Shown: positions 1 to 64,000 of the stretch, one piece after another | How positions within the stretch are numbered: the first letter of the stretch is position 1 | Layout of the letters: every line of letters begins with the position of its first letter | Assembly (NCBI GenBank): GCA_964016885.1 | Contig: OZ024740.1 | Coordinates: 132,618,001 to 132,682,000, forward strand | Direction of reading: 5' to 3' | Origin: Eledone cirrhosa | Taxonomy: Eukaryota | DNA: 64,000 nt | Translations under genes and position numbers: made by a program | Notes under the pieces: generated by a model | What the model was told of the DNA's origin: nothing | What the model saw: the letters and a program-made list of their open reading frames with translations, nothing else | The model's database searches: none

Positions 1-3000
1 TCCCAGGCATTTCATCGCTTTAAGGGCCATATACCTCAGGTTGGTGCGAACAACGGCTAAAAAAAGTCGTTGGGACACGTAAATAAAGAGAACGTTAGGG
101 TGAACAAACAAAATGGTTTAGGCAACAGAAAGTGAGAAGAAAGAGACAAGTCCCAGATTTCTATGAATATAAACTCGATAAAACCGTGAACTAGAGAATA
201 AAGACCATCAGACCTGGTTGAAATGTGAGCAAGGAAGGAATTTCGCACAGGTCTAACGGGAGGAAGAAGAAGGGGTCTGGTCTGCGAATTCGGTAAACAT
301 AAGTTCTGTGAAGACGCAGACGAGAGAGAGAGAGAAAAAAAAGTTCATACCGGCTTGGCCAAGAGTGCGCGAGAAAGGAAATCGGACAGGTCAAGCGGGA
401 AGAAAGAGGAGAGGAGGAGAGGCAGTGACAGGGTATGAGTGAGTGAAAGTTGAGGAAGAGGCTAACAGAGAGAGAGAGACTGCTAGAAAGGGTAAAGATA
501 CAAAGAACGAAACAGACGGGTGGCAGCAGAGGAAAAAATATGTGTAAATATGATAATAATGGAGCTGCGGCGTTGCAAATGGGATACATATGAAAAAGTG
601 AGTCCTTCATCAGTGACCCTCCAACCGTCCCAGGCATTTCATCGCTTTAAGGGCCATATACCTCAGGTTGGTGCGAACAACGGCTAAAAAAAGTCGTTGG
701 GAAACGTAAATAAAGAGAACGTTAGGGTGAACAAACAAAATGGTTTAGGCAACAGAAAGTGAGAAGAAAGAGACAAGTCCCAGATTTCTATGAATATAAA
801 CTCGATAAAACCGTGAACTAGAGAATAAAGACCATCAGACCTGGTTGAAATGTGAGCAAGGAAGGAATTTCGCACAGGTCTAACGGGGGGGAAGAAGAAG
901 GGGTCTGGTCTGCGAATTCGGTAAACATAAGTCTGTGAAGACGCAGACGAGAGAGAAAGAGAGAAAAAAAATGTCATACCGGCTTGGCCAAGAGTGCGCG
1001 AGAAAGGAAATCGGACAGGTCAAGCGGGAAGAAAGAGGAGAGGAGGAGAGGCAGTGACAGGGTATGAGTGAGTGAAAGTTGAGGAAGAGGCTAACAGAGA
1101 GAGAGAGACTGCTAGAAAGGGTAAAGATACAAAGAACGAAACAGACGGGTGGCAGCAGAGGAAAAAATATGTGTAAATATGATAATAATGGAGCTGCGGC
1201 GTTGCAAATGGGATACATATGAAAAAGTGAGTCCTTCATCAGTGACCCTCCAACCGTCCCAGGCATTTCATCGCTTTAAGGGCCATATACCTCAGGTTGG
1301 TGCGAACAACGGCTAAAAAAAGTCGTTGGGACACGTAAATAAAGAGAACGTTAGGGTGAACAAACAAAATGGTTTAGGCAACAGAAAGTGAGAAGAAAGA
1401 GACAAGTCCCAGATTTCTATGAATATAAACTCGATAAAACCGTGAACTAGAGAATAAAGACCATCAGACCTGGTTGAAATGTGAGCAAGGAAGGAATTTC
1501 GCACAGGTCTAACGGGGGGGAATAAGAAGGGGTCTGGTCTGCGAATTCGGTAAACATAAGTTCTGTGAAGACGCAGACGAGAGAGAGAAAAAAAATTTCA
1601 TACCGGCTTGGCCAAGAGTGCGCGAGAAAGGAAATCGGACAGGTCAAGCGGGAAGAAAGAGGAGAGGAGGAGAGGCAGCGACAGGGTATGAGTGAGTGAA
1701 AGTTGAGGAAGAGGCTAACAGAGAGAGAGAGTCTGCTAGAAAGGGTAAAGATACAAAGAACGAAACAGACGGGTGGCAGCAGAGGAAAAAAATATGTGTA
1801 AATATGATAATAATGGAGCTGCGGCGTTGCAAATGGGATACATATGAAAAAGTGAGTCCTTCATCAGTGACCCTCCAACCGTCCCAGGCATTTCATCGCT
1901 TTAAGGGCCATATACCTCAGGTTGGTGCGAACAACGGCTAAAAAAAGTCGTTGGGACACGTAAATAAAGAGAACGTTAGGGTGAACAAACAAAATGGTTT
2001 AGGCAACAGAAAGTGAGAAGAAAGAGACAAGTCCCAGATTTCTATGAATATAAACTCGATAAAACCGTGAACTAGAGAATAAAGACCATCAGACCTGGTT
2101 GAAATGTGAGCAAGGAAGGAATTTCGCACAGGTCTAACGGGGGGGGGGAGAAGAAGGGGTCTGGTCTGCGAATTCGGTAAACATAAGTTCTGTGAAGACG
2201 CAGACGAGAGAGAGAGAGAAAAAAAAGTTCACACCGGCTTGGCCAAGAGTGCGCGAGAAAGGAAATCGGACAGGTCAAGCGGGAAGAAAGAGGAGAGGAG
2301 GAGAGGCAGTGACAGGGTATGAGTGAGTGAAAGTTGAGGAAGAGGCTAACAGAGAGAGAGAGACTGCTAGAAAGGGTAAAGATACAAAGAACGAAACAGA
2401 CGGGTGGCAGCAGAGGAAAAAATATGTGTAAATATGATAATAATGGAGCTGCGGCGTTGCAAATGGGATACATATGAAAAAGTGAGTCCTTCATCAGTGA
2501 CCCTCCAACCGTCCCAGGCATTTCATCGCTTTAAGTGCCATATACCTCAGGTTGGTGCGAACAACGGCTAAAAAAAGTCGTTGGGAAACGTAAATAAAGA
2601 GAACGTTAGGGTGAACAAACAAAATGGTTTAGGCAACAGAAAGTGAGAAGAAAGAGACAAGTCCCAGATTTCTATGAATATAAACTCGATGAAACCGTGA
2701 ACTAGAGAATAAAGACCATCAGACCTGGTTGAAATGTGAGCAAGGAAGGAATTTCGCACAGGTCTAACGGGGGGGGGGGGAGAAGAAGGGGTCTGGTCTG
2801 CGAATTCGGTAAACATAAGTTCTGTGAAGACGCAGACGAGAGAGAGAAAAAAAAGTTCATACCGGCTTGGCCAAGAGTGCGCGAGAAAGGAAATCGGACA
2901 GGTCATGCGGGAAGAAAGAGGAGAGGAGGAGAGGCAGTGACAGGGTATGAGTGAGTAAAAGTTGAGGAAGAGGCTAACAGAGAGAGAGAGACTGCTAGAA

Positions 3001-4326
3001 AGGGTAAAGATACAAAGAACGAAACAGACGGGTGGCAGCAGAGGAAAAAATATGTGTAAATATGATAATAATGGAGCTGCGGCGTTGCAAATGGGATACA
3101 TATGAAAAAGTGAGTCCTTCATCAGTGACCCTCCAACCGTCCCAGGCATTTCATCGCTTTAAGGGCCATATACCTCAGGTTGGTGCGAACAACGGCTAAA
3201 AAAAGTCGTTGGGAAACGTAAATAAAGAGAACGTTAGGGTGAACAAACAAAATGGTTTAGGCAACAGAAAGTGAGAAGAAAGAGACAAGTCCCAGATTTC
3301 TATGAATATAAACTCGATAAAACCGTGAACTAGAGAATAAAGACCATCAGACCTGGTTGAAATGTGAGCAAGGAAGGAATTTCGCACAGGTCTAACGGGG
3401 GGGGGGGGAGAAGAAGGGGTCTGGTCTGCGAATTCGGTAAACATAAGTTCTGTGAAGACGCAGACGAGAGAGAGAGAGAAAAAAAATTTCATACCGGCCT
3501 GGCCAAGAGTGCGCGAGAAAGGAAATCGGACAGGTCAAGCGGGAAGAAAGAGGAGAGGAGGAGAGGCAGTGACAGGGTATGAGTGAGTGAAAGTTGAGGA
3601 AGAGGCTAACAGAGAGAGAGAGAGACTGCTAGAAAGGGTAAAGATACAAAGAACGAAACAGACGGGTGGCAGCAGAGGAAAAAATATGTGTAAATATGAT
3701 AATAATGGAGCTGCGGCGTTGCAAATGGGATACATATGAAAAAGTGAGTCCTTCATCAGTGACCCTCCAACCGTCCCAGGCATTTCATCGCTTTAAGGGC
3801 CATATACCTCACGTTGGTGCGAACAACGGCTAAAAAAAGTCGTTGGGACACGTAAATAAAGCGAACGTTAGGGTGAACAAACAAAATGGTTTAGGCAACA
3901 GAAAGTGAGAAGAAAGAGACAAGTCCCAGATTTCTATGAATATAAACTCGATAAAACCGTGAACTAGAGAATAAAGACCATCAGACCTGGTTGAAATGTG
4001 AGCAAGGAAGGAATTTCGCACAGGTCTAACGGGGGGGGGGGGGAAGAAGGGGTCTGGTCTGCGAATTCGGTAAACATAAGTTCTGTGAAGACGCAGACGA
4101 GAGAGAGAGAGAGAAAAAAAAGTTCATACCGGCTTGGCCAAGAGTGCGCCAGAAAGGAAATCGGACAGGTCAAGCGGGAAGAAAGAGGAGAGGAGGAGAG
4201 GCAGTGACAGGGTATGAGTGAGTGAAGGTTGAGGAAGAGGCTAACAGAGAGAGAGAGACTGCTAGAAAGGGTAAAGATACAAAGAACGAAACAGACGGGT
4301 GGCAGCAGAGGAAAAAATATGTGTAA
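1..4326 (-). repeat. Tandem array (about 7 units, 625-634 bp) of a non-coding structured element, subfamily A; runs off the window start
   Basis: TCCCAGGCAT recurs at 1, 628, 1257, 1882, 2512, 3140 and 3774. Units are nearly identical and differ mostly in G/GA/A run lengths. Strand is assigned from the CTGATGA core on the minus strand. Confidence 0.97.
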
Positions 4327-5595
4327 GTATCCCATTTGCAACGCCGCAGCTTTTTTAGCCGTTGTTCGCACCAACCTGAGGTATATGGCCCTTAAAGCGA
4401 TGAAATGCCTTGGACTGTTGGAGGGTCACTGATGAAGGACTCACTTTTTCATATGTATCCCATTTGCAACGCCGCAGCTCCATTATTATCATATTTACAC
4501 ATATTTTTTCCTCTGCTGCCACCCTTCTGTTTTGTTCTTTGTATCTTTACCCTTTCTAGCAGTCTCTCTCTCTCTGTTAGCCTCTTCCTCAACTTTCACT
4601 CACTCATACCCAGTCACTGCCTCTCCTCCTCTCCTCTTTCTTCCCGCTTGACCTGTCCGATTTCCTTTCTCGCGCACTCTTGGCCAAGCCGGTATGAAAT
4701 TTTTTTTCTCTCTCCCTCTCGTCTGCGTCTTCACAGAACTTATGTTTACCGAATTCGCAGACCAGACCCCTTCTTCTTCCCCCCCGTTAGACATGTGCGA
4801 AATTCCTTCCTTGCTCACATTTCAACAAGGTCTGATGGTCTTTATTCTCTAGTTCACGGTTTTATCGAGTTTATATTCATAGAAATCTGGGACTTGTCTC
4901 TTTCTTCTCACTTTCTGTTGCCTAAACCATTTTGTTTGTTCACCCTAACGTTCTCTTTATTTACGTGTCCCAACGACTTTTTTTAGCCGTTGTTCGCACC
5001 AACCTGAGGTATATGGCCCTTAAAGCGATGAAATGCCTGGGACGGTTGGAGGGTCACTGATGAAGGACTCACTTTTTCATATGTATCCCATTTGCAACGC
5101 CGCAGCTCCATTATTATCATATTTACACATATTTTTTCCTCTGCTGCCACCCGTCTGTTTCGTTCTTTGTATCTTTACCCTTTCTAGCAGTATCTCTCTC
5201 TCTGTTAGCCTCTTCCTCAACTTTCACTCACTCATACTCTGTCACTGCCTCTCCTCCTCTCCTCCTTCTTCCCGCTTGACCTGTCCGATTTCCTTTCTCG
5301 CGCACTCTTGGCCAAGCCGGTATGAAATTTTTTTTCTCTCTCTCTCTCTCGTCTGCGTCTTCACATAACTTATGTTTACCGAATTCGCAGACCAGACCCC
5401 TTCTTCTTCCCTCCCGTTAGACCTGTGCGAAATTCCTTCCTTGCTCACATTTCAACCAGGTCTGATGGTCTTTATTCTCTAGTTCACGGTTTTATCGAGT
5501 TTATATTCATAGAAATCTGGGACGGTTGGAGGGTCACTGATGAAGGACTCACTTTTTCATATGTATCCCATTTGCAACGCCGCAGCTCCATTATT

Positions 5596-5597
<2 letters not shown>
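4327..5597 (+). repeat. Inverted continuation (about 2 units, rearranged) of the subfamily A array, ending in (TA)n
   Basis: Reverse complement of the 628-bp unit, with junctions at about 4326, 4351 and 5520. Confidence 0.95.
5007..5063 (+). ncRNA. Candidate permuted hammerhead ribozyme (representative copy; also 4379-4435 +, and minus-strand copies at about 607-663, 1236-1292, 1861-1917, 2491-2547, 3119-3175, 3753-3809)
   Basis: AGGTA-T-A|TGGCCCT-taaagcgat-GAA-A-TGCCT...AGGGTCA-CTGATGA. Stems III (6 bp) and I (7 bp) are in exact register with the core; stem II is only about 1 bp. Confidence 0.55.
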
Positions 5598-5655
<58 letters not shown>

Positions 5656-5740
5656 TATGTAGGAATTCATACTTATAATGAATAATGTTAATAAGATAAT
5701 AATTATATATATATATATATATATAATGGTTTCTTATATA

Positions 5741-5945
5741 GTCACAAAGCCTGCAACTTTGGGGGTAGGGGAAAGTCATTAAAATCGCCCCCAGTGCGTG
5801 ACTGGTACTTTATTTTATTGACCCGTAAGGACGAAAGGCAAAGTTATCCTCGGCGGGATTTGAAATCAGATCATAAAGGACCGTAACTCTGTGCTGCAAA
5901 GTATGGCGTCCCTCCCTCTACCAATACCGCCAATCCACCGCCCCT
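5741..5945 (-). mobile_element. tRNA-derived SINE (octopod-type)
   Basis: A-box/B-box-like head plus the conserved GCCTTTCATCCTTACGGGGTCGATAAAATAAAGTACCAGT-like core shared with many copies in the window. Confidence 0.85.
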
Positions 5946-5996
5946 AATTTATATGTATATAATGATATATATATATATGTATATGCATATATATAC

Positions 5997-6082
<86 letters not shown>

Positions 6083-6092
6083 TATGTATATG

Positions 6093-6160
<68 letters not shown>

Positions 6161-6252
6161 ACGGAGGAAATGTGGTAAGGAAACAGGTGGACCATAACGC
6201 ACCAAAGTAATCGATACTTAGCGTAGTAGAGTGGGCAATAGGAACGAGTAGG

Positions 6253-6348
6253 ACACCGAGGGCTGAGCTCAAGCCGTTTCGACGGCTAATTCTGGACTAA
6301 ATGAAAATGTTTATCCTGGTATTTGAATAGCCGAGCTTCTCAAGGGGT
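6253..6348 (-). ncRNA. Decayed type I hammerhead in the PLE pLTR (long loop II)
   Basis: ACCCC-ttgagaa-...CGGCTA..TAGCCG-TC-GAAAC-GGCT-tgagctc-AGCC-cTC-GGtGT. The related copy at about 14800 retains GCC-GTC-GGGGT. Confidence 0.6.
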
Positions 6349-7477
6349 AATTCCATATATGGTAAAAGTGATTGTCACAAGGATTGGTCAAAAGTTTGTT
6401 GTTGTGACATAATAATTCTCTCATGGCAATTTGTGAAGGGAAGGGGTAGCTGAACCTGCCAGTAGGAAAAAGAGGGAGAGGGGTGGAGGAGACCCAGTCA
6501 TGCGTTGATAGTGCTGACTACAGCTGGGCATGAGGTCAAAGAAGATACTAAGGAGGCGGAGGGGAGGAAGTCGAAACAATAAGTAAAACAATATGGGGTA
6601 AATATATAGAAAAATACCGAGAGTGTTAAAAAGCAATTAAATGTAAAAAAAAAATAAACAATTTCTGGTTACTACGACCTAAGGACAGCTATCAAGTCTC
6701 TCACTGGTACTGCTAGGCTAAAGAAAGGTTTACTAGGTGGGACGGAATTATAATGAGACCCTTTTAAGAGGTATAAGTAATAAACCGAGTGTATCTTACG
6801 GTGACGGGTCAACAAGTGAGGGGCCAAAATACTAAAGAAACTACCACGAAATAATAAATAAAGGTTTCTACCCCAAGCACAAGGACAGCAACCACCCAGT
6901 GCAAAAATATAAACTAATACGAAATAATAATTCAGAATCCCGAAAAAGAATACTAATACTATCTCTAAGGGTGCCTCCACGATGCATAAATTCTAGTGCA
7001 AACTACATAAATGCTCGTACGAAGTATATGTAAAGTTTGATACGGAAAATTAATTCAGAATCCCTCCATACACCCCCCACCCCCACCAAAAAATAAATAA
7101 ATAAATACTGATATACGAGAAATTAAAGCAAAGATACCACTAAGAAATATAGAAAGCACGGAAAAAGGGCAGCGATCGGATAAGAAGGCAAGTATCCGGG
7201 GTCTAACACATCTGCTATAAAAAGCGGAGTCGGCCAAATCTATCATAGAATAGGGGAAGGGGTGGGGGTACTGAGGATACAAAGGACCGAGGCGCTGCTT
7301 CGGGTGGGCGAGAAAATGAAAAGGACAACGACAAAGAAAGAGGACTGGGGTGGAAGGACTAGGGAGGGATGGGGGGAAGAAGGAAATATAGAGGAAGCGA
7401 TAAAAAGATATAAAAGAAGATCTTACGTATACCTTTGCAAGCAGGGGTTACCCATTACAAAATCGGCAAGTGGGGTG

Positions 7478-8810
7478 TTATAGCCCTAGTCTACCCCCCG
7501 GGTCATTATGGGGTTTGAGGGCGAGGTAAGTCCTACGCAATCTGTGTTTACATACAGTAACCAGTTCATCATTCTTGTTTAGGAGTTGGTCCGTCGAAAA
7601 CAGCATTTGTAAAGTTTCCTCCGAGCATAAATTGCACGGACGGCGTCCTCTCGTGTAAGAGTTGGCTCTGTACAGTAAGCTCCAAGTGAGATCATAGGTA
7701 ATGTTGTTATCCTTGAGGTCCCATGTGGCCCAAAAGTGTAGTGGCGTGACGCCGGGCCAGGTTTCGGAAGGTATGTCTGTGTTGGTATAGCCGGGTCTTG
7801 AAGTCACATGCAGTTAATCCTATATAAGCTTTGTTGGAGGTGTCCGTCCTGACGTTGCACTGGTAGATCACATTACGATCTCTACATCTGTTGTTGAGGG
7901 GGCAAATGGATCCACCAGAACAGTTGCACCTCCTGGTCGGCTCTCCACTGCTATTTAGGTTATTTCTTCCATAAGGGTTGAGTTTTTGTTGTTAGAGGAG
8001 ACGATGTTTTGTGCAAGGTTTGGTGTGGTGCTGTAAGAGAGTTTAATGGTATTTTTGTTAATTATGTTGTGGTAGCGGTGTTGTAGTGGGAAGTGTTTTT
8101 CAATGAGCCTAAATAAGATTTTCCCGATAGGAGTTGTCACCTCGGCGTTGTGGGGAGGATTGAACCATGTTACATTGCGTGAGCGGCGGTTTCGCCTGCT
8201 GGTTCTGCTAATGGAAGCTCGACAGAGGGATATTTCCTCCCGGAAAACACTCCGCTTGAGGGCATGGTTGTAATAAGGCGCATGTTCTTCGAATATCTGT
8301 TCATTAGCTGACATACGGGATATGCGGAGGGAGATGTTTTTAACCAGGTTATTGGTGATGTTCCTAGGATGGTTTGACCGGCGGTGGATGTAGTGCAGGT
8401 TGTCGTTAGGTTTCCTGTATGGGTAGTACAGATCATTATCGAGGTCAAGGGTAACGTCCAGGAAGTTTACTCGGGTCAGGGACGTTTATAGTGTTATTTT
8501 AAATCCCCAGTCGCGGAAGAAGCTGATTAATTGTTTACGGACCCGATCTGTACTACTGGGGTTGTACCCTTTAAGGGTAAGGAGCCCATCATCTCGGTAC
8601 AATCCACCGCCGAATGCAGGAAACATATCGGTGAGTTTGGTTTAGGAATAATCCTATAAGATCTGTGACCTCAGCCGAATCCGTCGCGTCCATGCTGACG
8701 TCGAAGGGTGAGTCGGGAGCTCTCTTTATCCATTTGGAGTTGTCGAAGAGTAAGACTGTCTTCCTGGCGTGGAGGATGATGTTTCTTTCCTGGTCGGTGA
8801 TGGAACTACC
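7478..8810 (-). pseudogene. Frameshifted PLE RT/GIY-YIG ORF
   Basis: ORF pieces 8589-8825, 7955-8314 and 7478-7807, plus manual translation of 7800-7960. Confidence 0.85.
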
Positions 8811-10340
8811 CCCCCCCCCCCACATACATACACACTTGTCACTCGCCCCTTCAAATATACTATAATTATATTCAATTCCCTTTTACGCTCCTTTCTATTG
8901 TATAATACAGTATGTTGATTATGATTTTATGCTCCTTCATATACTCATACATTTCTTTTTTCTGTCCCCATTGGCCTACCATAACTCTATTTGATGTCTG
9001 TTTTATTAGATAACGTTATTCAACTGATAGTTGAATATTTCATTTTTTCCAGATATATTTTTATATTTTTATAGTGATATTTTTAATTTCGGGGATTTTG
9101 ATTACTTAAACCATAGCTAATTTTGTATGGACTTATTATGTATTTTAAGTACTTTCAATATTAATTAATTTAATAGGGTTTTCTAGTCATTTATCCGGGT
9201 TTGTTTCCAAAAAAATATTTTAGTGAACTGTATGCGACACCTAAGTAAATACTTTTGCTTTTGTTTTTCGATTTCCGGTTGATTTTATTTATTTATTTAT
9301 ACATACTACCGTGTGTAGTCTTTCCGTCTGGCTCTTATCCACTTACTCACAAATGTCTCTCCACCACCATGTAATTATGTATATTATACTATGTTCAATA
9401 TTTTATATTGAAGTTGTATATCATTCCACCATTTGTAAATGTACTATTGATCCTTATTATTTACCGATTATTGAATGTACCATTATATTATGTTAAATTC
9501 CGTAAATCCTGTAATATGTTTATATTTTTATAATTTTTGTAACGGTTGGTTAATATTTATTTACACCAACTGTATAGAAATTTGATCCCCATCTATTTTC
9601 TTGTAATGGTGTTGATATTTTTCCAACATAATTTTTCCAATATAATTTAGTACTGTAAAATGTTTTTTTCTCCCCCTGTCTGTAACTCTATATGATTTGT
9701 TAAGTTATATGCCACTATATTATAATATTCTTATATTGTAACATTTATATTGTTTGTGCAAATTAACCGGAGATTATCTATTATATTATTATATAATTAT
9801 ATAGTTTATTATTATATATTTGTATGCTTACTTTTAATCATTTATTCTTCATTTTATACTGTAAATAATAGATGTATTATATTTTTATTTTTATTTTTTA
9901 TTTTTATTTCTATTTGTATTATTATTATTTTTATTTTTATTTGTTATTATTATTCTTATTTATATTTAAACTCTTAATAAGGGTTAGTTTGTGCTTCTAC
10001 TGATGGAAATGCGTATTGATATATATGTATATGCGTGTATATGTATATATATGTGTATATTGGGCCTTTTAACATTATTATTATTATCATTAGCAATTAT
10101 ATTATATTATATTATATTATATATAGTACAATAATACCCGCTATATATCACCACCTCTGTTTTAGCTCTAGTTTTTACATTGGACTATATTTGTAATATG
10201 GTTTAAAATGTTACTTACTTCCTTAGCAATTTTTACTTGATCATTTTTTATTTTTTATTTTCCCAAGCTTTAATCTATGTACACTCCATATACTTCTGAG
10301 TTTTCGGCTTGTATTGGCTGATAGTGCTTCTTATAGATTT

Positions 10341-10386
10341 AATTGCCCTGATGAGTCCTTAATAGGACGAAACATTGTTGGCTAAT
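10341..10386 (+). ncRNA. Minimal type I hammerhead ribozyme (PLE-type)
   Basis: gcc-CTGATGA-GTCCT-taat-AGGAC-GAAAC-att-GTT-ggc, followed by AATAAA and then (TA)n. Confidence 0.85.
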
Positions 10387-10619
10387 AAAGACTTTTGATG
10401 TATTGAAGCCTTCTTTGGTTTATTTTCATAATTATATATATATATATATATATTAATTCAAAATATTAACAAATATAGACATTCATGTGATCAAGTATAT
10501 TTTATTATACATATTTCAGATGTACTGAGCTATTTTCAACAATACGCCCTCATTAGATAAAATAAGTTGATTCTTTACATACCTTGACTATGTTGATGGT
10601 TACAATTCAGTCATACCAG

Positions 10620-10665
<46 letters not shown>

Positions 10666-11283
10666 CAATGTCAGGATCGAAATATATGTAATATGTAATT
10701 AAATATGTATATGATGCAATACTGATTCTTTGTTCCCATTTACGGGTCGATATAATACTTCTCGCGAGCCACATATGATCCCTCAAAGACTCGGGTGTAG
10801 ACTACTCCATTCAGTGGAAGCTATCACTAAGTCCATATGCAAGTGCTAATCCGTCTTCTGGACTGTGTATTGAAGAAAAGATCAATATTTTAAGGAGATT
10901 AGGCAATACCGTTGCCTAAATTCAAGAAATCAAATTTTCTCACGTTCTGCAAACGTCTGGGAGCATCTCTTGCATAACTACAAAGCTCCGGATTGAATAA
11001 CATCAACATTCTAATATTCTAATCAACTCAAACAGTTTATTCTAAACATTCGCAGTTATCTCCCTTACACCTTTCGACCGTGAATGTTATCGCTTGGGAC
11101 AAGTGACCGATTCTGCGCATGCGCATTCATACGGTTGATCTCTCCTTTCCCTGTTTCGTATAACCATTATCGGTCTGATTTAAAGATCCGCAAGGTGAAA
11201 CAATTGTTCTCGGTATGGTGAACTAACTGTTGTGTTACTACTTCTACCAAACTCGTCCCAGATGATACCCTCCAGTATTCTAC

Positions 11284-11365
<82 letters not shown>

Positions 11366-11407
11366 ATAATATTAATAAATGGAAACTATTTTTATAAAAC
11401 CATATTT

Positions 11408-11467
11408 ATTTTATTATATATATTTCAATGGTACCTACATTTAGGGTACGCTCTCCTCAGATAAAAT
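11408..11467 (-). ncRNA. Minimal type I hammerhead ribozyme inside a fold-back insertion
   Basis: ATTTTAT-CTGAGGA-gagcGTACC..GGTACcatt-GAAA-tatata-TA-ATAAAAT: 7-bp stem I and palindromic loop III. Confidence 0.65.
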
Positions 11468-11550
11468 ATAAAAGTTGTTTTACAGATAGTGACATATTCA
11501 AAACAAGAACTTATCGTTTTATAAAGATAGTTTCCATTTATTAATATTGT

Positions 11551-11735
11551 TTCTACTATTGGCACAAGGCCAGAAAATTACCCAGTACATTACTGGTACT
11601 TTATTTTATCGACCCCGTAAGGATGAAAGGCAAAGTTAACCTCGGCGGGATTTGAACTCAGAATGGCAAGGGCCGTAACTCTATGCGTCAAAGCATGGCG
11701 TCCGAACCTCTACCGATACTGCCAATCCACCGCCA
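11551..11735 (-). mobile_element. SINE with ~17-bp target-site duplication
   Basis: SINE core; TTCCATTTATTAATATT on both sides. Confidence 0.9.
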
Positions 11736-11881
11736 TTCCATTTATTAATATTATTCATATTATACTTCAGAAGAACCTGTAATGTGCTTCGAGTCTGTTA
11801 TAAAATAAATTTGTTGAATAACCAACAAATTAAATAACTCATTGCTTATATATATATATAATGATATATATATATATATAT

Positions 11882-11977
11882 ATTGGAACGAGTAGGACCC
11901 TACTCGTTCCTATTACCCACTCTACTACCCTAAGTATTGAGTACTTTGGTGCGTTATGGTCCACATTTCCTTCGTTA
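11882..11977 (+). mobile_element. PLE pLTR tail fragment with short inverted head, inserted in (TA)n
   Basis: Reverse complement of about 6160-6252; GGAACGAGTAGG/CCTACTCGTTCC hairpin. Confidence 0.75.
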
Positions 11978-12015
11978 TATATATATATATATATATATAC
12001 ATATATATATTCCTG

Positions 12016-12062
12016 TTTCCTGATGATTTCTGACGAATGAAATAGTTCTAGTCCTGAAGAAG
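12016..12062 (+). ncRNA. Decayed hammerhead, same family as 33003-33108
   Basis: tttc-CTGATGA-tTTC-tgac-GAAt-GAAA-tAG..CTG-aa-gaag. Confidence 0.45.
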
Positions 12063-12072
12063 CTATTCTATA

Positions 12073-12115
<43 letters not shown>

Positions 12116-12406
12116 GTTACTCTTTTACCATTTTATCTGTTGTGGCCTTCCGTCTGAGGTCATGTTTGGGCGAGTATATGAAGTCATATATTGTATGTTT
12201 ATATTCAATAAATATATGGTAGCCACGCTATAAAAAAAAACTGTATTTTCGTAACGAAGAAAATAGAAGTTCTCTATTTTTTTTTCTGTCAGTGATTAGT
12301 CAAACGGTGCGAGAAAAGTAAACTTCACTGTTTCAAAATCGTTAACATTTCATCAGTGATATTCACACTACCGGTACTGAAAACGTTCCTGTTGTTAATT
12401 CCAAAC

Positions 12407-12442
12407 ATACACACGCAAACACACGCAAACACACACACACAC

Positions 12443-12520
<78 letters not shown>

Positions 12521-12547
12521 CCCCCCCCCCCCCCACACACACACACA
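12407..12547. repeat. (CA)n microsatellite
   Basis: Seen directly in the sequence. Confidence 0.95.
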
Positions 12548-13050
12548 TTGACAGTCGATCGACAGGATCCCACACCTCATTCACTTAACGAGTGGATCGG
12601 ACCGAGGATTGCACAAGGACATAACGCATCGCCCAGTCCGGGAATCCAAATCGCAACCTCACGATTGCTAATCCAATTTTCAATATATATATATATATAT
12701 ATATAAAGAAAGAGGGAGAGAGAAAAACACAAATAAGAAAATTGTATGAAAATGATATTGTGAATGTATTAGAGGGTAGAAAAGTGTAAGGAATTGAAAC
12801 AAACTAACAGTTATAGACAGAAGAAAAGGATAGAAATGTCTAGAAAGGATACACACATGTGATGAACAGAGACTTAGATTTTGACAGAATAACGGATACG
12901 TACTTAAACAAGTACATTTTAAAAAAAATGGATAGGTATAGGTGATTCAATAGTTTAATTCGACATTTTTTTTTTCTTACATTATTAGAAAACGGGAATT
13001 CGGTTTATTAATAGCTGTTGGTGTCACATAAAATATTTGTTTTAATAACT

Positions 13051-13235
13051 GTTTCTACTTTAGGCACAAGGCCAGCAATTACTCAGTGCATTACTGGTAC
13101 TTTATTTTATCGACCCCGTAAGGATGAAAGGCAAAGTCAACCTCGGCGGGATTTGAACTCAGATCGTAAAGGGACGTAACTATGCTGGAAAGCATGGCGT
13201 CCGACCCTCTACCGATACTGCCAATCCACCGCCCT
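13051..13235 (-). mobile_element. SINE with 16-bp TSD
   Basis: TATTTGTTTTAATAAC at 13034-13049 and 13236-13251. Confidence 0.92.
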
Positions 13236-14704
13236 TATTTGTTTTAATAACACTTCGCTACTCTCTGTGCATTAACACAAAATCTGGATTATGATTGAGC
13301 TCTCTAAATTTCCATCTCTATATATTAAAACATTTAGAAATTTTCAAATTTGTAACCTACAGTTATAAACTCGTGCATAAACATTTAGGCAGTCAACATT
13401 ATTTAGTTTTTTTATTCGCACCATTCGGTAGAATGGAATAATGGAAAACGGTAGCATGTTTTGAACAACACGTTATAACGGTATATTGACCATATGGATA
13501 TTGCATAAACACCCTTCATCATACGATAAATCTCAGAACGGTTTTATTTAAAGCTAAAGTTCTTAGAAAATAATTTAGATCTGTAGCAGCAAGGTCAAAT
13601 CAATTATGATCTGCTTTCAAACGAGAAACACATTAAGAAGGGAATAATTAATCATGTTATTTTCTCAACACAAAATATTTTAACTTGTTTTAATGAAATA
13701 ATAATGCATCATGCAACACTCAACTCAGCTGTACCACCATAATTTTCACTCATCGTTGCTTAAGTAATGTTATATCCCACTGAAACATTATTTTAACTTT
13801 AAGTGATCAATCCTTAATACAGCAGCGGCAAGTGAAAATAGATAGATATAAGACAACATCCTTGTTAAAGCAAAAGAGAAATCCACGCCCATTTAATGAC
13901 TAATTATATTCTAAAACTTAGCCTGTACCATTTATTAGGCGTAGCACGTATACGAAAACTGCCAAATCATAGACATCACATCGCATATAATTTCAGAAAC
14001 ACCATATATAATTGTTGATTTTGGATGACAACATTTCAACCAAATTTGTCATTATCATTTCTAAGCTTCAAAACAAAGTCTAGATACATAGAATTGTATA
14101 AACCACTTCAAAAATAAGACAAAAGGATTTTAAAATTATTAGTCATCATATGTATTTTTGAGTGGGTATTTATTGATTTGCAAATTAAATATCCTACGCC
14201 TATATTCGTTGTTGGTTTTCATGCTATGGTGTATCTGAATAGCTCAGAATTATTCTCTTAATATAATAATCTTTCTCCTATAGCATCGTATGCAATTACC
14301 CGTTTATTTAGAGATTCTCTCATAGCTACGTTAGCTAGCTGGGTGAAGTGTGGACTTCGCTAAGTAAAGAAAATAAGATTGAATAACATCTAAAGTTGCC
14401 ACTTGTATCACAAAATACCTAATGCCTTTTAAAATAAAAGTATAATTTCCCTGACGAGTTACCTCACTGACATAAAAAAAAATGGGCGAAATATTTTTTC
14501 TTCAAAGCATTTATTCAGCACCGGAAATAAATAAACCCTTGAAGAATATGTATTTTTATTTTTCATAAAGGCTGATCGACAGTGCACGCGATATTGATCT
14601 GATAACATCATGGAACGTTGTGTACCTTCGAACATATGACTATTATGAATTGCTTTTGTACTCAAATATAGAGGGATGTGTGTGTGTGCCAGTATATATG
14701 TATG

Positions 14705-14900
14705 ACAAAGAAGGTGTGGTAAGATATCAGGTGGACCATTAACGCAACAGGGTACTCGATACTCAGAGTAGGAGAATGGGTAATAGGAAAAGAGCCAAGA
14801 CCCCGACGGCTGAGCTCCGGCCGTTTCAACAGCTAGATGCGCGTTCGGATCTAGCTGTCGAAACGGCCGGAGCTCAACCTTTGGGGTCCTGACTCCTTTC
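14705..14900. mobile_element. PLE pLTR fragment with fold-back of the hammerhead 3' half
   Basis: Homologous to about 6165-6290; inverted arms of about 50 bp containing GAAAC-GGC..GCC-GTC-GGGGT. Confidence 0.75.
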
Positions 14901-15431
14901 ATATATATATATATAGATATATATATATATATACACGTATATAAATATGTGTGTTTGTACGTGTGGTTTGTCGTTCTGAATAAAGTGTATGTATAATATG
15001 TATAATTCTAGTATGCGTTCTGACATATTTTACTCAATTCGTTTATCCAATATTTGTTTAATCTTCAGTGACTATATGAAAATATGATGAATTACCAGAT
15101 AGTTTTAGACTGTACAATGAGCTTTCGGAAAATTATATATATACTTTCCATTAATATCCTTTCGTTTGCTTGTAATGTCATAAATATCAAAAATCACCTC
15201 TATATTTCTCTATATATCTCTCTTTGTCTCTTGCATTCACACTAACACATATATTCACATCTTCATATTCAAAAGCACAGGAGCAGATTTTATGAGGAAG
15301 ATGATGCTCATATGCATGACAATATGAAATTTTATATATAAATATATATATAGTTTCCCTGAAACACAATAATATATATTAATATAATGTTCCAGAGAAA
15401 ACATCATAGTCAGAAAGTGAAATAACTATTG

Positions 15432-15745
<314 letters not shown>

Positions 15746-15774
15746 TCATATCGTAAAGTTAAATTCAGAGGAGG

Positions 15775-16760
15775 ATTCTCTTTTCACTGATAAAATAGGA
15801 TATCACAGGGGTATATTTAATGGAGACAGTATGTTTGTGTTACCATTTATTCTGTCATTAAACACCTTTTCCTTTCTGCTCAAGAAATGTAAAGAATACG
15901 TAATTGGCTGAGGGAGGACGGGAATACAACTCATTATACTTCGTGGATGAACTGAATCTCTATGCCAAGAACATACAATAAATGAAAAAAAAAATTGATT
16001 TTGATACGACGTTCTCGAAACATTGGAATGTAGTTCAGCCAGAATAAAAGTTCAAATGTTATTGTAAAGCTAGGAGAATCTTCAAGCCAATCTAGCAACA
16101 TTTTTAACAATGACCAAAGTGTTTCATCGATATCTGACGAGGACTGCTGCAGATAACTAGGGATAGACGAAAATATATATTATGATTGTATTTGTAATAA
16201 GAAATGCGTAACCATGGAATATTATACTCGATTAAGAAAAAATATTATCATCTGAAATCTCTACGCACAATAAAGCCGTGGCTGTGCCAATTATAACAAC
16301 AACATTTGGAATACTAGAAGGGCGATATGAAAAACTGGAACCCGAAAAATCTTAAAAAAACACTAGCAATTTCTACATCAACAGTAGCATAGACCGCGTC
16401 GACCTAAAGCGTAAACTGTGAGGAAGTGGCCTAACATCAGTTCAGAAAGTATTTGAGTTCTGATAGCATCATTTCCCTCCGACAACATCTACGTATCACT
16501 AATCGTAGGAGCCCATCTATTGAGAAAGTCTGTCTTCATGCGACAGATATGATAATGAGCAGATATGGGAAGGAGCTCCTTGAGATATACTGCCTGTATG
16601 ATAACCAAAATCACACACCCAGAGAAATTGCCCAGCAATACCGCAGTGAATATCCATGAAGGAAAAGCTGCCTGGATATCAGTAAAATATCATGATTTGA
16701 TATGTTGTCAGGAGGCTCAAAATTGAGAGTAATAGAGATAAGCAAAGTAATCGTTTAAAT
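15775..16760 (+). mobile_element. Decayed non-LTR RT fragment (R4/Dong-like)
   Basis: RGIFNGDS..LPFILSLN, FVDELNLYA (decayed FVDDLKLYA) and LGIDE. Confidence 0.65.
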
Positions 16761-17219
16761 GGACACAAGTACGTTACACTGACATTATTCTATCGATCCC
16801 ATACGGATAAAAGGCGTGATACTTGGTATGTACGATTCAATAGCCCTGAAAACCAACTTGATCAAGCTGAAAATGAACCGGAAAATGTTTACTTCAGAAG
16901 GAAATTACAGAACAAAGAAATAACAGCTCCAAATCAAGGGTAGATATTCTGGGTGGTTTATTGAAAACAAATTGACAAAAAAGACGCGCACAAATACTAC
17001 AATAGCTGATAAACATGAGAGGACTTGAAAAAAAACCTACAGATTGGGAAAGATGTAAATCAATATTAAGGTTTAATATTATATTAGTTTAAAAGGTACA
17101 TACAAACGTGAGAATATTGCGAGAACTCTGTTCATGTATTAAGTGGTTTGTTATTGCTTTGGAGATAATTCTATGACCGCCATTTCTTATGATTGTATAA
17201 TCAGAAGGCCTTGCTCCCA

Positions 17220-18400
17220 TTTGTGTATGGTTGAGGTTTTTCCGGTATCTTCGATTCGATGGTGAAATCTAAGTTTTGTTTTGAGTTGCCATATTGTATT
17301 TACCAAATTTGTGGTGTTTCGTTTATTTGGGCATCACTAGGTCGTTTCGTGATTTAGGAAGCGATGTTCAAACCTGCTATCTGATATACCGACGTATGAC
17401 TATGCTTTCTTCTGGTGGTGCTGATTCATTGGGGGACCACAGATTAGTATATCATCGCTGGGGTGTTGCATTGTTGATACAGTGGGTACGGCTCATGATT
17501 TTTACAAGAAGATCCCTACACTTTGGGGCTTTGATATTTGTTCTGGAGGCGTGACTTAACGTTCCTGGCAAAGAGCATCCAATTTTGACAGTATGACGGT
17601 TAAATATGGGGTAGAATTAATGTGTTAGAGGGAGGTGTGTATCAATGAAGACTAAAATCTTATTTTCGACAATGATTTTGACATTTCACCTGAGAAGACG
17701 AGAGAACTAAAGATTTGCTATATTTCTAAGTTTTTCCTATTAGTATTTGGGGAGTCGCCTGGGTGTAGGAAATATTCTCGGAGAAGGACACAGTACTGCG
17801 TAAGGCTATAATATTGTAAGGGGCTGCCCTATCAAAAGGTATTGGCTAGAAGAGAGATTAGAGATCCAATTGCTAATATTATTAATTTAATTTGTTAATA
17901 CTATTGGGGTGACAGGGCGTCCTGTATATGCATCTAAGGTTTTCGCTGGGCTTATGGACGACTTTATGCCCGTGTGTATGTAGGTCTAGTTTGAAGGCTA
18001 AGAATGTAACACTAGTGAGGTTGGAGGATATGGTGAGTTTTCGCCCTAGTTCACAAAACGTTGTGATTAGCTCGGCTAAATCTATCGAGATCATGAACAT
18101 TTGTATGGCTCGTAAGAGCCAGACCAGTCTGGAAATCGGGGTATTTCCTGCGTTAGGTATATAGAATAAAGGACCCCACCAAATCACAAATATCCACGCT
18201 GCAATCGATCCCACATCTAGACAGTCGTTTGTTGCAGAGTTCTTTACCCAGATCTCTCTTTTGTTGATGAGAATTGTTATACGGCAGTGCCATATTACCA
18301 GTCCTGAGTTCCCTGATAATGGGGAAAACGTAATGTCACAGTAAGAAAATATTTGATCATATGTCTGCTTGATTAGAACTGAGCTGAAGTTAAACATTTA
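17220..18400 (-). mobile_element. Second, older Naiad-type PLE RT/endonuclease remnant
   Basis: NLTSVTFLAFKLDL..KPSENLRCI...HP and IFNRHTVKIG, collinear with the 7478-8810 element. Confidence 0.7.
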
Positions 18401-19129
18401 CAAGAGTGGATTGAGTCCACACCTGTATATTGTATGTTATACATAAAAGAATTGATAATGATATTATCAATTCTTTTATGTATAACATACAACATACGCT
18501 CCCCACACTTTATCTATTAACATATCAAGTCGTTGTTGTCATGTACTTTCATATATCAAAACAAATAATAGAAGATTGCTAAATGTATTCATAATCAGCT
18601 GAATGTAATTAAATTGATATTTCGATGGTGTTTATTATGATTATTTTGGTTGTTTACTGAAGGTAAACTACGTATCCTTTAGTTTCAACAGCTGCGAATG
18701 TCGTAGTCATTTGATGCAATGTGTTGCAAGGCTGGGAATTACAGATAAGATAAATCAAATGTACTTCCACACAGGTTCCGTCAACCCAATTTCATTTACA
18801 AGGATTCGATCGAATGCCAAATTCCGTAAATCAGTAATCGTTGGAATGAGTCCATCAAAGAACAAAAAAGATCTCATTATACGTATGCAATTAGAATGAA
18901 AGAAGCTAAGCCATCGTTTACTTCCCTTTTTCATTAACTGGGTAGATAAATGAGTAGTAGACAGGATGAAATATGTTTTATGATCCTAGATGCTCTTCTT
19001 GTCTCTATTAAAAAAATGCTACTATTTTCGTATCTCGAATGTGTAGTTATTTTAAGCGGCCATGTAATGAATGAAATGAGTTACAGTATATGTTGTTATT
19101 GTTGTGTTTATATTAGTTCACAAGGATAA

Positions 19130-20500
19130 CATTTTAAATGGACAGTCACATTTGTGTGAAGTCTACATCCATGTAGATAACTATCAATCACATCCGTTTC
19201 AACAAACACTATCTGGATGATATCATCTATAATTTTAACAGTATATGACGTTCTAGATTTCTAATGATGATTGTTGTTTTATAACGACACTCTTCAGGTC
19301 ATAATAGTGTTATTATGTTTATAACTTTCGTCAGATTTCAGTTCAGTTGTTTTTTGTTTATTCTTTAAACAATCTCATATCAATATATTTATAAATGATT
19401 GGCTATAAGAGGGAAAACTCTGCCAAGCGATATTTAAAGATATTAGCAATTGGAATTTTCTAAAGCATCGACGATACCTTGAGCCCTTATTTAGACCCTC
19501 TGCTTATATGCTTTTTACATTATAGAATAACAATCTGAAGTCTGCTACAGAACGAAATGTAAATTGAAGAACTTGTTCCGATATCATATTCACTTAGAAT
19601 ACAATAATTGAGTTGATTAGCTGATTACATACGATCGAAATATATTGTATTTTTTATGTTTCTATAGTTGCAATACATTATAGTATGTTGGCTTGTTATA
19701 GTTGTTGATTACGTCCCGGCATAATGTATTTAGAGCTACATTATACAAATTATCATTCCTTTTTTAAGACAGTAAGTAGGGTTTTAAGGATGACATGTGA
19801 CTTCTATATGCTACTGCATAAGAGCTCTGTGAAAGCATGTCACTGAACAGCTTCCAAGTTTCCAACAGTTACTGTATTTGCTGTAAAGGAATACCTACAT
19901 AAGTATCTGGTGTATATAAATCTAGAAATATTTTGATGGTGCCAGTTGTGCCAGACTCATTCATGTTGTGTATATTGTGAAAATATCTAACTGTCCACAT
20001 TTCAAGCTTATTGGAATGTTAATAATGTACAATGCGATAAGTAACATCATGTTGTATAATATATCTAAAAAGAATGTCGATATCACAGTTCATCTATCAA
20101 GCAGATAAAATGAGGTTTTAATGCAATTTTCTTATGGAAAATAAAACTCAAAATAATTCCGTGGTAGAGAAAAGTATACCTTAACTGAATGACTAATACA
20201 TTCAATTGTCACCAATTCGGCATGTCCGAGAGATGGACAATTCCGGAGGTTTCACTTTCATTACAATTACTCAACGAAGCAAATGGTGTTCTGGAATTGC
20301 CAGTGATGTGATAATCACTGTGTAGGTGTACAAATGCAAACATGAATAAGCATGAGCAATGAGCATATTTAAATAAAACGTTCACCGAGAAAAATTATGT
20401 ATTCAGAAAAGTTATGTATTCATGAAAACGATGGAATATCTCGAATTTGTGTAACCATTTGTGATGCAATGCACTTTTAAATGTTAATTGGAAATGATGA
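19130..20500 (+). pseudogene. Possible heavily decayed EGF-repeat (Notch/Crumbs/fibropellin-like) pseudogene
   Basis: Scattered remnants: CEV..VDNyQSHPfQ, EGKLCQ, GFxGxTCD, DGASC, YCENI, DNHCVGVQ; many stops and frameshifts. Confidence 0.35.
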
Positions 20501-21739
20501 TGAACTTTGAAAAAATAAAATGTCGTTCATTTACTAATATTACATACACCCTTTCAGTTTAATAAGGCCGAAACATGTCGGGCTTATCTGCTTTACTTGC
20601 CGAGATTATTGTATTAATTATTAAGCCAATGTTAGATTTCCTCACAGCAAAGCCATTTTTAATTAGCCCTTTTCGTGTTTACTTCAGCAAATATGTTAAC
20701 AAAAGAATTAACTATAGTTTTTCATGTAGATGGTGTCTCTGAATAATTGTCCTCGATAATTTATTCGATATCACGACAGTCTTTAAGTAGTATAGTGAAA
20801 GAATGTCTTAGTGTTCGTATGATTTAGTATAGAATGTTGTTTATTTGAGCAACAAAACAATTCTAAGTTCAAAACGTTATCCCGATCAAAATGTTCATAT
20901 AGCCATTACATAGTTTGATATGTACATCAGGAGACTAACATATTTTCATTTTCGTCTCATTTGTTTTCTTATATCAAATACAGAGTTAACATAACATTTT
21001 TAAATTTAACCCTGCTCCCTCTGATTACATAGTTCAAACACTCTTATCAATGATGGTTGAGGACAACTTAGCTGGGTTACAAATTTTAACGTTATGGGGG
21101 AATTCCCTACATACATTAAATATAGGGTATATATTAATTGAAACAGTTTCAATTTGCCTCCACGTGATAGGCTATCGTCTTTGGTTCTTAATTGCATTCG
21201 CATTTTAGCCACATTTGATCTCAACGATGTAGATAACGTAATACGCGTCAAATGTAAATCCTTGTGACTAACAAATCTTAATCATATAATGATATTTGAA
21301 TTATATTAGTTCTTAGAATAGTATAAAATATGACAGAAATACATATCGAAAGATAATGTATTTATACATTCAAATGCATTTCGTAACTTATCAATTTTCT
21401 AATTCTTATTGCGACTCGATGATTTTCAAAAATATTTTGTATAATTTGTTTATTTGAAATTTGAAGATATAAAATGTTGGGATATATATCAGTTTTCGAT
21501 ATAACAAACACCTATGTAAATTTTAAATAATGAAATACTGATTAAATATGCAAATACGTCACGGATATTTGAAGGATGCTCTTGCTCATACTCGATGACA
21601 ATGCATAGAGCCAACCAGGTCCACCAGTGCCCTCCACGCAGGTGGTTTCGTGTGTGTGTGCGCATGTGTGTGTATGTGTGTGTCTATCACGTCGAGCCTT
21701 TGTAGAAGTTCATTGATGACATCTATCCATCTGGGGTGG

Positions 21740-22250
21740 GGGCTGTCACGCGGTCTCTTATAGCCTGTACTGCTGCATTGAAAAAGAATAAGACCTTAGA
21801 ATGATGATCTGGGTGAAGGCAGAGGACATGTCCGTACAGCCCATGACACGGATGGCTATGAGGCGGAATTCTACAATATGCATGCCCTCACGCAACTTTT
21901 TGTTGGAAGCGTAGTGGTAACATCTGATGTTTTTGATGGTCCTCAGGGCTCTGCTATCAAATCTATCGATCCTCTTTGTCAATGACTTCATGAAGGGCCA
22001 AATTTCTGCATCATAGTTGAAAACAGAGAGAGCCGACGAGTTGTGGATATAGAGCTCCATCTTCCCGGAGATAGAGCAGTGGCGCCAAATGGGCTTCCAT
22101 AGGAAGTGCATGATCCCGGCGGCCAGACTCCATCTGCCGTTGATCTCCTGGGTTAAGTCTTCATTGTTGGTGATAGATGAGCCCAAGTGAATGAAGGAGC
22201 TGACAAATTCCCTGATGTCGGGGCCAATATGAAATGGGGTCGGGATCTAG
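21740..22250 (-). mobile_element. RTE-clade LINE 3' RT fragment
   Basis: FIHLGSSIT...EINGR..LAAG..LWKPIWRH..IS..K..IHNS..LSVFNY.AEIW...IDRFDSRALR. Confidence 0.8.
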
Positions 22251-23533
22251 GTCATCGTCTGTGGCCGTCCGGACTTTACAACGTCGAGTGAATGATACGT
22301 GTGAGAAGGAAGCAGTTGTCGGCGGTAGAGAGTTTGCTGTAGCGGCACCTAGACAGTAGGCAATTATTGGTAGATGGGTCAGCGAAGGTTGTGATAATAA
22401 GCTGGTCCTGCAATGGGTCCGTTGGTAGGTGCATGGTTCTCTGCAGAATAGTCAGATAATGGTAATGCCATCTTAGCGATGAGTTGACACACCACGGTAC
22501 ACAGTAGGTCTGGGATTTCCCCAGGGCTTCTGTCCGTTTACGGTGGCCATACCAGGAGCAAAGCTGTAGAAGATAACGCCCTTTTGGATTTACGGATCAC
22601 ACAAGCCTCCTAGCCATGACATGGCCAGACCCCGAAGGAGAATGATAGTTTCATAAAATACAAAGGGAAATAAGCATACTCAAGCAGCTGAGTCACATTC
22701 TGTCTTCGTCAACATCCAAAACATAAACATACACATACCGACCATAATTAAATAGGGAATGATACGCGATGGGGCCCCCCACAGCCCCGGCGGTCAGAAT
22801 GGTGAAGGCGTTTCCCGGAGGTGCGCTGGAAAAGGCACTCCAACTAGAGACCAATTCAAACCCATTTGAATCCTTGATGAACTTTTTTTCCAGAATCAAG
22901 AGTAAAGATAAACTTTTGAACTTTCAATTTCGTGAAAACAACACACGCCATTAATCAATAAAAACAAAAGAATGTATTATCTTTAATATTACTATTACTC
23001 GTATTTTCAATAGCATTTTTCATTATTATTATTAGATTTTTTTCCTGTTTTTGTTTCATAAATGTAGAGAAATTATATGGAAAAACACTGACATTTATTG
23101 ATTGTAAAATGGAGATTATGGATAACCGAACAGCGCGCAAAGATCTGTGAATTGTTCGAAGTAAACAAATCTATCTATGATGAATGTAAGATATATATAA
23201 AGATTTGATATATATACCGTATGGCAAGTAACTCAGGGAGACATGTCCATGTTTATCTGATATACCGTAACACTGGTTGATGGCTTTCCGATCTTTGTAA
23301 GATTGGTATTTGGTTACATTTCTCTAGCTTGGGTGTGGTAAATTTTGAAGATGGCTTTATAAAGGTAGATAGAAAGTGTAAATTTAGATCATTGGGTATT
23401 CTAGCTGAATAAAATCATATAGATGCACACACACAGACACATTCATACACAAGTCTTCCTTCATATATATGCGCATTTATGGAGGTATGTGAGCGTGATC
23501 TTGTATGTTTGTGTGTGTGTTATTGTGCATGTG

Positions 23534-23583
<50 letters not shown>

Positions 23584-23871
23584 TCGCGTCGATACGATAC
23601 ACAACACATAATATATACTATATAATATACATCACATATAATATATATGCATATACATACACACATAAATATATATATATATGTGTGTGTGTATGTGTGT
23701 ATGTGTGTCTGTGAGTGTCTATGTGTGGCTGTGTACCTCTGGATAAAAGTAACTAGGATTAAATTACATTATAACATTTAACTGATTAACGACCGTTTTG
23801 ATTAAAATAACATGAATGTTCATTCCTGCTATATTAATCTCCACAGAATCTATTAACTAACATTATTTTAT

Positions 23872-24170
23872 TGATTGGCAGTATCGGTAGAGGGTCGGGC
23901 GCCATGCTTTGAAGCATATAGTTACCTCCCTTTATGATCTGAGTTCAAATCCCGCCGAGGTTAACTTTGCCTTTCATCCTTACGGGGTCGATAAAATAAA
24001 GTACCAGTAATGCACTGGGATAATTGCTGGCCTTGTGCCAAAAGTAGAAACAATTATTTTATACACATGAGGTCCACTTTGCCTTTCATCCTTACGGGGT
24101 CGATGAAATAAAGTACCAGTAATGTACTGGGTAATTTCTGGCCCTGTGCCAAAAGTAGAAACAATTATTA
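23872..24170 (+). mobile_element. SINE plus tandem duplication of its 3' half
   Basis: Core and tail occur twice, each followed by TATACACATG. Confidence 0.85.
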
Positions 24171-24288
24171 TATACACATGTCCATAAGATCACCAAGTCC
24201 GAGAATCTGAACAAATTCAAAATGTCATCATTGGATTGAGTAGGGTGAAATGAAAGGACAATATACCACTGGCCAGTCCCAAATGTCA

Positions 24289-25231
24289 TCTATATATATA
24301 AAACTGTGGTTGTCTGTCTGTCTATCGATTTTTGGCACACATCTCCTCTTAGAATCTCTCACGGAATTGCACCGAAATTGCTATACTTGTACATTGAGCC
24401 CTAGCGAAGACATCGGGAAAAGAAATTTCAAATTGACCCACCCTATGTGACGAAATCGAATATAATGTATCGATTTTTGAGCGTAAGTTATCAGTTATTT
24501 CCCTTTGTTCTGTTTACATTGAGCGTCTTACGTAAAAAATTACGCTGGCTTTCTCAGCGTTTAAAATGACATTAACACAATACACGAACAGTTGAACACT
24601 AAGCTTCCGTTTTGCTTCATTTCCATTTAAAAGCATTTTAAAACAATATTTTTACTTGAAAACAAGTCTATTTAAAGACTACGTAAAACAAGCAAATATT
24701 TCGTCGTTAGGCGTGCAGACAGACAGTCGTGCAGACAGACAGTCGTGCAGAGAGGTGATATACGCGTGCAGACAGACAGTCGTGCAGAGAGGTGATATAG
24801 GCGTGCAGACAGACAGTCGTGCAGAGTGGTGATATAGGCGTGCAGACAGACAGTCGTGCAGAGAGGTGATATAGGCGTGCAGACAGACAGTCGTGCAGAG
24901 AGGTGATATAGGCGTGCAGACAGACATAACTGATAATTTGGTTACGCTAATGTTTTTCTCTGCGTTGCAGTGTTTACATTTTCGATCTTTGTTAATAAAT
25001 AACCAGTGCAGTTTCTATCCCCAGCATCCTCTTTTGTTATAACATTCGGGTTATCGTTATGTTTTCTTAACTTCATAAGGCATATTGTTGGTTGAGGGAA
25101 TATTAATCAAAAACACCACATGCAAGTCTGCACAGTAGACACTACAGTTTTTAAGCCAAGAAAGAACCTTAACATTGTAACTTTAACACAGCTACTGAGC
25201 GACCCCGAGCAACGCCGGGCTTTACTGCTAG
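24289..25231 (+). mobile_element. Non-autonomous Helitron
   Basis: 5' TC(TATATATATAAAA), GTCT microsatellite, 3' hairpin CCCG-agcaacgc-CGGG, terminal CTAG; inserted between A24288 and T25232. Confidence 0.85.
24709..24926. repeat. 37-bp minisatellite (about 5-6 units) inside the Helitron
   Basis: AGGCGTGCAGACAGACAGTCGTGCAGAGAGGTGATAT repeated. Confidence 0.95.
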
Positions 25232-25410
25232 TCTTAAATAAAGAGAAATGAAAGTGTGCAACACCTAAATATTGTACTAATCACCTATAATTCGGTATGC
25301 CTTCTTGTATTATCAATTCAAGCACGTACGCAATCGGCAAAGGATGATTATAAATAGTTCGCAAAATGTAACACCATAAGTGGATAAAGGATAAAGATCC
25401 CATATCTCCT

Positions 25411-25515
<105 letters not shown>

Positions 25516-25669
25516 TATGTATAACGGAATTTCAAATAAATGAGAATCAACTGAATATGGCCTCCGATCTTATATATATATATATATATATATATAAAAC
25601 GTGAATGTGGCTCAGTATACCACAGACACGCGTACACTAAACGTAATTCTCAGGGTGATTCAGAAGCAA

Positions 25670-25810
25670 GTATAACTCATTTTAGCCAGCTGAGTGGCCT
25701 GAGGCAACGTGAAATAAAGTGTCTTGCTCAAGGACAGAACACACCACAAGAAATCGAACTGACAACCTCATGATTGTAAGATGAATACCCCAACAACAAA
25801 GCCACATACG
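25670..25810 (-). mobile_element. Second, older tRNA-SINE family fragment (related fragment at about 12570-12680)
   Basis: GTGTCTTGCTCAAGGAC core and B-box-like GTTCGATT on the minus strand. Confidence 0.55.
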
Positions 25811-26168
25811 TATATTGCTTTCGATGCAGAAGAGCACATACTGATATTGAAATTACATTTGGAAAACATATTTTAAGTTCAATACTTTTATATTCGCAAA
25901 CTATTTTAAATTTTAATGACATCATTTACTATTTCTATTTTTTTCATACTCGTACCCTTTGAACATTTTATAAATTGACTAACATTTACATGCGCCTTTC
26001 TCTTCATATTTAGCTATTAATATGAAATTTGTTGTAATGATATGAATCTCTATTATTTTATAAAAGGAAAGAAACAAAAGAATTCATTACAATAGGAATA
26101 TACTTTTATGTAATATATTCTGTATTCCGAATTGTAAAACTTCAGTGCAAAATGTTATTTAATATGAT

Positions 26169-26204
<36 letters not shown>

Positions 26205-27469
26205 ACACACACACACACACATACACACACACACACTAACATACACATACATATATATATTATTTACAATATTTTAGAACGTATTAATGTATTAGACTCT
26301 ATTTAGAATAAATAGAAATTCCAAATAAAATCAAGTATTCCGAACACGTTCTTTAAGATAATGATAACTTTCCACGTTCTCAGATATATTTTTAAATATT
26401 CAACAAGCACACGATTAAATTTTCATAATCTACTACCCGAAATCTGAAGGATTAGATTGTGTTTCTAATTGCAAAACTAAGAAAATATATCACATTTGTG
26501 TGTCGACATTGACAGATTGTTCAACAAGTAACTAACATTTTACTAACGATAACTCAATAGAGTTGAAGTGAGTGTTAACACAGCAAAAAACTGCTGATTG
26601 GAACTGAAAAGACCCGACAATGGCAGCCTGCAATGGAATGTGTCAATTTAATACCGTGAATTACGAAGTTATTCAGCGCATTTGAAGGAATAATCTGTTA
26701 CAATATCGCAACTGACAACGCATTCTAGAAATGATTTTAAACAGATGCCCACTCATTCAGGGCTTCCTTAGCGAAATATACCAGGGTATTAAAAGCCAGA
26801 GATATAAACTGTCACCTTGCCTGATCCGTAATATGATCGAAAAACCCCAGACTGATAGAACGCACAAAATGTTCATTGTTTTCTATCGAAGTGCCGGAGA
26901 TTACGACCAATATTGATTTACTTAATGCTGAACGAGACTCGGTTCTAATTGTAGAAACAGTCCACTTAGATCATATAAGCTGTTATAATATGATAAACAC
27001 TAAATACATGGATATTTCGAAGATCAAACCAATACCTATAGCCCAATTTGTGACCACATCCCGATAAAAATGTGATATGATATATGTTGAATATACCATG
27101 CTGGGAGATCAATTCCGCAGATCTATAATAATCTCGGAAAAAGGAACGCAATCTCCATTAAGTGTGAAACGATTGACAAATTCTCACATTTAAGTCATCT
27201 CTGCATATCATTGGAGGACGGAATTGTCAATCTTGGCAAATGCGAATAGTGACTCACACAAATACATATTAATATAATAACTTGGAATATACGTTGCAAT
27301 ATAAAAATTATGAGAATTGATACTTTTCACTATAATTCGATATGATTGTTATCAACCACCACTATAACTAAAATTTAAATAATGATTATTATCATCATTC
27401 AGTATGAGTAACCAAATCTTTGATGCGGACATCAGTGTACATCTATGTATATTAGGTTAAAAATAACTG

Positions 27470-27660
27470 TTTCCACTTTTGGCACTAGGCAAGTAATTAC
27501 CCCAGTGTATTACTGGTACTTTATTTTATCCACGCTGTAAGGATGAAAGGCAAAGTTAACCTCAGCGGGATTTGAGCTCAGAATGGCAAGGGCGGTAACT
27601 ATATGCATCAAAAGATGGCGTCCGATCCTCTACCGATACTGCCAACCACCGCCAATCCAC
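27470..27660 (-). mobile_element. SINE
   Basis: SINE core and tRNA-like head. Confidence 0.85.
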
Positions 27661-29774
27661 TGACAATCCACCTATTACGTTAAAGATAATACTGGAAATT
27701 ATACTATATTTAATTCAACTATTCCTTTTATCTATTATTGATATCATACCCTTCTACAGTAATATCTATAATTCATCATAATCATGATCACGATCCTCAT
27801 GATTCCTCCTTCTCCTCCTCCTCCTCCTCCCCCTCATCATCATCATCATCATCACCGTCGCAACAATCATTATTATATTACGGATAGCTTACAGACTAAT
27901 TACATTATTGAATTGACTACTGCCTGCCGAATGTCGTCAAATGCGTTAAATAGGCAATATCGTTCTGAGTATATGCGCAATGCCCAACTGAGCAGTATTG
28001 AAGGAGGTTAATGTTTGATTCAACGTCTATTTGCTTAATATTATCTCTCAATTTTAGTGGCCTCAACACCGGAGCTCTGATGAAACTGGAATTATCTGGA
28101 TGTTATTAGGTGCGATTGAGGCTATTCACACAAGTTCGATCTTCAAATCAGTATATTTTTGTTAACATCAATAATCTGATAGTCACGTCTATTTCTATGT
28201 ATATATAGAATATAAAGTCTGTTGTTTAATACTATGCTGTGTTTCTCTCTCTCATCAAATTCAATTTCTGAAACATACTGATACTATTATGAGACATTTG
28301 ATAGGGCTATGCCTTGCGCTGTGACCGCTGAATGTACATAGAGACTTGGTCCCTTCTTCATTTAAAAGCTTTTTTACAGCTAGCGTTGTGCATGTGCTCA
28401 CAATATGGCTGACAATATCTGTATAAATTCCACATAGAGGGCACTTTAAACTTTAACTAAAATTACTATATCACTTTGGGCACTGACGTAGTACACAAGG
28501 TTTGGTCTTAAACAGAGAAAAGCAGTGCTTCAAGCTTATTTTATAGATTATTGCAGTAGAGCCAATACCAAGATCTGCCAATGGTTTATTGTCCAAAATG
28601 TTAATCTATTTTTTCCCATTTCACAGACGTGATTCGTCACTTAAGCTTTTATTTGCTCTCTATATGCTCCTTTGCTAGGCACATGATTGCGGAGTAAATT
28701 CTTCTGTTCTATCTTCCAAAAACGATTAACTTGCAGACCCCTGCAAGTGGATTTTGTCGATTTCGGATTTACAGAAACCTAGCGGAGATATTATGTATTA
28801 TATGTGATGTATATTATATAGTATATATTATGTGTTGTGCATGTTATCGACGCGATGGTCCGGGTTTGTCATATTTTATTCTGAGTTCAGTTTTTTTCGT
28901 CGCTTTGGTCACTGCGGCCCGTCTATCGGTCGCTGTCTTCAATTTGCAAAGCTGTCTAAACGCAATGTTATAACTCTAACGTAATATACCTTATTGAGTA
29001 CTTAGCTGCACACCCCGACTGCATTCGTTAGCTTGGCTGCAACCAGAGCTTCGATGATGCTGTACTAAATTGTGTGTATATATATATATATTGTAGAAGT
29101 ATTTAAGTGACTAATTCAGAATGTTTGGATAGCAATCAGTCTGTGGAATGGATTTGTTCCCGTTATCTGTTGACAATTCAGTGTTTCATTTTACACGGAA
29201 ATTAAGTACCGAAATGAAGTGATTGATAACAGAAAAATAGAATTACGGATTGTATGACTATTTTCCCTTATGCCATATTACTTATTGAGATATTTGTGCT
29301 GGAACATAAAACAAATACGGCCCGTCGTAATAGAAGACTGTTGTTTACATCTGTCTTTCCGTATTTTGTAACGTATTGGCGACCTAATGCTCAGATTCGC
29401 CCTTTATACAAATGAAGTTTTCTGATTGAGAGAGGTCCTTAATTCTATTGGCTATGTACAACGAAGAGTGTTAAACTGCTAATAAATTCCATAGACAAGC
29501 TGATCCCTTACACCGGTCGATAAATAAGCTTGGTGGGGTTGCCGGTTTAATCGCCGACGACTCGACCATACGCCACTATTGAAATAAAGTTTCTTTAAAA
29601 CACATCTGTTTAGAATTATATATAATTTAGTGCCAGTTTTATTGTCTGTTAGATGTATCATATAGTATTTAAGCATTCTTGCTTTCAATTTGACTGTATT
29701 TATCTATTTGTATTTCAATATTTTTTATCTCAGAGGGTTTACTAATCTTGTTTTAAAGAAACGTTATTTCAATA

Positions 29775-29970
29775 GTGACATATTCGAGACGCCGGCGACT
29801 AAACCGGCAAACCCACCAAGCTTATTTAGTGAGGAAGGAAAACTTTGGACACCCTGCGAGACGTAAACCAAAAACTGTCAAAGAACAGAGCAACTCAGGA
29901 GATTCACCGACCATACAAAAATTAGTTAAATCTTCATCTATAGAATATTGGAATGTTGACTAATGCAGGA
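29775..29970 (+). mobile_element. RTE-like LINE 5' UTR/start fragment with inverted partial copy at 29520-29600
   Basis: Homologous to about 52100-52205 (minus); ends in the APE-start-like SIEYWNV. Confidence 0.55.
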
Positions 29971-29999
29971 TAGCTCCCTTTAATTTTAAGTTTTGAGGG

Positions 30000-31830
30000 T
30001 CCATTAAAGTCGTTCCGTGACCCCCTCGAGATGGTGTCCCCAAAAACGTAAAACATCGGTCGTGGTTGAATCTTAGAACCTCAATGAGTGAAAGGAATTA
30101 AAATATGTGCTTACACAAGGATGTGAATGGTACTCGAACTTCTAGTGAAGAAGCCTTGTCTGGCAGGCGACCAGTTTTTGAGAAGTTCAGGTCCGGTCGT
30201 CATCCTGTCACTACTAGAATGAAGTGGAGTAATGAGGTAAGCAAGGCAGTTGTGGAGTGATGTTTTAGAAGTAGGCCTGTGAATGAAAATAGTGTGTCGA
30301 TTAGAAGATATAGATAAATTGTGTTAAGAGTATGGCAGAAAATAGGGCTCTTTGAGATAACTGAACAGAGGATTGGTGATCAGGCAAGGGCAATACACAA
30401 AAACGGATGGCTATATGAGATTGAGATTGAAATGATAAAGAAAAAGATAAACCATTGAGGGTATGGAAGATATAGACATTCAGGAAAATCGAGATTCAAA
30501 TAGAGATGAGAGTAAGGAAAAGGATGGAATCCAATGGGAACAGATGGAATAGAATATTCGAGATGATGCGGAAAGTAACATTAACATTAATGAACTGAAA
30601 GACATATCAGAAAAAGGCAGACAGATGATTGCTGATATATTGGAGATCTGTAAATCATGAGACAGTAATAAAAAAATAAAAATAAAACCATCTTAAGCCA
30701 AAAGAAATCACTATCAAAATATACAACATCCTTGACAAGGTGCCAGCTTGAACCACCACAGAAACAAACAATCTCGTCAGTGTTGCAAGTATTTACATTG
30801 CTAAAGAGTTACGTCTGAAGTAGACTACATATATTCACATGGTCAAGGAACCATGGTGGAAACGGAACATTGAAGGGGACATTAAAAGGCTAGAAAATAC
30901 ATTAATATTCTGGAAAGGGAAAAACGACATGAGTTACGAAAACAGGAAAATATTGAACAACGTACATGGAAGTACGATATCAGGAGATATTAGATTACTA
31001 CGGTAATAGAAGAGCTGAAGCAAATGGGACATGTTAAAGCTACACAGATTAAGAAATGTGAACAACGGATCACGCAGTTAATCAGTGGTTATGTTTCCAA
31101 CAAAATCAGAAGATATTTTATCAGGAGGTAAATGGCATGGTTAAGCGCTTGATAGAAATACCAGGCAGATGATGACACCACAAAGGGCTCAACACCCCAA
31201 AATGACATGGACAGGTTGTATCTATCATGACAGAGAGGAGGAAAAGCTCACATTATTAGTGGATGTAAGATGCTTGCTCAGAAAGTACAAGAGAAGGCAT
31301 GAATACATTACCAGACTAGTTCATTGGAAGCTATATCTTAAGTATGACATGAGCACAAATGGTATGGGCACCAATCGGAACAGGTTGCTGAAAATGAAAA
31401 ATATAATATCCTGTAGGACATAACCATCCAGTGAAACAATTTTATCGTTGCTAGAAAGGCTACCACTGTTCTCTTAGAAGAGAAAAATAAAGTGGCAAGT
31501 ATTGGAATGATTGCTTCACCGTGGAACCAAAGGATGAATGGGAAGGAAAATGAGAAATTTCAGAAATACCAGGAACTGGAGTGGGAAATCATGAAACTTT
31601 GGAAAATCAAACACGTGGAAGCGGAACTGATTGTGTTTGGCACACTGAAAGCAGTTAGTAAAAGGTTAGATGCCATGCTTCAGGTGCTAGGAATTACAAT
31701 CAGGACGGGATTGTTGCAGAAAACAGCCTTGATAGGAACAGTACGGTTTCTAAGAGTTTGCTAGAAAGTTGAAGGAGACATATGGCCATTGGGTATGGCT
31801 CGCTCTATTGGATTAGTTTTGCCAGAGCAA
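30000..31830 (+). mobile_element. Internally deleted R4/Dong-like LINE (N-terminus + RLE endonuclease)
   Basis: RMKWSNEVSKAVV.., [25 protein letters not shown], then YKRRH..ITRLVHWKL and KYQEL..EI.KLW..V...IVFGTL...LLQKTALIGT. Confidence 0.75.
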
Positions 31831-31991
31831 ACGTGTTAATAATTATAACACATTTTTGGAATATTTCAAAAGGCATACTCGCTGGGAACAGCAAAAACCT
31901 TCCGATACATCATGAATACTTGAGGCTGCCGGTAACGTATTCATATTCGTGTGAACAAGCTTTCCAGATAAATAACCTCACTGACTGAGAC

Positions 31992-32155
31992 TGGCACAAA
32001 GCCAGCAAATACCCAGTTAATTACTGGTACATTATTTTATCGACCCCGTAAGGTTGAAAAGCAAAGTTAACCTCGGCAGGCTTTGAACGTAAAGGACCAT
32101 AACTCTATGCTGCAATGCAAGGTGTCTGACGATCTACCGATACTGCCAATCCCCC
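31992..32155 (-). mobile_element. SINE
   Basis: SINE core. Confidence 0.8.
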
Positions 32156-32473
32156 CTACACCTACTACCACCATGATTGCAACTACAGTCGTATATTTGT
32201 TGTTATTGTTTCATATGTTGTTTTTCTACTGATGTCGCTTTTGCTGTTGTTTTTAATGCTGCTAATGTTGCTCTTATTGTTGTTGCTGTTGTTACTAGCT
32301 TCATTAAGTATATTGTGGTCGGAATTGTTCACTTCTAAAAAGATTTCAACGCTCGCAATTTCAAACCGCATCTTTCAAAGTCTACACTCCTGATATCTCA
32401 TCTTATGCGCTATTTTCTTTAATTTCATTTACCCTCTTTGTTATAATTATTCACTCTTCCTTTCTCTCGCTCC

Positions 32474-32559
<86 letters not shown>

Positions 32560-32891
32560 AGCCTTTCTATGCCTTATTTTCTATTTCCATTACTTTTTAT
32601 TTATGTATATATATACATTTAATTTAAATTTTAGATTCAGTTATATAGCCAGCAAAGCTACGCTCTTTACTTTTGTGTTCTCATCTCTCGAAAATCTATT
32701 GAGATTCCCATGCTATATAACATTGCGTTAGTGATGGCCGAACAAATAAATACTTTCATGTTCCTAAATCTTTATTTGAAAGAAATTCAAATTTCATATT
32801 CTGCACAAAAGAAGTATTTTTTTTTTTAAAGAACAGAAATGAAATGTAAATAAGATCAGACAATTCAATTATAGACCGCAATTGTGTGGTG

Positions 32892-32922
<31 letters not shown>

Positions 32923-32929
32923 ATATATA

Positions 32930-33097
32930 GGTAAGTTATTACGGGTTGAATCGGAGGTAACCACAGTAATTAAGGTACTCAATACATAGCAGAGTATAAA
33001 AGTTGTAATATAGATGAGATTCTAGAGGACTAAAACTGTTTCATTCTTGAAAAATCATCAGGTATTCTGATGATTTCTCAAGTCCTGTAGAATCTCA

Positions 33098-33108
<11 letters not shown>
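32930..33108. mobile_element. Fold-back pLTR-like fragment with hammerhead remnants, in (TA)n
   Basis: Inverted arms ATATAGATGAGATTCTA / TAGAATCTCATCTATAT; CTGATGA on both strands and GAAAC on minus. Confidence 0.6.
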
Positions 33109-33163
<55 letters not shown>

Positions 33164-33164
33164 G

Positions 33165-33580
33165 TTACTATCTACTCTTCCCCCTCTTTCTTCCTCTCAC
33201 TTTCACCCTCTCCTTTTCACTCAAGCCCTCACTGACTGCAACCTCATTGTTTCCCTCCCCTGACCTTCTAGCAGTCCTTTTCTCACACTCGCTTGGGTCA
33301 ATCCTATCTTTTCCTTCGATCACACGCTCTTGAACTTAAGTTCTGTTACCGCTGTGGTCTTGGATTCTATTGCCTTCAATTGCTTACATATTCTTCGGTT
33401 TGTTTTTGTTTTTCCTGTTTTCTCTTTCCTTTCCCATTTCCCTTCTATTTTCCTTCTCTCCCTCTTCCGTTTTCCTAATAACTTACCCAGTTATTAAACG
33501 CTATGGGGGTAGATATACTGTATTTAAAGCGTTGAAATATCCGAGACCCCTAGCGACAACTGATGAGGAAAATATCGCCC
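33165..33580 (+). mobile_element. Solo divergent (subfamily C) copy of the ~630-bp structured element, in (TA)n
   Basis: Shares GAACTTA.GTTC, CCTTC..TTGCTTACAT, TAAAGCG.TGAAAT and CTGATGA in the same order and spacing as the arrays. Confidence 0.7.
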
Positions 33581-33637
33581 CCCCCCCCCGTCCCGTTCTA
33601 GCTTTCTCATTCCATTTTTAAGCCTATATATATATAT

Positions 33638-33679
<42 letters not shown>

Positions 33680-34125
33680 CCTAGTTTTCAATTCAGTTTT
33701 CTGAATTTTGTAAACGTGATCTCGGGGGAAGAAGGTTTTTTCTTTCGGAAAAAAAATTTTTTTCTCTTGAAGAAATTTGATAGGAACTTTATATATTTTT
33801 TAGGGAAACTTTATATTTTTATTTTATTATTTTATTAGCCTCTTAATTTTCTTCTAGACTAATAGGTTTATCGGAGCCTGTAAGCTTTATGCACTCATTG
33901 AGGGATTTTCTGAGGTGCTTCTACGGGACCCCAAGTCTTTTGGTTTAATGTTGATGCGTAAATTATATATTTTTGTCTAATTTTTAAACTTCAATCCCTG
34001 ACCTCGACAACTAATATAAAAGAGCCCCCCTTAAAGCGGAGTTGCTGATGTATACAACAATTTCAAACTGCTAGCCTTGAGTGATACGTTGATGTAAACA
34101 ATGATCTTGCAATCACATGTTATAT

Positions 34126-34170
34126 GCCTTGATAAGTCCCACCATGGGGTCGGACGAAACGGCTGTCGGA
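34126..34170 (+). ncRNA. Type I hammerhead with mutated core
   Basis: cc-tTGATaA-GTCC..GGAC-GAAAC-ggct-GTC-gg followed by AATAAA. Confidence 0.65.
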
Positions 34171-34363
34171 AATAAACTTGTTATAATGTCATAATAGTTC
34201 CTTTGTTCTTTTTCACTAATATATAAAAATATATATATATATACACACAAATAAAATTCAAATAACATTTCATTCTGATGAACGATTTCAGACGTTTCTG
34301 TCGAGCTCATCTGTCTTCGTCAAACATTTGGTAAATAGAATAATTGTCATGTTGTTTATTACA

Positions 34364-34404
<41 letters not shown>

Positions 34405-35574
34405 GAAAGTAAGGTTTAAAATATAGGAGAAAGAAGTTTTAAGTGCTGTTGGAGTCTTTAAGAAAGTTTATTTACCATAATTTTTATCATTACTAATTAC
34501 ACATGATTTTCAAAAGTTAAAAGAAATGGAGAGATGTGTGGCTATGCTGAATTGTAAGTCGCAAGTAACTGATATGGGGAATTTCTATTAGTTTTATGCC
34601 AAAAATTTGGCACAGATTACTATATGCTTGAACTACAACTTGATAGGTTGAGGAAGATCACGTGATTTAGCATCGAAATTTACAGTTATTTCGCGCCAAA
34701 AAACAGGAGTGACATGATCTTTTCAGTTTTCTGTAGGAAAGTGGCTCAATTTTACTGTGTACTTTGATCAGATGGGGATGATCACATCATTAAGCACCGA
34801 ATTTGGTGGTTATTTCACGCAAAATAAAACGAGTGTTGTGTTTTAGTGAATATGGATATGTTTTTTGTTTGTTAAATAGTCAAGGTAATTTGACTATTGA
34901 ATGTATTGTCTTTGTGAGAATCCCCGAAATTCGAGAAGTTCTGGAATTTTGTTTTGGTGTTTGTGATTGTTTATTGCTATTTTTTAATGTTTACTGTTAT
35001 TGGTTATTGTTATTGTTATTCGAACGTAGTAGGAAACAATATACCTAGTTATACCCACATACACACATGAATAAAATGCCTTTATAAATTTATGTGATAT
35101 AATAATTTTCATATTTTTTCTTTGAATGAATTTATTTTGTCATCGATTTTGTCAGTTATACTCTTATTGTTGCTGCTGCTACTGTATTTCCTGTTGTACG
35201 TAGTGGTGGTGGTTGTGGATTCTGTATTGGTGTTGGTATAATTAATCCTTAGATCTACTCTTAAGTATTGGGAAAACGCACGCATTTCTCCAATGCAATA
35301 TTCTTGATCATGCACGTGGAAGTGGAGACGTGGGGCTTTCTCTTATTTTGGGGGAAATTTTGAAAATTATAACGCGTTGTTTCAAAAGCAATATTCACTA
35401 TTTGGGCTAAAGGCCAAAATATTATGAGGTCACCTTTTTTTAGGGTCCACTGGGAGAACTATGAAGAGTTTATAACAAAACTTTGATCATAAACGTTTTT
35501 GTATACAGATGAAAATGACAAACCTACAGGCGCCGACACGTGATGTCCAATGTAAACAACCATAGTAATAATCA

Positions 35575-36226
35575 TTTCTATTTGTTGGCAAAAGGCCAGT
35601 AATTACCACAGTGCATTACTGGTACTTTATTTTATCGACCCCGTAAGGATGAAAGGGAAAGTTAACCTCGGCGGGATTTGAACTCAGAATGACAAGGGCC
35701 GTAACTCTATGCGTCAAAGCATGGAGTCCGACCCTCTACCGATACTGCTAATTCACCACCCTAAAGAACCATAGTAATAATGGTTTCTGATTTAGGCACC
35801 AGGCCAACAATTTTGGGGGACGGAAATGTTGATTAAATGGACGTAATTGCAATACTGGAGCTTTTTTTTATCGACCCCGTAAGGATGAAAGGCAAAGCTA
35901 ACCTCGATAGAATTTGAACTCAGAACGTAAATGGGCGTAACTATATGCCACAAATCATGTTTTCCGATGCTCTAACGACTCTGCAAATCCACCACCATGA
36001 TCATAATAATACAAATTTCTGATTTAGGTCCAACGCCAACAATTTTGGGAGAGGGGGAAGTCGATTAAATCGACCCCAGTGCATTAATTGTCCTTTGTTT
36101 TATCAACTCCGTAACGACGAAAGGCAAAGCTAAAGATAATCTCGACGGGAATTGAATTCAATACGTAAAGGGTCATAAATGTATGCCGTATAATATGTTG
36201 TGTGGTTTGCTACGTACTGCCAATCC
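35575..36226 (-). mobile_element. Cluster of three tandem SINEs
   Basis: Three head/core/tail sets; AACCATAGTAATAAT TSD around the first. Confidence 0.85.
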
Positions 36227-38305
36227 AATGATAATGTGGAACCTTTCCATGCAGACACACTCCCAATATCACATTAATTATCTATAATAAAATACAAAAC
36301 TACCTTTAGTAATCTGCAGAATTGAACTGAGGATTGAAGTGTTTACTGCAGTATATACATTTTCTCAAGAATTTCTATATCAAGCAATTTGTAATTCGCA
36401 CAACTGGGGAAAGACACACTTCTTTTCTGTATGAAAATTACATAATGGATAGACATAATTTCTGGAAATCACAATGCTAAGTAATGTAAACACTTGCACA
36501 AATCTCAGTGAACGTTGAATATTATTTTTATGCTTCGTCAATTCTATGTATCTTTTACAATAGTTAATTACTTTTTGTTATGATAAATGATATAAATGAT
36601 ATATTTCACAAAACATGAATGTAATTTGTAAAATAATATTTAAAATGATGATGAGGATGACAGTTGGTTCTATATTTGCAACAAAGATGAGAAATGGGAG
36701 ACATAAAAAGAGGAATTTATAACGTAGTAATAATACACAGAATATAAAATAAAATGTAAAAACATATAATCTATATATTACCTACGTCCCTGTTTTAAAA
36801 CGTATTTAACGATATGTAACATGTCGTCTGACTGCTAGTTATACAAAACTGACGCTGGAAACATTCATCACATGAACTTTGCAATTTTCACACATTCTTC
36901 AAAGATATCATGGATATAACCCGTTCCTCTCAATTCAGACCCTGCTCTCCAACTGGAAATTGAGAACTGTTCTTGCGATTGGTGTAATATATTATTTTCT
37001 CTATTCTTTTCTTTTGGTTATATGGATTGTTTTTTGCCCCATACCCCCAGTATTCCTGAATTTCCTTTAGTGTTTGTGCATCTCAATGTTCTTGAAGTGG
37101 TTTAAATGTGTTGTTTTTAATGTGCTATAGAATATCTTGATGTTTAATTAATATACAATATTGTCTTCGAAAATGCATTGGCGTTTTCAAGGTTTTTTCC
37201 ATTCTTTTTTCTTCCTCCTTTATCTTCATTTGTATTGAAATGGTTCATTGGATCATTTTTGCATTTGCTTGATTTGGGATCGTTTCCTCAAAATGTGTTT
37301 CTCCATTTCAATGGGTGGGATTTTGCGGAGTGTTTAACTGCCGTGAACTAGCAAAATTTACGCTAGACACAACTGCAGCTACATAAAAGATCGAATGATT
37401 CAATCTACAGATATTCGGACAATTTGATTCCCGAAACACGACGTACGTTGTGTGTGTTTATTATGTTTATTTCGGTGTTTTCATTCTGCATATGGTAAGT
37501 TGTGGTCTCGCTGGTATATGTAATTATTTTGGTGGTTGTGTATTTTATTATGAGTTTCAATGGGACTTCCATGATTTCATGATATTGTCAGTGCTTCTGT
37601 TTATCTGTGCGCTTTTCATTTCCAGAACAGCGTTTTTGGTTTCTTGTTGTATTCTCATTTGGATTGATGTCTACGTCATAGTATGCATTGCTTTCTTACG
37701 TGTGGGGCTTTATATGTATTGTAATGATTTCATTTATGTGTTGCATGTCTTTATTATGTAGCCAGATATTATCTTTTTTTTTAAATGTCTGTACGCTTTT
37801 CTATTAAACTTTTGAGGAATATTTAATTATTTATTACACATCTCTTTCGATCGCTGTTAGCATAATATTTTCTCATTTTTTTTTATTTAGCGTGTGTGTT
37901 TGGAGTATATTAGAGAGTATTTAAAGTTCATGTGTGACTCAGCAAGGAGTAAAGCATTCACACCAGGAGTGATGCTGTTATTGTTTACATTGGCGTCATC
38001 GACGGCATTCCTAAAAAAAAATTCCAGTCGAGTATTGCGGCGATATAACCAGATATACCCTCTCCCAATTTGGTAGCATGTTGTGTAAACTATCATTATT
38101 TATCCTTATACAGTTTATGAATACGTTGATGCACATGAATCAGACCATGCATACTTATTAAGAAAAAGAGAGACAACATTCAAGACTAGTCGACAGAATT
38201 AATATAATTCGTGTCTTCCCTCTTGTTCTTCTAGCATTCGTTCATTTATTTTCATCCATCCGCCGTTATACGGCAGTTAATCCAGGGTTGTCATGTATCC
38301 CCCCC

Positions 38306-38367
<62 letters not shown>

Positions 38368-38541
38368 TCATTCTCCCTCTCTTGCTCCCTCTCTCTCTCG
38401 CTCTCTCTCTCTCTCTGTATATATATATATATATATATATATGTGTATATATATATACATATATATATGTGTGTGTTAGGTAATTTCGAAGGAAAAGCAA
38501 AGGAAAAAATATATATATATATATGTGCATATATATATATA

Positions 38542-38640
<99 letters not shown>

Positions 38641-38890
38641 ATGTGTGCGAATAAATATATGTATATGTATGTACATATACCCAGTGTATCTCGGTCATTA
38701 ATCTTATGTCCAGCTGATGCCAATTCATCACCATATATGTTGTGATAATAAGAACATCAATCATCTGGCAGGAATTCATATCTGTCAACAGACACAGAAT
38801 GATATATCGCTTTCAAATATAAAAGCTTAATATTAAATAACAGATGTTGGCGAAGCAGTTACACGCGCCTCTGTGTGCACACACACACAC

Positions 38891-40870
<1,980 letters not shown>

Positions 40871-41000
40871 TCACGGCTCTGTTTTCCTTTTAATGTTTTA
40901 GTGTTTTCCTAGATTTATCTTAACCTACAACATTTTCAACATATGGATTACATCGAGTTCTTCATGCAGAATAGATCCCACAACTTACTGTGGATACCTC

Positions 41001-41043
<43 letters not shown>

Positions 41044-41543
41044 GGGGTAACAGTTTATTGTTATAGGTAGTCCACTTAGGTGTAGTCCAGTTAGGGTACT
41101 CCGAGTAGTGGGTGATAGTGGATGATTGCTGACAATAGCTAATAAGCTTGAAACTAGTACAGCGTTCCTTTGTCAGTGTTGAACAAATGAACAACGATGG
41201 TTGCTAGACACTGTACGGATAATTCGGGATGTTTGTTTACAAACACACCGAGCATTATAATAAATCTTCGGTGAATCCATACGTACATCTATATATGCGT
41301 GCATGTATGTATATATATATACATGCTACTGTACGTCTATGTACATATATGTATGTACATACATATATGTATACAGACGTACAGTAGTATGTATATATAT
41401 ATATATACATACATGCACACATATATATTTATGTACGTATGGATTCACCGAACATTTATTATAATGCTCGGTGTGTATACATACTTATATTTAAGTAACA
41501 GCCGTACTAAGAGTGAGAAATGAAATTTCGTTTCATTTTTTCC

Positions 41544-41606
<63 letters not shown>

Positions 41607-41640
41607 AAAAAAATAGAGGTGTAACACACGAGTTGTGATA

Positions 41641-41820
41641 TATTAGTAAAAGGAAAAGAAAATGCTGACAAATTTTTCCCAGTGAATAATAGTTTAATTA
41701 GGAATAAGTATAAATTAGTAATAAGTACTAACCAATACTTATTACTAATTTATACTTATTCCTAATTAAACTATTTTTCACTGGGAAAAATTCGTCAGCA
41801 TTTTCTTTTATTTTAATAAT
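41641..41820. repeat. Near-perfect hairpin with ~85-bp arms
   Basis: ...GGAATAAGTATAAATTAGTAATAAGTA ctaaccaa TACTTATTACTAATTTATACTTATTCC... Confidence 0.9.
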
Positions 41821-41861
41821 ATATATATATTTATATATACATATATATATATATATGTACA

Positions 41862-41943
<82 letters not shown>

Positions 41944-42006
41944 CATATATATATATATATATATATGTACATATATATATATACATATACATATATATAC
42001 ATATAC

Positions 42007-42037
<31 letters not shown>

Positions 42038-42045
42038 CATGAAAC

Positions 42046-42132
<87 letters not shown>

Positions 42133-42221
42133 CATATACATATATATACATATACATATATATACATATACATATATATACTTATACATATACATATACA
42201 TATATATACATATACATATAC

Positions 42222-42266
<45 letters not shown>

Positions 42267-42357
42267 TATATATATATACATATATATACATATATGTACA
42301 TATATATATATACATATACATATACATATATATACATATACATATATATACATATAC

Positions 42358-42413
<56 letters not shown>

Positions 42414-42421
42414 ATATATAC

Positions 42422-42470
<49 letters not shown>

Positions 42471-42493
42471 CATATATATATATATACATATAC

Positions 42494-42564
<71 letters not shown>

Positions 42565-42743
42565 TATACATATGCATATATATATATACATATATATACA
42601 TATACATATGCATATATATATATACATATATATACATATACATATGCATATATATATACATATATATATACATATACATATATATATATACATATATATA
42701 TACATATACATATATATATACATATATATATATATACATATAC

Positions 42744-42774
<31 letters not shown>

Positions 42775-42817
42775 CATATACATATATATATATATACATA
42801 TATATATTTTTATATAC

Positions 42818-42898
<81 letters not shown>

Positions 42899-42945
42899 CA
42901 TATATATACATATATATACATATATATATATACATATATATATAG

Positions 42946-42976
<31 letters not shown>

Positions 42977-43047
42977 CATATATATACATATATATACATA
43001 TATATATATACATATATATATAGATATATATACATATATATATATAC

Positions 43048-43082
<35 letters not shown>

Positions 43083-43163
43083 CATATATATACATATATA
43101 TATATATACATATAAATACATATATATACATATATATATATACATATATATATATATGTATAC

Positions 43164-43208
<45 letters not shown>

Positions 43209-43253
43209 CGTATACATATATATATATATATATATAAATATATATACATATAC

Positions 43254-43299
<46 letters not shown>

Positions 43300-43451
43300 A
43301 TATATATACATATATATACATATATATATGTATATACATATATATATACATATATATATATACATATTTATATATAAATATATATATATAAATATATATA
43401 TACATATATATACATATATATATACATATATATATATACATATACATATAC

Positions 43452-43547
<96 letters not shown>

Positions 43548-43649
43548 ATATTTGGGGAGGGTCATATTTGCGTAATATTGCCAGAATTAATAACAGAACA
43601 CACTCACTGTTTGGTTGGTTTTCGCTTCTCGATATACATATATATATAC

Positions 43650-43691
<42 letters not shown>

Positions 43692-43704
43692 GTATATATA
43701 TACG

Positions 43705-43768
<64 letters not shown>

Positions 43769-43773
43769 CATAG

Positions 43774-43808
<35 letters not shown>

Positions 43809-43827
43809 CATAGATATATATATATAC

Positions 43828-43860
<33 letters not shown>

Positions 43861-43881
43861 CATAGATATATATATATATAC

Positions 43882-43970
<89 letters not shown>

Positions 43971-44149
43971 TATACATATGCATATATATATATACATATA
44001 TATACATATACATATGCATATATATATATACATATATATACATATACATATGCATATATATATACATATATATATACATATACATATATATATATACATA
44101 TATATATACATATACATATATATATACATATATATATATATACATATAC

Positions 44150-44180
<31 letters not shown>

Positions 44181-44223
44181 CATATACATATATATATATA
44201 TACATATATATATTTTTATATAC

Positions 44224-44302
<79 letters not shown>

Positions 44303-44320
44303 CATATATATACATATATA
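41820..44320. repeat. 2.5-kb degenerate (TA)n tract with a unique ~90-bp island at 43542-43632
   Basis: Seen directly in the sequence. Confidence 0.97.
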
Positions 44321-44963
44321 GGCTTGGCACTTGTTGGTATAAGACGTGGAATGTCGTCTCTCCGGATTTGAAATTTTAATATTTTAAATCGACAGTAATC
44401 GGATTTATGTATGGTTTTAATTCTTCAGAGGACAAGGAAAACATACAAAAAAGATAAGTTTTTGTGCTTTGACGCAATTATTTTGAAGTATATTTTACAT
44501 ATATTACCGTTTTGAACATGTTTATTTTCACTGTATGATTCATTCATGGGAGACAACACACACACGTGCTTTCTATTTTTGTTTCATACAGAGCATTTTG
44601 GTTTAGCTTAAGCAATTTTGTATTAATTTTGATATTTCTGAGTGACATAATTTAATTTGATATAATCTTGTTTGATTTTGTATAATCTTATCTGTATTTG
44701 ACCCGATTTCGTTGTTTCTTGTATGATATGCTGATATTACAATAACTCCGTATATTTGTAAACAGACATTTACATCGTGTTTCTATATCTCTGTTTCCGG
44801 TTTCTCCCATTCATTAATTTAAATTTAGATTTAAAAATTTATTTTTATATTTATGAACTGCAGTTGCTCACGCTCTCACGCTGTCTCTATCTCTCTCCTT
44901 CCTCTCTCTCTCTCCCCCTCTCGATCAACGAGCTCTCTTTCTCCCTCTCTCTAGATCAACGAG

Positions 44964-44999
<36 letters not shown>

Positions 45000-45211
45000 T
45001 CTCTCTCTCCCTCTGACCCCCCCCCCCCCCCACTCTTCCCGCTATCTCTCTCGCTCCCCTCTTCTGTCTCCCCCTTTTCTTTTCTTTTCTTTTCTTCTGT
45101 TTCTCTTTTTCTCTCGCTGGAGTTATATCTCTATCTCCCTCCCTCACTCTGTCCCTCTCTAACCTCTACTCTACACCTCCCACTGTCCCTCTTTCTCCCC
45201 TCCACAGCGAA

Positions 45212-46174
45212 ATGGACTGCATGCAGGAAAAATGGGAAAAATGTGAAATCAGGAGTCAGCGAAACTGGTCGAAGATTGAACTAGCGGTTTTGATCAAGGG
45301 GTGGACTATGGCTGATGGGTCTTCACCAAGCAAAAAGATGGCGGAGAACCTGAAGAGCCATGGGTTTATGAGGACCCTGGTACAGATAGAGAGAAAGAGA
45401 AAAGAAATTGAGAAGGCGTATGTCCTCATAGCGCCTCATATGGCGATGCTAAGCCGTGTCCTCAGGGAGGAGAAAACCGAAGGGAGGGATGAGGAGAAGG
45501 AGAGGGAAAAGGAAGAGGAAAAGGAAAGGGAAAAAGAAAAGGAGGAGAGCACAAGCACGGACCTGAAAGAAAATGATATACCCTCCGCTACAGGCAGGGA
45601 GGGCAGGCCGGGCAACCAACAAGCTAAGGGCAAAGGTGAAAAGCGAAATCACCTTCCGAAGGAGAACCAAGCGCAGAGGGACCAGTGGACAACTGTTCAA
45701 AGAAAGAACAGAAAGCACCGAGACACTGGGAGCAAAAAACACCAAGTAATGTGCAAGTTTTTCAAGAACGGGACATGCTGGTATGGAGAGACAGGGATGG
45801 GATGCAGATTCGCCCACCCTAGGTCTCAAACGAACTATGCCCATCATACTCGCGCAACATGCCCCAGCCAAAGCCGAAATAAGCCGCTCCAGAAGTATGC
45901 TGATGTCGCGCGTGCTGCACCAACAAGGAGAAGGCACGCACATGCCGACGAGATACAGATGGCAGCAGCAGATCAGAAAAATTTTTTAGTGATGGCCGAG
46001 AAGATTGTGGGACAGCTGACCTGGCTGCATCGTCTCCAGAGCCAGGGTCATCCACACCAGCACTCGAGACCACCGCAGTTAAGGGACCCAGAGTGGCCGC
46101 CGCTGACACCAGACCAGGTGTCATACCGACAGCCATTACTGGCACCCCAAAAGTCACACCAGTGCTGCTGCTGA
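45212..46174 (+). CDS. LINE ORF1 (Myb/SANT-like N-terminus, E/K-rich coiled coil, CCCH zinc finger)
   Basis: 320-aa ORF; WSKIELAVLIKGW..MAENL...GFMRT..QI and CKFFKNGTCWYG..CRFAHP. Confidence 0.8.
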   Translation: MDCMQEKWEKCEIRSQRNWSKIELAVLIKGWTMADGSSPSKKMAENLKSHGFMRTLVQIERKRKEIEKAYVLIAPHMAMLSRVLREEKTEGRDEEKEREKEEEKEREKEKEESTSTDLKENDIPSATGREGRPGNQQAKGKGEKRNHLPKENQAQRDQWTTVQRKNRKHRDTGSKKHQVMCKFFKNGTCWYGETGMGCRFAHPRSQTNYAHHTRATCPSQSRNKPLQKYADVARAAPTRRRHAHADEIQMAAADQKNFLVMAEKIVGQLTWLHRLQSQGHPHQHSRPPQLRDPEWPPLTPDQVSYRQPLLAPQKSHQCCC

Positions 46175-49134
46175 ATGTCAGGGGCCTGGTGAAACTCAGC
46201 AACATGAGTAAAATTTCCTACCTGGGAGACTTAGCCATAAGCAATCAAGCACTATGCATGGCACTAACCGAAACGCACCTGACAAGCAGTATAGCAGATG
46301 CAGAAATACATATACCGAAATATACTGTATTTCGTTCGGACAGGAAGGAGAGAACTCATGGTGGGGTTGCTCTGTATATCCGTGAAGATGTCACACCAAT
46401 TGTTCTGTTGACACATTCAAACTCAGTCTGTGACACACTGATAATACATATGAAGCAACTACAGACGGTAATATGTGTCACATATCGGCCGCCCGATGCC
46501 CCCAGTCATGAGGGTAAATTTGAGGATAGCCTAAGTAGGATAGAAGAGGTCCTTGACAAACTGGACCAGGGTCTCAACATCCTACTGCTGGGAGACTTCA
46601 ACCTACCAAAGGTCAAATGGCCTGAGGGCCACCTCCTCCCTGGAATGACGTCAATAGAACAGAGACAGACGGAATCCCTGCTGGCCCTCACACACAGGCT
46701 GTTCATGGAGCAAGCAATACTCCTCCCAACAAGAGGCGAAAATGTCCTGGACCTCTGTTTTACAAACAACGAAGTGCTCATCCACAATGTAAAGGTGACA
46801 CCAACAATTCTCTCGGATCATAACTTGGTAGAGCTAATGATATGTGGTCCAAGAGAACCAACAGAGACAAAACCACCAAGAAGCTCCGGGACGCTATCCA
46901 GCCTTAACTTCTACGGGGCTGACTGGAAGAAGATTAAGAGTGAAATCCGGAAGCAAACATGGAGTGCAAACATCGCCACACAAGACACTAACACACAATT
47001 TCAACACTTCATGACAACGATACACACCATATGCAAAAAGTGTGTCCCGGAGAAAGAGGCAAACAGACACAAAAATCTTATTCCCAGAGATAGGAAAATC
47101 CTTATGAGACGTAGAACTAAACTCTCAAACCAGTTGAATAGTCAACAAAACCAAAACAAGAAGGAATCCTATTTGAAACGTGCACTACTTGACACCGAGA
47201 TTGCACTCAAGCTTTCACATGAGAATGAGAGGGCAAGGAAAGAGAACAGGGCCATAGAAAACATTAAAACAAACCCTAAGGCCTTCTTTAAATTTGCAAA
47301 AGAAACTGCCTCAGTACACTGCAAGATTGGACCACTCTTCCACACGGACGGTTCATTAACCGAAAATCCCCAAGAGATATGTGAAATACTGAATGAACAG
47401 TACAAAAGTGTCTTCACATGTCCACTGAGGCACATGCAAATAACGAAGCCAGAGGAGTTCTTTGATGCCACAACACTACATCAAGAAATGGCAACCATCA
47501 ACCACATAGACATAACGGAGGAGGATGTGGTGTACGCCATTGATGAAATTAGAACAGACTCGGCTGCTGGACCTGATGGATTCCCAGCAGTTCTCCTAAA
47601 AATATGTAAGCGGGCCTTAGCAACTCCACTGAAGATGCTCTTCAGAAGCTCCTTGGCTAGCGGTGTACTACCCAGGGAGCTGAAAGAAGGCACAATATGC
47701 CCTATCCATAAAGGAGGTAGTAGAGCGGAGGCCAAGAACTATAGGCCAGTCTCCCTGACGTAGCATATCAGTAAGGTCATGGAGCGAGTCGTCAGAAAGA
47801 AACTAATCACTTTCCTCGAAGAAAATGACCGCCTGACTAGCACGCAACATGGCTTCCGCCCAGGAAGAAGCTGCCTTACACAGCTGCTACATCACTACGA
47901 CTGGGTACTGAGACAGCTACTAGACAGCTCACATGTAGACGTGATATATCTTGACTTTGCGAAGGCCTTTGACAAGGTCGACCACGGAATGATATGTCAC
48001 AAACTACACGGACTCGGCATAACTGGAAAAGTAGGTGAGTGGCTGCATGGCTTCCTGAGGGACAGAAGCCAGGCAGTCGCAGCAAATGGGGCTCTCTCGA
48101 GGGAAACACCGATAACAAGTGGGGTGCCTCAGGGGACAGTCCTGGGACCACTACTGTTTTTGGTGGCTCTCTCGGACATGCCCTCTGTGGTGCATGCAAC
48201 AACATCCCTCACTAGCTATGCTGATGACACTAAGGTAGCACAGGCAATCAAAAACCCGGCTGACACTGCCCTCTTACAGCAGGATCTGGATGCCATATAC
48301 AGATGGGCGGAAGAAAACAACATGCAGTTTAATGCTGGCAAATTCCAAGCCCTACAATACAAACCTGCAAACACAAACACAAATATAGCGGAACACAGCT
48401 ACACAGGACCAGGAGGGACCGATATCCCCGTGTCAAAATCGATACGAGACCTGGGCATAGACATGAGCGATGATGCATCTTTTTCTTCACACATCATGAA
48501 GGTGGCGACAGCATGTAGACGATTCGCTGGCTGGATCTTGAGGACTTTCCTTACAAGAGATCGAGACACCATGTTGACACTGTGGAGGACTTTTGTCCTA
48601 AGCCGCCTGGACTACTGCTCCCAGCTGTGGTCACCCCATAGTGTCAAACTAACCACAGAGCTTGAGGCAATCCAGCGAAGCTACACCAAGAGGATTGCCA
48701 AGATGAGGGAGACAAGCTACTGGGAGAGGCTGAAGGAACTGAACCTCTACTCCTTGGAGCGAAGACGGGAGAGATACGCAGTGATCTACATGTGGAAAAT
48801 CCTGGAGGGACTAGCACCAAACTTTGGCATTGGGAGCTGGACCAACCGTCGAACAGGACGTCACTGTGTGGTGCCAAAGGTCCCGTCTTCCACATCTAGA
48901 ATAAGGAGCAGGTATTGCAATAGCCTGGGATTCAAGGGCCCTCAACTCTTCAACAGGCTGCCGAGGCATCTGCGAGACTTGCATGACGTGGAGGTGGATG
49001 TCTTTAAGAAACATCTCGACACCTTGTTATCCAGGATCCCGGATGAGCCCACAGCAAGACATGAGGGAAACCTAAGGGCAGCAGCAACAAACTCCCTCCT
49101 ACACCAGTGGCCAACCTATACAGGCTGGAGATAA
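46093..49134 (+). CDS. LINE ORF2: APE endonuclease + reverse transcriptase, interrupted by one in-frame TAG at 47761-47763
   Basis: NVRGL, LTETHL, GGVALY, YRPP, GDFN, LDL, SDH; [43 protein letters not shown]. Confidence 0.93.
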
Positions 49135-49212
49135 AGTGTGTAGCAGCAAGGGCGGTGCCCCAGCATGGCCTCAGCCGGATGGCTGAAACAGGTAAAAGAG
49201 TAAAAGAGTAAA

Positions 49213-51300
<2,088 letters not shown>

Positions 51301-51335
51301 ATATATATATATAGATATATTTATATATATATATT

Positions 51336-51499
<164 letters not shown>

Positions 51500-51522
51500 C
51501 ACATATATATATATATATATAT

Positions 51523-51570
<48 letters not shown>

Positions 51571-51573
51571 GTA

Positions 51574-51629
<56 letters not shown>

Positions 51630-51653
51630 CATATATACATATATATATATATA

Positions 51654-52262
51654 TGGTGACTGCCAACTCGTTTTCGAGTACGGCCACTACTTTATATCCA
51701 TGTAGGAGAACCCCTACCGATGCGCTGAACGAGTGTGACTTTTTAGTCCAGCCAGCGACTTGAAAACTCTGGTACAAACACTACACTTGTGACAATTACT
51801 GACACATAGTGCAGGGCCCATGGTACCATGTGACGACAAGTGCAGAGAGATCTCCAGATATAAAGCAATGCCTGTGCCGTGAAGCTTTTATAGTGAGCAA
51901 AGGCACTGCACAAAGCCAGTCCCACTCTCTTAACCAAGATGATATTTACCAAAAAGAAGAACAAGTCAACATCATTGGATACCATCAGGGTTGCAGGTGT
52001 TATATCAGAGTTTTCCTTCTCCTAGAATTCTGCCTTGACAAAGGCTAAGGGGTCATCTCTCCCGGTGATTTTGGATGGCCATTGACTCTTAAGAGCTCCT
52101 TTGCCCTTTGACAGGTTTTGTTTTTAGTCCTGCAGGATGTCCAAAGTCACCCTCCTCACCAAGAAACCTTGGTGGGGTTGCCAGTTTAGTCGCCAACGAC
52201 CCGACCATGGGACAGGTTGTACTGGGATACATGTTACCAGTAGCACCAACTGGTGACCTGAC
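51654..52262 (-). mobile_element. RTE-like LINE 5' UTR fragment between (TA)n tracts
   Basis: AGGAGAAGGAAAACTCTGA motif recalled as typical of RTE 5' UTRs; homology with 29775-29900. Confidence 0.5.
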
Positions 52263-52265
52263 ATA

Positions 52266-53047
<782 letters not shown>

Positions 53048-54164
53048 TGTTAAATCCCGACCGCGGTGCCAAACGGTTTCGAGATTTTACCTATCTCCAT
53101 ACCCACTCTAACCTCCCCATGTATCAAATACTCATATGATTTGTGGTCTCTAGGTCTCAGCACCACAGACTCTCTCTATATCTCACTCTCTCCCTCTCTC
53201 TATCTATCTATCCCTCCTCTCTCTCTCTCCCCATATATATATATATATATTTTTTTTTTATTTTTATTTATATACACATACCATACGTTGTATATACTTG
53301 TATGTGGCATTAATTTCTGAGGTCAATTGGTTAAACAGACGATGTAAATTAAAAATTAATATACTCAGTGAAGTGGGTGTAAAATATTTCAAAGAAAATA
53401 GAAGCGATATGTTATTTTTTATTACATTTTATTTTTTACTATATTTTAGTCCACGTATATAATAACGATATGCTGCATAAACTTTAGTTTTATCGTGGTA
53501 ATTTAAGAAGAAATAAAAAGCACAAAGTGAAATATGTTATTTGATAATGTTTGCATGTACTTTTATAGTCCGGAACCTTAATTTTTCAGCCTCTCTTCCT
53601 CTTTATTGTTCATATGTAGAATATTTTGAAATACCTTATCCAATAAACCCTTCTTTTGAAATGGCGGTAGTGTGAAATTTGAGAGAAATCTGTTTGCTTT
53701 ATGTATAGGCTCGCTTGATTACATAAATAATGCAATTATGGGTTGCGTGGGTGTTATTTCGTGGGTTAAGGTGGAGTTATTAAAACTCGATGTATATTGC
53801 GATTGTAGGAAAATGTGTTGTTCGATGTTTCAGCATATTCTAAAGTCATATAATTGTATTCCATTTTGGGGATTATATATATTTTGTATAATATATCATT
53901 TATTTGGTATTTTTCACTTTTTTTCTAATAAAGTATCGACACCAGTGTCGGGCCCGGTCATTAACTGTTGTACCTTCAGCTGTCTGATCGCGAAACGCGC
54001 GAATAAATATATTGTTATATTGCTACTTCATTCCTGCCAGTGTAGCTAATAAAGTAACTATTATTATCCTTATTATTATTTGAAACTTCGTTTGAATTCT
54101 GCTTCTTTCGCAAATCAGGCCGAGTGTCAACATGACACCAGAGGCAATTTTTTTTAATACCAAT

Positions 54165-55100
54165 ATTTCATCCTTACAGTGTCGATAAAATAAAGCACCA
54201 GTAACTCAGAGGGATGGTTTAATCGACTTTTCAAAATGCCCAAATTGCTGGGCATTTGCCTATAATAAATATTATTATTGAGGACGGTGAATTGGCAGTA
54301 TCGGTAGAGGGGCGGGCATTTTTTCCAGCATAGTTACGTCCCTATACGAACTGAGTTCAAATCCCGCCGTGGTTAACTTTGCCTTTCATCCTTACGGGGT
54401 CGATAAAATAAAGTTAACAGTCACGCACTGGGGTCGATTTAATCGACTTTCCCCTCCCCCAAAACCACTGGCCTTGTGCCTATATAAGATATCATTATTG
54501 AGGACGGTGAATTGGCAGTATCGGTAGAGGGTCGTGCATGTTTTCCAACATAGTTACGTCCCTTTACGATCTGAGTTAAAATCCCGCATAGGTTAACTTT
54601 GCCTTTCATCCTTACCGGGTCGATAAAATAAAGCACCAGTAACATACTGGGGTCGATTTAATCAACTTTCCCTTCCCCCAAAATTACTGGCCTTGTGCTT
54701 ATACTAGAAACCATTAATATTGAGGACGGTGAATTGGCAGTATCGATAGAGGGTCGGGCATGTTTTCCAGCATAGTTACGTCCCTTTACGATCTGAGATC
54801 AAATCCCGCAGAGGTTTATTTTGCCTTTCATCCTTACGGGGTCAATGAAATAAAGTTCCAGTAATGTGCCAAAAGTAGAAACAATTATTATTGAGGACCG
54901 TGGATTGGCAGTATGGGTAGAACGTCGGACACCATGTTTCGCAGCCTAGAGTTACGACCCTTTGCGTTCTGAGTTCAAATCCCTGCAGGTTTAGCTTTGC
55001 TTTTCCTCCATTCGGTCTCGATAACATAAAGTACAAGTCACACACTGGGGTTGATTTAATCGACTTTCCCTCGTCAAAAATTGCTGCGTTGGTGCACAAA
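54165..55100 (+). mobile_element. Head-to-tail array of about 4.5 SINEs
   Basis: GAGGAC(G/C)GTG(A/G)ATTGGCAGTAT heads at about 54279, 54500, 54722 and 54893. Confidence 0.9.
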
Positions 55101-55339
55101 TCATACATCATTATTACTTTTTGTAGGTGGGTACGCGTTCACATCGGCTGCAGAAGGTTGGTTATTTTGTGATGAAAAAAAAAAATGGAATTTATTAAAT
55201 ATTTTTTTCACGAATCTGTATATAAGAATCCATCCATTGGCCTGAGTAAAAGCGACCGTATTATATAGGGGCTTTGGGCCCCAATATTTGAACTTTGTTT
55301 GTTTTTTTCTTTTCTTTAAACAACATGGCATAACCATGT

Positions 55340-58300
55340 CCTACACATTGGAGTCAGCCGTGGTGTGACAGCGGCTTAAACGTTAAGAGGAAAAGCACCG
55401 TCATCAACAGTACCACCGCTATGGATAATCTAGCTACTAACAGTGCAACAGACAACAACTGCAATAACGACATCAACAAAGATATTAACAACATCATCTC
55501 GGTGCTGTTTCAGTCACGGGCACTCGCTATGAAACACACAGTGAGACCTTACAAAACCAACAATTTCATTATGAACCCTCCCCACATGCGGAAAAGAACA
55601 GTTCGAGTCCGCCTTCCCAGAATTCTACATGGATTAGACATGTGGTGTCGCCTGTGATGTGTGATTGAAGGGAGTACAGAGGAAGTCCCGATAGAGGCAA
55701 CAGGGTTGATTTAGAGATACCTCTCCAAATCAGGTCTGAAGACCTAAATAAAATTCTCGACCACGTCCGTGTCCAAAATGGGACGCTACTGCAAATAATG
55801 ACTGACGGCAGAAGGCGGCACTGTTTCGTCTGCGGAGAAACATGTTTGCCAGTTCTCTGTTCTCGGATCCTATATTCAAGAGGTCGCAATCCTACACTGC
55901 TGCCGGCGCTGGGGTGGAGACGACCACCGACAACCACCCCTGTAACAGTATCAACAGCAACACCAGCGGAAACACCATTACCAACGATAACTCACTCCTC
56001 CTTTACGAAAATACACATTAACACAAATATAAACACAATTCAAGACACAGTTGTGAAAACGAAGTAAAACTACAAAAAGCAAAATAAAAACAAAAAAAAG
56101 CAGAAGAGGAGGCACAGAAAAACAAAAAAAAAGCAGAAGAGGAGGCACAGAAAAACAAATGTTTCCCATCACACATTCCTACAACAAAAATTACAGACAC
56201 CAAACAAACACAACAAACACACACATATTCAAAACAACACCATATCCACTACAATCAACAAAACACAATCGAGTAGAACCGCAACAACAACCAAACTCAC
56301 AAAACGTCATGCTTATAAGAATGATGAACGAAGAAATGATGGGCCTCATTGCACGAAGACAATACACCTAAAATGATGGAAGATATTTGGAACAAGCAAA
56401 TTTTCCGTGCCGGAAGGTTGGTTTCTGGTACGAATGTCACTTGACACCTACAGAGGGATTAGGGAGATCTTTCCTCGTGACGTGGGAACTCCGATATATA
56501 AGACCAACAAGCAGCCAGCTTAAGGTGTTCTCCAAAGAAATTCCTCGTAATATGGAGGTGGAACTATCCGACATCCACAAACCCCTGGGAAGGAAGTAGA
56601 CCTTTCCTCTATTATTTTAACCGGTCAACATAGCCATCTTAAGAGAGTGATGTTTGAATTTTCATGGTGTGTGTTTGTCTTGAAAGCAAGTTCACCTGCT
56701 GAACGATCACGGGTCACGAGATATGAATTGGAGTGCTATCAGCCAGACTAAGATTTCCGACAAAGGCCCACTAACCCCCATCTTCGATTACTATCAGATA
56801 ATCGCATCATGTATTCAGCAGGGAATGGAAGGCGGGGTGACAGGGCTCTATAGGATAGGCCTGGATAACGAAGTAAGGTCTTTGACCATGATGGTAAGTT
56901 GGTTGTCCTGGACATGAGAAATAGCACAGGTGATGCCTCCAGAAAGGTGGGCGTATACACTCCGACCGGGGCCGCAAGGCATAATTACTTTAGGCCCCTG
57001 GTAGACTTCCTGGTAATGCCTAACCATGTACATTTAGCGGGGGGGCAGGGACGGTATCTTAGACGTCCGCCGGGATTGTGTGAGAATAGCTGATATGAGT
57101 TGGGGTGCAAAAGCCTCAAGTTCCTGATTAGCCAATTCCAACTGTCTGTCCGGTACGGGTAAAGTTGCTCACGTTTCAGTTCGGACCAGACCTCCAGGTG
57201 CATAACAACTGAGACAATATGGCGATCAGGGTGGCTAGCCTCACCCAGAAATGGGCTGAGAGAAAGCTTTCCCTGAATGGTCGGGTGGATGTGGCGAACG
57301 CGTACATCACGTCCGTAATCTACTACTGCCTGTCCGTCATGCTCTGCTCACGTTCGCTCCTCGCCAAATTGTAACGGCTCAACTTCACCTTCACGTGGAG
57401 GGGAGAGGTTCCGTCTGTGAGATTGTCCATCTGCTGCTAGCACCCTCTACTTGGTTGGCTGGGCATGAAGACGCTAATGATGCACAAACATATGCTTAGG
57501 TAACAGCATCTCCAGATATTCTACCTAAAGGGTGAGGAGGTGTGGTTGCCGTTTGTCAGACAGGCCTATCCGCAGCACTTCTCTTTGACTGAGATGTAGT
57601 CCCGGGTCATAAAAAGACAGAGAATGTTGCCAGACACTCACTGTCTCTACCAGGTAGGCAATGGGATCAGGGGAATTTCCACTCTCGAGGTTTCGAATTC
57701 TAAAGAGGATTAATGGTGGCAAGTGCAACCACGGTCTCGGAGATATTCTAGGCGTCTACTAGACGAATTTCGAAATCCTCCTTTTGGCACTGCTACCGCA
57801 GAGACCTGCCGGTTCGAGATAAGCCCTATGGGGACGGTAGTGCTGTCATACGGAGCTGTCCGAGATACGCACCGAGCGAAGAAACTGTTTTACACGCACT
57901 CGTCCAATGCCGTGTATTGCTGACTGATGGAGTTATGTCGAACAGTTGTTATCGCGTGTTGGACAAATCCGACTATCACCCGTGTCCACAGTGAAGGTAG
58001 CTCCGCCGCCCTCTTTTGGCCAGGAAGAACAGGCAGTTTTTCTCTGTCTGATAGCCATAGCGGAAGGGATTATGTGGTGGTGTTGTGTGGTGGACGCGAC
58101 TGAAAGTTCTGAAAACAGACTCTTTCCCTTTCGGCCAATCCCTCATCAACTTGTTCAAGTTCCACTTGGAAACGAAGTGGTGAGAGTAATGCTACAACCC
58201 AGAACATTGCTTAAAAGGTGGGTGATTACTGCGGGGATGGCCCGTGTGAATGGTCCCTCTCTGAACATGCGCCTGTTGCTGGAAATATTGAAGGAGCGAG

Positions 58301-58520
58301 GGGTTCTCTCCTTGGATGCTCTTGGAGATGAGGGTTGGTTGGGATTTGTGGGTTACTCCTGGGTAGCTATGACCCATGGGGGTATTCTGTTGTCCATTTG
58401 TTGTTAATTGTTTTTGTTAATTTCCTTTTTACACGATTATACGTAAACACCCCATTGACCCCGTCTGTTTGCATTGTCGCTGTATGTAGGCCCTTGTGGC
58501 CAATACAGAATTTATTTTTA
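55340..58520 (+). mobile_element. Decayed L1/Tx1-clade LINE (gag-like ORF1 with Zn knuckle; ORF2 remnants)
   Basis: VRVRLPRI, RRHCFVCGE, VANAYITSVIYY.L; T-rich 3' UTR; many stops. Confidence 0.6.
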
Positions 58521-58546
58521 TTATTATTTTAATTTTATAAAAAAAT

Positions 58547-58730
58547 AGTGGATTGGCAGTATCGGTAGAGAGTCGGACGCCATGCTTTGACGCACAGAGA
58601 TACGGCCCTTTCCAATCTGAGTTCAAATCCTGCCGAGGTTAACCTTTCCTTTCATCCTTACGGGGTTGATAAAATAAAGTACCAGTAATGCACTGGATAA
58701 TTGCTGCCCTTGTGCCAAAATTAGAAAAAT
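58547..58730 (+). mobile_element. SINE
   Basis: Head with A/B boxes, core and tail. Confidence 0.88.
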
Positions 58731-60789
58731 TGTTATAAAAAGAAATCAATATTAATTTGTTTCTTTGCACAGTATTATATTCTTGCTTCTCCCACCACTC
58801 TTACTTTGAGAGCCGAAATATTACCATTGATTATACATAGGTTATTCTATCGAGAACCGTAGTAATTTGTAATACAAATAAAGTTTAATAGTATTTTCGC
58901 TTGTACCAAATTAAAGAATGTTATCATCAACGGGGCAACAAGCTTTATTACCCTCGCTTGGACTGTTAGAAAACCTGCCAAATCTCTCTCTCTGTTCACA
59001 GAGTATCTTCTTGTAAATGAAATTGCCATTAAATAATATAATCCTAGATAAATTGTATCTGACAAAAATAAAGTTGAAGGGATGCCTTTTCATCATAGAT
59101 CTTCTGCATCAGGGATGACCTTGATCAATAAAAAAAATAAAAACACTATAGTTTTATCAGTATTTATCAGCACTATAGAGTTATTATTAAGATCACGGAA
59201 AATGTTTACGCATCGTTCCCTTTCTAATGATTTATGATATAGATATTCGTACGTTATGTATAGTCAAGCGTTATCTTTGAATCATTTTCATATTCAACAA
59301 ACCTCGATGTTTAGTTGAATTTCTGAGATTTACGCTGTCTCCAAGAAACTAAATAACATGAATTGAATCATTTCAGTTGATTTATAGGAGAAATGTTTAT
59401 GGAAGAGGTCATGAGATTACATTTTATCAAATAAGTTTATTTCAGCAATTGTATTCGATTTAGCTTGAAACCTCTTATGATTTAAAGGGATAAGTAGAAA
59501 GTTCTTGAGTATTAAAAGCCTTAAAATATTAACTACCTATAACCTACTAGACTACGGCTATTCTGCTTCTCGAATAAATATAAATAATTTTGAAATGATT
59601 TGTTTAGATAATTCTTCTTTCTGTGAAACGTAAACGTGTGCATGGAATACCCCCCCCCCCACACACACACACAATGCTTGTGAGCGTGTGTGTGAGAGAG
59701 AGGGATAGATACACATGTACAAAAACGCAATATATATACATACATACATATATCGATTAATATTCATTCATATATGCACATATGCGTATGTAAATCTTAG
59801 TGCATATATACGTAAATGCAATGCTGATGCTGCTGTTGGCATACTTTGTTTATATGTGTTTTGTTCATACATATTGATATATGAGAAAACTATTTTCAAA
59901 GTATAAACATTGTCACGCAGTAACCGCAGAGGCGATCACTTTGAAAGATTTACTTACACTAAGTTTTGATAAAACAGACCTTTAGAAGGGTTTTATTTAA
60001 TCATATTCGTGTTTGAATAAAGTTAATATTTATTTGGAATTTGGAATTTGCCGCGGGTGTGTATGATTGACTGTTCATATGAACGACTATGTCGTAAATC
60101 GCATTTGTTCTCCACGAAATACACTTAAAATAAATGTTGTGAATTGAATGTCATTTAGTGTCCTTATTCTTCTTTTTAATATAGTTTGTATAAGCACATA
60201 TCTATCTGTTATTGAAAGAATGCAGATCTATGTTGTTTTCACTGAATTTTTCCCATTTCAATATTATTGTTTTTCAGTGCTATTGTCTGGTTCGAATGCT
60301 TTATTGTTGCATACATAGCGGCCAATATTTTTAATAGTATGTTTAAAATATAGGGCAAAATGTATGCAATAAAAAAACAAAAACATGTACCAATTATCCG
60401 AAATTTAAGGAAGCTGAGATAATTATAATAATTATTATTGTCGGAAAAATATCATAAACTAACATGCTTCTCTCTTAAAAGCATTCATGTGAATATGTGC
60501 ATGAAGGGTACATGAATGTCAGAATCTAAGAGAAAAAGTCACAGAAAAATCACAGGAGGAAAAAGCCACAGAAATAAACCTTAACACTAACACGAACTTA
60601 AATATAGGTGTTATTACTTATTTTTCAAAATATATTTATACACATATGTTTTCACTGTTTGTTTCAATAAAATGAATTTATGGCATTTGACACAATTGCC
60701 ACCTTTTCCCTAAACACCCACTAATAAACAAAGATAGAATACAAAAACAAAACAAATACCCCACTGCATTATTGGTACTTTATGAATCG

Positions 60790-60827
<38 letters not shown>

Positions 60828-62009
60828 ACGTGTGAGTCATTTTATTGTTCTCTTATACTATTATCATAGAACATTGAACTCTTATGAGCTTTAATACCTA
60901 ATGAAATATTTTAGTAGCAGCATAAAATAAAGTACTACTGCATACATTTATCTACGCATCAAATTTCATGCGGCATTACTTAAACTACTAGAAATATGAG
61001 TAACAGTATTATTTAAATTACTAGAAATATGAGCCATATGTCCCTCAAACCACAGACATTCTGTATTTTTGCGTGCGTATAGCACATATTCTCAATTTTA
61101 GTGTGGAAGTATCTGCATATGAATATGGATATATACGAATATGGATGTATACGAACATGTTATATTCTGCCTTTATTTTAATTTTAGGGAAAAGAATACG
61201 AGATGAACAAGTATTTCATTTTCTTGATCGCTTAATCTGCTGTAAAAGTTTATCATTTGCCTTTTTTCCGCGTTTAAAGTGGGTGCCATCCTAGGATCCC
61301 CCCCCTCTTTTACTATCGAGTGGGGTTTTTTTTCTTGTCAATGATGCCCATTGTGTTTCAGGTTATTTTATAATTTGTGTGTTTCATTCCTATATTTTAT
61401 ACTTAGTATAAATGTTTTTCTCTGTGATATTGGACTCTAACTTTGTTTTTCCTCTGTGTAGAATAGTGAATTATTCAATTGTATGCTGTTGTACTCATAT
61501 TAATTTTCCATGGTTGTAAGCATTCGGCAAATATTGAATATCATTATCAGATGAGTTACAAACGTTCGGTATGCCGTGATTATTTTCCTGAGTTTCTTGG
61601 GTATTTCCTAATATATGGCTAGGGTAAATATTTTCATCTCAATGACTTTTGAGTTACTCTAGTTGTTATACTTGGGTAGGTTGTATATTCGTAATAATTC
61701 GATTTATATTCGTAATAATTCGATTTATCTTCACTAGTACACAAGCTCAATGTTATAATCAGCTGTCACTAATGCCTGGTCTGTACAGTAACACCTTTTT
61801 AGAGAAACACATTCATTTCCTGGTAAAGTGTTAGCATTTTTCCAGGTAAGCAACTTTTTTTTGCTTTGGAACATTTAGTATTATATTTTCCCTGTATTAA
61901 CTAGGCGGCGAGTGTAGATTGGTACCAAACATGTATATATATAAATATATATATACAAATAAAATACAGAGTTACTAACTCATATTGATACCCTGGAATT
62001 AACAAGCTT

Positions 62010-62100
62010 AAAGTTGCTTTCATCCTTACGGGGTCAATAAAATAAAGTACCAGTAATGCACTGGGTAATTGCTGGCCTTGTGCCTAAAGTAGAAACAATT
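62010..62100 (+). mobile_element. 5'-truncated SINE
   Basis: Core and tail only. Confidence 0.8.
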
Positions 62101-62246
62101 ATATAATAATATATGTAGAAATAAACACAGTAAAGTGTGTGTCTAAAATTATGAGGGTTGAAATACCACATTGGTTTAATAAATTTAACATGAGGCAAAC
62201 GGAAAATATAGAATAGATATACATACCGTCTCAATAACTATTTCAA

Positions 62247-62331
62247 CTCTCTGACAGATTAGAGATTTAATCTGTTTCGCACAGAAAATTGTGTTTCTAA
62301 GAGAAAATCCGTAGGCATTCTTCAGCGAGAG
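62247..62331 (-). ncRNA. Near-intact full type I hammerhead ribozyme
   Basis: CTCTCg-CTGAAGA-atGC..ACGGA...TCTGT-GC-GAA-ACAGATTA-aatctc-TAATCTGT-C|aGAGAG: 8-bp stem III and GUC triplet. Confidence 0.85.
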
Positions 62332-62593
62332 ATAAGATCAACAGCAACAAACACATACAACTAAAAGCCACACCCGTGAATATCCCACCTCGTGCGATGG
62401 ACGTTAGAAGTGATTTGAGTGGATATGCTAAAGACAATAGGCTTAATACACCCAACTTATAAGCTCACCCAGTTAGGGAGCCGAAATACAAATAAAATAC
62501 AGAATTACTAACTCATATTGTAATTAACAAGCTCAAATTATAAATAACCCTCGTATTTCTAGACACGCAATTTACTGTTTATTTCTCTCTATA

Positions 62594-62624
<31 letters not shown>

Positions 62625-62627
62625 CTT

Positions 62628-62695
<68 letters not shown>

Positions 62696-62830
62696 GGAGA
62701 CGCAGCATACGTATAGAACGGACATGGCTTCGCGCAAATATATATATATATATTTCGTTTCTGAATTTGTTTAGCAAGATTCTTTATCTGGCAACGTGTG
62801 TTTATTGGCAACATAACCCTCCCAAAGTAT

Positions 62831-62872
<42 letters not shown>

Positions 62873-62896
62873 ATATATATATATATATATATATAT

Positions 62897-64000
62897 GAAT
62901 AACGTTAGTCCTTCATCAGTGATCTTCCAACCATCATTGGTATTTCATCGCTTTAAAGACAATATAACTCCGGTTGGTGCGAGCAACGGCTAAAAAAAGT
63001 CGTTGGGACACGTGAATAAAGGGAACACGAGTGTAAACAAACATAAATGGTGAAGCAACGAAAAATGAGGAAGAAGGAGTCAAGTCCCAAATTTCTATGA
63101 ATTTAAATTCGGTGAAATAGTAAACGAGAGAGAATAAAGAGCATCAAACCTGGTTGGAATGTAAGCAAGGAAGGAATTCCGTACAGGTCTAACGGGGGGA
63201 AGAAGGAATCTAGTCTGTGATTACGGTGAACGTAAGTTCTGTGAAATCGTAGACGAGAGAGAGAAAAAAAGCGACCTGCCAGACCAAGGTTGCGAAAGAA
63301 AAGAATTACGCACGGGTCAAACGGCAAGAAGGAGGAGGAGGAGAGGTAGTAAGAGAGAATGAGTGAGTGAAGGGTGAGGAAGCGGCTAACAGAGAGAGTG
63401 AATGCTAGAGAGGGTAAGGATACAGAGAAAGAGGAAGCAGTAAGAACAAAATAGAAGTGTAACAGCGGGGAAAAAAATATGTGTAAATATGAGAAAAACG
63501 TGCTGCGGGTTTAGTAATGGATTACATATTAAGAAAGTTAGTCCTTCATCAGTGATCTTCCAATCATCATTGGTATTTCATCGCTTTAAAGAACATATAC
63601 CTCCGGTTGGTGCAAGCAACAGCTAAATAAAGTCGTTGGGACACGTAAATAAAGGGAACACGAGTGTAAACAAACAAAAATGGTGAAGCAACGAAAAGTG
63701 AAGAAGAAGGAGTCAAGTCCCAAATTTCTATGAATTTAAATTCGGTGAAATCGTGAACGAGAGAGAATAAAGACCATCAAACCTGGTTGGAATGTAAGCA
63801 AGGAAGGAATTCCGTACAGGTCTAACGGGAGGAAGAAGGGATCTAGTCTGTGATTTCGGTGAACGTAAGTTCTGTGAAATCATAGACGAGAGAGAGAAAA
63901 AAAGCGATCTGCCAGACCAAGGGTGCGACAGAAAAGTATTACGCACAGGTCAAACGGGAAGAAAAAGGAGGAGGAGCGGTAGTAACAGAGAATGAGTGAG
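62897..64000 (-). repeat. Tandem array (~633-bp unit, subfamily B) of the structured element; starts in (TA)n and runs off the window end
   Basis: GTCCTTCATCAGTGA at 62908 and 63541; collinear with, but clearly diverged from, the 1-4326 unit. Confidence 0.93.

Follow-up and report, generated by a model that had tools for sequence, protein, structure and literature searches.

A covarying outer helix, tied to stem III by a predicted kink-turn, in a re-ordered hammerhead ribozyme of an Eledone cirrhosa tandem repeat

The outer helix next to stem III, designated P4, is a conserved and covarying element of a re-ordered hammerhead ribozyme that is encoded in a non-coding tandem repeat of about 630 bp. 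The repeat was found in a stretch of 64,000 nucleotides of Eledone cirrhosa DNA, in the following called the window. P4 probably acts as a brace and not as a switch. Stem III and P4 would be connected by a predicted kink-turn (k-turn) that bends P4 backwards, the unit's own AGGGUCA-CUGAUGA strand and its upstream stem II strand would reach its own loop, and the RNA would be cut in cis on the 3' side of A5013. Like retrozymes and Penelope-like elements (PLEs), the repeat would thereby have its multimeric transcripts resolved into single units. Folding of the k-turn, closure in cis, cleavage and the role in cutting multimers are inferred, and the reaction may be slow, or it may be controlled by Mg2+ or by a k-turn-binding protein.

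The ribozyme motif is present once per unit of the repeat, which encodes no protein in the window. A pattern running from the GAAA block to CUGANGA matched at least 8,337 times in the genome, compared to 3 matches for the reversed control. The inverted arm of the repeat continues past the edge of the window with 14 further copies and one copy spanning the edge, adding up to 21. The 3' ends of the repeat lie at +73 and +119 from the site, i.e., they differ by a tail of 46 nt. Upstream of the 3' end, at a distance of 73 or 119 nt, the ribozyme is retained uncut in the genomic copies. These ends, the inverted 5' copies and the (TA)n flanks match Penelope-like elements (PMC8557442; PMC11167929; bioRxiv 10.64898/2026.07.22.740005; all as excerpts). 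In particular, like the Naiads the repeat targets (TA)n, has inverted 5' copies and ends at two 3' positions separated by 46 nt (PMC8557442, excerpt), and the combination that is typical for Naiads, namely, tandem and inverted copies, a tail of 30-40 bp and a microsatellite target, was found here with a tail of 46 nt. Two narrow patterns for an autonomous Naiad partner yielded nothing above the control in the genome; the Naiad reverse transcriptase (RT) motif had 8 matches versus 12 in the control. The inverted arm and the plus-strand arm meet at a junction at 4330/4351, and an internal jump at 5511/5512 leads into a truncated ribozyme copy within one insertion; both junctions suggest template switches during reverse transcription.

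For the analysis of the ribozyme, 77 distinct copies with a spacing of 23 nt between GAAA and CUGA were collected from the window and the loci L001-L083. In register were 63 of them, while 14 were dropped because they were truncated or out of register, and 24 copies picked for diversity were used for covariation. Four helices are supported, namely, stem I, a stem III of 5 bp, P4, and a stem II with its 5' strand upstream of P4. In the 24 copies 96.4% of the cells are paired, compared to 34-49% in slid controls, and 12 of the 22 pairs have two-sided changes, which represent few independent events because they are inherited by subfamily. Stem II has just one two-sided change, from U-A to A-U in subfamily C, and its upstream helix was recovered as conserved in an all-against-all scan of the subfamily majorities. 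The strand order according to covariation is thus II-5', P4-5', III-5', site, I-5', II-3', GAAA, III-3', P4-3', I-3', and CUGAUGA. After CUGAUGA a single base can pair, A10.1 (A5064) with U11.1 (5029), and bases past 5064 do not form stem II, as the downstream positions 3 and 4 are paired in only 2 and 1 of 63 copies, respectively. The stem II of the window's subfamily is weak (4 bp, -3.6 kcal/mol). The stems covary around a CUGANGA, a GAAA and a U16.1 that hardly vary, and together with NUH and stems I-III the hammerhead core is complete. Rfam had no match at the gathering threshold over the window, which is expected for a hammerhead with re-ordered strands. The features are compiled in Table 1.

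Table 1. Positions of the ribozyme elements and of the repeat copies in the window
Feature	Positions	Strand	Remarks
Stem II 5' strand TCGC	4994..4997	+	pairs with GCGA 5025-5028; 58-63 of 63 copies paired per position
P4 5' strand CCAACC	4999..5004	+	NC arm of the k-turn; links stem I with stem II at their tips
Predicted k-turn, non-bulged strand U3n, G2n, A1n	5005..5007	+	conservation
Stem III 5' strand GGUAU	5008..5012	+	C helix of the k-turn; ends in U16.1; 59-63 of 63 copies paired
Predicted cleavage site AUA/UGG, A17 = 5013	5013..5014	+	placed as in other hammerheads
Stem I 5' strand UGGCCCU	5014..5020	+	two-sided changes in 4 of 7 pairs
Stem II 3' strand GCGAU, GAAA core (5030-5033), stem III 3' strand AUGCC	5025..5037	+	alignment, folding
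Predicted k-turn, bulged strand L1-L3 UGG, G1b, A2b, C3b	5038..5043	+	conservation
P4 3' strand GGUUGG	5044..5049	+	covariation
Stem I 3' strand AGGGUCA, CUGAUGA core (5057-5063), A10.1 at 5064	5050..5064	+	alignment, folding
Plus-strand repeat arm	4351..5600	+	ribozyme copies at CUGAUGA 4429 and 5057; truncated copy at 5537; (TA)n end
Inverted arm, tandem units of about 630 bp	1..4330	-	copies at 613, 1242, 1867, 2497, 3125, 3759
Two tandem subfamily B copies	62901..63627	-	CUGAUGA at 62919 and 63552
Decayed subfamily C copy	33497..33566	+	family comparison

A preceding sequence-only reading of the window had paired CCAACC with GGTTGG and had described a hairpin, the loop of which displays the cleavage site, the stem-I arm and GAA. 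Both are borne out: RNAfold forms the hairpin, each P4 pair is formed in 57-62 of the 63 copies, and five of its six pairs have two-sided changes. With the linker sizes given here, 720 of 100,000 shuffles contained a 6-bp helix without any mismatch. It is also correct that no linker separates P4 from the stem-I/CUGAUGA strand, as AGGGTCACTGATGA at 5050-5063 directly follows GGTTGG. The RNAfold pair probability is about 0.95-1.0 for stem III, except for its first pair (0.53), and for P4 it is 0.3-0.67 in windows of 81-251 nt and about 0.14 in the whole unit of 666 nt. The proposal that the outer stem extends stem III holds insofar as both form one hairpin, but it is not a plain extension, as the internal loop at 5005-5007/5038-5043 fits the k-turn consensus. 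An allegedly solitary copy with an equivalent outer stem of differing sequence turned out to be a decayed member of the large subfamily C, which has 1,511 first-look candidates and more than one copy in 5 of 30 loci. This copy has a P4 of differing sequence, as was claimed (CTGGGG/CCCCAG in the family), but the CGCTA/TAGCG pairing that had been assigned to it is private and overlaps the strands of stem II and stem I, and its own stem I is damaged.

The internal loop has the sequence of a standard k-turn, i.e., a 3-nt bulge followed by G1b.A1n and A2b.G2n, between a C helix and an NC helix. G1b is found in 61, A2b in 62 and A1n in 61 of the 63 copies, and -1b:-1n is C:G in 62 of 63 per position, while L1-L3 and 3b are variable. 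Position 2n is G in 39 of 40 copies of the subfamilies A, B, B2 and D, U in all 23 copies of subfamily C, and A in the unrelated family H described below; A.U at 2b.2n, as in subfamily C, has a precedent in Kt-23 (PMC2790904, excerpt). By definition k-turns have an angle of 50 degrees, and those with 3b=C or 3n=G fold well (PMC8191799, excerpt). The bulge, the G.A and A.G pairs and the C:G at -1b:-1n are common to the Kt-7 consensus, the Kt-23 variants and the window, and 3b=C or 3n=G is found in subfamilies A and B. By these rules good folding is predicted for A and B, and poor folding with ions alone for C, in which 3b:3n is a Watson-Crick pair. In contrast to the known k-turns, the kink of about 50 degrees, in Mg2+ or with L7Ae, is predicted here from the sequence.

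The arrangement around P4 is very similar to that of the type-SGC hammerheads HRIMA-1 and its variant, which were described from a metatranscriptome, while the window copy resides in an animal genome. The block order (site, GAAA, CUGANGA) is the same, and stems I and II are bridged by a helix on their free sides, as P4 starts 0-1 nt after the stem II strand and ends 0-1 nt before the stem I strand. In the alignment of HRIMA-1 and the SGC ribozymes the joining helix begins one base after stem II, three bases lie between stem I and stem II, and the helix enters stem I with zero linker in most rows, and also in CSG-1 (PMC10085705, excerpt). The top junction of the window, with 0, 1 and 3-4 nt, equals that of the SGC ribozymes, and P4 corresponds to the I-II joining helix. 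The difference is that block C is broken: the 5' strand of stem II is located upstream instead of directly after CUGAUGA, and both strands of the joining helix continue into stem III by way of the predicted k-turn. According to the covariation, the window form has the wiring of an SGC circle with an opening between A9/10.1 and stem II, in which both P4 strands are connected to stem III. A break between CUGANGA and stem II had been assumed to be impossible by Eckert et al. (2023), and a direct link between the I-II helix and stem III was regarded as not obviously compatible with the hammerhead structure (PMC10085705, excerpts). The replacement of helix II by a strand from elsewhere, above the 10.1-11.1 pair, is also known from the pseudoknot-containing hammerhead, which differs by its pistol-like connectivity and for which the passages available mention no k-turn (PMC11300833, excerpt).

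This comparison bears directly on the proposal that P4 is an inhibitory switch, which would have to melt and leave an active fold of stem I, stem III and a stem II of 1 bp, with a protein or a neighboring sequence opening P4. The hairpin of P4 and stem III is indeed more stable than stem I alone in nested folding (-12.6 versus -7.5 kcal/mol), and P4 has a pair probability of only about 0.14 when the whole unit is folded. However, P4 overlaps no core strand, and it sits at the place of the joining helix that is required for the activity of SGC-3, as has been shown by disruption and rescue (PMC10085705, excerpt). In addition, the k-turn signature requires P4 to be formed, and the upstream strand of stem II is conserved and supplies the G10.1-C11.1 pair in family H and in Naiads. 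A conformational switch, as it was postulated in the sequence-only reading, is thus hardly probable.

Another possibility is that the structure is a relic or a protein-binding scaffold, the k-turn being bound by a protein of the L7Ae family or by the reverse transcriptase of the element, and that it has no useful cleavage rate in these copies. The 5' ends of the genomic copies do not pile up sharply at the site. Their density is about 8 per position at -13..-6 (65), about 22 at -4..+8 (132 and 358; among the first 100 entries of the 358, 17 were no true truncations by eye), and about 14 at +18..+31 (240). The step of 2-3-fold across the site, for which the first 100 entries of the lists were classified by eye, is confounded by (TA)n microhomology and is not taken as support for cleavage. 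Furthermore, the insertion of an anole Penelope element in vitro did not require ribozyme cleavage (PMC11167929, excerpt). In contrast, the near-invariance of CUGANGA, GAAA and U16.1 next to covarying stems, across several unrelated families, makes this explanation quite improbable.

The alternative of greater weight is that a second unit is needed. It had been argued that, owing to the zero linker after P4, the catalytic strand probably cannot reach its own loop. A zero linker is, however, ordinary in SGC ribozymes, and SGC and CSG-1 constructs with it cleave during transcription (PMC10085705, excerpt). These data do not prove cleavage in cis, because the main text of Eckert et al. has no test of RNA concentration dependence, and it also has no match for "k-turn" or "kink" (PMC10085705, excerpt). 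The question was therefore addressed with a coarse model of rigid helices, in which ideal A-form helices, an idealized core, 7 Å per unpaired base and simple sterics were used, stem II was stacked on stem III, and stem I was kept within 50 degrees of stem II, as taken from PMC4209133 (excerpt). Controls with the kink alone and with long links closed in 12 of 40 and 17 of 40 runs, respectively. A kinked monomer with the zero linker as its only link closed without strain, at 51-54 degrees, in 25 of 90 runs, and thus in the model the AGGGUCA-CUGAUGA strand is delivered in cis. When only the 1-nt link between stem II and P4 was kept, 0 of 90 runs closed. In the model this link resists closure in cis, so that a second unit may still be needed, for a reason other than the one that had been given.

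None of 200 runs yielded a closed monomer when the k-turn was kept together with the four helices (best residual 27-33). A looser kink gave residuals of 16-19 for this monomer; those of subfamily C were 60-96 and those of family H 27-34, and strain persisted in the monomer when it was loosened or partly frayed. A scan of helix lengths likewise yielded no closed kinked monomer (0 of 720), with the natural lengths near the least-strained end. The reciprocal dimer with all helices and the k-turn was below the threshold in 2 of 136 runs (residual 0-1.4), with P4 nearly stacked on stem I (14-35 degrees apart in the best window solutions). The full fold therefore closed solely as a dimer, and the choice between monomer and multimer raised by the sequence-only reading is a real question. 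A dimer without the kink also closed (2 of 20), and so did the monomer in 7 of 72 runs when its loop was kept open. Of the tested SGC ribozymes, SGC-1 closed in 2 and SGC-2 in 5 of 72 runs. SGC-5 closed in 0 of 72 runs and in 6 of 72 after two pairs had been opened. The model cannot decide between one unit and two, because it lacks a positive control for a k-turned monomer, brings the monomer to within a few angstroms of closure, and leaves more freedom to the dimer; in addition, the two-unit sampling is under-converged (the open pair that must close reached 5.4).

In the dimer, P4 would be stacked on stem I, the base of the hairpin, where P4 clamps the upstream stem II strand beside the stem-I/CUGAUGA strand, would dock on a partner unit's loop, and two k-turns would close a reciprocal pair. 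Both sites would be cut in tandem transcripts, while monomer circles would be spared. Besides the exclusive closure of the dimer with all helices and the k-turn and the limiting 1-nt link, several points are in favor of this arrangement. The zero linker suits coaxial stacking, which in the pseudoknot hammerhead is found between the equivalent of stem II and the helix above it (PMC11300833, excerpt). In those rows of HRIMA-1 that have no linker between stem III and the I-helix, the length of the I-helix differs greatly by eye, and a single cis geometry could hardly accommodate all of them (PMC10085705, excerpt). Penelope-like hammerheads commonly act as dimers, and dimer dependence is known for some PLE and non-LTR retrozyme hammerheads, including those of axolotl retrozymes (PMC4209133; PMC7229834; both as excerpts). 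The persistence of the uncut ribozyme in genomic copies also fits. On the other side, the crudeness of the model, the small shortfall of the monomer and the dispensability of the kink for the dimer weaken the argument, coral retrozymes that are efficient as monomers form arrays of up to 62-mers and circles (PMC7229834, excerpt), so that tandem arrays do not discriminate, and family H, which ends an RT-encoding element, has a single full-length match in most of its loci.

The precedents differ from the window form in their architecture. Dimeric minimal PLE and non-LTR retrozyme hammerheads also occur once per non-coding tandem unit of a few hundred bases (PMC4209133; PMC7229834; bioRxiv 10.64898/2026.07.22.740005; all as excerpts), but they are of type I, and their short palindromic stem III (1-2 bp in the minimal PLE form) is swapped from copy to copy. 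The window form has a stable stem III of 5 bp and the order S-G-C, unlike the minimal PLE hammerheads and the type I ribozymes of non-LTR retrozymes, and any swap would involve the strands of stem I and stem II instead of stem III.

Taking the model and the comparisons together, we give cis cleavage of the monomer even chances, since the conserved kink and the arm lengths would be explained by a fold-back and would be unneeded for a donor strand 630 nt away. The requirement for a second unit has less than an even chance, its weight coming from the full fold, which closed only as a dimer, and from the frequent dimerization of PLE hammerheads. All other explanations together are improbable. A more far-reaching and rather doubtful idea is a natural hammerhead that counts copies: each unit would form a k-turned rod that carries the substrate loop and, at the opposite end, an enzyme fork clamped by P4, only the reciprocal dimer with two kink-turns would be active, and loop-to-base or loop-to-loop docking would also operate in the published type-SGC and CSG ribozymes, which are assumed to act in cis, and in hidden Naiad hammerheads.

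An experiment with two pieces of RNA, which had been suggested earlier, would not discriminate between one unit and two, because a hammerhead assembles from pieces under the monomer and the dimer model alike. Furthermore, the proposed hairpin piece (4995-5049) clips the stem II strand TCGC at 4994-4997.

The wiring of the window is not restricted to this repeat. A pattern search identified two unrelated families with it, H and E. Family H has the k-turn motif with an NC arm of 8-9 layers, and in this family the strand for the G10.1-C11.1 pair is available only from upstream, as the base after the core is a T opposite C11.1. In Naiad consensi G10.1-C11.1 likewise comes from an upstream strand (by eye). 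The upstream stem II thus gains separate support from family H. The element that family H ends encodes an RT (RVT_1, E 5e-14, and a weak zf-RVT). Family H ribozymes lie just after the last ORF fragment of a broken RT element of about 3.6 kb, at positions 724 and 4323 of locus L134 (G000:C2:317450300-317455300) and in locus L135. A C-terminal stretch of the element resembles a restriction-like endonuclease. The host looks like a non-Penelope LINE, so that the k-turned wiring would be located at a LINE 3' end, in tandem there. A four-way top junction was considered for family H and rejected, as the GGGTC that lies one base upstream of P4 serves as the stem II strand. Family E, known from four or five copies (by eye; L084-L087, L103), has a k-turn motif with an extra hairpin on the non-bulged strand, resembling a k-junction, in which a hairpin is inserted on that strand (PMC10573300, excerpt). 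At position 17 family E has a U, otherwise the wiring is that of the window (by eye). Three further repeated pattern matches look like coincidences in coding sequences (by eye).

Naiads were reported to have no canonical hammerhead, and eight half cores ("HHR_half_core") were listed (Craig et al., 2021; PMC8557442, excerpt). By eye, and in supplement snippets in which some matches may be hidden, Naiad_Obim, Naiad_Ovul and about four other consensi have the wiring of the window, and about six others are of type CSG. Naiad_Obim and Naiad_Ovul carry the k-turn motif (by eye), while the other Naiad consensi are without it. One of these has a stem III of 10 bp, a 1-nt bulge and a P4 of 5 bp; it closed in 0 of 72 runs, and in 9 of 72 after two pairs had been opened, and for this reason the notion that it excludes cis cleavage was dropped. 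The approximately six CSG-type consensi have a long I-helix and a long stem III, i.e., two hairpins whose loops must kiss (supplement snippets); type CSG was previously known from two metagenomic sequences. A hairpin, CAACGAC...GCCGTTG, lies just 5' of the stem II strand (4969-4991), and similar ones precede the ribozyme in Naiad_Obim and family H.

The window contains further elements. Ordinary type-I-like hammerhead motifs of other repeats are located at about 10340-10375 (+), 51031 (+), 50628 (-) and about 34130-34170 (+), those at 50628 and 51031 being an inverted pair. An open frame of 176 aa at 7958-8485 (-) resembles by eye a fragment of a Penelope-like (Hydra-type) RT and had no match in Pfam, as was the case for all three RT-like fragments that were searched. 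Two long open frames (619 and 456 aa) at 45904-49131 (+) belong to a LINE-like endonuclease/RT element.

In the literature searched, i.e., outside of subscription journals and bioRxiv supplements, neither the wiring described here nor a natural hammerhead with a k-turn had been reported, and for Naiads there was no report of permuted hammerheads. Whether one unit or two are needed, the wiring separates CUGANGA from stem II, against an assumption of the permutation scheme, and a hammerhead wiring that uses a predicted kink-turn is present in thousands of animal repeats that standard descriptors have missed. If cleavage occurs in cis, the k-turn would be a natural solution to the puzzle of Eckert et al. 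about the linkage of the I-II helix and stem III. If a dimer is required, retroelements would have a second and independent means of restricting cleavage to multimeric transcripts, and the ribozymes of type SGC would need to be re-tested.
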